64,000 nucleotides of DNA. Origin: Ascoidea asiatica JCM 7603. Taxonomy: Eukaryota; Fungi; Ascomycota. Every line of letters begins with the position of its first letter. The first letter of the stretch is position 1. Below are positions 1-64,000 of the stretch, piece after piece. The stretch spans positions 40,940 through 104,939 of the forward strand of contig BCKQ01000023.1 of assembly GCA_001600695.1 (NCBI GenBank). The letters run 5' to 3'. The translations under genes and the position numbers were made by a program. Below the pieces are notes generated by a model, which had not been told where the DNA came from, did not search any database, and saw only the letters and a program-made list of their open reading frames with translations.

Positions 1-1921
1 AATTATTATCATTAATAATATCTAAAGAATAATTTGAATTTTTTATTAATGATAAAAATAAAAGTGATTTATAATATTGAAATGAATAAATTGAAGAAAA
101 TTTTATTGATTTATTGATAAGATTGATATTATTATCTGAGAGTCTCGAATAATCAATTTCATTTTGTATTTGTTTGATTAGTGACTTATTGAATATTTTT
201 TTAGAAATTATTAAACATAAATTATCAAGTAAATTGAATTTAGTTGGATTTAATAAATAATTACTTTGCAAAAAATTGAAATTATCTGAGTTATCAAAAA
301 TTTCATGATATTCATTATTATTAAGAATTTCATTTAAATAATTAAAATTTTTGAAGCTTTTCAAATTTTTTTTAGCTAAAAACCAATAATATAAACCAAA
401 TTTATCTAAAATGAATTTAAAAGGAAAATATAATTTAACTGAAAATAATTTAAAAAAAAAAGAAATTTTTAAAAAATCATTTGAATTTTTATTTGATTTT
501 AATATTAGCATTAATAAATTAGAAATAGTTGAAGTTTGAAAATTATTAAGATTTTTAATATTTTTAATATTTCTAAGAATTTTAAGATTTTTAAGAAATA
601 TAAGATTTTTAAGATTTTTAAGAATAATAAAATTAGTGTAATTATTAATTTTTTTGAATTTTGAAAAATTAATATTTAGTAGACAGAAAGTTATAAAAAT
701 AAAAAATAAAGAAGTTTTAAAGAATAAAGATAATAAGATTATTGAAGAATTTGAATTGAAAATTGGAAAAATTTTAAAAATTAAATTAAATGGTAATGCA
801 AATAAACTATTTTGATCAATTGAATCATAATTATTTAAAGTATTTGAACCAATAATACATGCTAAACCACCAATTAATAATTTTTTTTGTAAATTTTTTG
901 AATTATTATTTAAAGAATTTTTAGAAGTATTTGATGAATGATTTAAATTTGGAGAAGAAAATGGAGATATATTACTTGAAGCTGTATTAGAAGTGAATGA
1001 AGAAGAAGGGGAAATAGGTAATAAATTATTATTATTATTGTTATTATTAATATTATTAGTAGAAGAGTTTATTGGAATATTATTACAAATTATTGATCTT
1101 AAATGATTATTTTCATTTTTTAATAAATTATTTTTATTTTCTAAATGTTTAATATATTCAGTTGCTTTACTTAATATTGTAGCTTTATTTAATTTTTTTG
1201 CAGGTTTTAATCCATCTAAAATTTGAATGTCATTATTATTATTATTTAATGTATTTGTAGTATTATCGTCATCATCAGGATCATCATCGTCATCATAAGA
1301 AGTATTGTTGTTGTTATTATTATTTGAGTTGAGTAAAATCCTTAAAGAAGGTACTGAATCTCTAAGTGCTTTAATTTTTTCATTAATATTTGTTCTATAT
1401 CTTTTTTCAATCATATTATGAGAAGATTTTTGTTTTTTTTGTTTTTTAATAATATGACAACGGGAACTTGAAGGTAATGCATTTGATAAAGATATTCTTT
1501 TAGTATTACTATTACTACTAGTATTGGAGTTGGTATTGGTATTGGTATTGGTATTTTTGTTATTAACATTTATATTAGTTATATCATTAGGAGGAGAATT
1601 TGAATTTGAATTTGAATAATTGAAAGAATCTGTTGAAGAATATGAAGAAGAATGAGTAATGAAGTCATTTAATTGATTTAATTGATTATTATTAAATTTA
1701 GAATTATCTAAAATAACATTATTTAAATCAATATTATTTAAATTTTCTAAATCATTAAAATTATTTATATTAATATTATCAAAAGAAGAATCTTCAAATT
1801 TTAAATTTTTTGGAATTGTAACTGGAATTGAAGTTGGTAAATCATTTTCATTTAGAAAATCATTTTGATTTGTTATTGAAGCTAAAAAAGCATCACAATC
1901 GAAATTAAAATTGGAACTCAT
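1..1921 (-). CDS. CPH2: SREBP-family bHLH transcription factor (Cph2/Sre1/Hms1-like); 3' end lies outside the window
   Basis: Not in the ORF track. Manual translation from the ATG at 1921 gives [12 protein letters not shown]..., then the b[32 protein letters not shown]...[20 protein letters not shown] with the SREBP-diagnostic Tyr (RYR). Two hydrophobic segments follow ([11 protein letters not shown] ~850-880; ~670-745). Confidence 0.85.
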
Positions 1922-2484
1922 TATTAATATAAATCTTTGTTCGGTGTTTGAAAATAAGTAAGATATATATGTATATGAATGAATTTTTTAAAAGGATATT
2001 TTATTCATTAAAATATACTGAAATATCTTTAAATATATATATATATATATATATATTTGCAAAACTTATAATAAATATCTACTGATATAAGTGAAAGAAG
2101 CAAATGAGAATTAAGGGGATAAAATGATTGATAAATATAATAAAAATTATATATAAAAGTAAAGTTAAGTAATAATAATTGCTAGAAAACAAGAAAGATG
2201 AATCATTTTTGCAGATGAAAGCCAGTTGGAATCAGTAATGATCAAGAAAATATTTAATTAATGAACAAAGATATTATCGAGAATACTGTTTTTAAGAAGA
2301 AAATATCGAGAATCAGCAGCGTTTAGCCCAAACAGAGAAGAAACAAGAATCAATCAAGCGCTGAAGCTGTGGAAAAAGCGAACCTTTTCGAAGCTCGAGA
2401 ACAAAAAGTGAAGCAGAATCAGCAGCGGAGACTCCAACGCCAACTCCAGCGCCTCTGCTTTGTTCCTGGCGTCGTAACCGCATA

Positions 2485-2520
2485 GAATCCTCCGCTGAAT
2501 CCACCGCTGAATCCTCCGCG
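2485..2520 (+). repeat. 12-bp tandem repeat x3, GAATCC(T/A)CCGC(T/G), in a GC-rich divergent promoter
   Basis: Units start at 2485, 2497 and 2509; related GAATCAGCAGCG occurs at ~2310 and ~2416. Confidence 0.85.
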
Positions 2521-2601
2521 CCCACTCTGCCGGCCGTGATTTGCTGGGGGCAGCCCCCGTCATACGATTCCGGGAACCTCCACGAGCGCATGCGCTTACG
2601 C

Positions 2602-2608
2602 TTACCCG
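2602..2608 (+). promoter_or_regulatory. Reb1-type site TTACCCG (also at 6578-6584, 9210-9216 and, reversed, 61363-61369)
   Basis: Exact match to the Reb1 core, recurring in intergenic DNA. Confidence 0.5.
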
Positions 2609-3056
2609 GTACGGTGTCCCGAACAGCTGAGTATGCGGCTAGCGAGCGTGTGTTTTGTCGTTCTTGTTTCTGTATGCTCTTACAACGCTCGGCTCCCTCA
2701 CAAGGTTCACGCCTGGGGCAAGTCTCTCTCGTATCCGGGACAGATTGTTCAATTCTAGTCCCGACTCCACGGCCAGTGGCTATTGTGGTTTCTCAACGCC
2801 ACATCTATGCGGCCGTCGTTCCCAAAAAGGAAATATCATTAGATTCAAATTTTTTTTTTCAATTTTAAAGTACCTTTAACAGTTACCCTTAACCGGTAAT
2901 AATAATAATAATAATAATAATAGTGTCAATAATTATCCAGGAACTGTTACAATCGAGTTATTGAGTATCTTAAATATTATATCGTATTGAATATATTCAG
3001 TATATTAGAAGATTCAATCATTTAAATCAATTGAACTCTTGTCAAAATACTCAAAA

Positions 3057-4136
3057 ATGCTTCATATTCAACCTCCTCAATTTGTCAAAACTTTTTTTAA
3101 TAAGTTTCCATTAATTATTTATGAAGATGAAGAATATCAATCAAATATAAATCAAAATTTAAAAAATCAGTATTTTCTTTATAAATTATCAAATAACAAC
3201 AACAATTCTAATAATATTAGTAATAATGGTTCTTCTCTTTTTACTTTATGTGTTTATGGTCTAGTCAATTATAAAAATTCAACTAATAATAATATTTATT
3301 TAATTTCAACTGATCCAATTTGTCTTTCAATTCAATTAATCTTAAATTTAAAAAATTCTTTATCTTTTCCTTCAATTCATAATAACAATACCAAACCTTA
3401 TAAAATTCAAAATTCAATAATGGTTACTTCTTATCATGCTTCAAATGATCTAAATTTACCACTTTATATTGAAGAAAATTATAATATAACAAAAAAAAAA
3501 TTCTCAAGATCTTTAAATAATTTATTAACAATTAATCAAAATTTATTCACTTATAATACAAATAATTCAATAAATGAACTGAATAAAAGAAAAGAATTAA
3601 TTTTAATTAATTTATTAGATAAATTATTTTATGATAATTATATAATTACAATAATCTTAAATAAAAATTATAAAAAAATTATATCTAAAATTTATTTAAA
3701 TAATCAAATTTTTATTACAAATAATGATAATAATTTATTAAATAATTTATTTATTTATGAAATTTTAAAAACTTTATTAAATAGAAATTCATTTATTTTA
3801 AGAAATCCAAATTTTAAAATAGTCTTAAGTTTTTTACAAATTTCAAATTTAAATAAATTTAATTTAAATATAAATTTTTTAACTGATAAATTATCAAATG
3901 AAATTCATGAAATTTTTATTAATTTAAAATTATTATTAAATAATTTGAATAATTATATTACTAATAAAAAAATTTCTTTAAATAATATTACTTTATTAGA
4001 TTGTAAAATTTCAAGTTATATTATTTCAATTTGTAATATTGATGAATTAAAAAATTCAACTTTATATGATTTAATTTATTATGAATATCCAAATTTAATT
4101 CAATTTTCAAAGGATATTATAGAATCTTTTATGTAA
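3057..4136 (+). CDS. SAM35: Mitochondrial outer membrane SAM complex subunit Sam35 (metaxin-like)
   Basis: N-terminal PQFVKTFFNKFPLIIY and STDPICLSIQLIL resemble Sam35 motifs; GST-like C-terminus LLDCKISSYI. First ATG is at 3057 (the track start is TTG). Confidence 0.8.
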   Translation: MLHIQPPQFVKTFFNKFPLIIYEDEEYQSNINQNLKNQYFLYKLSNNNNNSNNISNNGSSLFTLCVYGLVNYKNSTNNNIYLISTDPICLSIQLILNLKNSLSFPSIHNNNTKPYKIQNSIMVTSYHASNDLNLPLYIEENYNITKKKFSRSLNNLLTINQNLFTYNTNNSINELNKRKELILINLLDKLFYDNYIITIILNKNYKKIISKIYLNNQIFITNNDNNLLNNLFIYEILKTLLNRNSFILRNPNFKIVLSFLQISNLNKFNLNINFLTDKLSNEIHEIFINLKLLLNNLNNYITNKKISLNNITLLDCKISSYIISICNIDELKNSTLYDLIYYEYPNLIQFSKDIIESFM

Positions 4137-4319
4137 CTAATAAAATAGATACTAATTAACATTAAAAATTTTTACTTAAAGTTTAGGAGCAAATTTAGAA
4201 TCCGCTTACGTAATCTTTTTTTGTTTTTTTGTTTTTCATAACCTTATTTAACTTTATATGTATTTCTTATCTTTTTCATTTATATACTGTATATATTTTT
4301 ATATAATTAAAATATCTAA

Positions 4320-5696
4320 TTAATTAACACTTAATTTCTTAATCTCTGATGTCAATTCATTCGATGCTAATTTCTCATTACCCGAATTAGAATGAGAATT
4401 GGAATTAGAAATTGGAATTGGGGCAGGTTCTCTTGGTTCAGAAGATGATTGACTTAATGAATTTGAATTTGATGTTGAAAATTCATAAATATCTAACTCT
4501 GGATTTTTATTTATATCTTCTAAAGTAATAATTGGATATTTTAAAATTTCATTATTATCTCTTAAATCAAATTCACTTAATCCAATAAATTTACCAAATT
4601 TTTCAAATCTATTCATATAATGTAAATTTTTTTCATTTGAAATTTTAATTAATGAATTCCAATAAATTTCATGATCATAAGTAAAATCTAAACATCCTCC
4701 AAAATCTTTATCTAATAAATTCTTTGGTACATAATTTGGAAATGGTTCTGAATAAACTAATTTTTCTCTTGTTAATGGATCTATAAATGGATGAATTAAA
4801 TTTAAAAATGTTCTTGCATACCATGGCATATTAGTTAATAATGCTTTACCTAATCTTTCTGGATAATGAGTTTGTAAAATATGTAAAACACTTTTACCTG
4901 TTGTTAATGATGGCATTTTTGATGTTTCAATTTGAGATGATTTATAACCTTCTTTTTTTAAATCATATGCTTGAAAATCAATTAATAAAGCTAATGAATC
5001 TTGTCCAATTGGCATAAAATTTATAACTTTTTCTAACATTAAAACAAGATGTTGAATTTGTGTTATTGATGGTTTTGTATTTTGTCTACCAGGTTTTAAA
5101 TAAAGACATGGTCTTGCATCTTTATCATAACCTAAAATAACTTGTTTACCAGTTTTATTTTCATTACTAACACTATTAAAATTAACTTTATTTAATTCTT
5201 CAGATTTATTAATATTAAATTCTCTTCTCCATGATAAAGATAATTCAATTCTTTTAATACAATCATTAACAATCCATTTTGTTGCTCTTAAATATCTTAA
5301 AATACATTCTCTTGTTAGCCAAGATCTTTCAAAATCATTTAAAGGAGATTTTGAATTATGATTTGGATCTTTTGAATTTGGATATTCAAAATCATTAACT
5401 TCTTTTAAAGTTAATAAATGTTTTAAAACTTGTAAATATTTCTTTTGTTGATCTTTTGATAATTTTTTTTCAATTGGTGGTTTAACATCATCAGTTGGAA
5501 CAGAAATTGGAATATCTATTTTGATTAAATTTGAATTGAAATCATTTTCATTTTCATTATTATTATTACTATTATTAGTTGAATTTGATTTTGAATGTGA
5601 AACTTTAGAATCTTTTGAAACTTCTTTAGTAATTTGAGATTGAGACTGTTCTTCAGTAGTTGTAGATTTTGTAAATCGTTTTCTTAAGCCAAACAT
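4320..5696 (-). CDS. PDR16: Sec14-like CRAL-TRIO phosphatidylinositol transfer protein (Pdr16/Sfh3)
   Basis: WLTRECILRYLRATKW, TGKQVILGYD, RPCLYLKPGRQNT, LQTHYPERLG, PFIDPLTREKL. Likely start is MFGLRKRF at 5696; an in-frame upstream ATG exists at 5933. Confidence 0.9.
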   Translation of the reverse strand: MFGLRKRFTKSTTTEEQSQSQITKEVSKDSKVSHSKSNSTNNSNNNNENENDFNSNLIKIDIPISVPTDDVKPPIEKKLSKDQQKKYLQVLKHLLTLKEVNDFEYPNSKDPNHNSKSPLNDFERSWLTRECILRYLRATKWIVNDCIKRIELSLSWRREFNINKSEELNKVNFNSVSNENKTGKQVILGYDKDARPCLYLKPGRQNTKPSITQIQHLVLMLEKVINFMPIGQDSLALLIDFQAYDLKKEGYKSSQIETSKMPSLTTGKSVLHILQTHYPERLGKALLTNMPWYARTFLNLIHPFIDPLTREKLVYSEPFPNYVPKNLLDKDFGGCLDFTYDHEIYWNSLIKISNEKNLHYMNRFEKFGKFIGLSEFDLRDNNEILKYPIITLEDINKNPELDIYEFSTSNSNSLSQSSSEPREPAPIPISNSNSHSNSGNEKLASNELTSEIKKLSVN

Positions 5697-6948
5697 ATTT
5701 AAAATTGAGAAAGATATAAAAGAATTAATTAAAAAATGATTTGAAGAATATTTATTATTTAGAATACTATTGTTTGTAAGAGTATTGAGGAGAGAATAAG
5801 AATAAAAGTTAGAATTAGAATTAGAAATAGAATCTGAACTAGAATTAGAATTATGGATATTTTGAATATTAAGTATTGATAATTTAGTAAATACAGTGAA
5901 AAATAAAATTGGTTTAATTGATAAAAAAGGCATTAATTAACATATGAAAAAGAGAGAAAAGAAGGTGAGAAGACAAAATAATCAATGATATTTTCAAATT
6001 TATAAGTTATTGATATCATATTATTAATAAAGTAAAAATTATTTTCAACAGTTATTAGCTAATATTTTTGCTAATAAATTTTTCTGGTATAAGGAATTTC
6101 AATGAAAAATTGCAAGAAATGGATAAGAATTTGATAAGAAATGGGATAAAATCTGGATTTGAACTGGATTTGAAATAAAATTAATATCCACTGGAAAAAT
6201 GCTCAGGCTCCACACCTCAAACACAGAACTAGACCCGGCCATACAAACACATAACAGCGCCAAAACACACCCAGACTCACCATGCGTGCACAGGGCCCTG
6301 CTACTCGGATAAGGAATATCCAGGCGGAAAACAGACCAAGCACCTAAGCTAGTATCCTGTTTCTAGGAGTATGAGTTAGCCTGTTATGGTGTATTACTAA
6401 TCATAAGATCAGCCAATTTTAAAATAAACCGTAAATTAGCTCCTTGTTATAAAGGTTTGGCGGTTACCAAAAACGCCTATTCATCCAACACATTCCATGG
6501 TGGCACATGCAGATTTTGCTAAACCATTCGCTTTCTCGGTTCATTGAAATCCTCGCAACTTCCGACCGGAACCAAAGTTACCCGGCTTTAAATTGCCAGT
6601 TATGTGGCGTAGCAGAGCCCTAATTGGGAAAGTCACGTTTTATTTGAACAATGATTGTATTTCTAGTGCACACTAAAAATTTATATAGGACATTTCACGT
6701 CCTGATTTTTCTTGTCACTCATTTTCTGTGTCGTACTTTTCACTGTGCGCGTTTGCGGTATATTGTGGTCTGTTGGGTAACTCACATCCCTAAAATGTGC
6801 TCTTATTTACTAATCAGTATTGGTTTAACTTCAGTTAAGCTATTTGTATTTATTAAACCTTTAAATGATTACTGAAAGAGGCTCTATTACAACTCCATGT
6901 TCAAAAAGCCAAAATTGAAAAAGAATAAAAAAACAACATTACTTTGAA

Positions 6949-8460
6949 TTAACAATTGAATAATCTTTCCCTAAGATCTTTATCCCAAGCATAAATATAT
7001 AATCCTTTAACCCCTCTTGTTAATAATACATTAATTGAGTTTAAAATAATTTTTTCTTTAATTAAATTGATATCTTTAATATTTTTCTTTTTAGTAAAAG
7101 CTGCATTATCGTCATAAAATTCAGGTAATATTTTGATACAATCATTTTCTGAATCATAGCCAATTGATTTACCTAAAATTACTCCTGCCCAATTTAAATC
7201 AAATCCTTGAATTGTATAAACAGATCCAACTTCTTCAATTGTATCTTCTCTTTCAGACCAAGGAATTTGAATTTCTGGTTTATATCTATCCCATCTAAGT
7301 TTAAAATCATCACATTCAACAAAAAAATCAATATTTTTACCTAATTTATATTCAAAATCATAAGTACATAAAATTCTTGATTGTCCATAAATTTTATTTT
7401 TTTTAATAATTTCATTATACATATTTTGACAATTATCCCAAATTTTAAAATCAAATCCATTTTTACCAAGTTTTAATTTATTATAATCTAATTTTGGATA
7501 AGCTAAAATTTTTTTATTCACTGAAATCTCTTTAATCCAATTTTGTACATCATTTTCGGCAATAACTCTAAATTGATTTTTTAAATTATAAATTTCAAAA
7601 TTATTTGATTTAATTAAATAATTATCTAAATTTGAACCATTATTACCATCTTTAAAATTCCAATATGATCCCATTCTTAAACTTTGTTTATCATCAAATA
7701 CAATAATTAAAACTTTTGAGATTTTCATTAATTCTTCTAAATGATTATTTTGTAAAAATCTTTTAAAAGGATCTTTTGAAGTTGATAAAAGATGAGCTTC
7801 ATCAATTAGAATTATATCTAATTTTTTTTTTTTTTTATTTGAATTATTTAATTTATTTAATTTATTAAATTTATTAATTAAAGAAGTTGGTCTTTCAATA
7901 TCTTTTTTATTTAAATAATGAAAATCTTTTGAAATTCTATGATATAATTTTAACATTTCAGGATGATTAACAACAAGATAATTTTCAGTTCCAATTAGAT
8001 TAATTAATTTATTTTTATAATTTTTATCATTTTTATCATTAATATTACTAAAACCTTTTGAAATTTTTTGAATTTGATCAAATAAAGAATTTAAAATTAC
8101 ACTCTTTCCAGTTCCTGCATCACCTTGAATTACGAAAATTGATGGATTTTTCTCATTATCATTTTTTAAATTATCATTACAAAAATTTAAAATTTTATCT
8201 CTTAATAAAACTTGTTCTTCAGATAATGGAATATTTGAAAGTTTTTCAATTGCATTTTTCACACTAATTTTTTTTCTATCATTATTGCTAATTGATTTAG
8301 AGTTACTTACATTTTCATTTATAGTATTAATTCTTTTTCTCTTATGAGAAACAACTTTAAAATCATTTGTCATATTTGTAAAAGATCTGAATAGTGTTGA
8401 AACTTTTGAAACTCTTGAAAATCTTGAAATCGGTAACCTTTTAAAAAAATTCAAGAACAT
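6949..8460 (-). CDS. DUF2075 / Schlafen group 3-like SF1 helicase-domain protein, bacterial type
   Basis: Walker A GDAGTGKS, Walker B ILIDEAH, FDDKQ, LKNQFR, EVGSVYTIQGFDL, NVLLTRGVKGLYIY. Confidence 0.85.
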   Translation of the reverse strand: MFLNFFKRLPISRFSRVSKVSTLFRSFTNMTNDFKVVSHKRKRINTINENVSNSKSISNNDRKKISVKNAIEKLSNIPLSEEQVLLRDKILNFCNDNLKNDNEKNPSIFVIQGDAGTGKSVILNSLFDQIQKISKGFSNINDKNDKNYKNKLINLIGTENYLVVNHPEMLKLYHRISKDFHYLNKKDIERPTSLINKFNKLNKLNNSNKKKKKLDIILIDEAHLLSTSKDPFKRFLQNNHLEELMKISKVLIIVFDDKQSLRMGSYWNFKDGNNGSNLDNYLIKSNNFEIYNLKNQFRVIAENDVQNWIKEISVNKKILAYPKLDYNKLKLGKNGFDFKIWDNCQNMYNEIIKKNKIYGQSRILCTYDFEYKLGKNIDFFVECDDFKLRWDRYKPEIQIPWSEREDTIEEVGSVYTIQGFDLNWAGVILGKSIGYDSENDCIKILPEFYDDNAAFTKKKNIKDINLIKEKIILNSINVLLTRGVKGLYIYAWDKDLRERLFNC

Positions 8461-9458
8461 GAATTATTATTTAATTGGATTGGTTTAGTATCATTAACTT
8501 ATGATAATTTATAAATAATCAATAAAAAACTTCATAACTCAGGATTTAGAATAGTAAACAAGATAATAAATACTAAGAGAAAATACGAATGAAATCATCA
8601 GAAGGTAAACAGAAAGGTGACAAAAAAAGAACCAAAACCGAGTGAATGAAAATTCCAGTATTGACAAAAATAAGGTATTTGTTAAATGAAAGCCTGAATT
8701 ATGATTTCAAATCGTTCTTCTCTGCCAATTTTCCACACTTTATTTTCTTTCAATTCGGCACTAACAACAAAAGACACTTCAAAAATAAATTCATGCCCCA
8801 CAGCTCCAAAAACAGAAAACTCCGAAAATGACCCACATAACTGGCCTCAATAAATACAAACCACAATCATGGCGACAAAACATTTGACTGCGGTTTTTTT
8901 AACTTCCATGACACGGTTTAATTGAAGTTGAAATCCGCCTCTAAATTATTCGGCTTGTTTTCAGATTTTATCCGCCAACTGACAAAACAAACACAACCCA
9001 AAACGTTGGCCTCATGTCAAAAGACCCTTTTTGTTTTGTTTTGATTAGTCATTGCGTTGCGTTCTGCGCGAAAGTTTTTTTTTTTTGCCTGTTCCGGTGC
9101 GCAGAGAGCACACTGGCTTCCTTATTTATCCGGTAGCGCACCTTTAGTTCCCGAGCGCAGATTCCTTTGAGTGTAAACTCTGGTTTTGCGCAGAATCGGC
9201 GCAGTGTTTTTACCCGCGTGGGGAACTTTTGCAGGCGAAACCAAAAAACACCGCAATTTGCGTGCAAAATATGTCTGGGTACTAACGGGCGGGCGCAACG
9301 CAGATTAGCACAGCGGCCCGGCCGCTATTACGTTATTTTGCGTCGACTTTTTATCAAACTTATTTTTCATGCCATTTGCGATCATGCTGTGGAAAAAAAT
9401 AAAAAAATTTAAAGCAAATTGTGAAGAAATTTTATTCAAATACTCAATATACCAATAG

Positions 9459-9465
9459 TGACTCA
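9459..9465 (+). promoter_or_regulatory. Gcn4 site TGACTCA upstream of LEU4
   Basis: Perfect consensus ~280 bp upstream of an amino-acid biosynthesis gene; variant TTAGTCA at 9045-9051. Confidence 0.7.
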
Positions 9466-9745
9466 GCGAAGTAACGTTACTGAAATGAAATATTTTAAAA
9501 CAAATTATACCTTTTAAAAATTATATAAAACTTTGTATTGATATTGTTTGTATTGAATATATATATACATATATATATAATATTTATATTATATATATTC
9601 TTTATTTATTTCTTTATATATCTTTTTCACTTTACCATTACTCAATTGGGAATCTTAAAAACTTCATATTCACATCAATAATCATAATCACAATCATAAT
9701 TAATAATCATTTTCATAACAACAATCACAATAATATTATTCAATA

Positions 9746-11545
9746 ATGCCTTGTTGCTCACTTGTCAATAATTCTAATGGATTTTCTTCTAAAAAACCAA
9801 GAACTATGCTTGAAGATCCTTCAGTAAAATATAAATCTTTTAAACCAATCAATTTTCCAAATAGAAAATGGCCAAATAAAATTATTTCAAAACCTCCAAG
9901 ATGGTTATCAACTGATTTAAGAGATGGTAATCAATCATTACCTGATCCAATGACTGTTGAAGAAAAAAAAGAATATTTTCATAAATTAATTGAAATTGGA
10001 TTTAAAGAAATTGAAGTTTCATTTCCATCTGCTTCTCAAACTGATTTTGATTTTACAAGATATGCTGTTGAAAATTGTCCAGATGATGTAACTTTACAAG
10101 TTTTAACTCAATCAAGAGAACATTTAATTAGAAGAACTGTTGAATCTTTAACAGGTGCAAAAAATGCAATTTTACATATATATTTAGCAACTTCAGAATT
10201 ATTTAGAAATGTTGTATTTAATATGACTGAAGATCAAGCTATAGAAAAAGCAAAAGAAGCTGTAGCTCTTGTAAAATCATTAACAAAAGATGATCCAAAA
10301 CAATCTTCAACAAATTGGACTTTAGAATTTTCTCCAGAAACTTTTAGTGATACTCGTGTTGAATATTCTGTTAAAATTTGTGAAGAAGTCAAAAAAATTT
10401 GGCAACCAACTGAAGAAAATCCAATTATTTTTAATTTACCTGCAACTGTTGAAATGTCAACTCCAAATGTTTATGCTGATCAAATTGAATATTTCTCAAC
10501 TCATATATCTGAACGTGAAAAAGTTTCTATATCTTTACATTGTCATAATGATCGTGGTTGTGCTGTAGCTGCTTCTGAATTAGGTCAACTTGCAGGTGCT
10601 GATAGAGTTGAAGGTTGCGTATTTGGTAATGGTGAAAGAACTGGTAATGTTGATATTGTTACTTTAGCTTTAAATTTATATACTCAAGGTATTAATCCAA
10701 AATTAGATTTTTCAGATATGAAATCAATTATTGATGTTGTTGAAAGATGTAATAAAATCCCAATTCCACAAAGAGCTCCTTATGGTGGTGAATTAGTTGT
10801 TTGTGCTTTTAGTGGTAGTCATCAAGATGCAATTAAAAAAGGTTTTTCATCTCAAGAAAAAAGATGGAATTCTACTTCAAAAACTAATTCAAATAAATTT
10901 TGGTCTATTCCTTATTTACCTTTAGATCCAAAAGATATTGGTAGAGATTATGAAGCTGTGATTAGAGTTAATTCTCAATCTGGTAAAGGTGGTGCAGCTT
11001 GGGTCATTTTAAAAAAATTAGGATTAGATTTACCAAGACCTTTACAAATTGTTTTTTCAACTTTAGTTCAAAATGAAGCTGATTCTTTTGGTAGAGAATT
11101 GAAAGCAAGTGAAATTGTTCAATTATTTAGTAAAGAATATTATATTGATAAAATTCATAAATCTGTTTCAATTGAAGATTTTTCAATTGCTAAAGGAAAC
11201 AAAGAAGAAAGACAATTAGAAGCTGAATTAATAATTCAATCTCAAACTGTTGTAATCAATGGTAAAGGTAATGGTCCAATATCTGCTTTCGTAGATGCCG
11301 TATCTAATTATTTCGGTTTACATTTAGAAGTTGTTAACTATAATGAACATACTTTAGGTACTGCTGGTAAGAAATCTAAAGCTGCTGCTTTCGTAGAATT
11401 AAGTTTTCAAAATAAAGAAAATGAACAAAAGAAAAGATGGGGTGTTGGTATTCATGAAGATGTTTCTTTAGCTTCAATGTTAGCAATAACGTCTGTTTTA
11501 AACTCTTTAGTTGATAGCAGTGAAATAATTTTAAAAAAACATTAA
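9746..11545 (+). CDS. LEU4: 2-isopropylmalate synthase
   Basis: STDLRDGNQ, SLHCHNDRG, FGNGERTGNVD, AFSGSHQDAIKK, RVNSQSGKGG and the regulatory-domain GNGPIS motif. Confidence 0.97.
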   Translation: MPCCSLVNNSNGFSSKKPRTMLEDPSVKYKSFKPINFPNRKWPNKIISKPPRWLSTDLRDGNQSLPDPMTVEEKKEYFHKLIEIGFKEIEVSFPSASQTDFDFTRYAVENCPDDVTLQVLTQSREHLIRRTVESLTGAKNAILHIYLATSELFRNVVFNMTEDQAIEKAKEAVALVKSLTKDDPKQSSTNWTLEFSPETFSDTRVEYSVKICEEVKKIWQPTEENPIIFNLPATVEMSTPNVYADQIEYFSTHISEREKVSISLHCHNDRGCAVAASELGQLAGADRVEGCVFGNGERTGNVDIVTLALNLYTQGINPKLDFSDMKSIIDVVERCNKIPIPQRAPYGGELVVCAFSGSHQDAIKKGFSSQEKRWNSTSKTNSNKFWSIPYLPLDPKDIGRDYEAVIRVNSQSGKGGAAWVILKKLGLDLPRPLQIVFSTLVQNEADSFGRELKASEIVQLFSKEYYIDKIHKSVSIEDFSIAKGNKEERQLEAELIIQSQTVVINGKGNGPISAFVDAVSNYFGLHLEVVNYNEHTLGTAGKKSKAAAFVELSFQNKENEQKKRWGVGIHEDVSLASMLAITSVLNSLVDSSEIILKKH

Positions 11546-11791
11546 GCAAAAAAGAAAACTTTTAGGCTAAATAAAATGTTTAAACTTCAATGATTATTGG
11601 TGTATATATTTAAACTAAACAATTTCTTTCTTTTTCATTTTTACTTTCAGTTGTACATTCCAATTGTACTTTCTCTTATTTATTTCTCTATTCTACTTTA
11701 TATATTGGTCCAAATTAAAAAAAAAAAAATAAATTCAAAAAAGAGAAAAAAAAATGTTTCAAATTATAATTCTAAAAAGCTTTAAATAAAT

Positions 11792-13276
11792 TTAATCTTT
11801 CATACGTTCCCACACCTGGATATAAGATTCCCTTAAAAATAAAAATTCTTTTTCAACTTTTTTAACTTCAAGATTACTTATCTCATACCAATCATCCGTT
11901 ACTCTATCTAATAGTTGAATTTTCCAAATATATTTATCTTGGTTGAAATTTTTTTCATAATTTTCTGTTTTATCTTCAAGAAAAATATTAGATATTAATT
12001 TATAATTTAAAGAATTTTCTAGTTTAAGTTTTTTACTTGATTTTGAATTTGATTTTGATTTTGATTCAATGTATGGATATAAATTCAAATTCGTTAATGG
12101 AAAATTAACAACAGTTGGATTTCTTTCAGAACCATTTATACCTTTTATTGATTTATTTGAATCAAATCTATTAAAATGTATTATTAAATAGTCTTTTAAT
12201 TTTTTGATTTTGTAAGATTTATTTTCTCCCAATAATTCTTTAATAGTAATACCATTGAATTTATTTAATAAAGTATAAATTGAAACTTGAGGAATTTCAT
12301 TAATTGAACTACCATCCTTGAATAAAGGAATATTTGGTAAATCTAAAGATAAAAGCCAAAATTTAGTAATATTTTGTTTAAAATTATTAGTCTTTTCAAA
12401 GACTAAAGTACCATTTTGTGAATTTTTTTGAATATTTATTTCCTCTGAATTGATTAAAATTTTACCTTGAAAAGTATCCGTAAATATTGTTTGATTTCTT
12501 TTTTGATGTACTTTATCTGAATGACGATTATCATGTTCATAATGATTAATTTTAACAATTCCATCATTTAAATTATTTAGTAAAAAAATCAAAAAAAGTT
12601 TTGGATCATTTTTATTATCAAGATTAAATTTTCTTTTTGAAAGTAAACTAATATATTGTAAAAATTCATGAGGAGAAATATGTGGTTTAAATAATTTTGA
12701 AGACCAATGTTTTCTAATTAATAAACAAAATTTTTTATTTAATTCATTTTTATCTATAATACCAAAATTATTTGAATTCAAATAATAATTTCTTAAAGAA
12801 GGAATATGATTTAATAATTGTAATATAACATTTGAATAATCATTTGATTTTATATTATTTAAACCAATATAACCAATTCTATAAATTTTATGATTTAAAT
12901 CATATGAAAATAAATTATCTGAATTTGAATTACTATTTCTATCAAAATTATTAATTTGATTAATAGTAAAAGTTGGATTTATTAAATATTTTATATCACT
13001 TACACTTTCAAGTAAAGAAGTATCAATAACTTCAACATTCTCGGGAAGTATATAAATTTTTAGATTATTAATATTGATAAAAATATGATGATTTGAATTT
13101 ATAGAGTGAAAATAAGCATTTGATTTATTATTTCTTCCTTGAAAATATTTCCCACAAACTAAACATGAATAAACATTTATATCAGATAATGAAACTGAAC
13201 ATATTTTTTCAAAATCAAAATCTAAACTTGCTCTATCAATTGAGTCTATATAAAAACTATGGTCTAAAGTAACCAT
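11792..13276 (-). CDS. SAD1: U4/U6.U5 tri-snRNP factor Sad1 (USP39, inactive USP)
   Basis: LDFDFEKICSVSLSDINVYSCLVCGKYFQGR zinc finger, GLNNIKSNDY (Cys replaced by Asp), ESYIQVWE. ATG at 13276. Confidence 0.93.
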   Translation of the reverse strand: MVTLDHSFYIDSIDRASLDFDFEKICSVSLSDINVYSCLVCGKYFQGRNNKSNAYFHSINSNHHIFININNLKIYILPENVEVIDTSLLESVSDIKYLINPTFTINQINNFDRNSNSNSDNLFSYDLNHKIYRIGYIGLNNIKSNDYSNVILQLLNHIPSLRNYYLNSNNFGIIDKNELNKKFCLLIRKHWSSKLFKPHISPHEFLQYISLLSKRKFNLDNKNDPKLFLIFLLNNLNDGIVKINHYEHDNRHSDKVHQKRNQTIFTDTFQGKILINSEEINIQKNSQNGTLVFEKTNNFKQNITKFWLLSLDLPNIPLFKDGSSINEIPQVSIYTLLNKFNGITIKELLGENKSYKIKKLKDYLIIHFNRFDSNKSIKGINGSERNPTVVNFPLTNLNLYPYIESKSKSNSKSSKKLKLENSLNYKLISNIFLEDKTENYEKNFNQDKYIWKIQLLDRVTDDWYEISNLEVKKVEKEFLFLRESYIQVWERMKD

Positions 13277-13876
13277 TTCTTTTGATAAGAAAGAATAGTA
13301 AACTATCAATGAACAATAGAAGATGAATATTAAGATGAAGATAAAGATGAGGATTAGGAAGATGATTATGAAGATAAAAAAGAAAAAGTAGAACCTAATC
13401 CGAATAAATGTGATGAACTCATTTATCAATTAGAGAATATAAGTTATAACTTATACCTTTTCTTCTAGCATCAAATCTATCAAAAATAGACCTTTTTCCA
13501 GCTTTCGTGATAAAAATATTGATTCTCTCGAGTTTTTTTACCAATTTCCTCTCCCTCACCAAATGTTTGTTCTCTTTCTCACGGGAAAGTCACCAGGAAT
13601 AAAGAAGCGGGAAGACGCAGAAGAACACAGCGCATAAATGGCAACACAAAACTCTGAATTGCGCCCAAAATAAAAACGCACGCAAAATGCAAACTTTACG
13701 CAAAACGGGTCGGGGCTTGTAACCCTGGCATTCATGGGACCGCTTTATTGGGTGTGCTTCTCGATTTAGAAATTGAATGGAAAATGCTAAAAATGTATAT
13801 TAAAACAAGAAATTATAAACAAAGACAAATAAAGATAAACAAGGGCATTGGTTTCACTTCTAATGCAAATATATTA

Positions 13877-15448
13877 TTAATACTCATACAAAACCTTTAG
13901 GGTGTATGTTGCAATAAAGGGTATGCTGAAGAATATTATAGGATACTCAATCAAAAGACAAGATGCTAAACAAGCCATCTGAGCATTATTTCTTTCTTCA
14001 CTTTCTTTTAGGATCTCAGAGTTATAAGAGTTACTATTGTCATTGATAGTTTCATTGCTTTTATTATCATGAGTGTCTTTACTATCTGAAAGAGTTTTAA
14101 TTATAGATGATTCACTTGGGGTAGATTGGATTCCTTTATTTTCAATAGTATCTGAATCTGAATCTGAACCAATATCAAAACTAGAATCAGAATCAGAATC
14201 AGAATTGGAGTTAGACTTGGAATTAGACTTGGAATTTGAAATAAAATTACTTAATTTTTCTTTATAAATATATGAAAAAAGCGATGTCATATACACTTGA
14301 GCTGTAAAACTAGGTAATCCAAATGTTAGTATAATCACAAATCCTAAAATTTTTTTATCATTATTAAAACTTATCCAATTCAATTCATTTAATTTTTTCA
14401 CCCAAATTATTCCAATTATTGGCATTATTATTATTTTAATTATAGCCATAGTTATAATACTTATCCATAGAAATTTATTTTCAATAGATAACTTAGATTT
14501 TCCTAAAGTACCACCTAATAGAAGTAATCCAATTGGAACTTGAGCTGATCCAATATATGAAGTAAAATCCATTATAAAGTTTAATGGAGGATTTTCATCT
14601 GGTGCCGTTTTTATAAATACTGAGGAACTATCATATATAAATAAAGATCTTAACCATGGAACAAAAGCAATAATTATTGAAACTATTAAGGTAAATGAAA
14701 CTGGATGAAAGAAAGTTTCAATAAAAGTATTTATTATTGATTTAATTATCAGAAGTAATTTTGTTATAATATTTATTTTTGCTTTCTCTTTCAAATTTGT
14801 TGATTTATCTTTCATCAAAGATTCTAAATCATTTTCATCCTCATTGTTATCATTAATGTTGCTATTATTCTCAAGTGAGTTAATTGAAATTTTCAAACAT
14901 TTTTTAAAATCGTATTCAATTAATTTATAACCTCCAAAATTAAAAAATAAAAATGTTACAATAGCCATAAATATACATATATATGCAATTCCTTTTTCAC
15001 CTTCATTTTCATTAAATAAAATATATTCATTTTTATAATTTGATTTATCTAAAGTTTGAATATATGCAATTGGTATATCACTTACACTTTGAAAAGTACA
15101 AACAGCTAAAAACCCACCAAAGAATTCTTTTGGAAATTTCTTTCTATTAATTTGTAATATTATAAAACCATAAATAAAACTTGAGAAATATAAAATTACT
15201 GAAGATAATAAAATAACTAAAATTTCTTTAATATCTTTAATAGATAAATTTGTTATAATTTTATTGAATATTAAACAGGGTAATAATATTATTAATAAAA
15301 TTTTTGATAATTTGGCAGTTGTTAAATCATCCAAAATTTTCTTTTTTCGCAATATAAAACCTGCTATAATAATCAAATATATTTTTATTATTGGTTTAAC
15401 TGCGAACCATATCATTCTTCCTACAGCTATTTTATCAGATGAAGACAT
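13877..15448 (-). CDS. Auxin efflux carrier/PIN-like membrane transporter (Ecm3/YNL095C family)
   Basis: IWFAVKPIIKIY, LLPCLIFNKI, SDIPIAYIQT, PPLNFIMDFTSYIGSAQVPIGLLLLG; multiple hydrophobic segments. Confidence 0.85.
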   Translation of the reverse strand: MSSSDKIAVGRMIWFAVKPIIKIYLIIIAGFILRKKKILDDLTTAKLSKILLIILLPCLIFNKIITNLSIKDIKEILVILLSSVILYFSSFIYGFIILQINRKKFPKEFFGGFLAVCTFQSVSDIPIAYIQTLDKSNYKNEYILFNENEGEKGIAYICIFMAIVTFLFFNFGGYKLIEYDFKKCLKISINSLENNSNINDNNEDENDLESLMKDKSTNLKEKAKINIITKLLLIIKSIINTFIETFFHPVSFTLIVSIIIAFVPWLRSLFIYDSSSVFIKTAPDENPPLNFIMDFTSYIGSAQVPIGLLLLGGTLGKSKLSIENKFLWISIITMAIIKIIIMPIIGIIWVKKLNELNWISFNNDKKILGFVIILTFGLPSFTAQVYMTSLFSYIYKEKLSNFISNSKSNSKSNSNSDSDSDSSFDIGSDSDSDTIENKGIQSTPSESSIIKTLSDSKDTHDNKSNETINDNSNSYNSEILKESEERNNAQMACLASCLLIEYPIIFFSIPFIATYTLKVLYEY

Positions 15449-16031
15449 TGCAAGGCTTTACAGTTTTTGATATATTACAAAATCAAAAGAAATAATTGTT
15501 AATTTACAAAAAAGAAACGAAATATGAAGTATTGTTTTCAGAAAAAAAAAAAAGTAAAAAAATATATAAAAAAAGGACAAGATATATAGTCTGTTTTATA
15601 ATCATTTATACACTTTGAAAATCTTTGAAAAATGACAAAAAACAATAAAAAAAACACAGATATCTTTTTCTACCATTGTTGAACAGCAAAACTTATATCT
15701 CATCACGAATCAATGAGTAAAATCAATTTAATAATGCTCTAAACCAACATTTATCATAGCTTCTGGAGCTAAATGAGGCAAAAAAACTTGTAAAACTGCT
15801 CTAAACCCAAAACACCGAAAAAAGCACATACATTTGAAGATCTAAATGAAAATAAATACGGTAATAGTCGGTAATTTAAGGTTATGCAAGCAATAAGCCG
15901 GGATTTAAACAATTGAAAGAATAACCACAAAAGACGGTAATTGCCGTCAAAAGCCGTAAGAGTAAACAGAGACCAACAGCGTGGGTCCTGAATGTGGTAT
16001 GTGTTTTGAATTCTTGAAAAAACACCTTTGT

Positions 16032-16038
16032 GCTGTTT

Positions 16039-16080
<42 letters not shown>

Positions 16081-16104
16081 TGTGTTCGATCCACAGAAAC
16101 AGCA
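16032..16104 (+). tRNA. tRNA-Phe(GAA), intronless
   Basis: Acceptor stem GCTGTTT/AAACAGC, anticodon arm TCAGA-CTGAAGA-TCTGA, T arm with GTTCGATC. Confidence 0.95.
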
Positions 16105-16525
16105 ATTTGGCATTGTTTCTTTATTATGATTCTCTTTGGGTAGTGTATTGTTAGTTAAGCTTTTTTTTGTCTTTTTGTTCTGTAATTTTTTTTTTACTGT
16201 TAAACATAGTTTCGTTTTTTCGCTTTTTCGTTTTATTTTTAACTTACTTTTGAATTTATCATTCTTAATATATTTTTTTGCTTATTGTTCTACGTACTTT
16301 TCATAACAAATTTTGGTCTGGTTGTATTTTATTCACTTGAATATAATATTGTATTCCAGGAGCTAATTCGCTTTATATTTCTTGAATATAGGCTAGTAAA
16401 CTGATTACATTTCGAACTACAGAAGTCTTTCATAAATGCCAAAAGTTTATATTATAAAAACAAAGTCTATACTATTAAATTAAATGAGTGAATATATCGC
16501 TTATGAAACTGTTGAAGAAACCTAT

Positions 16526-19500
16526 CTAAGTTATTATAAGTGATTCAAAAGAAGAAGTAACTAAACTACTTTTTAATTGTGCCATCATTATATTTTTATT
16601 ATCAAAATCATAAACCAAATAAATATATTTTAAAATATTATATCCAAGAACCATTTGATCATTACTTTCACTTTTCAAAATTTGATTTTTATAAAGACAA
16701 TTCATTGGAGCATGCTCAATAACAGTTTCCAAATAATCTTTAAACGGAACTAAAATTTCAACATCGTTATCAAATGTAAATTTGAAATAATCATTAATAT
16801 ATGCCAATCCACATTCAATAGATATAGTATCACTTGCTGATAACGATTCTAATGTTTCTCCTCCTTGAATATCTTCTGCAAATAAATAGTTTATAAGAAA
16901 TTTATCATAAATAAATTCTGGTAAAATTAATTCATGATTATTGAATCCTAAATCTAAATTAACTGAAAGATCATTTGAACTAACTTCATCTTCATTAAGT
17001 AAATTTATTGAAATATTAAAGAAATTTTCATTTGCATCTTGATATGCATGAATAAAGTCAATATTTGTTATATTGATAAATAAACCTTCAAATATACCTT
17101 TTCTATATCTTGAATCACTCAATTCTTTTATTTCAAATGGAATTGTTTTCAATGTTCCTTCATATTTATCATGATCAATACCTCCGAATATTATTGTACC
17201 ATTGAAAGCATCTCCATTTTCTGAATAATCATATATACTAAAAAATTTTCCATTAATAAGATTCTGATTAACTAATCTATCCATAAATGTTTCATATTCA
17301 ACATCTTTATAATTAATCTTTGATGCAACACTTAATAATGGATTTAATCCTAAAATATTAGTTTGAAAAGTTGGATAATTATCACAATAAACAAAAGATA
17401 AATCATTTATAATAAAATCATTACCAAATGACATAAAATCATCCGTCTTATAGGATGAAGTATAATATGAGTAATTAGTACCTGCATTAGTTAAATTTCC
17501 AAATCCACTTTTAGAATTTTCAAAATTATAAAATACATCAAAAACTTTTGAAGTTTGATTAAATCTTGAACTTAATATTGAATCTGCAAACTCTGTATTT
17601 AAAGACATTTCAACTTCTTGTTTTGGATATCCAACAGTGAAATTAATATGATATCCTGGATAATCAAATGTTGAATTTTTAACAAAATATGGTATTTTAA
17701 TATAATTTGTAGAATTTAAGCTTGAAGTTGTATTTGTATCTAACTCAACTTTATTTGATGTTGATGTTGAAGTTTTTAAAGTATTGTTATTTTGAAATAA
17801 ATCATTTAATTCATTTGGATTTTTATATAAATTTTGATAGTCAATTGTTGGTAATGCCGTTGGATTTTCTGTTTGAACTGCTTCAATTGAGCTCAAAAAA
17901 CTATTTAATTCATTTTCTCTTGTAAATGTACTTGTAACAACTTCAAGATAAAATGATTCAGTTGTTGTCATTGTAGTTGTTTGGTTTAAAGAATTGGTTG
18001 TGGTTGAATTTACTAGATAATTATCACTAAGATGAGTGATTGTAAAAGAGGATGAATAATAAAAATAAGAATCACTATAATTTGGAGCTTTTGTTGTCAT
18101 TGTTTTAGTCCCTGACATTATTATACCATCTTTATTAGCAGTGAGAATATTTTGAACAGAATTTTCATCATCTTCATCTTCGTCTTCAATATCACTAGTT
18201 TCACCTGCCAAAAAATCATCGGAATCATAATCATATGTTGATCTTGCTAATGAAACAGTTTGATCCTCATAATCAACTGAAACGTATAAATACTTTAAAA
18301 AAGAATAACCTAGCGTTATTTCTGTTCCTATTGAATTTTCAATAAATGATAAAGGTGAGAGATAATATAGTGCATCGGTAATATTATAAAATTCTAGTGT
18401 ATATAATTCAGTAGCTGGTATTGATAAAATATATCCAGTAAAATTGAAATTAAAATTCAAAGTATTGAAATATTTCTGAGCTTTTGAAACTGAACTAAAT
18501 TTAGTTAAAGTAAATTCACTATTAACCCAATCAGTAATTGCTGAAAAAACAGCTGAAGGAAAATAAGAACTAGTTGAAGAATATTCACCACCTAAAACAT
18601 TAAATGATACAGAATATAATTGAGGTAATAAATTTGTTTGATTTACATTTGAAATAGTGGTATTACTTGCAGTAGTAGATGTTACATTTTTTTCAGAAAA
18701 GTATATTTGATTTAAAGTAATTGAAACCGAATCATTGGAAATTAAAGGAACAGTAGTTAAAGAAGTATCATTAAACATTGATTGATCTATTGCACCAAAT
18801 AATAAAGGACATTCATTCACGGTATTATTTCTTAAATTGAAAGATAAAATTTTTTTATTGATGGTATTATTGTTTATTAGAGCATCATAAATTGTTGTTG
18901 TATTATAATTAAAACCCAAAGATGAATTTGATGTTGATTTATCAAAACCTAATAAACCAAAACTTCCCGGACCACAAGTTGAATAATATATTGAACAAAA
19001 AGGTACGTTATTTAAAGTTTCCACTCTATTTCCAATATAATATTCCTGATCATCTTCAATTACTTCATAGAAAAAATTATTAAATGTCATTGTATCATTT
19101 ATCATTAGAACACCAATTGAAGAACAAGAAGAACCAAGACATAAATCATCAGATTTTACAATATTGGAAAGATTTGCAGGTAAATAAGTACCATAATCAG
19201 TTGAATTTCCAAAAGATTCCAGAGCAGTAATATTTTCTAATTCAAGTGATATATTTGGATTAAAAATAGTATCTCCAAAACCAGGAATCAAAGGAGATTG
19301 TAAATTTATGGTTGATTCCTGAAAATCTAAAGCTAGAATTATACCATTGATTATAGTTAGAAAAGTTTCACTTTCCAAATAATAATTTAGTAGAAAATAT
19401 CCATTTGTGTTTGAAGTTTCTGTTGTTTCAACTATAAGTACTGTTGAATTCGAGCTTGAGCTTGAGTTTGAGCTTGAGCTAGAACTAGAACTAGAGCTAG

Positions 19501-19681
19501 AATGTGAAGCTGATTTTGAAGCTGATTTTGAAGCTGATTTTGAAGCTGATTTTGAAGCTGATTTTGAAGCTGATTTCGAAGCTGATTTTGAAGCTGATTT
19601 CGAAGTTGAATCAGATGCTGAATTGCAAACAGATATTATAAAAAATATTAGTAAAAAAGACAAGGATTTAGTGATAATCAT
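16526..19681 (-). CDS. Secreted yapsin/pepsin-fold (A1) protein with two tandem protease-like units and degenerate catalytic motifs
   Basis: Signal peptide. Unit 1: GLLGF, LLFGAIDQS, ITLGYSFLKYLYVSVDYE. Unit 2: YHINFTVGYPKQEV, NILGL, IIFGGIDHDKYEG, VLGYNILKYIYLVYDFD. No DTG/DSG motif. Confidence 0.8.
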   Translation of the reverse strand: MIITKSLSFLLIFFIISVCNSASDSTSKSASKSASKSASKSASKSASKSASKSASKSASHSSSSSSSSSSSNSSSSSNSTVLIVETTETSNTNGYFLLNYYLESETFLTIINGIILALDFQESTINLQSPLIPGFGDTIFNPNISLELENITALESFGNSTDYGTYLPANLSNIVKSDDLCLGSSCSSIGVLMINDTMTFNNFFYEVIEDDQEYYIGNRVETLNNVPFCSIYYSTCGPGSFGLLGFDKSTSNSSLGFNYNTTTIYDALINNNTINKKILSFNLRNNTVNECPLLFGAIDQSMFNDTSLTTVPLISNDSVSITLNQIYFSEKNVTSTTASNTTISNVNQTNLLPQLYSVSFNVLGGEYSSTSSYFPSAVFSAITDWVNSEFTLTKFSSVSKAQKYFNTLNFNFNFTGYILSIPATELYTLEFYNITDALYYLSPLSFIENSIGTEITLGYSFLKYLYVSVDYEDQTVSLARSTYDYDSDDFLAGETSDIEDEDEDDENSVQNILTANKDGIIMSGTKTMTTKAPNYSDSYFYYSSSFTITHLSDNYLVNSTTTNSLNQTTTMTTTESFYLEVVTSTFTRENELNSFLSSIEAVQTENPTALPTIDYQNLYKNPNELNDLFQNNNTLKTSTSTSNKVELDTNTTSSLNSTNYIKIPYFVKNSTFDYPGYHINFTVGYPKQEVEMSLNTEFADSILSSRFNQTSKVFDVFYNFENSKSGFGNLTNAGTNYSYYTSSYKTDDFMSFGNDFIINDLSFVYCDNYPTFQTNILGLNPLLSVASKINYKDVEYETFMDRLVNQNLINGKFFSIYDYSENGDAFNGTIIFGGIDHDKYEGTLKTIPFEIKELSDSRYRKGIFEGLFINITNIDFIHAYQDANENFFNISINLLNEDEVSSNDLSVNLDLGFNNHELILPEFIYDKFLINYLFAEDIQGGETLESLSASDTISIECGLAYINDYFKFTFDNDVEILVPFKDYLETVIEHAPMNCLYKNQILKSESNDQMVLGYNILKYIYLVYDFDNKNIMMAQLKSSLVTSSFESLIIT
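19506..19601 (+). repeat. 12-bp minisatellite GAAGCTGATTT(T/C) x8, encoding (SKSA)n on the minus strand
   Basis: Directly visible; a poly-Ser hexamer run lies next to it at ~19445-19500. Confidence 0.95.
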
Positions 19682-20620
19682 TATTCTGTGAATGTGAAGG
19701 TGCCTGAATATATATTGTACAGCATGTGTGGTTGAAGATAGAAACTAAAACATCAACAGAATAGCAGACTTATATCTTGAATATGATCGAGTCTGTGGTG
19801 CCAGATTCCAGAATCCCAATTCCCAATTCATTTGCTATTCCACTGCAATTCCTTTTCAATTCCTTTTCAATTCCCAGTGCTTAGCATTGTTCTCCATAGT
19901 CTCTGACCATGTCTCTGAGCTCCTGTTGTTTTTTCCATTGCATTTCTTCCAAAAAAGGTGTTTTCTCTCTCTGCTTTTCAGTGTCTGGGTTTGGTTTCTC
20001 TGCTTTTGCACTGCGCTGCGTGCTACTTCCCAGGCCTGCTGCGTGGTATTTCGGCCCTCTCCGCCTGCGCGCCCGCTGATTGGCTACCGGTCTTCTGGCC
20101 CCAAATCCCGTGAATTAGGTCTCTTCACTCAGCTCCAATTCAGCCACTTTCACTTATTTTCAGTCTGCCAAAGTTCTATTTGGACATTTATTCACAATGC
20201 TTTCATGCAAAAATGATATATTCTTGATAATATTCATCATCATATCTCATTGACTTAATCAAAATCTCAATTACCATCAAAGTATTACAAAAAGTTATGA
20301 TAATATTAGTGTTTTTTTAAGTAAATGTCTCAAGTTTTTAGTAGAGATTCTAATTCTATAAGCTTTGGAATTGATTTTAGTTCAAGCATTGGCTTTGGTA
20401 TTTTTTTATGGAAATTTTTATAAACAAGCTTTGAAAACTTTCTTAAATTTTTAGACTACAAAAATAGTTTTGTTTTTAATGATCCAGATATTTATTATTA
20501 ACTCTGAATTTCATATTTTCAAAAACTTGGTTTTATTTGAAATATAATTTATATAAGAAATCCTATTCTTAATTGAACAAAATAAATATAATTATAAATA
20601 TAATTATAATCATATAATCA

Positions 20621-20687
20621 TATAATAATATAATCATATATAATCAATCATATAATAATATAATCATATATAATCAATCATATAATA
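20621..20687 (+). repeat. 30-bp direct repeat x2 plus a partial copy, just upstream of the ATG at 20704
   Basis: TATAATAATATAATCATATATAATCAATCA at 20621 and 20651. Confidence 0.85.
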
Positions 20688-20703
20688 AAAGTGGTTTGAA
20701 AAA

Positions 20704-22443
20704 ATGTATTTGTTTTATTCAATTTTATCAATATTATTATTTTTGAATCCATTTTCAATATATTCATTAAATCTTACAAATTCTTCAAGTGAAATTTCAG
20801 ATTATTATATTGATTTAAATTTAAATTCAAATGAATATTTCTCATTGTTTAATTCATCTATTGGAACTCCATTTCAAAATATTACTTTTGCAATAAATTT
20901 ACAATCTTCAAAATCTTTTATAATTTCAACTCTTGATTCTGCATGTTCAAATTTTGATTATAAATTAGGTTCTTATTATCGTAGTTCATATTGTTATTAT
21001 CCAAAATTTGATCATTTTAATTCAACTTCATTTTCTCAAATTAAATATGATAATTTATTTACCGATCAATTTAGTTATATATTTCCATATGGTATTTATT
21101 CAAATGATAATTTATGTTTCAATAATGATCAAAATTTAATTATAAAAAACTTCACTTTTGGTTATATTTTTTTTCATAATGATGATACAATATATGGTGC
21201 AAGTCAATTAGGTTTATATTATGATAATTCAAATAATTTAACTGCAGAAATTGATAATAAAGATATGAATATTTGGGATAATTTAATAGATAATAATTAT
21301 ATAAAAAGAAGAATATTATCAATAAATTATGAAAATTCATCAAATTCAAAAATTTTATTAGGTGCTTATGATAAATCAAAAATTTCTTCAAATAATTTAT
21401 CAACTTTACCAATGGTTAATAATTCTTTAGCTTTTACATTATCTGATTTATTATTAGATGTTAAATCTTCTTTAAATTCTTCAAATTCTTCAAATTTTTC
21501 ATTAATCAAAAGTCTTTTTATTGATGAAAATGAAAGATATCCAGTTTTACCAAATATACTTCAATCATATTCAGATATTTTACTTCAGTTACCAGAATCA
21601 TTATATAAAAGATTTGTTTCAACTACAATATATTGTGATAATTTAACTTCAATATCAAATAGTTCATTATTAAATTGTTATGAATCTTTTATTGAATATC
21701 ATGATTTAACATTAAATTTTCAAGGTTTTGAAATTATTATACCATTCTTAGATTTTTTTTCAATAAGTAATGATTCAACATTATCAACAGTTAGTATTGG
21801 TAGTAGTACTGGTATAAATGGTAATTATCTTTATTCATTACAATCTTCAATTCAACAATCTCCTGATAATAATGTTTATTTAGGTGGTCAATTTTTAGAT
21901 TATATTTATTTAGTATATGATTTTGATTTTAGAACAGTTAATATTGGATTACAAAGTAATAGTTCATTATCAGGATCAAATTCAACAAACTCAAACTCAA
22001 ACTCAAAAACAAAAACAAAAACAAAAACAGCAAGTTCAAATATTCAAGTTATTACAGATTCAAGTGTAACTTTATTACCAGATGCAACAAAAGTTTCAAA
22101 CTATTCAATTTCATTTTTTTCTCTAGAAACTACAATCACCCAAATTTCAAAAAATTATACAGGAACTACAACTACCACAAATTCAAATAATAGTGTAATA
22201 ACTACAGTTTTCACAACATCAAGATATAAGGATATTATAAGTGAAACATTCTTAAATAGTTCTGCTCTTGAAAGTTTCACGAACAAATACTATTCTAGTA
22301 TTGAAATCAATAGTTCTAACCTTTCGAGTGAAAAGGTTATCGTGAATATTCTAAAACGATCTGAAGCTTCTAGTATTTCGAGTTGTATGAAAACTTCAAT
22401 GATAATATTTATGGTTTTATTTGGCTTCCTTATTTTAACATAA
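20704..22443 (+). CDS. Probably GPI-anchored yapsin-like aspartic pseudoprotease
   Basis: Signal peptide; SIGTPFQNI, QLGL, ILLGAYDKSK, YLGGQFLDYIYLVYDFD; Ser/Thr-rich stalk; KR followed by small residues and a hydrophobic C-terminal tail. Confidence 0.8.
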   Translation: MYLFYSILSILLFLNPFSIYSLNLTNSSSEISDYYIDLNLNSNEYFSLFNSSIGTPFQNITFAINLQSSKSFIISTLDSACSNFDYKLGSYYRSSYCYYPKFDHFNSTSFSQIKYDNLFTDQFSYIFPYGIYSNDNLCFNNDQNLIIKNFTFGYIFFHNDDTIYGASQLGLYYDNSNNLTAEIDNKDMNIWDNLIDNNYIKRRILSINYENSSNSKILLGAYDKSKISSNNLSTLPMVNNSLAFTLSDLLLDVKSSLNSSNSSNFSLIKSLFIDENERYPVLPNILQSYSDILLQLPESLYKRFVSTTIYCDNLTSISNSSLLNCYESFIEYHDLTLNFQGFEIIIPFLDFFSISNDSTLSTVSIGSSTGINGNYLYSLQSSIQQSPDNNVYLGGQFLDYIYLVYDFDFRTVNIGLQSNSSLSGSNSTNSNSNSKTKTKTKTASSNIQVITDSSVTLLPDATKVSNYSISFFSLETTITQISKNYTGTTTTTNSNNSVITTVFTTSRYKDIISETFLNSSALESFTNKYYSSIEINSSNLSSEKVIVNILKRSEASSISSCMKTSMIIFMVLFGFLILT

Positions 22444-23624
22444 TAATATATAATAAACAATTATCTATTTAGACACTTAATAAAAAAGCCCAAGGGCACA
22501 TAATAATATAAATATTTAAATTATTAATTTTTTCTTCTTGAGACCAAAACTATGGGTTTTTTCTTAACGGAAACAATTATTTCCGTGCTCTTCCAATTTT
22601 CCATGACATCTGGAATTTAAAAAAATTAAAATTTATTTATCCTGAGTCTGGATATATCGGACAAGGATATTTCCAGTTTTTTCATAATTCCAAAAAAGAC
22701 CCATGTTTGTGGTCTTCACCCGGTCACGTTTGACTCCCCTCCCCCAGACTCTTTTTTCTCTGCTCGCCTCAGAACTTTTTTGCTCTGGGCGAAATCTCAG
22801 CTTTTTTTGTTTAGCGAATTTAAAGACAGAATAACCGAGTTCCGGGAGCACTGTCTGCCTGTTTGGGCTTGCTGGGTCTGGTGTTTCAGCCCTCTTTTTC
22901 CGGTTGTTGCACTGGCGTACACTCCCAACACACCGGTGGCTGTCGAGTTGCCTTACTTAACTCGCTGCTTGTCTTTGTGCTTGTTCGGATCTCACTCACT
23001 CGGCCCTCGGTACTCGTGGCTAGTTACCAAGAAATTGAAATATAAAACTTCTTTTGTTTATCATAAAAATACAATGCTGTAATTATTTCATTTACAAACT
23101 TTTAGGTAAACTTTTCAGCAAATTTCATTGATTATTATGAACAACTATTAATATTTTTCAAATGATTGGGGCAAATTGGTCAATTCAAAGCCATGTTAAC
23201 TCTGGATTTCGAGTAAATTGGAATAAATATTCTTCAATTTGAATCAATTTTTAAACAAATTTCAGTCCAATGATATTTTTAACTACCAGATATTCAATTT
23301 CAAATATTTTACTACTACTAATAATATTATGTATACACTATTACACTACAACATTTCAAAATTCTAATTAACTTATTATTCATCTTATTATTTGACTTTA
23401 TTATTATTGTGATTATCAATGATATTCAAATTTGTATTTAAACTATTATTCTTCTTTCATTTAACTAATCTTTGAATATGTCTTTTTTTTGTTTTTTTTT
23501 TTTTTTGTTTGTTTGTTTGTCAAAAACATATTTAAATTATTATTAGATTTAGTTTATTAATTAATTATTTATTTTACTTTATATACATATATTCTTATTC
23601 TTATTCTTATTGTTCAATTAAAAA

Positions 23625-24779
23625 ATGGGTTGTTGTAATGGAAAAGTTGTAGTTTTAGGTGCTGGAATCATTGGTTTAGCTACTGCCTTTGAATTATCTG
23701 AAAAAGGTTATGACATAGTTTTAATTGCAAAAGATTTACCAAATGATTGTAAACAATCTTCAACTTATACATCTTTATGGGCTGGAGCTCATTTTAGACC
23801 ATATCCTTCATTAAATGATTCTGATATAAAAGAAATGAAATTAAATAGAATTACTTTTGAAAAATTAAAAAAATTATATGAAAGATTTGGTAATGAAACT
23901 TCAATTCAATTTTTAAAAGGTATTGATTATTTAGAAAATGATAATAAATTAGGTTATAATCAAGTATTTCAATCAATTAAAAATATTGGTTATTCAAATG
24001 AAACTTTAAATAATTTTAAAGTTTTAGAAAAAAATCAATTACCACATTCAAATTTACAATTTGGTTGTGAATATGATAGTTGGGTTGTTAATGCTCCATA
24101 TTTTTTAAAATTTTTATTTAATTATCTTAAAATTCATCATAGAATTGAAGTTATTGAACAAGATTTAATTTCAATTGATCAAGTTTTTCAATATTTTAAA
24201 TTTCATAGATCTGAAGAATATTTTAAAACTTTTAAAGGTATTATTAATGCAACTGGTAGAGGACTTCAAATGAATGGTGGTTATGATCCTGAAATATTTT
24301 ATGTTAGAGGTCAAACTTTATTAGTTAATAAACCAAAATCTTTAAAATTTGAAAGTCATTTAATTCCATATCATAATAATACTGTTACAATTCAAGAAAA
24401 TGATGGTTCTTGGTCTTTTATTTTAAAATCTCCAAATAATGGTAATCAATATATTATTGGTGGTACAAAACAACTTAATGATTTAAATTTTACTGCAAGT
24501 AAAGTTGATACAGAAAATTTAATTTTAAAAGGTAAAAAATATTTTAAAGAATTATTAAATTGTCAAGGTGAATTTGATATTGAAAAAGTTAATGTTGGTT
24601 TTAGACCTTTTAGAAGAGGTGGTTTTAAATTAACTAAATTAATTATTCCTGAATATAATGATAAATTTTTAATTGATGCTTATGGAGCTGGTGGTCAAGG
24701 TTATGAATTATCTTTTGGTGTCGCAGAAAAAGTTACTGAATTAGTTGGTGATAAATATTTATTCACTCCAAAATTATAA
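23625..24779 (+). CDS. D-amino acid / D-aspartate oxidase (FAD-dependent), probably peroxisomal
   Basis: VVVLGAGIIG, YTSLWAGAH, INATG, VRGQ, VGFRPFR, AYGAGGQGY; C-terminal PKL is PTS1-like. Confidence 0.92.
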   Translation: MGCCNGKVVVLGAGIIGLATAFELSEKGYDIVLIAKDLPNDCKQSSTYTSLWAGAHFRPYPSLNDSDIKEMKLNRITFEKLKKLYERFGNETSIQFLKGIDYLENDNKLGYNQVFQSIKNIGYSNETLNNFKVLEKNQLPHSNLQFGCEYDSWVVNAPYFLKFLFNYLKIHHRIEVIEQDLISIDQVFQYFKFHRSEEYFKTFKGIINATGRGLQMNGGYDPEIFYVRGQTLLVNKPKSLKFESHLIPYHNNTVTIQENDGSWSFILKSPNNGNQYIIGGTKQLNDLNFTASKVDTENLILKGKKYFKELLNCQGEFDIEKVNVGFRPFRRGGFKLTKLIIPEYNDKFLIDAYGAGGQGYELSFGVAEKVTELVGDKYLFTPKL

Positions 24780-25244
24780 GTTTTTAACTTCAAATTTATT
24801 CTAATGATTATTAAATCTTTGAATGACATATATCATTTTTTCATCTGCAGTTATAATAAAGTTATAAAAGTATATTTATAGTAACCTGATTTTTTTATAT
24901 ATATTTCTTTCTCATTCTTCTATAATACATTTTATTTGAAAGAATTACTTATATAATTATAAATCTTAATCTCTTTCACAAAAGTAAATCAAACTTCAAG
25001 CATTCTCTATTTCTTTTCATTGATCATAACTGAAATCAATCAATCTGCAGTAGCATTTTAAGCATTCTTTATCCTATGATTACTCTAGAAATATATCTGG
25101 GTATACATTTCATGTCAATTGAATGAGAATTCGAAGAAGCATTTTAACTTTTTTTCAATTTCAAGGGCAAAGCATAAAAGGTTGAATTATTCAAAGAAGC
25201 TCAACAATTTGTTGTTATTTGCATAACATATTGAAAGTATTTTT

Positions 25245-25318
25245 GGTCCCTTGGCCCAGTTGGTTAAGGCATCGTGCTAATAACGCGGGGATCAGCAGTT
25301 CGATCCTGCTAGGGACCA
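25245..25318 (+). tRNA. tRNA-Ile(AAT)
   Basis: Acceptor stem GGTCCCT/AGGGACC, anticodon loop CT-AAT-AA, T-run terminator downstream. Confidence 0.96.
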
Positions 25319-25501
25319 TTTTCTTTTTTTTTTATATTATTTTTATTATTTTTATTATTTTGATTAGCTTTTTTCTGCTTTGAAGTTTTTTTTTTGTATT
25401 CATTTATATCTATTCTTTATATATATTTCTGTTCAATTGCCTTCTATTTTATATAACTGAAAGCATTATATACAATCGAAATTTAACTGATCAATAGTTC
25501 A

Positions 25502-27064
25502 TTACTTACTTTTTTCTTTCTTCTCTTTCTTATCTTTCTTATCCTTTTTATCCTTTTTATGAGCTTTCTTAGATTTCTTAGCTTTCTTTTGGTTAGACTC
25601 TTCAATAACTTCAGTGGGTGTTTCTACCACATTATTGATATCATCAGTCTTATTTTCTGTGGTTTCTATTTCTTCTGTTTCTACTTTTCTTTTTTTCATA
25701 GATGTATTGACTAACTCACTATCTTCTTTATCGTCTTTAACCTTCTTATGTTTCTTATCTTTTTTATGTTTCTTGTCTTTCTTAGCTTTTTTATCTTTCT
25801 TTGTATCTTTAGTGTCTTCGCTATCTTTAGTATCTTTAATCTCTTTAAGGTCTGTTATTTCTGTTTCATTTGTATCATCATTTAAATTATTTAGTTTTTC
25901 AATATCAAGATTATTATCATTATCATCTTCATGTTTAGATATATCACTTTCATTTAAGTTCATTGGATTATCCCTAAGATAGTCAGTAATTTCAACTTCT
26001 TCAATTACAAGATTATTTAATTCATTTTCATTCGATACTTCTTTTATAAAATCATCTTCAATTTTTAATTCTTCTTTCTTTTGATTTTCCTTTTCATAAA
26101 TCTTTTCATCTTCTTTAACTATACTTTCTTTTCCACTGTCTTCTAAAGTATCCTTCATCTCAACATCTTTATCTTTATCTTTAACATTATCATGATTTTT
26201 ATCTTGACCTTTATGTTTAACTTGATCCTGATCTTGATCTTGATTATTATTGGAAATATCTTTTATATCATCTAAACCTTTGATTATAAATGTTTTATCT
26301 GGACTTATATTTTCTAATAATTCTTTTGCTTTCATAATTTGATCATAAGTTACAGTTTCTTCTTGATTTTGATTATTTTTTTTTATATTTTTTTTAACTT
26401 TTGAAATTTTTATTTCACTTTTATTATCATCATCTATATTCTTATCTACATTCTTATCTTCTTCTTTTCGTTCATCTTTTTCTTTATCATCAATTGATTG
26501 ATCAGATTTAGATTGCTCATTTAATTGAATCGAATCATAAAGTTTATTCCAATTATTAATTTTATCTAATAAATCATTAATAACTCTAATTTTAGAACCA
26601 CCATTTAAACCTTTTAAATAATTAATTAAATAAATTTTATAATTATTAAAATTAATTTCATTTTCAATTAATAAATTTCTAAGTAACCAATTTTGTTTAC
26701 TTTTTGAAAATTTCCAAATGTTTTTATTATTTGTAAATAATTTAAGATATGTTAATTGATCTTTTTCAATATTTAATTTATTTTTAATTCTTTCAGCTTT
26801 TGGTAATTTAATTCTTTTTGGAGCTTTTTTACTAATTTTATTACTATTCAAATTTATTATACTAATGCTATTACTTTTATCATTTTTCTTGTTTTTCTTA
26901 ACTTTTGAATTAGAATTACTCTTATTATTTTTATCTTTATTATTGATTAGATTTTTTTTTGTATTTAATTGGAAAGCTATTGATAATGGATCTTGAGTTA
27001 TATCTTGTTTAACTTTCAAACCTAATCTTTTCCAAGCAGGAACATGTTGTACTTCTTCAGTCAT
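25502..27064 (-). CDS. RBP95: WKF-domain nucleolar ribosome biogenesis protein (YCR016W-like)
   Basis: HVPAWKRLGL N-terminus, WKFSKSKQNWLL, Lys-rich KKDK tail; RRPE-like TGAAAATTTC upstream at 27189-27198. Confidence 0.85.
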   Translation of the reverse strand: MTEEVQHVPAWKRLGLKVKQDITQDPLSIAFQLNTKKNLINNKDKNNKSNSNSKVKKNKKNDKSNSISIINLNSNKISKKAPKRIKLPKAERIKNKLNIEKDQLTYLKLFTNNKNIWKFSKSKQNWLLRNLLIENEINFNNYKIYLINYLKGLNGGSKIRVINDLLDKINNWNKLYDSIQLNEQSKSDQSIDDKEKDERKEEDKNVDKNIDDDNKSEIKISKVKKNIKKNNQNQEETVTYDQIMKAKELLENISPDKTFIIKGLDDIKDISNNNQDQDQDQVKHKGQDKNHDNVKDKDKDVEMKDTLEDSGKESIVKEDEKIYEKENQKKEELKIEDDFIKEVSNENELNNLVIEEVEITDYLRDNPMNLNESDISKHEDDNDNNLDIEKLNNLNDDTNETEITDLKEIKDTKDSEDTKDTKKDKKAKKDKKHKKDKKHKKVKDDKEDSELVNTSMKKRKVETEEIETTENKTDDINNVVETPTEVIEESNQKKAKKSKKAHKKDKKDKKDKKEKKEKSK

Positions 27065-27348
27065 ATTGGAATATATTTCTACTTTCTATAATACAAATTT
27101 TTTTGAATTAAATTTTCAAATATTTGTTTAAATACTTTTGTAAATTTAGTAATAATTTTACTGTAAGAGTTTGGAAATATTCTTCAAATGAAAATTTCCA
27201 CTGAAACTTTTTTTTTTATTTTTTTTTAATTCCAAAGCTACGCCAGTTTTGTGGATCTTTTGATATAAATCACATGACAAGAAAGAAAAACACTAAATAA
27301 TCATACTAACTAATTTATATCTGTATTTTTCCACAAAATTCATCGAAA

Positions 27349-27420
27349 GCCGTTCTCGTATAGTGGTTAGTACACTTCGTTGTGGCCGAAGAAACCCAGG
27401 TTCGATTCCCGGGAACGGCA
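27349..27420 (+). tRNA. tRNA-His(GTG)
   Basis: Acceptor stem GCCGTTC/GAACGGC, anticodon arm CTTCG-TTGTGGC-CGAAG, T-run terminator. Confidence 0.93.
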
Positions 27421-27592
27421 TATTTTTTTACTCTTCTTTATATAAACGTATTTTGAAATATTTCAAATGGTGAATAAATTTCAAATCATAATAAACAAGA
27501 AATATTATTATAAAGAAGATGTATTGAAGAAGATTATGCTTAGGATAATGATTAAGATAATGATAATGATAATGATAATTGGGATATAGAGA

Positions 27593-28822
27593 ATGAATAG
27601 AATAATACCAGATATTAGATTAAAGTTATCTAAGAATTTACAATCTACATTAAAATTAATTTGTTTTAATTGTGGATTGAATAAAACTGGAAATAAAAAA
27701 ATTTTAGTTAATGAAATTTATAATGAATTAATTGAAAAACCATTAATTTTTAAAGAAAAATTTAATGAAAAAAAAAAAGAAGTTATAAAAATTATTTCAA
27801 TTGATGTTGGTATTAAGAATTTTTCATATTGTAAAATGAATTTGAATTTGAATTTGAATTTGAATTTGAATTTGAATTTGAATATTAATATTAATAATAA
27901 AAATAATAGAAATTTAAATTTCAATTTTAATAAACCAGAAATTTTTGAATGGAATAAAATTGATTTAAATTCAATGAATGATTTAATAAATGATTCAAAG
28001 ATTTATTTACCAATAAATTTTTCAAAAATATCATATAAATTAATTAAATTATTAGATATAAATAAATTTGATATAATAATAATTGAAAGTCAAAGAAGTA
28101 GAAGTTCAAATTCATTAAATGTTTTAGAATGGACATTAAGAGTTAATATGTTAGAACATATGTTATATTCAACAATTTTTACAATTAATTCAATTTTAAA
28201 AATTTCAAATAATTTAATTTTTAGTTCATCACCAAAAAAAATGTCAGATTATTGGATTAAAGATGATAAAGATAAAAAAATTAAGAAAATTAAAAAAAAT
28301 ATAAAATTTGAAAGAATAAAATTATTAAATTATTGGATAAATAATTTAATTTTAAAACCTGAATTAGTACCATTTAAATTTAATAAAATTTTAATGAATA
28401 AAATTAAAAATAATTTATTAGATAAAGATATTAATAAGAATTTAAAAATGAATAAAAATAATTTATCAAAAAGATTATTTAAAATAATTTTAAATGGAAA
28501 TGAAGAAATTGAAGATAAATATGGTAATAAAGATATTAATAAAGATAGAAATAAAGGAGATGATTTAACAGATTCATTATTACATGGATTATCATGGATT
28601 AATTGGGAATATAATAAAAGTTTATTAAAGCCATTTATTTTAAGATTATTAATGGAAAAACAAGATAATGAAATGAATAATGAAATGAATAATGAAGATG
28701 AAGAAGATAAATTAAAAGAGAAAGTAATAGAGAAAATAAAAGAGAAAGAATTAATTGAATTTTTGAATAAAATTGAATTGAATCATTCTAAATATTTAAA
28801 TTTTAATGAAAATGAAAAATAA
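27593..28822 (+). CDS. CCE1: Mitochondrial Holliday junction resolvase Cce1/Ydc2
   Basis: SAP-like N-terminus (CGLNKTGNKKIL), ISIDVGIKNFSY, IIIESQRSRS, KGDDLTDSLLHG. Confidence 0.9.
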   Translation: MNRIIPDIRLKLSKNLQSTLKLICFNCGLNKTGNKKILVNEIYNELIEKPLIFKEKFNEKKKEVIKIISIDVGIKNFSYCKMNLNLNLNLNLNLNLNININNKNNRNLNFNFNKPEIFEWNKIDLNSMNDLINDSKIYLPINFSKISYKLIKLLDINKFDIIIIESQRSRSSNSLNVLEWTLRVNMLEHMLYSTIFTINSILKISNNLIFSSSPKKMSDYWIKDDKDKKIKKIKKNIKFERIKLLNYWINNLILKPELVPFKFNKILMNKIKNNLLDKDINKNLKMNKNNLSKRLFKIILNGNEEIEDKYGNKDINKDRNKGDDLTDSLLHGLSWINWEYNKSLLKPFILRLLMEKQDNEMNNEMNNEDEEDKLKEKVIEKIKEKELIEFLNKIELNHSKYLNFNENEK

Positions 28823-29216
28823 TTGTAAATAAATAATTAATTAATTAATTAATGTAATGTAGGATATGATATCTGTTATCTATAGATTAGATTAGATAAT
28901 GATTGTAATGATATTATTTTTTTAAAAGAGTCATAGAGCTTGTAAAGTATATAGAGTATATTATAATATATTCGGGGTTATGCAAGTTTCAGAGAAGTGA
29001 GAAAGATTCAAGAGTTTCAAGATATATATTGAAAGAATTTCCATATACATATAAATGTTATATTATATATATATATAAAGTATATTCAAGTTTATATCTT
29101 TATAATTCAAGTTATCTCAATACAATATATCAGTCAATATATCAGTCAATATAAATATAAATATAAATATAAATACAATCATAAATAATTCAAAAAAGAG
29201 TAATACAGTATATACA

Positions 29217-29378
29217 ATGTCAGGAAATCCATTAACATATTGGAGATGCTGTGAATGCAATTGGTGTCATATTTGGACTCAATGGAGCTGTGAGAAATGT
29301 TATCATTTGAAATGCAAAAAATGTAAGAATTCTTCTACTGGAGATGTTTACACCAGAGATGAATATCCAATGCAATAG
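29217..29378 (+). CDS. 53-aa Cys/Trp-rich zinc-ribbon-like small protein
   Basis: Manual translation: MSGNPLTYWRCCECNWCHIWTQWSCEKCYHLKCKKCKNSSTGDVYTRDEYPMQ. A at -3, TATATAAA upstream, tandem TAG TAA stops. Confidence 0.75.
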   Translation: MSGNPLTYWRCCECNWCHIWTQWSCEKCYHLKCKKCKNSSTGDVYTRDEYPMQ

Positions 29379-29694
29379 TAAAAGTATTTCGTGCTGGTTG
29401 GTGAGTCTGGTCTTTAGTCTGGTCTTTAGTCTGGAGTAAGCAATACATCAATGTAATATAATATAATATAATATAATATAATATAATCATATAATATAAT
29501 CATATAATATAGTAATAGTCATATAATATAGTAATAGAAGCAGTAAAAGTAATACCCAGTGATAGAAGTGTTCTGTGTTCTTGTTCTGTGTTCTTGTTTG
29601 TTTTGTGTTTGTTTTCATTTTCGCGCTGGTTACGTAATCCGGATGCAAAGCACGGACCTGTTACAAACCACGCATCGGATAACACAACAACCGC

Positions 29695-29702
29695 GTCACG
29701 TG
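29695..29702 (+). promoter_or_regulatory. E-box GTCACGTG (Cbf1/Tye7/SREBP type) upstream of CAND1
   Basis: Exact match within a GC island; TTACGTAA palindrome nearby at 29630-29637. Confidence 0.45.
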
Positions 29703-29950
29703 CCGCACCCAATATAATAACTCAGTTCAGTAAACGTTAAGCGCCCAGAAATAGAATATAAATAAAGGTGTAGAAATGGAAATAGATGAGAACTGACTAA
29801 TAAACAGAGAAACATCTACCAATTCATCTCTAATTCATCTCTCATTCATATCTCATTCATATCTCATTCATCCATAAATGATTCATTGAATATCATTCTT
29901 TTAATAGTCGCTAATTCATCTCAATTCAATATATTCAATCAATTCAATCA

Positions 29951-31396
29951 ATGTCCTCAGAGAAAATTGATATAAAATTATCATCCCCTGATGATTTCTT
30001 TTCAAATCTAAAAAGTACTGATTCTGATATAAGATTTATGGCTTTAAATGATTTAAATAAATTATTTAAAACAACTTTAGATTATCAATCTTTTTTTCAA
30101 CTTCAATTATCTTTATCTTCTGATTCATTTTCAATAATAAATTTTAATACAATTTCAAATATTGATATAAATTTATCAAATTTAACACAATCTAAAATTT
30201 TAAAATTTTTAAATTTTTTAAAAATTAATAATAAAAAATTAATTTCTGAATTAATTTTAATTTTAAATGATTTAAATTCTGATGTTTCAAATCAATCTTT
30301 AATTTTATTTAATTATTTTATAAAATTTTATAAAATTTTAAATTTAAATTTTAATTTAATTTTAAATAATTTATTTATACCTTTAATAAAACTTTCAATT
30401 CAATTTAATTTAAAATCTTCAAATTTAAATAAATTAACTTTAAATATATATTCAATTGCAATCAAAAATATATTATCTTCAACAAATTCAAATTCAAATT
30501 CAAATTTAAATTTAAATTCAATTTCAGATTCAGATTCTGATTTGAATTTGAATTCAGATTTAATTAATATCTTAAATCAAAACTCAGATTCAGATTCAGA
30601 CTCAATCTTAAACTCAGACTCTGATTCAAATTCAAATTCAAATTCAAATACAAATTCAAATACAAATGCAAATACAAATACAAAATCTTTAATTGAAAAT
30701 TTCTTAATTCCATATATTTTAAATAATTTCAATTATAATTCAAATAATTATTCAATTGATAATTTAGATATTTTAAATCATTTTTTTAAAAAAATTGGTT
30801 TTATTTTATTTAATAATTTTAAAATTTTAAAATTTAATCAATCTTTATTTCTTTTCTTAATTAATTTATCTTTAAATCATCAATATTTAAATAATAATAA
30901 TTCTTTAATTATTAAAAAATCAAATATTTCTTTATCTATTTTAAGTAAATTTTTAAATTTATCTCAATTTCATGATTTCTTAAATTTAATTTTATCTTTT
31001 AATAATTCAAATTTAAATTCAAATTCAATTAATATTTTACAAAATAATTTAAATAAAATTATATTATTAAATTCAATTATAACTTCAAATTTAAAAAAAT
31101 TTAATAATTCTCAATTTAATAATATTTTTACAAATTTAATCTTACCAAATTTATTCTTAATTTTTTTTGAAAAAAATTTAAATAATTTTAATCAAATTGA
31201 AAATTCAATTGAATTTAAAAATTTAAATTTAAAAAATTTTCAATTTATTGATAATTTAAGAATTAATTCTTTAAATTTATTAATCTCTTTATTAAATATT
31301 AATTCAATTCAAATTAATCAATATTTAAATCAAATTTTATTAATCTCAAATTATTTCTTATTTTATGATCCATATTCAACTCTTGATTCAATTCAA

Positions 31397-31453
<57 letters not shown>

Positions 31454-31765
31454 CAAGATGATAATAATAACAATGATAACAATGAAAATGATGACAATGA
31501 CGATGAAGATGAATATAATGATTTTGATTTCTCAGATGATGAAGATTATTATGATGATGAAGAAAGTTTTGATCAATCTTCAAATTTAAGAATTTTATCA
31601 AATTCAATCTTACAAAATTTATTTAAAAATTATTCTTCTGAAACTTTAAATTTAATTTATAATAATCAAATTTTTGAAAATTTAATTAATTTATTATCAA
31701 TTGAAAATAATGAATCTGTTTCATTATCTATAATTAAAACTTTTTCAATATTTTTGGATTTTAAA

Positions 31766-31798
<33 letters not shown>

Positions 31799-34255
31799 TT
31801 AATTAAAAATTTAAATATTTATATTCTTAAAAAAATTAAATCAATTAATACTTTTAATAATGCTTTAAATTTCGTAATTCAATTATCAAATAATTCAGTT
31901 TTATTCAATTCAACTAATATAAATTTAATTTTATCTTCAATTTTAAAAGTTAAAAATAATTTAAATATTAATACAAATTCAAATTCCAATTTAATTGATT
32001 TTTATAATTCTTTTTTCAAAAATTCTATAAATTTAAATTTACTTAATAATAATATTTTAAAAATAATTTTATTAAATGATTTATTTAATTCAATTTCAAA
32101 TCAAAACAATTTGATTTCAATTAATTCTATAAATACTTTATCTAATTTTTTTGAAAATTATTCAATTAATAATTCAAATTCTGAAATTATTAATTTTAAT
32201 CAATTAATTAATTTATTATTTATTAAATCAACTTCTTTTAAGTCTCATTCAAAAATTAGAAATATTTCCTTATTATCTTTGAAAAATTCTTTCAAACATT
32301 TTAATAATAATAATAATATTAATAATAATTTGAATAATCGAAAAATTATTTTAAATGCTTTAGAAATAAATTTAAATTATGAACCAAGTATAGAAACTTC
32401 AATTGATTCAACTATAGAAATTTTAAATCAAATAAATGAAAATGATAATAAATTTATACCTTTGATTAATGAAAATTTAAATAATTTTATTCAAATTTTA
32501 ATCACATTTTTAAATTCAAATTCAATCAATTACTCAAAATTTTCGAATTCTTCTTGGAAATTAATTATAAAAATTAATAATTTTAAAAATTTTAAAATTC
32601 TAGATTCAATTAAACAAAATTTATTAAATGATTATTTATATAATAATTCAAAAGATCCAATTCAATTAGATTATTCAATTCAATTAATTTGTTCCATTTT
32701 ATCTCATGAGAATAATTTAAGTGAAATTCAATTAAATTCAATTTTAAATCTAATTAGTTTCTCTTCTTTAATATTGAACCCAAATTCAAACTCTTTGAAT
32801 AAATTAGCTAAATTAATTTCATTGAAATTTTCTTCTATAGATTCTGAAAATATTTTCAATAAAATTTTTACTTCAAATGATTTAAAAAATAAAATAATAT
32901 GTTCTTTTTTAGCTTCAATTGTATCTTATTCAAATTTAACTTCTATCATTGAAAAAAGTGAAAATGATTTATTTTCAAATAATGGTCTAAAATCTTCTGA
33001 AAAAGTTTTTCTTTTATTTTTAATTGGACATGTAGGAAAATTTCAAGATTTAAAAAACCTAAATATCAATTATTTTTATAATGAATTAAGTAACAATGAT
33101 GAAGAAATTCAATCAGCTGCTTCTGATGCTATTTCAAATATCATTTCAAGGGATTTTGAACATTTTATTGATGATTTATTAAAATATATCACAAATAAAA
33201 AGAATCCTCAAAGAAAATTATTATTACAAGCTTTAAAAGAAAATTTGAAATCATTTGATCATAAGAATACTGAATGTTTAAATCAAATCTGGGAAGAAAT
33301 TTTCAATATTCAAGAAAGTGAAAAATCTAATGAAGAAGCTGACTCAACTCTTTGTTCCGAATGCTTGTCATTAATGTGTTTATCTGATGATAATTTGATT
33401 TCTCATATCTCCAATTTTTTTGAAAATAATAATATTAAAAAAGCTCATATTCCTTCCTTATTCACAAATCTCAATACTATAAAATATCTTGTTTCATCAA
33501 TGAATTCAAAAAATATAGATTTTAAAGTTTCTCCCTTAATCACATATGTTATTGAATCAATTGGTCATCAGGATCTTGAAGTAAAGCAGCTTGCCCTAGG
33601 GACTGTCATTTCATATTTGCATAATAAAGATAATAAAATTACTTCTATTTTACCAAATCTTCTAGATGCCGTATTTGTTGAATTAACTCCAAGAAAAGAA
33701 TTCTTTAAAATAGTTAAAATTGGGTTTCAAAAGAATAAAATCGACGAAGGTTTAGGGTTGAGAAAATCGGCTTATGAAATTTTGTTTACGTTAATTACAA
33801 ATGATGAATTAATTAAAAATATGGAAAAGGAAATACTATCAGCAGTGGATTCCAAGAACAATCGGTTATTGGAGGGCTATTATGGAATTCTAAAATGTTC
33901 AATTAATGTAGGTTTAAAAGATGATGACGAGATAGTATCAATTGTTTGTTTGTTAATACCTAAGCTCATGGAAATCATATTAAAAAAGAGATATACTCCT
34001 TTTGATAACTTTTTAATCGAACCCGACTTAAATAGCTATGATTTGTGTTTGGATAATTACATTTTTCTAGTCGGTAAAATCTTTTCAAAGAATATCTCAA
34101 AAACTGCCTCGAAACAAGACATTGAAAAAAGGGAGGACTCTAAAAAAGCAATTATCAAATGTAATCATGAAATCCGAAATTTATCTTCCAAACGAGATTA
34201 TTTTTTGATTAATTCATCAAAGTGGAACAAATTTTTTCACTCAACAAAATACTAA
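29951..34255 (+). CDS. CAND1: Cullin-associated NEDD8-dissociated protein 1 (CAND1/TIP120), HEAT-repeat protein
   Basis: DSDIRFMALNDL N-terminus, acidic loop followed by SNLR, and the C-terminal TIP120 motif KIVKIGFQKNKIDEGLGLRKSAYE. Confidence 0.88.
31398..31453 (+). repeat. (AAT)n microsatellite encoding poly-Asn; a second run lies at ~31766-31797
   Basis: Directly visible. Confidence 0.95.
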
Positions 34256-35048
34256 ATTTTCAAACCAGATGTAATTTACCAAAGTTTCATTATTTTTAAA
34301 GGAAATTTTTTATACAAAATTCCTTTATTTTTAGCCTTCTCTTCTCTAATAGTGTTAATGTATCTACAAACTTTCAAGTCTTATATAGAAAGCATTGAAA
34401 TTGAACAAACGAACTTCTTCTAAAAGATCATATGCCAGTAATTAAAATTCACATATTGTTTCATATGAACATTTTGTTTTTTATCAAGTTTATTAGAGAT
34501 AAGAGAGTATTCGTGAATAAATGAGATAATTTCTGTAAATAAATATGAACTTCTTTGTTTCGAATTAATTACAATGAATACAAATAAGCAAGTGTCAAAA
34601 GCTGAAAACAAATCTGCGAATTGAATATAAAATAACTAAACTAATTAAAAACAAGATAGAAATGTTGAAAAGAAGATAAAATATGACTGTTTTATAAATT
34701 ACATGCTAAAATGTTATTTTTTTAGTTGATAAATCGAAATTCAAGACTAGTCTGGAAACAAAATAAATATTTCTGCTTAAAAGAAAAAAAAATTGAAAAG
34801 ATACAAAAAAGTATAGTAACAAAAGATATAGTATATTAAATAAAAAACAACTCAAAATATACAAAAACTAAAGTATTCAACTAATAAAACTGCTAAACAT
34901 TTTAAACAATGTTTTGGTGTGATTCATGATTATAATAAAACATAATGTAAAAGAGACAAGACCAAAACTATAGATTTACATTAAAAAAACACAAAAATAA
35001 AAAGTAAATATGTCTGAATAATAATATTGACTTCCAAAGTTGAAAAAT

Positions 35049-36509
35049 TTATTCAGGAATCTTATCAGAAATTGATTTTGACAGAGATGCCATATCTTTA
35101 TTATTACTTCCACCATGAAAAGTTTCAAAACTATTTTTATTATTCATTGAAGTTCCTACAACTGAGGAATCATATGTCCTTGAAGAGGAATAACTTCCTT
35201 GACTATTAAAAGTTTGAGACTGAGTGCTTAAATGTGAAATACCTGAGCTTGAAGTGGTTGAAGAGAAATTTGGTTGACGATTGAGAGTTCTTCTATTACT
35301 AGGAAATTGAGCAAGCAGAGCGTGATGTGTTAATGAAGGATTGGTAAGAACTAGTTTTTCAGAATTATTAATCAATATGTTCTGAGAATGTCTATGCTGA
35401 AGTTGAGGGTTATATGAACCATGATTACCAACTGGTGGAGTAGCTGTATTAGATAGTGCTCCTAGAACTGTTGGCCTAGGAGCACCTGGAAAAGAGTCAT
35501 CAGAAAGCCTTGAAAACTCACCTTGAACAAACTGATTTGGAAACCTATTTTCTGGATAAATTCTTTGATAAGGTTCGAAATTTGTTATTGCAACATTTTG
35601 ATAACCAAATGGATGTAAAGGAGGTACTATGGAAGGAATATTGTTTGTAGGTTGTGAATAATAAGAGTAATTACCCCAATTGTTACTGAAAAACTGATAT
35701 TGACTATCAAAATAAGGTGAATGAGATATATATGGAATAGTCTGTGTTTGAAACACTCTAGTCTCCGTTTGTGAAAAACAATAATCAGAAATTATAACCG
35801 GATTTTTATTTGCTTGCAAAGTGAAAGTTTCAGATGCCCTTGATTGATTTCGTTTGGAACTTCTTGGATAATCAAATTCAATAACCTGATTGTTATGTTC
35901 TTTTGGTATCAGTTTTCTGCATTCAACTAGTTTTCCTTTCAAGGTAATGTGGCTATGTTGGCTTAAAAACGAATCTGCATCTTTTATGTTTGCAAATGTT
36001 ATAAAACCAAAACCTCTTGAAGTATCACCAATATTTTTAATTTGAGAATCAATAATTAATCCATAAGGACTGAAAGCTTCTTTAAATTCTTCCTTAGTAA
36101 GATTGAAAGGTAATCCCCCAACAAATATTTTTCCAAGGCTCCTTCTTTCTTCCTCACTCATAGCTTTCTTAACATCAATAGTTTTAAAATCAACATTATG
36201 AATTTCGCAGCCCAAAACTTTTTCAATAGACTCCTCTTTTTTAAAAGTTAAGAATGCAAATCCTTTAGATATATTTGTGTTGAAATCTCTAATAACTTGG
36301 CAATTATCAATCTCACCAAACTGAGAAAAATATGTTATCAACGTTTTCTCAACAGTGATTAAATTTAATCCTCCTATAAAAAGTTTTCTATTCTGCTCAT
36401 TTTTGTTATTATTAACATTAAAATTGAAATTAGTTAGTGGATTGGCATTCGTGTGTTTTTTCTTTTTATTACGGTCAGTATTAGAACCACCTTTGAAATT
36501 AGAATACAT
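35049..36509 (-). CDS. Two-RRM RNA-binding protein, Hrp1/Musashi/hnRNP A-D-like
   Basis: RNP2/RNP1 pairs KLFIGGL...KGFAFLTF and KIFVGGL...RGFGFITF; low-complexity Q/S/P/Y tail. Confidence 0.88.
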   Translation of the reverse strand: MYSNFKGGSNTDRNKKKKHTNANPLTNFNFNVNNNKNEQNRKLFIGGLNLITVEKTLITYFSQFGEIDNCQVIRDFNTNISKGFAFLTFKKEESIEKVLGCEIHNVDFKTIDVKKAMSEEERRSLGKIFVGGLPFNLTKEEFKEAFSPYGLIIDSQIKNIGDTSRGFGFITFANIKDADSFLSQHSHITLKGKLVECRKLIPKEHNNQVIEFDYPRSSKRNQSRASETFTLQANKNPVIISDYCFSQTETRVFQTQTIPYISHSPYFDSQYQFFSNNWGNYSYYSQPTNNIPSIVPPLHPFGYQNVAITNFEPYQRIYPENRFPNQFVQGEFSRLSDDSFPGAPRPTVLGALSNTATPPVGNHGSYNPQLQHRHSQNILINNSEKLVLTNPSLTHHALLAQFPSNRRTLNRQPNFSSTTSSSGISHLSTQSQTFNSQGSYSSSRTYDSSVVGTSMNNKNSFETFHGGSNNKDMASLSKSISDKIPE

Positions 36510-39500
36510 TTGCTAATATTTGATGAATCTTGAAGGAATATACTATGAATTAAATTTTTTTTTTTTCTGTATTAGTACTTGGCCAAGCTTAAATTTGAGA
36601 AAATAAAAATTTTGGAGGCTAGTTTTAAGAGAAATTGCAAACTGTAATAAGGCAAAAAACAATATTAGAAAATAACTATTAGAATCTGATTGAAAATAAA
36701 AGTTCAACAACAGAAAATAGCAGAAAATAAATGACTATATTTACTTTATTGCAACAAGAAAAGAAAAAAAGTAAAAGGATAATATGATGTAAAATAAGAT
36801 AAAAGGAAAAGTATAATATAATATAATATAAGATAAGAAAAAAGTAAAATATGATGCCAGAAACAATCTAATAATATTATAAGTTAAATTCGATTGAATG
36901 GTTTTTAATTTGTTTAATTTAGTTTGATATGATAATATCTGTTCTGTGAATTTAGAATTTTAATTCAATGGTGGTTTTTGATTATTGATTATTGATTATT
37001 GATTATTGATTGTTAATTGTTGATTGTTGATTATACTTGATACAAAAGAAAAAAAACTTATGGAGCAAGAAAAAAATTAAAATTAAGGATTAAAAATTAC
37101 GAATTAAGTACTTGATACTTTGGTTATGCTATATGTGAAGAAGCTTTGCCGGTTTTTGAAAATCAAACTAGAAGCTATTATGATCTGGATTTTATTATTG
37201 AAAATGATAAAAAGTTTTGAGTTTCATAAAATATAAAGCAGAATTCTTAAGGAATATCCTAATATTTGAAAAATCAGCAAAATAATTTGAAAAATTGTAT
37301 AATATTTTACAAGTTTAATGATTCTTGATTTGTTTTCAGTAAAGTAATAGTGAAAACTAAAATTATAATTAATTGACTATCTAGGGATATTTTTACTTCT
37401 TGAGAATCAAGTAAATTTAGTTTTAACAATCTATTATAATGTACACTAAATATATAAGTATAGAAACCAAAAAAGGCTGATTTAATTTTGAAGATCAGAG
37501 TTAAGAAATTATACAAACTAGAACAAACTAATATAAATAAATAAATTTGAGGTTGATTGGATTAATTTTAGCTTTTGATCAAGTGCAGTATTAATATCTT
37601 TTTACGAATTTGGATTCTGATTCTGGTGAAACTCAAATATTGATTTTGTTTTGTTGACTTCTTGAAAACTTTGAATAGGCTGGTTGGATGTTTTTCTCTT
37701 TTTTGTTTATTCTTCTTGAAACTTGAAATGATAGAACTGTTGATAAATAAATATAATAAAAAAAAAAATGAAATTGTATTTTGAAAATAGTTAAGTCTTT
37801 TAGAAAAACAATTATTTTTTGTGAATTATTGATATAGCAAACTTGATTTTAATTCTTTTCTTGATAATATAATGAATTATAAGATAATAAAAAAAAGTGA
37901 AGTGAAAACCAGAACTTTTTATAAGGAATTTATGGAATATTTAAATAAAAATTTTCCTGATTTTTAATAAGAAATATCTAAAATAAAATAAAAACACTTA
38001 AATAACTTACAAAACTTAAATTAAACAAAATAAAATAAAATGAAGCCCAATAGGAAAATGATGAATTCAAATTAATTGAATACAATGAAAAGGAAATAAA
38101 AAAAATTGATAGTTTTTCTTGTTTTCTTTTGAAAACACAAAGCAGGTTGAATAAAATTGAAATTATTTGAATAATTATTTAATGAAAGGTTATAATAAGA
38201 TTGCTTCAACCACTTTTTGCACAAAAGAGTAAGCTGAGTTGAGCATATGTAACTTTAATAAGGAAAAACAAAAAGTAGAATTAAAATTTAGATTTAAATT
38301 AAAATTGAAGTTGAAATTTAAAAGTAAATTCAGTATTTAATTTTGAGGTCTCAGTCTTGCCTTGCTAGTTAGGTGATTAATAGTTTAAATATTTTAGAAT
38401 TTTCATAATTGTACAATGCAAAAACGTACAAAGTACAAAGTACAAAGTACAAAGTGCAGAGTAAAAAAGTAATAGCGTTCAAAGTAGAATGAAGTAAAAG
38501 AAAGTGAAACAAATAAAAATAAGCAAAGGAAAGAAATCGAGAAAATGAAAAAAAGGGAGAAAGAAAGAGAGAAAAAATAAAGGAAATCAAGAAAGGTATA
38601 TTAAGGCACATATGAAGAGAATTGAAGCGATAATCGAATATAATGCAACATAATACTGTACAATATAATATAAGAACAGTAAAACAGAATCTTTTTGTTT
38701 AGTGTGATAGACGTTGAAAAGACTATTATAACAAATATTATACTTAACACTATAATCTTGTAACGCTATTAATATTAATGTAAATGTTGAAGTTCATTTA
38801 ATTTGAATTAACTTGAATTAATTTGAATTGGCTTTGAAAATGATTTCGAGATTAAATAAAGATGTTTATGATTGGATGAGATTGATATAAATGATTAATT
38901 TGATATTGTGTAAACATCGGAAATATTAAAGGGGTTAGTTTTGTAAACTTTCAATAAAGTTGAAAATGGAATTGGAATTGAATATGAATCACGAATCACT
39001 AATGGAAAATTAAGAATTGTAAGCATTATAAAAATTACTAACGATTAATAAAGGATGTAATGAAATTAAAAGAACCGTAAGTATATTTGAAAATGCAATG
39101 CATCAGAATGATAATACAAACAAAAAAGTTAAAATTGAGTTTTGAAGATTGTAGTTGCTATTAATTTTGAATCAATTTTGATAAAATAATAAAAACAGAG
39201 CTGAATTTGATTGTTTATCTAAAAAATTTCTCTTATTTATTTTTGAACCCTTACAATTTGTAGGTACTCTGGAAATTCCGTAGAAAATTTTTTTGAACGA
39301 TAATAATTATTTTAATTTCTATTGATAGAATTTAATTTGAATATATTCCATAATCAACCAAGTTAGTAAAATCATACGTATAATAATTTGTATGTGTAAT
39401 ATTGAAAACTCTTGTTCTTTCGTAAAACATTAAAAGGTGGTCATTATGAAAGTAGAAGAAATTACTTGAATTGGTTTAAATGCAGTGAATTGTAAAGAAT

Positions 39501-42226
39501 TATCCTGTTAGTTTATAAAAATACCCATCCATAATAATTAAATCCATTATTAATAAATAATTAGATAAACAAATAAAGAAAGAAACAAATAAATATGAAC
39601 TCTAGAAACTGTTTAAGTTTCGAACTTTAATTAGTGGCTGAATGATTTTGCAGGAAATTACCATTTTTTGACTAAATTTTTGGAATATTATTTATTGATA
39701 ATAGAAATTATTTACTTATCAGCAATTTATCAAATAATTATCAGATAATTTCACAAAGCTGTTACGTATTTTTCATATATTCATTTCACATTCATTCTAT
39801 ATTCATTTTTTAGTCAAATTAGTAAAATTAGTCAAATAAACCGGTCTCTGTTGGAAGGTGGCAATGCAGCGCTTTCTACCGCATGTTTCTGCCTCCTTTC
39901 ACGGAGGCGTTTTGAGGCAAACGTACGTAAGAGATACTTGGTGGACGCAAGTAGCAGTGTAATGGACGGAGACAGCGCTGCGGATCAAAATCCGCATTTT
40001 TTCAGCCGCAGACCTTGACTGCAGTCTTGTGCGTGTGTGCACATCCCTTTCGGTGAAGAAACAGCACTCGGCAATCAGGCGCCGCTGGCAAGCGTTCCGG
40101 AAACCATCCGGCCACAAATGATCCATCGTCACCGAATTTACGTAATTTTCAGCTTATATCGGATATTCATGATTCTTCAATTAAAAAAAAAAACTTCAGA
40201 AGCTTAATATTTTAATTTACTATAATAACTTATGATAGTGGTTAATAACAATACTAGTTATTAAAATACTGGTGGTGTATTATAGTAGTGTAAATAATCA
40301 TTTATAAATGCCATTATTACGATATGCATTTGGCTTTAAAATCAAATTGAAATTGGCCACTTCAAACCAAAATGATAGTTGATTGATAAAAAAATTCTTT
40401 TCATGAAATTAAGTGACAAAATCATAATAGTTAACTCGTCTAAAAATCTTTAAACTGTATACGGTAAGTACATTTATAGATTTCGAGACTATTCTTACGT
40501 AGGTTTTTGTAATACTTAGTACTTTCAAACAGATCTTCCAGAATCATCAAAATACTATTAATTGTATTGCAATTGATTGATAAAAAAAGAGGATATTTTG
40601 TTTTTTTTTGTCTATTTTTTTGCATAGGATTTTACCAAATTTGAGGCGTGTTGCAGGTAACTAAGAATAAATGTATGAATTATAAAAAGATATAAATTAT
40701 GGTAAGAATATAAGCCTTCTCAGCATTAAAAAATTCATTTTTCAAAATATTTTTATTTAAAACAATATTAGCTCTATTTACCCTACTGATGTTATAAAAT
40801 TTAGTGGCCTGATAAAAACGAATTTTTAAGTCTATTACACATTTTTTAAGAAATTCATCAACTACCCTCTCAGTTCTTAAGCAATTATTGTTTGTATACT
40901 CTTTATATATTTTAATTATTACTTTTATACCGCAAATTTACCAGTACAATTGTTTGAAAAATGAAATAAATATTAAAAAATAAAAAAAAAATTGATGACT
41001 GCAAATAATTATTTCTTCAAATAAATATTTTGAACAGTTTTAAATATACCAAATATTCCCCAAATGGCACCTTTAAATTTCAATTTACAACCAATATTCA
41101 ATTCAACATTGAATATTTTAACCATTAACCTTAACATCAAATTGCAAACCAGAACATTGAACGGGCTGTTCGCGAACATTTTATGTTAAAATACGTTTGT
41201 GTCTTGTGTCCAGAAACTGAAAGCACAGATGATGCACTATTTTTGTACTATTATGCATAACAGAGGCTGTTAGCAAACTAATGAACTGTTTTAAACGCAT
41301 TCTCCAGTGAGTTTCTGGATCAGCAGACACTTCCAAGCACAAAACAACTTAAGACCAACGTTTCATAGTTTGTCTCTGTGCACAGAACCTTAGCCAACAA
41401 ACAAGAAGTATAACGGTGCTTGCCAACGCAAACACTGCTATTTTGTATAGTGTACAATCACGCAGCTTTCATTGAACCGAAAGAGTTAAATTTCAGTAGT
41501 TACCCTACAATATGCTATGTAGTACACACATACACGTACCGAAGAAGTACTTAAGTGCAGTTATTTCCGAGGGAAAAAGACCGGAATTTACCGGTAGAAA
41601 CTATTCTTACTTTTCTTATTCCAAAAGCTATATCCGTCTTTATTTCAATGATGAAAAATTAATGTGAAAATAAATGAATTCTTTTAAAAAAAGAAGAAAA
41701 TTTGAATTATCTTTTCACTCAAAATAAAAAAAGACTACTACTAAGAACTATGCTCTTCATTTATACATTATATTTTTTCTCAGATAGACAAATAATTAAA
41801 AGTTGTCACAACCATATGGTAACCATATTTTAGTATAATTATACTATAATCTGTATGTGGTTATCGAACCAATTCTTCTCGTCCGTTAAAATTATTGCCA
41901 ATTCAGAATGAATCCAGGATTGCGGGTCTCTTTTTTTTAGACTCTTTGTTAAATCCAGAAACTCAACCAACAATTTGAAAAGTAGCTTTGAGTTTTAATT
42001 GCCTGGTAAAGAAACACTAAATAAAATACTATAACTACTGCAGCAGTAATGATTAGTTTCAAAATACTTAAATATCAGCAAATTAATCAATTGAATGATT
42101 ATTTAATTCATTGATTGTTTAAATTGAAATATATAATGTAAACTCACTTATTCTTTTTTGCTTATTTATGTGGTGATAATTTAGGAAACCTTGTGAATTA
42201 ACAAAAAGTAAAAATAAAAAGTAACA

Positions 42227-43738
42227 ATGGATCAGATAAATCATATTCAGGAGAGTAGTTTTAAAAATCAATCATTAAATTCAATAAATACAATAAACAA
42301 TGTGATGCAAATAAATAAGTTAAATTCAATTGATAATACTAATCAAGATAATGAAAACATGGGTGTATTAAAGATTCTTAATTCCAATACAATTTCTAAT
42401 TTATCAATTCAAAAATCTAATTTTAAAAATATTGATACCAAAAAAAAGCTCAGTTCTCTGATATTAACAGAAGAGGAAGCAAAAATACAAAATCAGAATT
42501 CTCTTAAATATAATCCATTCAAAAAAAATAAACCAAATAATTTACATAATTTAAATAAAAAAAATAATTGGAGTAATACAAATACTACATTTTCTGTTAG
42601 ATATTTACATAAAAATCAAAATAATATATTTCGAAATAATATCAAGAAACTTAAAAAGCCCATAAATGATTCAAAGCTATTAATTAAAACAAAAAGTAAA
42701 AATGAAATGAAAATCATAAAAAAGGAAAATGTAAATATTTCAAAAAATGAAGTCGTTTCCAACAATAAATTCAGTTCCAACAATAAATTGATTTCAAATA
42801 ATGAAATCATTTCAGGGAACAGAATTATCTCAAAGAATTTAAAAGTTTCTAAGAGTAAAATCATTTCAAAGAATTCAATCATTTCAAAAAATCTAAGTGT
42901 TCCAAACAAAAAAGACTCAAAAACCAAAGCTAAAATTCAATCTAAGCAAATTTTAGAAAAACAAGAAAATAATAAAGTAGAAATCATTCAGTATTTAAAA
43001 GATCCTCTTCAATATAAATTTTCTGATAATACAATAATTACAATAACTTCATCTGACTTCAGTTGTTTAGAAAATAATAAATGGATAAATGACACTTTAA
43101 TTGATTTTTTTTTTAAATTTTATGTTGAGAAATTTACTAAACGAGATAAAATAACTTCATCATCTTGTATTTGTTTATTAAATTCTTATTTTTTTACAAA
43201 ATTATTATCCATTGATGATGGAAATTATTTTGAAAATTTGAATGGTTGGGTAGAAAAATTTGATTTATTCAATTATGAATATATTATTTTTCCAATTAAT
43301 GAAAATTATCATTGGTATGGAATAATCATACCAAGAATTTATAATATTTTACACTCTAAAAAAGTATATTGTTATGTTTTAGATAGTCTTAATTGTAAAC
43401 ATCAAAATTTAAATAAATTCAAAAGATTTATTTTACAATATTGTATTAAGAAATTTGATTCTAAAATCCCAGAAAATTTAATCAATTTTAAAACTGCTTT
43501 AGTTCCAATTCAAGATAATTATGTTGATTGTGGTATACATCTTATATTTAATATCAAAGTATTTCTAGAGAATATTAGAAAATGTTTAAAACTTTGGAAT
43601 AATCCAAATTCTTTGAAATCTTTTAAAAATATTTTATTTCAACAAAATGAAAGAGCTTTATTTAGAAATGAACTCAGAAAAAAATTAATAAATCTTGAAT
43701 TGAAAAACAAATCAAAAAACATGAAGCTGAAAAAGTAA
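42227..43738 (+). CDS. Ulp2-like SUMO protease (peptidase C48), short paralog
   Basis: WINDTLIDFF, YFFTKL, FPINENYHW, VLDSL, QDNYVDCG; His-Asp-Cys triad intact. Confidence 0.9.
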   Translation: MDQINHIQESSFKNQSLNSINTINNVMQINKLNSIDNTNQDNENMGVLKILNSNTISNLSIQKSNFKNIDTKKKLSSLILTEEEAKIQNQNSLKYNPFKKNKPNNLHNLNKKNNWSNTNTTFSVRYLHKNQNNIFRNNIKKLKKPINDSKLLIKTKSKNEMKIIKKENVNISKNEVVSNNKFSSNNKLISNNEIISGNRIISKNLKVSKSKIISKNSIISKNLSVPNKKDSKTKAKIQSKQILEKQENNKVEIIQYLKDPLQYKFSDNTIITITSSDFSCLENNKWINDTLIDFFFKFYVEKFTKRDKITSSSCICLLNSYFFTKLLSIDDGNYFENLNGWVEKFDLFNYEYIIFPINENYHWYGIIIPRIYNILHSKKVYCYVLDSLNCKHQNLNKFKRFILQYCIKKFDSKIPENLINFKTALVPIQDNYVDCGIHLIFNIKVFLENIRKCLKLWNNPNSLKSFKNILFQQNERALFRNELRKKLINLELKNKSKNMKLKK

Positions 43739-44335
43739 AACAATTATTTTTGGAAATAGATCTGGCAATTAACCAACAAATAAATATAAAGTCGAAGATT
43801 CTATCACTATTTTTATCTTTGGGGGATGTGTAAGCTCATAGATTATCACTATCTGGAATAAATTATTTCCAGTTCTGGTAACTGCTCAAGGTTTCGTCTA
43901 TCACCGAAAGTTCAACGGATCCACAGATTTGGATTCGAGGTGGACATTGCAGAGGGTTTTGCGTTGCGGTGTGCGTGCGCACAGTTTCGAGGAGCACCAG
44001 GAAAAATATATTTTCAGGCTTTGGACAAGAGAAGAAAAAAGGAAGCAAAAGTAAACAGACAAATAGATAAGTAGATAGACTTTTAGTTGATTAGATCGAT
44101 AATAAAGTAAGTATTTTGAATAATCAAGTAGTTAAAGAAAATAGCAAAAAAGGGAAGAAGTACTGTGTAATACTATGAGAAAAAAGTTTTTAGGTAAAGG
44201 ACTTAACAGAAAATAATAGAAATAACTAAAGTGTGTGGATGGAGAAGGCAAATTAAAAATTAGTTCGTTTCTCATTAAAGATTACATCAAGAAACTCCTT
44301 TTCAAGTATTTTGAACCAAGAAAATCCTGACGAAT

Positions 44336-47300
44336 ATGGAGACAAAACCAAATTTTTTAAAGAAAGAATTTAATTCTTTGAGTTTAAATCATTCAAATCA
44401 ATTGAGATCTCCAAAACGAAAATCAGTATATTCTAAACCAATATCAAAATCCAAAAAAGAATTGAGGAACTTCAGAAAAAACCCAAACTCGAAGGAAATT
44501 CTCCAAAGACTTCAAAAGAGTGATAGTAATACTTACAATTTTAAACTTAGAGGTGCCTCAAATACTTCAGATGCTTCAAAAAGAAATTCCTCAGATACTT
44601 CAAACACACCAGTTAGTCTCGGAAGTTATGATATAGCAGACCAAACTAGTCAAAATCAAATCAGTAAAGCTGAAATAATTAACCAGGAACAGGCAAAAAC
44701 TATTTTTACTAGAAATGGAAAGGAAACTTCAACTATAGAACTTGACAGCTCTAGTCAGCCTTCAAAGAAAAATATCACATTAATTAAAAACAATAACAAT
44801 TCTTCTTCGATAGAAATTATACCGAATCATATAGGTGAAGATAAAAGACGCATGGATTTATGGACTGCTTCTAATGAAAAAAATGAAAAAAAGGAAAATA
44901 ATCTCAACAATTTTTCAAAAGATTCAAATAATCGTACCACATCAACTGAATCAAATGAGCCTTTTGAAAAAAAACTAAATGCGGAAAATATAACTAAAGA
45001 TAATTCAAATGGAAAACTTAAAACTTCTACTACTTTTGAAGATGAAAAAAATCATAATAATCTAGAATGTGGTAAAGATGAACTGAGAAATACCAAAAAT
45101 TATCCCATTTCAGCATATAATATCCCTATTATAAACAATACCGTTATGAAAGAAAGGGGTGAAGAACTTTCAGATGTACAAAATATTCAAAATGACTCTT
45201 TATATATAAATATGATTTCGAATAAAGGGGAATTAATCAGTGATAACAAAGAAACAATAAAATTTAATAATGATAATATCCAATCCAGTTCAAATAAACA
45301 TAATATTGAGGAAGATAAAGGATCTATAACTCCTCTTACGACAGATATATTTAAAGACTCAACTTCTAGCCAATTTAATCAAAATCCAAAGGAGAAACGC
45401 GGTCATTCTAATTTAAAACTTGAATTTCCTTGTGCAGAAATTAAATCATCAACCATAGAGAACTTGAAACCTATTGACACTCATAAAAGAAAAATAAATG
45501 AGGCTTTTCGAGGTGAAAATGATCCCCTTTCACCAATGCAAGCGGATTTTATCAACCAAACTGAAGTTGGAAACAAAATCATATCAAAGTCTTCTCATTT
45601 AAATTCCAAATTGCAAATTGGTGTTCCAGCCGAAATCAAGAAGCAAAAGATAGCTGCGGAGGCTGATGCCAATAAAAAAATATGTAAACAATCAAAGGCA
45701 ATTCAAAATCTTTCAACCTACTATAACCATTTGTCTACTATAGGATCTGATGTTGTACTATATTTTCATCTGATTGAATTCAATGGCTTTATCTATCCAA
45801 AAACGAGCAAGCAGAGGAACCCAAAACACACTAAAAAGAGAGGAAGGTATAAATTCAAATTTTCTAATAATAAGTTTTCTTTTGGTAGACGTTTTAAATT
45901 TTTGGATTGCAATATTCTTACAGACATATCATTTTTGGAATATACTGATAATTACTTAACATTGATATTTAAAAAACCTTTTGAATCTTCCTTCAGTTTC
46001 AAAACAAATCGGAATGCTCCTTTTAAAAAAGACTTCAAATCCATAAATATTTTTATTGAGAAATCCAGCATTGATCTTTATAAAAGTCTAATCCAGAGTC
46101 TTGAATTATATTTAAAGGAGAATATAAATGATAAAACTATTTTCCTCAAAATAAATCCCTCAGAAAGGGAAAAGGAATTAAATGATTTATTTAACCATTT
46201 TCCGACCCCTTCAATTGTTACAGAAAAATCAAACTCTATTTCCAAAACACTAATCCAATTAAGCAAACCCGAAACTGAATGCCTGAGAATTTCACAGTCC
46301 CTTAAAAAAATAAATGATGAGTCCGATGAAATTATAACACCATCTGTATTAGTTAAAGACATCAAAGAAAAATCTATTAAAGATACAAATACTTCAAACT
46401 GTAGTGAAATAGTCTGTGTTACTTTGAAAAATTTTTCGAATCCATTCAAATTTCCAGTACAATTGCAGGGAACTAAAATTCAGAAACCTCCCGAGAATGC
46501 TTCACCAAAACCAACAAAAAATAGGAAAGAATTAATGGATTCCAATGAATCATCTAGCTCATTACACCAGCCGATAATCTCCATGAATATCTCAAAAGAA
46601 GATCAGAATTTATTTTCAAATGAAAAAAATGCTGAATATTCGCAGCAAAAAGAAACAAAAGCATGTAAGTCTGACGAGATTTTTTCAGAAACAGAGAAGT
46701 CTTCTAATTTAACCAAAGAAAGACAAGAAATACAAGAAATACAGAGTGCCTCAAGCAAATCAATAATTTCTTCAAAAAGCTTCACAAATCTCCATTTTCT
46801 TGCCAGGGAAAGAACATTAAGATGCTCTTCTTTAATTAGTAAAGATTTTAGTTCTTTGAGCAATACTAAGACTTATCAAGGAAAAAATGCAAGAAAGAAA
46901 GCTAAAAATTCAAAAAAGAAAGCTAAAACAATAGAAATTTTAAAGGAGCTACCGTCAGATTCCGATTATACCCTGTTTGATACCACAGTCTTTGATACTA
47001 CAATGGTTGATTCTTCTATGACAAATATTGGCTCCAGTGTGATGGATTTTACCATGACAGATTCTTTAAGAGATGTAATGGATCATACTAAGAGTATAGA
47101 TGATAAAGTAAAAGAAAATAAGGAATCAATCCAGAATAATACTCTATCAAGTATAAGCAGTAATACTAGATCTCATAGAAAAATACAAGAGGAAAAATCC
47201 AATGAGGCGATAGAAAAACGAACATCTGAGGAAAATATAAATTTTAAAGATTCAGAGATTGTTTTGTATGCTCCTTTAGAATACAAATTTGAAGATAATA

Positions 47301-48259
47301 AATTAATGGTGATCAATAATACAGATTATAGATGTTTGATACCCAATGAATGGATTAACGACTCGTTGATTGATTTCTTTTTAAAGTTTTATCTTCAAAA
47401 GTCAATTGGAAATCTTTTGTGTAATAAAAATGACATTCATATATTTACGACTTTTTTCTTCACAAAACTATTAACAATTACTGAAGGCCGATATTTTGAA
47501 GCAATGAAAGGATGGGTAAGTAAAATTGATTTATTCAAATATAAATATATCATTTTTCCAGTCAATGAGAATTCTCATTGGTATGGTGTAATAATTTCAA
47601 ATTTATCTGATATTCTAGAAGAAAAGCAAATAAGCTGTTATGTTTATGATAGTCTTAATCTAAAGCATAAAAGTATTGATAGATTAAAACAATTTATTGT
47701 TCAATATGTGAAAGCTAACAAAAAGCTAGAAATTTCAAAAAAATTAATTAAAGTAAGAAACTGTGATGTTCCTAAACAAGATAATTATGTAGATTGTGGT
47801 GTTCATCTTATTTTTAATACTAAGATATTTTTGGAAGATCATAGAGCATGTCTTAATTTTTGGAATTCTTTCAAGCATCCACAACAATCCAAAAAGACAC
47901 TTTTTCCAAAGACAGAACGTGATCTATTTAGGAATGAACTTAGAGAAACATTAGACTCATTACAAAAAGCTCAAAACGTAAATGTTTCGTTGTCTAATCT
48001 GAATGAAAATGCGAATTTAGATACTTCAGGTGATGAAAGTGAGTATGTAGAGATACTTGAAACAATTAAAGATCCAATAACCAAAGAATCTGATATTAAT
48101 CATTCGGATATCAAAAATAATGCCTTTAGTAGTATTAACAACAATGATGATAACCAGCAATATAGCTCTGCTGTTCTACATAATGAAGAAAAAAATAATT
48201 TACACATTGCTATATCGACGGATATTAATTTGAAGTCTAAGGAAGAATACTCAAATTGA
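44336..48259 (+). CDS. ULP2: Ulp2-like SUMO protease (peptidase C48), long paralog
   Basis: WINDSLIDFF, FPVNENSHW, VYDSL, QDNYVDCG; long disordered N-terminus; SIM-like DESEYVEILE in the tail. Confidence 0.85.
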   Translation: METKPNFLKKEFNSLSLNHSNQLRSPKRKSVYSKPISKSKKELRNFRKNPNSKEILQRLQKSDSNTYNFKLRGASNTSDASKRNSSDTSNTPVSLGSYDIADQTSQNQISKAEIINQEQAKTIFTRNGKETSTIELDSSSQPSKKNITLIKNNNNSSSIEIIPNHIGEDKRRMDLWTASNEKNEKKENNLNNFSKDSNNRTTSTESNEPFEKKLNAENITKDNSNGKLKTSTTFEDEKNHNNLECGKDELRNTKNYPISAYNIPIINNTVMKERGEELSDVQNIQNDSLYINMISNKGELISDNKETIKFNNDNIQSSSNKHNIEEDKGSITPLTTDIFKDSTSSQFNQNPKEKRGHSNLKLEFPCAEIKSSTIENLKPIDTHKRKINEAFRGENDPLSPMQADFINQTEVGNKIISKSSHLNSKLQIGVPAEIKKQKIAAEADANKKICKQSKAIQNLSTYYNHLSTIGSDVVLYFHLIEFNGFIYPKTSKQRNPKHTKKRGRYKFKFSNNKFSFGRRFKFLDCNILTDISFLEYTDNYLTLIFKKPFESSFSFKTNRNAPFKKDFKSINIFIEKSSIDLYKSLIQSLELYLKENINDKTIFLKINPSEREKELNDLFNHFPTPSIVTEKSNSISKTLIQLSKPETECLRISQSLKKINDESDEIITPSVLVKDIKEKSIKDTNTSNCSEIVCVTLKNFSNPFKFPVQLQGTKIQKPPENASPKPTKNRKELMDSNESSSSLHQPIISMNISKEDQNLFSNEKNAEYSQQKETKACKSDEIFSETEKSSNLTKERQEIQEIQSASSKSIISSKSFTNLHFLARERTLRCSSLISKDFSSLSNTKTYQGKNARKKAKNSKKKAKTIEILKELPSDSDYTLFDTTVFDTTMVDSSMTNIGSSVMDFTMTDSLRDVMDHTKSIDDKVKENKESIQNNTLSSISSNTRSHRKIQEEKSNEAIEKRTSEENINFKDSEIVLYAPLEYKFEDNKLMVINNTDYRCLIPNEWINDSLIDFFLKFYLQKSIGNLLCNKNDIHIFTTFFFTKLLTITEGRYFEAMKGWVSKIDLFKYKYIIFPVNENSHWYGVIISNLSDILEEKQISCYVYDSLNLKHKSIDRLKQFIVQYVKANKKLEISKKLIKVRNCDVPKQDNYVDCGVHLIFNTKIFLEDHRACLNFWNSFKHPQQSKKTLFPKTERDLFRNELRETLDSLQKAQNVNVSLSNLNENANLDTSGDESEYVEILETIKDPITKESDINHSDIKNNAFSSINNNDDNQQYSSAVLHNEEKNNLHIAISTDINLKSKEEYSN

Positions 48260-49648
48260 AAGATTAGGTAAAATACAGAATTATCAAATAAAAAAAAATT
48301 TAATTCAAAAGAAGATCAAAGTTTAATTGTGACAGTTGATTATTTTGATTATATTAGATAAATGCATTCTATTTTTGATAGATGAGTTTCAAAACCCTAG
48401 GCTAATAAAATCTAGTTGATAAGTTGGGTAACAATGTGTAGAAAGTGATCATTTTTATACCTCATATTCATAAATATAACTAGCAAATTGTAACAGCTCC
48501 ATTAGTATTGAGATTCAAAAGACAGTAGGCAATTTACAGTCTACTAATATTATAGCCAAACTTGCTTTAAACCTCAAAATAGGTCGCTCTTATATCATTA
48601 TTTTTATTTTTATTTTTATTTTTATTTTCATTTTCATTTTCATTTTCATTATTGTTTTCGTTTTTGTTCTTATTTCTTTATTGCATTTTATTTTTCTGCT
48701 AGATTTTTGTTCTTTTATAGTTGTGTTCTTATTTCCTATAGATTGTCATTTTTTTCTAGTTTAAATTGCAATAGTAGCTATAAATCTATGCCAACAAAGT
48801 GATGTTATTGTTTTTTTCCTTTCTTTACTTTCTGGTACTTCTGGTGCTTTATCTCAAGTTTGGCTCTGTTTCCTGCCGTAGTCCGGAAACATCCGCCAAT
48901 TGTTGTCAGCAGACTTCTGTACAATATGACGTCTAAACGCAGATACAAACGTTTTACAGTTTATAGGACAAGATGTTAGTGAACCGACCTATCTGCCCTG
49001 TAAACTTGAAATTTGCGTCCCACATCATTTTGTACCACACCTCTTTCCTAAACCCCTGGACTGGACCCCATCCTTGACCGTATTTGTCCTTGCTTCTGTC
49101 CCATTTCCCGCTTCTTACTGTGCTTCTGATTTTTCACCCTCTCATCGATCTTCGCCCACAAAAGAAGCTCTTGAATTCTCGTGTCAGCTTAACATTGGAG
49201 TTTCTGCTTCTTCTGCTTTCAGGCACACCTCATTTATATTTCCTTTTGGATTCGAATATTTTTTATTTACCAAATAAAGTATCTTTATTTTCCACTAATT
49301 TGTTCTAAAAAATTCTGAATATTATCATCTTATACTACTTTTTACTTTTTAAATATAATTTGTCTTTAGAATCTTTCTAAATAATTAATCCGGTCAAATA
49401 AAGTTTTTTTTCCTATTCAATTTACCAATTCTTTTCACTATCTTTTATATCAATAAGTAAAAGCTAATCTCGACAACAAATCAATCTGTTTTGCATGATT
49501 TTCTTTTTTTTGTCTTTTTTATAAACTACGATCAATTCAATTATTCAATATTCCTAAAAATTTCTTATTTTTCTCATTGTTACTAAACTCATTTTTTATA
49601 CTAATCATTTCTGTTTATTTTACTATTTTTATTTAACCAAAATCCAAT

Positions 49649-51574
49649 ATGTCTTCAAGAAAAACTTTACCAGGTGTAAGATCAACTTCACCATTAAATT
49701 CATCAGCATCTCCTATTTCTTCTCAATCTTCATCTGAAATAGATCCTTTAAATCATATTACTTTTGAACCTTGTTTTCATTTGTCTAGAGTTTTGCTATC
49801 AAATGCTAAAAAAACAATTTTAGAGCAATACTCTTTAGCTGTTAAAATTTCAATGATATCTCTGTTAACTTTATCTTCAAAATCTTCTAATAATCAGAAT
49901 AATAATCAGAATAATAATCAAAATAATAATCAAAATGGTATTCATAAAAGCTCTTCTTCAAATAATAGCAATAACAGTAATAATATCAATACAACTTTAT
50001 GTTTTATTCAAAAAGGTAAAGATCCAAAAATTAAAAAAAACCTAATAATGGCAAATAAAGTTATAAAACTAAAATCAAAAGTTTTATGCTGTTCAGATTC
50101 AAATTGTAAATCTTATATTGGTTTGAAATTTATGTGTTTACAATGTTCTCATATTGGTTGCTTTAATAAGAATCATGCTTTAAATCATTCTCAATTAACT
50201 AATCATATGTTCGCGATTTGTTCCAGTTCTGCAAATATGTTTTGTTTTAATTGTAAAACATATGTTGGTGATCCAATCTTAGAAAAAATTAGAATTAAAA
50301 ACTTTAAATCTTGGAGTAAATATACAAATTTAAATCTGTTGAATTTATTTTATAATCATTCTGGTTTACCAATATATTCAACTCCTTTTGATAATCAATT
50401 ATATAATGATAATAATGTTTTACTAGTTGAAAAATATTCTCATTTACCTTCTTTTAAAGCTTCAACAGGTTTAAAAGGTTTTATAAATATGGGTTCAACA
50501 TGTTTTATGAGTACAATTTTACAAACTTTAATTCATAATCCTTTTATAAGAAATTATTTTTTAAGTGGAGTTCATGAAAAGTGTATTAAAAAAAATTTTA
50601 ATGATTCTTCTTGTTTAACTTGTGCCATCGATGAAATTTTTTCTAATTTTTTTACATCAAATTCAACTACTGGCTTTGGTTTAACTAATTTTTTAAGTTC
50701 TGCTTGGAAATCAAATAAATCTCTTGCAGGTTATTCAGAACAAGATGCTCATGAATTTTGGCAATTTATTGTTGATGAATTTCACAAAAATCATGTTTTT
50801 AATAAACAACGAAGTACTTTATTAAATAATACTGCTAATAATGATACAAAATTTAAATATAATGAAGATGGTGAAAAAATCTTAAATCATAGAGATTCAA
50901 TAACTTCTTTATTATCTTCTTCTGATTGTGAATGTATAACTCATAAAACTTTTGCTGGTAGTTTACAAAGTTCAATAAAATGTTCTGAATGTAAAAATAT
51001 AACTTATACTTTAGATCCAATGCTTGATTTATCTCTTGAAATTTCACCATTTAAAACAACTGTTTTAACAAAAACTGGAAAACCAAGTAAAGCTGTCAAT
51101 ATCAATAATAGTGCTTCGTTAAATGATTGCTTAGATTTATTTACTAACCCAGAAAGTTTAGATGTTAAATATGAATGTGGTAATTGTAAAGAAAGAACTT
51201 CTGCCACTAAAAAATTAACAATAAAAAAATTACCTCCTGTTCTCACTATTCAATTGAAAAGATTTGAACATTTTGGTACATCTTCAAGCAAACTTGATAT
51301 TCATATAAGATTTCCTTTCTTATTAGATATGGGAAAATATACAACAAATGATGGTAAAGATCCAATCGATCACTTGGGTACTAATACTTATGAATTGTTT
51401 GCAATAGTTTCTCATGTTGGATCAGTGAATACTGGTCATTATATTGCAATGATCAAAGACAGCACTGGCCAATGGTTGAAATTTGATGATTCTGTTGTTA
51501 CTGCAATAACTCAAAAAGAAGTTCTTTCAACTAAAGCATATCTCTTATTTTATATTATACATCAATTCCCTTGA
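49649..51574 (+). CDS. UBP8: SAGA deubiquitinase Ubp8 (USP22-like)
   Basis: ZnF-UBP (CLQCSHIGC...CFNC), Cys box GFINMGSTCFMS, QDAHEF, His box GSVNTGHY. Confidence 0.93.
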   Translation: MSSRKTLPGVRSTSPLNSSASPISSQSSSEIDPLNHITFEPCFHLSRVLLSNAKKTILEQYSLAVKISMISLLTLSSKSSNNQNNNQNNNQNNNQNGIHKSSSSNNSNNSNNINTTLCFIQKGKDPKIKKNLIMANKVIKLKSKVLCCSDSNCKSYIGLKFMCLQCSHIGCFNKNHALNHSQLTNHMFAICSSSANMFCFNCKTYVGDPILEKIRIKNFKSWSKYTNLNLLNLFYNHSGLPIYSTPFDNQLYNDNNVLLVEKYSHLPSFKASTGLKGFINMGSTCFMSTILQTLIHNPFIRNYFLSGVHEKCIKKNFNDSSCLTCAIDEIFSNFFTSNSTTGFGLTNFLSSAWKSNKSLAGYSEQDAHEFWQFIVDEFHKNHVFNKQRSTLLNNTANNDTKFKYNEDGEKILNHRDSITSLLSSSDCECITHKTFAGSLQSSIKCSECKNITYTLDPMLDLSLEISPFKTTVLTKTGKPSKAVNINNSASLNDCLDLFTNPESLDVKYECGNCKERTSATKKLTIKKLPPVLTIQLKRFEHFGTSSSKLDIHIRFPFLLDMGKYTTNDGKDPIDHLGTNTYELFAIVSHVGSVNTGHYIAMIKDSTGQWLKFDDSVVTAITQKEVLSTKAYLLFYIIHQFP

Positions 51575-51851
51575 AATGTTTACCCTAATAAATCTTTTTT
51601 AAAAAAAAAGTAAGATTATTTACTTCCTTTGATTACTTTATATTATTCTCAAAATCTTCTCTTCAAATTGAACAAAACTGCATTTTTTATTTTTTTTTTT
51701 AACTTCATCAAAAACAATCAACAATGGATAAATTATTTTCTCATTAATTCTTTCCTATATGATATATTAACTATATTATATAGATTTTTACGAGCTTAAA
51801 CTACCTATAACTAGCATATTACAAAAAAAATGAAATAGAAATAAAAGATTA

Positions 51852-53621
51852 TTATAAACTATACTTGAAGTATGGGCTCTTATCTCCCATTTCATAAAGA
51901 TCAATAGAAGAGTAATTATCGTATTTTCCTTTTTTGATATTTTCTTCATCTATTTTGTTAATTTTATTATAGGCAAACACAAGAATTAATAAACTGACTA
52001 CTCCAATTCCAACGAACCCCAATTCCAAAGAGTGGCCCAAAATAAAATGAGGTGAATCTTGACTTCTATAGAAGTTAGAAGAAAATGCCCCTCCAAAATT
52101 TCCCATGCCAATATGAAATGCCATTCCAATAGCTCTTTTATAATCCCCTTCTAGATTGTTAGCTAACCAGGAAACAACTCCAGCAAAAGCCGGGTTACTA
52201 CCACAAGCAACTAAGAAAATTCCTGCATATATTGCTCCTGGCTTATCATTAACATCAACTCCAATACAAACTGAATAGCCAATTATTATAATTATGAAAC
52301 TAAATAAAATAAAAGGAGATCTTTTTTTAGCTTTGTCTGATAATAGACCTTGTACAACACAAACAACAGAAGCTGTGAAATAAATCGGAATTGTTAATAA
52401 TTGGGCTTTTGCATTGGTATAGCCGAGTGTTTTGATAATGGTTGGTAAGAATAATGAAACGCCATAATTTGGGCAACATGAAGCATAATAAACCAATATA
52501 TGGAGATATATTTGCCAATCTGAAAGGGCCTGTTTAAGATATTTTCGTGCTGGATGTTTGGTTAATTCTTCTCTTTTTTTAATTTCATTGAGTAGGTCTT
52601 CTCTAATTTTAATCTGGCTATTTGTTTCACATTCTTTCACTGATAAATTCTCAAGACCCGGTATTGTAGTTTTTCTGTCGTTATCTAGACGCTTTATAAC
52701 ATATGCTCTTTCTTTTTCTGTTAAAAATGTAGCTGTGTCTGGATAATCATGTAGGAAATAAAAGGCTGACAATGCAACAAGCACTGTTAGCAAACCTTCC
52801 AAAATAAAAATCCATTTAAATCCTCTTAAACCTCCAATACCATCCATTTTAGCAATAGCAAAGGCTAAAAGCCCACTAAAAGCGCCGGCAATTGTAGCAG
52901 CTGAATAAAACATTGCTTGTCTATATTGGATTTCATCACGACAGTACCATTGAGTTAAATAATATGCAACACCTGGAAATAAACCTGCTTCTGCTACACC
53001 TAAGAAGAATCTAGCTGCGAATAAACCCGCGAAATTATGACAAAGTCCCATCAAAGTCATTATACCACCCCAAATTACCATTATAGTAGCTAACCAATAT
53101 GATGGTCTTGTTTTTTTCAAAATAATGTTTGCAGGGACTTCAAATACAGTGTATGTGATGAAGAAAATAGTCAAACATATATTATATTGGTTTCCATGTA
53201 AATTCAAATCTTCAACAAGTCCTTCAATTTTAGCGTTACCAATATTACCTCTATCCAAATACGCCAATAGGTATAATAAAGTCAACATTGGAAGCAAATG
53301 TAGATCTAATTTTCTTAACAATTTTTTTTCATTGATATCAGAAAATTCATAATCTACATTTATTGAGGTACCATCTTCTGCAGCTAAACTGGTTTCTGAA
53401 ACATTATTAATATTTTTATCCTCTTTATCGGAATCATTAATCAAAATATCATCCATTCTTAAATGTTTGGATTTTTTACCAGTAACAACTGTGGTGGAAG
53501 TAGTAGTATTAGTGATAAAACTTGTAAAGTTATTTGTTGTGTTTATAGACTCGGCATTTATAGTTGATTTTGAATCTCGTTTTTCAGCTAAATTTGTATC
53601 GTATAGTGTTTCGTTCTCCAT
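51852..53621 (-). CDS. MFS anion:cation symporter family permease (Tna1/Dal5-like), copy 1
   Basis: LLRKLD, LDRGNIGNAK, AEAGLFPG, KWIFILEG, LGHSLELG, MGDKSPYFKY. Confidence 0.92.
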   Translation of the reverse strand: MENETLYDTNLAEKRDSKSTINAESINTTNNFTSFITNTTTSTTVVTGKKSKHLRMDDILINDSDKEDKNINNVSETSLAAEDGTSINVDYEFSDINEKKLLRKLDLHLLPMLTLLYLLAYLDRGNIGNAKIEGLVEDLNLHGNQYNICLTIFFITYTVFEVPANIILKKTRPSYWLATIMVIWGGIMTLMGLCHNFAGLFAARFFLGVAEAGLFPGVAYYLTQWYCRDEIQYRQAMFYSAATIAGAFSGLLAFAIAKMDGIGGLRGFKWIFILEGLLTVLVALSAFYFLHDYPDTATFLTEKERAYVIKRLDNDRKTTIPGLENLSVKECETNSQIKIREDLLNEIKKREELTKHPARKYLKQALSDWQIYLHILVYYASCCPNYGVSLFLPTIIKTLGYTNAKAQLLTIPIYFTASVVCVVQGLLSDKAKKRSPFILFSFIIIIIGYSVCIGVDVNDKPGAIYAGIFLVACGSNPAFAGVVSWLANNLEGDYKRAIGMAFHIGMGNFGGAFSSNFYRSQDSPHFILGHSLELGFVGIGVVSLLILVFAYNKINKIDEENIKKGKYDNYSSIDLYEMGDKSPYFKYSL

Positions 53622-54765
53622 CTAAATATCTTTTTTGTAGAATTATTATTTCAATTTAAAATACAAAAGAATAAATCAACTTTAAATAGGTTGTTAAAAT
53701 AATTTATTTATTCAAAAGTTAAAATTTTATTGAATAGAAAAGAATCGGAAAAATAATTTACTTTTTTTTAAAAAAAAAGAAGATATTCTGATATTTATAT
53801 TCTTTATATACAGTGAAACAATTTTATGATACGGGGTGGGTTATATATAAGTGAAAGCTATCAATGCATTCTTATCATTCTTTCAATTAAAAAATGGGAA
53901 TAATTGAAGAGTATCTTTTCCACATTTTTTTTTGTATTATAAAGAGCAAGGGAAATTAATATGGTTAAGTTTAAATAAGAAAACTAAAGTTATAAAATAA
54001 TTTGTGGGTTAAATTTCACAATAAACAGTAGTTAGTAATAATATAGAAAATATTGTTAGATCCAGCTATCGAATTGAAAACAATTAAGTATATAAAAGTC
54101 GGTTTTATTCCTTGACTTTAGTTCACTTTAGAGCTTCATTAAAAAGATGATAAGTTTTCAACTTAAGATATCATAATAGAGTAGTATTTATGATAATTTA
54201 TATCCGAGTTTCAAATAAAGATGAAAATCCAAATAGCATATTAAAGTATAATTGAGCTTGAAATTGTTTTTTTTGAAGTATTTCACTGCATTTATAGTCA
54301 TAAATTGAAGTGAACTAATTCAGATTCTCCACTAATTATGACCTAATATTGATCTGAATTCAATATCAATATCAGATCATTTTTTTCTAAATCAAATTTC
54401 GGATGTTTTATATCCAACAGAATCTAATGAAATGACAATTCTGATAAACATATAATTTCAATATGTTATCGAAATTATTCTTTCCATAGCTACAAATAAC
54501 AGTTTAGGGATTATTCCGACTGGTTTATAATGCGATTTAATGCTTAAAGCATGCACTTCAAAGCTTAAATTGTTAGCGTGAGTGTCTGTAGGGCTTAGCT
54601 CTGCCCTGCATAATCAAGAACTCTACTGCATCTCGCTCTTATGGAAAACAAATGAGATTATATTTAAAAATTATTATAAAGGAAAAATAAAAGAAAAAAG
54701 AAAAAGTAAACTTAAAGTAAGAACATATTTTACTTATAAAGAAAAAAACAAGAGTCTAAAACTAT

Positions 54766-56472
54766 CTAAAGACTGTATTTGAAAAAAGGACTCTTATTAC
54801 CCATTTCTGCTAAAACTTTTGGATCAACGTTATCATATTTACCATTAGCAATATCTTTTTCATTTTGAGAATTGATTTTTGAATATAATGCAACCAATAT
54901 GAATAAAGATATCATACCTAAAAGAATAAATCCTAATTCTAATGAATGTCCCATAATATATTTTGGGGAATCTTGACTTCTATAAAAATTTGAAGCAAAT
55001 GCACCTCCGAAGTTTCCCATACCTATGTGAATGGCCATTCCAATTGCTCTTTTATAATCACCAGCTAGATTATTAGCCAACCAAGTTACCATTCCAGGGA
55101 ATGCAGGATTACAACCAATAGCAACTAAAAATATACCAGCATAAATTGCCCCTGGCTTTTCAGTAACATCAACTCCAATACAAACCGAATAACCAATAAT
55201 CATTAAAAACATCGATAATAATATAAATGGCGATCTCATTTTCATTCTATCTGATAACCAAGATTGAGTCACAGCAACTACTGAAGCAGTAATGTAAATT
55301 GGAACAGTTAATAATTGAGCTTGAGCAGATGAATAACCTAAAGTTCTAATAATTGTTGGCAAAAATAAAGAAACTCCATATATTGGACAACAAGCAGCAT
55401 AATAAACTATAATATGTAAATAGATTTGCCAATCCAATAAAGCCTGTTTGAGATATTTAAGACTTGATTCATTTTCTGGTTTAGTTTCTGATTGATTAGT
55501 ATTACTAATAATATTATTATCTTCTTCTTTTTTCTGTTCAATATCAGTATTATTATTAGTATTTGAATAGTTTAAACCAGAATGATCACCGTCTTTTCGT
55601 AATCTTTCAATAACATAAGCTCTTTCTTCATCTGTTAGAAACTTAGCAGTTTCTGGATAATCATATAATAAAAATAAAGATAAAATTGCAATCACAACAG
55701 TTAAAATTCCTTCAAGAATAAAAATCCACTTGAACCCTCTTAAACCTGCAATTCCATCCATTTTTGCAATACCAAAAGCTAATATTCCACTAAAGGCTCC
55801 AGCAATTGTAGCAGCTGCAAAAAACATTGCTTGCCTGAATTGAATCTCATGTCTACAATACCATTGTGTTAAGTAATAGGCAATTCCAGGATATAATCCT
55901 GCTTCTGCAACACCTAAAAAGAATCTAGCTGCAAATAAACCTGCAAAATTATGACAAAGACCCATTAAAGTCATTACAATACCCCAGGCAATCATTATTG
56001 AAGGTAACCAAATTGAAGGTCTTGTCTTTTTTAAAATCATATTTGCAGGAACTTCAAAAATAGTATAGCTTATAAAAAAAATTGTTAAACATATATTATA
56101 TTGATTTCCATGTAAATTCAAATCTTCAACAAGTCCTTCAATTTTAGCATTACCAATATTACCTCTATCTAAGAAAGCTAAAAGATATAAGACAGCTAAT
56201 ATTGGAATTAAATGAATATCTAATTTTCTCAACAATTTTTTTTCATCAATATCATTTTTTGTATTATAAGTATTTATGTCAGTGATATTTGTATTGTTAT
56301 TATTATTATTATCATTTGTAGTTAGATAAAAAGTTTTTCTATCCGTATTTAAAGAATTTGTGTCAAAAGAAGATTTTGTATATTCTTTTTCAATTGTAGT
56401 TGAAGAATCCAATTTAGTTAACTCTTTTGTTTTTAAATCATTTGAATTAATTGAATTGATATCTTGAGTCAT
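54766..56472 (-). CDS. MFS anion:cation symporter family permease (Tna1/Dal5-like), copy 2
   Basis: Same motifs as copy 1; tandem paralog. Confidence 0.92.
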   Translation of the reverse strand: MTQDINSINSNDLKTKELTKLDSSTTIEKEYTKSSFDTNSLNTDRKTFYLTTNDNNNNNNTNITDINTYNTKNDIDEKKLLRKLDIHLIPILAVLYLLAFLDRGNIGNAKIEGLVEDLNLHGNQYNICLTIFFISYTIFEVPANMILKKTRPSIWLPSIMIAWGIVMTLMGLCHNFAGLFAARFFLGVAEAGLYPGIAYYLTQWYCRHEIQFRQAMFFAAATIAGAFSGILAFGIAKMDGIAGLRGFKWIFILEGILTVVIAILSLFLLYDYPETAKFLTDEERAYVIERLRKDGDHSGLNYSNTNNNTDIEQKKEEDNNIISNTNQSETKPENESSLKYLKQALLDWQIYLHIIVYYAACCPIYGVSLFLPTIIRTLGYSSAQAQLLTVPIYITASVVAVTQSWLSDRMKMRSPFILLSMFLMIIGYSVCIGVDVTEKPGAIYAGIFLVAIGCNPAFPGMVTWLANNLAGDYKRAIGMAIHIGMGNFGGAFASNFYRSQDSPKYIMGHSLELGFILLGMISLFILVALYSKINSQNEKDIANGKYDNVDPKVLAEMGNKSPFFKYSL

Positions 56473-57179
56473 TTAATTGAAATGATTTGAATATTGAAAG
56501 AAATAATTTTTAATATGTATTTATAGTAATTATGAATAAATATAGAATAGAAGATATTTAAATTGAATTTAATAGAATAAAATGAACTTCAATAAAAACA
56601 ACAAAATTAAAGAGAATCAAAAGAATATTTATATTATTCTTGAATTCTTTTTTTCGCTCTTTATCAAATTTATCTGATTTTCAATTTGAAAATATAAATG
56701 GAAAAAGTAACGTTAAATCGAAGCCAAGAGAAATTGGTCCCGATTAGTACAAATCAGCAAAACTAGCAATAAATGCAGTGAAGACAGTATCAAAAGTATC
56801 AAAAGTATCATAAGTATCAAATTCATCAGGATTATGAGCTGGAGCCGGTTCTGGAGAAGCAAATTTAAAGTTATGGAAAGCTGTTAAAAGCATTGAAAAT
56901 GCCACACTTTTGGATATGTATTTGAAGTAAAAATAAATAAAAATAAGTAAACTAGAAAAAAAAAAGGATTTGTTCTGATGTCACAAGCCTGGAAACCACA
57001 AAACAGGTAAATTTTTCTATTGAATGTGCAAGAACTTAAGTTTTATATGGCGGTTTTAAGCTCAGCAAAAGAAACAAGAGTTGCTGAATAAGAAAAACAA
57101 AAGACAGTGACATAGATAGGTGCCAAAGAAGCACGTGCGGAGAAGTGGCACCTCGGACTTGGGCCACAAAATGTAGTAC

Positions 57180-57193
57180 CCGGGAGATCCCGG
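57180..57193. promoter_or_regulatory. Palindrome CCGGGA-GA-TCCCGG (CGG-N6-CCG, Ppr1/UaY-type Zn2Cys6 site)
   Basis: Inverted repeat in a GC island ~700 bp upstream of permease copy 2. Confidence 0.4.
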
Positions 57194-58522
57194 TGGAATT
57201 TTCTAGCTCAGGGAAAAATGAACTCATGTCCAGAACAAAATTGCTCCACTTTCCAGAGGTAGGAGCAAGGAAGTGCAGGCTTGCAGAACGGGGAACCTGC
57301 ATTTTACATGCTTTTTTTAACATGACCTATGCAAAATGACATCTGTCACACCAGTCTGCCTTAACAGGAACTGTCTGAGACCCGGATAACAGCTGATTTG
57401 TGTTTGCGGGACACCTTTCAATATTTGAAACACTGCCAAGCATATTGTCGCGGGACCGTGTACTTTTAGCCAAAACTTAGACCTTATCATGCGCACCTCG
57501 TATCTGGACTCGGGGGTGTCCATAGCACTGAAGTAATTTAAGGGGTGTTTAAAAATCTAGAGGGTTCATTCAGCCTGGGCCTATGACGTAGCTGAACATA
57601 AGCAGAGTTATATCAGATGTAGAATTCCAATAGTTTATTTTGTGTCTGGTTCTCAGCTGATGGCCAACAAGCTCTGCCTCTAATTTAGCTTTTGAAAGTG
57701 ATAACATTTTCCCACTTTCTGATCTTCGGCCCGTGAATTTTTACTTTTTTATATATATACAGTATATATACATTTTTTTTTTCTTTTCTTTCTATTCCTC
57801 TCTTAGTTGTTACTCTCATTGATTTTCAATAAATTTCAAGAAACAGCAGGATCGCTGATAAATTTTTTGAGGAGTCCAAAGAATAGTTTTAGTACGGAAT
57901 CATCCTGGCTTCCCCGATCAGAATCACAGTTGAATCTTTTCCACCGCCATGGCCTGAATTAAATTCCAATTTACCACCCACTATGTTAATAATCTCAAAA
58001 GCTTGTATTGAAGAATCGAAAATTTGATTTCATTACTTTTTTTAGTACCGTTAAAAGCTAAAATCTACTTTTGCAAAGAGGGGCATTTTCATTCCGTTTC
58101 AATTTGGGAAATCCTTTTACATTTTCTTTTTACTTTTAAATTATGAATACAAAATCTTAGTATTATCTAAGTAAAAACATATCAATAAAGAATGATAAAG
58201 ATTTTTTTTTTTCGATTTGTTTTTTTATTAATAAAAATTCATTAGAATTAACTAAACTATAGAAAAGAAAAAAAAAGTTTGTAAAATAAATAATAAAAAA
58301 GCATAAAAGAAAGAGAAGTTTAAAAATAAATCAATTCTTAACTGAATAAAATTTGACCGCCAGAATATATATATATGAATAATGAATTATGAATAAGAAA
58401 AACTTGAAATAAAAAAAGGAAATTGAAACAAAAATAATGAAGAATCTGAAATTCACTTCAGATTGAAACTGAAAATGAAATTTAGCTGAAATTAAAAAAA
58501 TTCAATTGAAATTTAAATTCAG

Positions 58523-60166
58523 CTAATGAATGTAAACAAAATATGGACTTTTGTTACCTAATTCCTTTAAATCTTCTGGATTAACATTATCATATTTTCC
58601 ATTGGCAATATCTTCTTTTCTCTTCTTATTTTCAAAATAATAATAAACATTGATAATCAATAAAGATATCATACCTAAAAGAATAAATCCTAATTCTAAT
58701 GAATGTCCCATAATATATTTTGGAGAATCTTGACTTCTGTAGAAATTTGATGCAAATGCACCTCCAAAATTTCCAATTCCAATATGAATGGCCATAGCAA
58801 TTGCTCTTTTATAATCTCCTGCCATATTTATTGCCAACCATGATACAATACCTGGAAATGATGGGTAACATCCACATGTTGCAAAAAAGATTCCTGCATA
58901 AATTGCTCCTGGTTTATCATTAATATTAACTCCAATACAAATCGAATATCCAATAATCATTAAAAACATTGAAAATACTATGAATGGAGATCTAACTTTT
59001 GCTTTATCTGATAAGTATGCTTGTGTAACTGCAATAATAGCTGATGCAACATAAATTGGAACTGTTAATAATTGTGCATGAGCTGATGAATATCCTAATG
59101 TTTTAATAATTGTTGGTAAAAATAATGATATACCATACATTGGACAAACTGCTGCAAAGTAAACTAAAATGTGTAAATAAACTTGCCAATCTGTGAATGC
59201 AGCAATTGTATATTTTTTTGATTTAGTTTTTTCTAACTCTCTATGAGCTTTTAAATCTAAAGTTTTATCTTCTTTTTTATCTTCATTTAATTCATTTGAT
59301 TCAATTAGCTCATTTGTTCCAAATTCTGATCCAGTATGATCTCCATCTCTTCTTAATCTTTCAATAACATAAGCTCTCTCATTTTCAGTTAAAAATTTTG
59401 CAGTATCTGGATAATCATAAAGAAAAAAAAATGAAATTGAAGCAACAACTACTGTTAAAATTCCTTCAAGAATGAAAATCCATTTAAAACCTCTTAAACC
59501 TCCAATTCCATCCATTTTTGCAATACCAAAAGCTAATATTCCACTAAAGGCTCCAGCAATTGTAGCAGCTGCAAAAAACATTGCTTGTCTAAATTGCATT
59601 TCACTTCTACAATACCATTGAGTTAAATAATATGCAACCCCTGGATATAAACCTGCTTCTGCTACACCTAAAAAGAATCTAGCTGCAAATAAACCAGCGA
59701 AATTATGACAAAGACCCATTAAAGTCATTACAATACCCCATGCTACCATTATTGAAGGTAACCAAACTGAAGGTCTTGTTCTTTTTAAAATCATATTTGC
59801 AGGAATTTCAAATACAGTGTATGTGATGAAAAAAATAGTTAAACAAACACTATATTGATTCCCATGTAAATTTAAATCTTCAACCATACCTTCGATTTTT
59901 GCATTACCTATATTACCTCTATCTAAGAATGCTAAAAGATATAAAACTGCTAATACAGGTAATAAATGAAAATCCAATTTTCTTAATAGTTTTTTTTCAT
60001 CAATTTCAGAGAAATCATAACCATCAACAGTTATTGGATAATTTGAATCATTTTTAGTTACACCAGTTACCCCAGTTGAAACTGGAAAAGTTTCAACATT
60101 TGCAGTTGATTCTTTCTTTAAACTTGGATGTTCAGATTCTTTTGGTTCTAATGCTTGAACATTCAT
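58523..60166 (-). CDS. MFS anion:cation symporter family permease (Tna1/Dal5-like), copy 3
   Basis: Same motifs as copies 1 and 2; tandem paralog. Confidence 0.92.
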   Translation of the reverse strand: MNVQALEPKESEHPSLKKESTANVETFPVSTGVTGVTKNDSNYPITVDGYDFSEIDEKKLLRKLDFHLLPVLAVLYLLAFLDRGNIGNAKIEGMVEDLNLHGNQYSVCLTIFFITYTVFEIPANMILKRTRPSVWLPSIMVAWGIVMTLMGLCHNFAGLFAARFFLGVAEAGLYPGVAYYLTQWYCRSEMQFRQAMFFAAATIAGAFSGILAFGIAKMDGIGGLRGFKWIFILEGILTVVVASISFFFLYDYPDTAKFLTENERAYVIERLRRDGDHTGSEFGTNELIESNELNEDKKEDKTLDLKAHRELEKTKSKKYTIAAFTDWQVYLHILVYFAAVCPMYGISLFLPTIIKTLGYSSAHAQLLTVPIYVASAIIAVTQAYLSDKAKVRSPFIVFSMFLMIIGYSICIGVNINDKPGAIYAGIFFATCGCYPSFPGIVSWLAINMAGDYKRAIAMAIHIGIGNFGGAFASNFYRSQDSPKYIMGHSLELGFILLGMISLLIINVYYYFENKKRKEDIANGKYDNVNPEDLKELGNKSPYFVYIH

Positions 60167-61278
60167 TTTGAATTAATATTACTCTAATTAATATATTGAA
60201 TATATATGTATATATATATATATATTTATAACTCGATTAATATGATTATTAAAGGATATATTTATAAATAGATAATGATATAATCTTTTTAATATATAAT
60301 TAATAATTAGTAACTAGTAGTTGATAATTAATAATTGATAATTGATAATTAAATTGAATAAAATTAAATAAAATCAAAATAAATTAATGAATTATAATGG
60401 AAAAAGCAGTAGTATTTATATTATTGAACAAATAAGTAAATCAAAGAAATTGATTACAAATTAATAAAAAACTTTTAGGATTAAATTAAATTTAACAAAG
60501 AAATCAGGAAATCGGGAAATAAAAAAAGTAAAGAAAGTAATAGAAAACATTAGAAAATTTTTGAATATCGGACTTAAGAAAATCAGTAAAATAAAAATAA
60601 TAATCAAACTTGTTTTAGTTAATCAACCGAGATTAAAAATGATAGATGAATTCAGATGCCCACCACGAAATTTAGATTACTTTGATATTTGATATTTGAT
60701 ATTTGAGATTTGAAATAAAAGAGGGACCTGTGTAACAGAAAATATTTTCAGACAAATTGTCTTGTATTGATTAGCAGATAAATAGACAAATAAAACTCAA
60801 AAAAACACCAAAACACCATTTAAAATTGAGTTTTCAAATGGGAAATAAACAAGACATCGGACTTGTACTTAGTAAAAAAAGAATTGGACAAAGGATTGAA
60901 TTATGTTTAATTGTGAAAAATTCGATGTTATCGAGAATAATACATAGTTAAAATAATAAAAAAAACAGCGTTGTTTAGTAGAAGAAGAGAGATAAGCTTA
61001 AATATATCACAGAGTTGTATAAAGACAAAAAGTAAGAATGAACCGAGATTTGAATTATTCCGCTTGGAAAAAGCCAAGACTAAAACCAGGTTGTTCCAGC
61101 CGCGCAGGGTAACGTGGGGCTAGAGCGTGGCTGAACTAGCTCAGGCCTCTGCGATCCGGAACTTTGTTTAGAGTACATTGCTATGAACTATTGAGAACTG
61201 CAGTAGACCCTGATTGTAGTTCGAACGAAATATCTAATTATTACTAAGAATATATATTTAATTCAAATTATAAACAAT

Positions 61279-61698
61279 TGTTAATTAGAATATAAACTAT
61301 ATAAAAATTATATAAAAAATATGGAAGGTAAGTGCCCTATTTATGTTAGTGGAAAATAGGAGCGGGTAACCCATCTTAAGAATAAATTTGTAAATTTAGT
61401 ATGTGAAAGTTCACTTCCCATAATTAAGCAAAGAAATAAAGTAAAGTATTGTTCTAGAAGACACTACGTCATTCAAAGAGCAAACACGAAGATTCCAGTA
61501 CATTGGAGATGCACACAGAACTTTGAAGTAAAAAAAAATAATGCAGACCCAGACCGCTCTAGTACATTTAACATGCACACGGAACTTCTGATAACGCAAT
61601 AGAATGTAGTCTTAGAACAATCTATGCAATCTTAGAAAGTCTAAGAGCTGCGTAGAATATTCGAAGACAATTCCAATAAAAGAATAAACTTATTAACA
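61279..61698 (-). mobile_element. Probable 3' LTR (420 bp) of the Ty3/gypsy element
   Basis: Terminal inverted repeats TGTTAATTAG...CTTATTAACA (9/10 match, TG..CA). On the minus strand it is preceded by a purine-rich, PPT-like AAACGTGGGG just after the integrase end. Confidence 0.6.
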
Positions 61699-64000
61699 AT
61701 CAAATAGCCCCACGTTTATAAAGCAAAGGCCCTTAAGATTTTAGGCAATCTTGATGTATCACCATTTAGTAATGCTTGAGAATAATTGATAAAAGTTTTA
61801 GTTGGATTCTTATTGTCAGTCAACGCAGGAAATAATCTATTACCATTTACTTTATTTTTAATATCAGCACCATTTAAAGTAGAAAATTTGTAAACATTAT
61901 TATCAAAAACCGTTTCACAATTTGTGGACCATAATAATATAATTCTAATTTGTGTTTTCTAACACTTTGTCTTAAAACATAATCACCTACTTCAAAAACT
62001 TTAATAAATGCTTTGTCTTCTTGAAAGTTCGTTTTGGTATCTGCAATGTTCCATTTAATTTTAGAATGTTCCTTTCGTTTTTTATTTAGCCTTGAATTTG
62101 TAAGACTCTTAATTGAGTAGCTGCTTGATCCTCGGCATCTGTAGGTTCTCTTGCATAAGGTTGCATATTATTGCTTGAACCTGAATATACACCAAAAACT
62201 AAAAAGTAAGGTGGAATTATATTTTGACTTTCTTGACCTGTATTGAATTAATGTAGCATTGATAAGGAGGTCCCATTCTGAGGAAACATTCAAATGAAAT
62301 AAAAATTTTTGAATAAACCATTAAACTTCTCACATTTAGCATTAGTCTCAAGTTGATATGGAGAGGTTTTGCGACATTTGATTTCTAAGGAGTCTAATTT
62401 CTCAATAACATTATTTGCAACAAAAGCAGAACCATTATCCATAATTATTTCTTTAATTTGACCATGGTTAGTGAAGATAGTGTAAATTAAATTTAGAACA
62501 TGTAACGAGCCAGTATCTGGTGTTCCAACAGCGTAAGCATAATATGTACCACAATCAATTGCAGTGATACAAAATTTATTTCCAGATGAAGTTTTTTGAA
62601 AAGGACCAATATAATGCATCCCCCATCTTGAGAAGGCTGTTGCAGAAGGAATTGGAGTTAATGTCTTAGAAATAGCTGATGGATTTTTCATAAGCTGACA
62701 ATGAGGAAAACTCTAATAACTTCTTGAAATAATAGAATACTATCAGGATGAAATTATTTTTCATTTACCATGTTTTCTAGATTTCCAATGGAACAGTGAG
62801 CATTTGAAAGATGAACTTTTTCAGAGACTTCCTTAAACTTATCTTCACTTAAAACAATAGCTAAACGATCTTTAATTCTAATATGAAGTTGATTATCATA
62901 GAAAATAAAGTTAGCAAAGATAAATTTAGAACTCATATTTTTAGGAATTTCTTTATTTTGAAAAAATTCTTTAATTCTAATAAGATCGACTTCACACAAA
63001 TCCTTAATTGATTTGATGGTTTTGATCTGAGTTTCAGTTTCATTAAGTTCATCAATTTCCATTAATGTCTCCTTTGCTTTTTCATCAAGCAAATCAGTCC
63101 TTCTTGATAGTAAATCACGAACCACATTTTGTTTTCCAGGCTTGTATTGAATATCAGAATCATAATGTTCAATGATTTCAATGAATTTCCTAACTCTTTT
63201 TCCAGGATCTGATTTAGTTTTAATATATTGAAGAGATTCATGATCGGTTCTAACAATAATTTTGCATCCTTCAATATATTTTTAAAAATGAATCAATGAA
63301 TGAACAACAGCTAAAAGTTCTCTCTCTTGAGCAGAATACTTTTGTTGTGTTTTTGAAAATTTTCTTGATTCAAAAGCAACAGGATATAATTGGATCTTTC
63401 CAGTGTTCTCATTTTTATAGGATTGGAGTAATACACAACATAAAGCAAAGTCAGAAGCATCAGTTTCTAAAATTGCAACTCTCTCAGGATCAAATGCTTT
63501 TAAAACAGGAGCAGTAGTTAATGTTTTTTTCATTGATGTAAAGCATTCAATTAGAGAAGGTTTTAATTCAATTTTTGTTCCTGGTTTAGGAGACCCAACC
63601 AATAAATCTGTAAGTGGAATCATTTGTTGAGAAAAATTTGAGATAAATTTTCGGTAATATGAGCATAAGTTAATGAAACCTCTTATATCACTAATTGATT
63701 TTGGTAATGGCCAATTTAAGATTTTCTCGATCTTTGAAGGATCAGTTTTGATTCCTTCTGAGGAAACAATATGTCCTAAAAATCTAACTTCTTTGCAAAA
63801 GAATTTTGACTTCTTCACATTTGATTGAAGTTTTTCTTTTTCAAGTTGAGTAAGGACCTCATTAACTTGATCAATATGATCTGCTTTATTATGGCTGTAA
63901 ATAATTATATCATCAACATAAACCATAACATAAGGTAGGTGGCCTAAAATTTTCATCATAAATGATTGAAAGGTATAAGTACCATTGACTAAACCAAAAG
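61699..64000 (-). mobile_element. Decayed Ty3/gypsy retrotransposon pol (RT-RNaseH-integrase), continuing past the right edge
   Basis: RT FGLVN...YVDD, FLGH; RNase H ETDASD, ERELLAVV, RTDHESL; integrase IMDNG, KCEKFNG, GPY/F-like FEVGDYV. RT-RH-IN order indicates gypsy. Stops and frameshifts present. Confidence 0.93.

What the first reader, a model, noticed from the sequence alone, without database searches (positions are those of the whole stretch)
6949..8460. Bacterial-type DUF2075 (Schlafen group 3-like) helicase in a yeast genome: candidate horizontal transfer
Seen: a complete SF1 motif set (GDAGTGKS, DEAH, QFR, YTIQGFD, LLTRG) in an intronless gene whose AT-rich codon usage and Asn/Lys insertions match its neighbours. 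Known: DUF2075 is mainly bacterial and often fused to a GIY-YIG nuclease or adjacent to MazG-like genes. Inference: an old, domesticated transfer of a stand-alone helicase/ATPase with no nuclease domain and unknown function in yeast, possibly nucleic-acid surveillance. Homologs may exist in other yeasts.
Basis: partly seen in the sequence, partly recalled or inferred. Interest (0 to 1): 0.8.

Follow-up and report, generated by a model that had tools for sequence, protein, structure and literature searches.

The report
Yeast YPL245W-type helicase, anciently bacterial
The gene is real and intact, but it is the ordinary single-copy counterpart of the uncharacterised baker's-yeast gene YPL245W, a helicase-like ATPase that an early budding-yeast ancestor took from sugar-niche bacteria long ago.

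Summary
Observation confirmed. Window 6949-8460(-) is an intact 503-aa ORF. It matches Pfam PF09848 (DUF2075/SLFN-g3 helicase) over the whole profile at E=2.4e-103, and all five quoted motifs are present.

It is not peculiar to this genome. It is the single-copy ortholog of S. cerevisiae YPL245W. Orthologs at 51-62% identity occur in Pichiales, Phaffomycetales, Saccharomycodes and Saccharomycetaceae, and their tree roughly follows the species tree.

A careful ML tree puts all fungal copies in one clade (100/100). That clade sits inside a bacterial clade (95/95) of Acetobacteraceae, Sporolactobacillus, Liquorilactobacillus and a few others, at 40-49% identity over the full length. The next outgroups are bacterial GIY-YIG-DUF2075 fusions beside MazG-like genes. 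So a bacteria-to-fungus transfer is supported, but it is ancient and fully ameliorated (GC3 0.075, like its neighbours).

The only other fungi with the gene are Ophiostoma/Grosmannia, which suggests a second hop between fungi.

The function is still unknown. The model has an SF1 helicase fold, no nuclease domain and a basic N-terminal tail. In one published proteomic screen, S. cerevisiae YPL245W was enriched on DNA carrying a ribonucleotide.

The idea of mitochondrial plus nuclear targeting stays weak.

The scan noted this same stretch before in an overlapping window, not on other DNA.

The parts
6949..8460 (-). Complete ORF, 503 aa: ortholog of S. cerevisiae YPL245W, a stand-alone DUF2075/SLFN-g3 helicase-like ATPase
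   Evidence: single copy in the 20.3-Mb assembly. The only other weak PF09848 hit is UPF1/NAM7.
6982..8142 (-). PF09848 domain, residues 107-493; two RecA-like lobes of an SF1 helicase fold
   Evidence: E=2.4e-103; AF2 model with mean pLDDT 84.6 and pTM 0.82; VIA-align Z 21.1 to UvrD, 19.7 to SLFN11, 19.6 to DSH9, 17.5 to Dda.
8101..8124 (-). Walker A / helicase motif I, GDAGTGKS (residues 113-120)
   Evidence: Translation. G113, G116, T117, G118, K119 and S120 are invariant in 40 sequences.
7792..7803 (-). Walker B / motif II, DEAH (residues 220-223)
   Evidence: D220, E221, H223 invariant.
7567..7575 (-). QFR motif (residues 296-298)
   Evidence: Q296, F297, R298 invariant.
7198..7218 (-). 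YTIQGFD motif (residues 415-421), lobe 2
   Evidence: Y415, T416, Q418, G419, F420, D421 invariant.
7012..7026 (-). LLTRG motif (residues 479-483), candidate motif VI arginine
   Evidence: L479, T481, R482 invariant.
8269..8460 (-). Disordered N-terminal extension (residues 1-64), absent from the bacterial homologs. Residues 1-29 are basic and free of acidic residues. Residues 30 onward start MT... and carry a KRKR cluster.
   Evidence: pLDDT below 50 for residues 1-64; alignment; N-terminal comparison.
8371..8373 (-). Second in-frame ATG (Met30). It aligns with the 'MT..' start of most orthologs and has A at -3, whereas the first ATG has T at -3.
   Evidence: Sequence; ortholog N-termini. Which start is used is not shown.
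8461..9745 (.). Divergent intergenic region shared with LEU4. GC 0.324, against GC3 of about 0.07 in the flanking genes.
   Evidence: Promoter function is inferred only.

Best explanation
The ORF is this yeast's single-copy, vertically inherited ortholog of S. cerevisiae YPL245W. The family is a stand-alone SF1 helicase-like ATPase (Pfam PF09848, DUF2075). An early budding-yeast ancestor acquired it once from bacteria of the acetic-acid / lactic-acid / Sporolactobacillus assemblage, at or before the split of Pichiales from Phaffomycetales and Saccharomycetales. The ancestral bacterial lineage had already lost the GIY-YIG nuclease and the MazG partner that its defence-island relatives carry. 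In fungi the protein gained a disordered, basic, NLS-like N-terminal tail. It has been kept under purifying selection with every ATPase motif intact. Inferred mechanism: an ATP-driven translocase or helicase working on nuclear nucleic acid, most likely DNA or RNA-DNA hybrid intermediates. It would remodel substrates, not cut them, because it has no nuclease domain. What is shown here: orthology, fold, motif conservation, tree topology, amelioration. What is inferred: direction and date of the transfer, nuclear action, substrate.
For: PF09848 over the full profile, E=2.4e-103. The top 78 hits are fungal at 43-62% identity; 73 are budding-yeast-type and five Ophiostomatales-type, several are labelled YPL245W, and bacteria follow at 41-50%. 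Yeast and bacterial proteins align end to end with 68 invariant columns. Careful ML tree (LG+C20 PMSF, 77 rows): fungi monophyletic at 100/100, inside a 95/95 clade with four bacterial lineages. The outgroups are Leuconostoc and Ligilactobacillus, then GIY-YIG fusions. Those outgroups sit on bacterial contigs beside MazG-like, SocA and OLD/UvrD-type genes. 80 named bacterial genomes carry close homologs, mostly Acetobacteraceae. There the gene lies in housekeeping surroundings. Within yeasts the tree groups Saccharomycetaceae, Phaffomycetales and the Pichia clade as the species tree does. The gene is single copy in this genome. GC3 is 0.075, the same as its neighbours. The model has an SF1 helicase fold. 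S. cerevisiae YPL245W was enriched more than 2-fold (p<0.05) on a dsDNA bait carrying rU (PMC10220248).
Against: The bacterial sister group is unresolved, a polytomy of four lineages. The tree is unrooted, so 'nested in bacteria' depends on the root lying among the distant GIY-YIG forms. Only the 120 best hits of each word search were listed. Absence from Serinales, Dipodascales, Lipomycetales and other Pezizomycotina is therefore inferred from missing names, not from a scan of their genomes. Several outgroup rows are unnamed metagenomic proteins and some sit on long branches. No expression data exist for this organism. No biochemical activity is known for any member of this subfamily. The rU-bait result is one proteomic screen.
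Confidence: 0.78

Rival explanations
1. A recent or lineage-specific transfer from bacteria into this particular yeast or its close kin.
For: The closest non-fungal relatives are bacterial at 40-49% identity. Neighbouring genes are not shared with Kuraishia, Cyberlindnera or Ophiostoma.
Against: The window protein sits inside the fungal clade (100/100), next to Kuraishia. It is 51-62% identical to yeast orthologs but at most 49% identical to any bacterium. GC3 of 0.075 equals that of its neighbours. It shares the fungal N-terminal tail and the fungal indels.
Confidence: 0.02
2. An ancient fungal gene inherited vertically, lost many times, and passed from yeasts to acetic-acid and lactic-acid bacteria. 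That is the opposite direction of transfer.
For: The bacterial holders share the sugary, fermenting or tree-sap niche with yeasts and belong to three phyla (Pseudomonadota, Bacillota incl. Clostridium). This patchiness shows that the gene moves among them. The tree is unrooted, and the fungal clade is one of five branches of a polytomy.
Against: The successive outgroups are bacterial. The gene is widespread in Acetobacteraceae (Acetobacter, Gluconobacter, Komagataeibacter, Novacetimonas) and lies in a conserved housekeeping locus in three Acetobacter assemblies. PF09848 is chiefly bacterial by established knowledge, and the search with this protein found 1065 clusters, the nearest non-fungal ones bacterial. 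Named fungal holders are limited to four yeast lineages plus Ophiostomatales.
Confidence: 0.08
3. Two independent acquisitions from similar bacteria, one by budding yeasts and one by Ophiostomatales, as opposed to one acquisition followed by a fungus-to-fungus hop.
For: Ophiostomatales branch outside all yeasts (94/97) on a long stem of 0.76. They lack the 6-7-residue insertion that yeasts carry after the conserved W267.
Against: Fungi as a whole are monophyletic at 100/100. Ophiostomatales share with yeasts the insertion before the FDF motif and the long N-terminal tail, both absent from bacteria. Their best non-Ophiostomatales hits are the beetle-gallery yeasts Ambrosiozyma (53%) and Kuraishia (51%). 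A tree holding Ophiostomatales together with Pichiales is not rejected (AU p=0.133).
Confidence: 0.1
4. Assembly contamination or a mis-join of bacterial DNA.
For: None found.
Against: The gene lies between SAM35 and a PDR16-like gene on one side and LEU4 and a UBP gene on the other, on one contig. It has the host's extreme codon bias. Three DNA runs hold the stretch.
Confidence: 0.01

Closest known systems
S. cerevisiae YPL245W and its annotated orthologs ('Schlafen group 3-like DNA/RNA helicase domain-containing protein' in UniProt)
   Same: Same architecture: a basic disordered tail plus a full PF09848 domain. 54-55% identity to Saccharomyces copies. Same clade in the tree. Single copy.
   Different: The window protein carries two Asn/Lys-rich inserts and a 29-residue in-frame extension before the conserved 'MT' start. 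The usually conserved P370 is E. Genomic neighbours differ.
Stand-alone DUF2075 proteins of Acetobacteraceae, Sporolactobacillus, Liquorilactobacillus, Clostridium arbusti and Brenneria/Lonsdalea
   Same: 40-49% identity from the KLS...EQ helices to the C-terminus. Same motifs, no nuclease, about 400-aa core.
   Different: They have no N-terminal basic tail. They lack the fungal insertions after W267 and before the FDF motif. They are bacterial chromosomal genes in housekeeping surroundings.
GIY-YIG-DUF2075 fusions beside MazG-like genes, and Nhi (PD-(D/E)XK + DUF2075) of Staphylococcus
   Same: Same PF09848 helicase module. These are the next outgroups in the tree. Nhi is described in bioRxiv 10.1101/776245.
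   Different: They carry a nuclease domain and sit in defence islands. The window protein has neither a nuclease nor a MazG neighbour.
Helicase domain of mammalian group III Schlafens (SLFN11, SLFN14)
   Same: Same Pfam family and fold: Z 19.7 to SLFN11 (7zel) and 18.7 to SLFN14 (9nyy).
   Different: Only 13-15% identity. No Slfn core or nuclease N-domain here. Neither the sequence nor the profile finds them in the PDB. The fungal clade derives from bacteria, not from the animal Schlafens.
SF1 helicases UvrD/PcrA, Dda, Pif1, RecD2, HelD
   Same: Two-lobe RecA fold with motifs I, II and VI. Z 21.1 to UvrD, 17.5 to Dda, 16.6 to Pif1.
   Different: 11-18% identity. The structure hits do not decide between SF1A and SF1B, so translocation polarity is unknown.

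Membership tests
Pfam PF09848 (DUF2075 / SLFN-g3 helicase) | HMM score above the gathering cut-off over most of the profile | tested here: met
   346.6 bits against a cut-off of 24; profile positions 2-354 of 354.
YPL245W orthogroup of budding yeasts | Branches within the clade that holds the named YPL245W proteins, as the only copy in its genome | tested here: met
   Fungal clade 100/100 including S. arboricola YPL245W. One true PF09848 locus in G000; the second hit is UPF1.
YPL245W orthogroup of budding yeasts | Shared architecture: basic N-terminal tail plus one PF09848 domain and nothing else | tested here: met
SF1 helicases | Walker A, Walker B (DExx) and motif VI arginine on a two-lobe RecA fold | tested here: met
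   Motifs invariant; fold match Z 17-21.
SF1 helicases | Nucleic-acid-dependent ATPase and unwinding activity | not testable with these tools
   Needs purified protein.
Schlafen proteins (group III) | N-terminal Slfn core / AlbA_2-type nuclease domain ahead of the helicase | tested here: not met
   Pfam finds no such domain. Residues 1-64 are disordered.
Bacterial DUF2075 defence nuclease-helicases (GIY-YIG or PD-(D/E)XK fusions, MazG partner) | Fused nuclease domain | tested here: not met
   No GIY-YIG or PD-(D/E)XK hit. The outgroups do have GIY-YIG.
Bacterial DUF2075 defence nuclease-helicases (GIY-YIG or PD-(D/E)XK fusions, MazG partner) | Adjacent MazG-like gene or defence-island setting | tested here: not met
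   Neighbours are a PDR16-like gene and LEU4. The close bacterial homologs also lack such a setting.
Horizontally acquired gene of bacterial origin | Recipient clade monophyletic and nested among donor-domain sequences with support | tested here: met
   100/100 fungal clade inside a 95/95 clade with bacterial lineages and bacterial outgroups. The rooting is assumed.
Horizontally acquired gene of bacterial origin | Patchy distribution in the recipient kingdom | tested here: inconclusive
   Named holders come only from four yeast lineages plus Ophiostoma/Grosmannia. Other fungal genomes were not scanned directly.

The most novel reading that the evidence does not exclude
The YPL245W family may be a bacterial helicase that yeasts domesticated for genome maintenance in two compartments. 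A long isoform from the first ATG would go to mitochondria. A short 'MT...' isoform with the basic cluster would go to the nucleus, as Pif1 does. The gene may then have hopped from beetle-gallery yeasts (kin of Ambrosiozyma and Kuraishia) into the bark-beetle fungi Ophiostoma and Grosmannia. The evidence does not exclude this. 30 of 85 fungal gene models carry an in-frame extension that is poor in acidic residues and rich in basic ones, placed ahead of the conserved second Met. A tree with Ophiostomatales inside Pichiales is not rejected.
Probability: 0.15. Interest if true: 0.55.

Novelty: new member of a known kind. Interest (0 to 1): 0.3.

Why it matters
For this genome the finding is routine: one more ortholog of a conserved yeast gene. 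The family-level result is a modest but usable lead. YPL245W is still an uncharacterised ORF in the best-studied eukaryote. It is absent from the 23 bacterial-origin candidates of HGTphyloDetect and from the eight of ten earlier candidates that paper names. The data here point to a bacterial origin from microbes that share the yeast niche. Its relatives include the helicase module of antiviral and DNA-damage Schlafens and of bacterial defence nucleases. A yeast knockout and a biochemical test are cheap, and they could show what a nuclease-less DUF2075 helicase does.

Tried and rejected
- NCBIfam and PADLOC gave only P-loop noise.
- Sequence and profile searches of the PDB found no solved relative.
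- Synteny: the neighbours of the Kuraishia, Cyberlindnera and Ophiostoma orthologs share nothing with the window.
- Expression: no RNA run exists for the organism. Only three DNA contig sets hold the stretch, and they may be its own source. Read laying was therefore not run, and the start codon in use could not be determined.
- Mitochondrial presequence: pooled extensions are poor in acidic residues (2.7% against 10.4% downstream; binomial p=3e-4 against an assumed 5.5%). That null is sensitive to how G-poor yeast 5' leaders are. A hydrophobic-moment test found no amphipathic order beyond composition for the window (1180 of 2000 shuffles reach the observed value), and only 2 of 10 orthologs stand out. 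Dual targeting stays a weak idea.
- Literature: YPL245W appears in five papers of the searchable library, none about its origin or function. Hall et al. 2005 is not held, so I could not check whether it lists the gene. From memory alone I cannot say whether larger HGT surveys flagged it.
- The sister group of the fungal clade could not be resolved. The placement of Ophiostomatales could not be settled either (AU p=0.133).
- No human-like contig, spliced model, or toxin or viral gene came up.

Full report
**1. The observation**

The minus strand of window 6949-8460 holds one uninterrupted ORF of 503 codons starting with ATG. An in-frame stop lies two codons upstream. hmmscan places the whole Pfam profile PF09848 (SLFN-g3_helicase, formerly DUF2075) on residues 107-493 at E=2.4e-103 and 346.6 bits. 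Only weak generic P-loop families match besides, and no nuclease domain does. NCBIfam and PADLOC add nothing specific.

- GDAGTGKS, residues 113-120
- DEAH, 220-223
- QFR, 296-298
- YTIQGFD, 415-421
- LLTRG, 479-483

All five fall on invariant columns of a 40-sequence yeast and bacterial alignment. The gene's GC (0.202) and GC3 (0.075) match those of its neighbours, whose GC3 runs from 0.060 to 0.119. Two Asn/Lys-rich inserts, at about residues 136-155 and 197-213, are specific to this species. The neighbours are SAM35, a PDR16-like CRAL/TRIO gene, LEU4 and a zf-UBP/UCH hydrolase.

**2. What the gene is**

A word-indexed search of 5.8 billion proteins returned budding-yeast proteins at 51-62% identity as the best hits. 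They include Kuraishia, Ambrosiozyma, Cyberlindnera, Wickerhamomyces, Saccharomycodes, Kluyveromyces, Lachancea, Nakaseomyces, Torulaspora, Zygosaccharomyces, Kazachstania, Naumovozyma, Tetrapisispora, Vanderwaltozyma and Saccharomyces. Several are labelled YPL245W or 'similar to S. cerevisiae YPL245W'.

An unnamed subclade turned out to be Pichia membranifaciens and P. kluyveri. The window's own assembly (20.3 Mb, 71 contigs) has one true PF09848 locus. The only other weak match is UPF1/NAM7. The gene is therefore the single-copy ortholog of YPL245W, an S. cerevisiae ORF of unknown function.

**3. Origin**

Directly below the fungal hits come full-length bacterial proteins of about 400 aa at 41-50% identity, from Acetobacter, Sporolactobacillus and Liquorilactobacillus. 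A scan of one genome per bacterial species found 155 relatives. The best 80 are mostly Acetobacteraceae: Acetobacter, Gluconobacter, Komagataeibacter, Novacetimonas and Gluconacetobacter. The rest are Sporolactobacillus, Liquorilactobacillus, Latilactobacillus, Rummeliibacillus, Clostridium arbusti and Lonsdalea. Brenneria was identified separately.

An exhaustive phmmer search of 1.84 billion cluster representatives shows how tight the group is. Scores fall from 528-356 bits for fungal representatives to 323 bits for the Brenneria representative, and to 257 bits and below beyond that.

A careful IQ-TREE analysis (LG+C20+F+G4 PMSF, 77 rows, 417 columns) gave these results:
- The 37 fungal rows form one clade at 100/100.
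- That clade lies inside a 95/95 clade together with four bacterial lineages, in an unresolved polytomy.
- Outside it are Leuconostoc fallax and Ligilactobacillus (named).
- Further out are 450-670-aa proteins with an N-terminal GIY-YIG domain.

Two of the outer proteins were traced to bacterial contigs. There they sit next to MazG-like genes, among SocA, OLD-type ATPase/UvrD, zeta-toxin-like or methyltransferase genes. The close bacterial homologs, by contrast, lie among housekeeping genes.

With bacterial sequences on successive outer branches, the simplest reading is a transfer from bacteria into fungi. The gene had already lost its nuclease before it moved. The direction rests on the assumed root position, and the donor lineage is not resolved.

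**4. Age and later history**

Inside the fungal clade, Saccharomycetaceae (100/99), Phaffomycetales (100/100) and their union (97/80) are recovered. The Pichia, C. boidinii and Ambrosiozyma rows group together at 82/97. The window protein sits at the unresolved base, next to Kuraishia. This is what vertical descent from a common ancestor of Pichiales and Saccharomycetales predicts. The complete amelioration of codon usage fits that age.

No hit carried a name from Serinales, Dipodascales, Lipomycetales or Taphrinomycotina. This suggests a gain after those lineages split off, with a loss in Serinales. It is an inference from missing names, not from scanning their genomes.

The only other fungi are Ophiostoma piceae, an unnamed relative and Grosmannia clavigera. 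A search seeded with the Ophiostoma protein found no further Pezizomycotina. Its best outside hits were Ambrosiozyma (53%) and Kuraishia (51%). By general knowledge these yeasts share beetle galleries with Ophiostomatales.

Ophiostomatales branch as sister to all yeasts (94/97) on a long stem. They lack the yeast insertion after W267. They do share the fungal insertion before the FDF motif and the N-terminal tail. A tree that holds them together with Pichiales is not rejected (AU p=0.133). A fungus-to-fungus hop is the most economical reading, but it is not proven.

**5. How it probably works**

AlphaFold2 with the 40-sequence alignment gives mean pLDDT 84.6 and pTM 0.82. Residues 1-64 are disordered. 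Two helices (59-98) follow, which are also conserved in bacteria, and then two RecA-like lobes.

Foldseek and VIA-align 2 match SF1 helicases across residues 75-503:

| Match | Z |
|---|---|
| UvrD | 21.1 |
| SLFN11 helicase domain | 19.7 |
| HelD | 19.7 |
| DSH9 | 19.6 |
| FBH1 | 18.8 |
| SLFN14 | 18.7 |
| Dda | 17.5 |
| Pif1 | 16.6 |

Because both SF1A and SF1B enzymes score alike, translocation polarity cannot be read off the fold. Every ATPase and helicase motif is invariant from Acetobacter to Saccharomyces, so an active NTPase is likely.

Fungi added a disordered basic tail with KRKR- or KRAKK-type clusters. That tail is consistent with nuclear import. From my own knowledge of SGD, the S. 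cerevisiae GFP fusion is reported in cytoplasm and nucleus; I could not verify this here.

The one functional datum I could verify comes from a quantitative pull-down screen. YPL245W was enriched (more than 2-fold, p<0.05) on a dsDNA bait containing a uracil ribonucleotide. It was not listed for the 8-oxoG or abasic baits (PMC10220248).

My working mechanism is an ATP-driven translocase or helicase that acts on DNA or RNA-DNA intermediates in the nucleus, without cutting them. This is inference. I would give it about even odds in that general form.

**6. Side question: two start codons**

The window ORF begins 29 codons before a second Met. That Met aligns with the 'MT..' start of most orthologs and has the better context: A at -3, against T at -3 for the first ATG.

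Thirty of 85 fungal models have a similar in-frame extension. Pooled, these extensions are 2.7% acidic and 19% basic, against 10.4% acidic downstream.

My tests do not carry the idea far. The acidic depletion could follow from G-poor 5' leaders. The hydrophobic moment of the window's extension is no higher than that of shuffles. No RNA data exist for the organism.

**7. Comparison, novelty and verdict**

The gene is a member of PF09848 and of the YPL245W orthogroup. It is not a Schlafen, because it has no Slfn core. It is not a member of the nuclease-bearing bacterial defence forms such as GIY-YIG-DUF2075 or Nhi (10.1101/776245).

I found no paper in the searchable library that discusses the origin or function of YPL245W. 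It is absent from the 23 candidates of HGTphyloDetect and from the eight earlier candidates that paper names. Hall et al. 2005 and the large survey supplements could not be checked.

For this window the finding is an ordinary conserved gene, correctly spotted as bacterial in type. The implied rarity does not. I rate it a new member of a known kind, interest 0.3.

The same stretch was noted before by the scan in an overlapping window (s1-608942), not on other DNA.

Noticed in passing
window 5934-6948 and 8461-9745, against 4137-4319 and 11546-11791: Inverted composition. Intergenic regions that contain promoters have GC 0.32-0.35. Coding GC3 is 0.06-0.12, and the two convergent 3'-3' spacers have GC 0.17-0.19. 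Other readers of this genome noted the same pattern (for example s1-627273). The cause is unknown: biased gene conversion at promoter hotspots and functional constraint are both possible.
   Followed up: partly
L090:7695-11535 and L091:8001-9649 (bacterial metagenome contigs): The outgroup DUF2075 genes sit directly beside MazG-like genes. In L090 the trio MazG-like, GIY-YIG-DUF2075 and an OLD-type AAA_15/TOPRIM ATPase plus UvrD-type helicase (a Gabija-like pair) lies among SocA_Panacea genes. This looks like a defence island.
   Followed up: no
L003/L004/L005:2746-9233 (Acetobacter): In three Acetobacter assemblies the stand-alone DUF2075 gene occupies the same locus, downstream of a uvrA-like gene, a creatininase-family gene and a YncE-like gene, and upstream of nfuA. 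The conserved housekeeping setting suggests long residence in Acetobacteraceae.
   Followed up: partly
L009 (Ophiostoma piceae) and P0071, P0075: Among Pezizomycotina only bark-beetle-associated Ophiostomatales carry the gene. Their nearest outside relatives by score are the beetle-gallery yeasts Ambrosiozyma and Kuraishia. This may be a yeast-to-mould transfer.
   Followed up: partly
window 9167-9412 (+): An 81-codon TTG-started ORF, Arg- and Gln-rich, lies inside the GC-rich LEU4/DUF2075 divergent spacer. It is probably a by-product of the local GC content and not a gene.
   Followed up: no
L060 (Liquorilactobacillus satsumensis), match at 6001-7323: The open frame upstream of the DUF2075 match extends to 777 aa when taken from the first ATG. 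This is either an over-extended frame or a fusion with an upstream gene.
   Followed up: no
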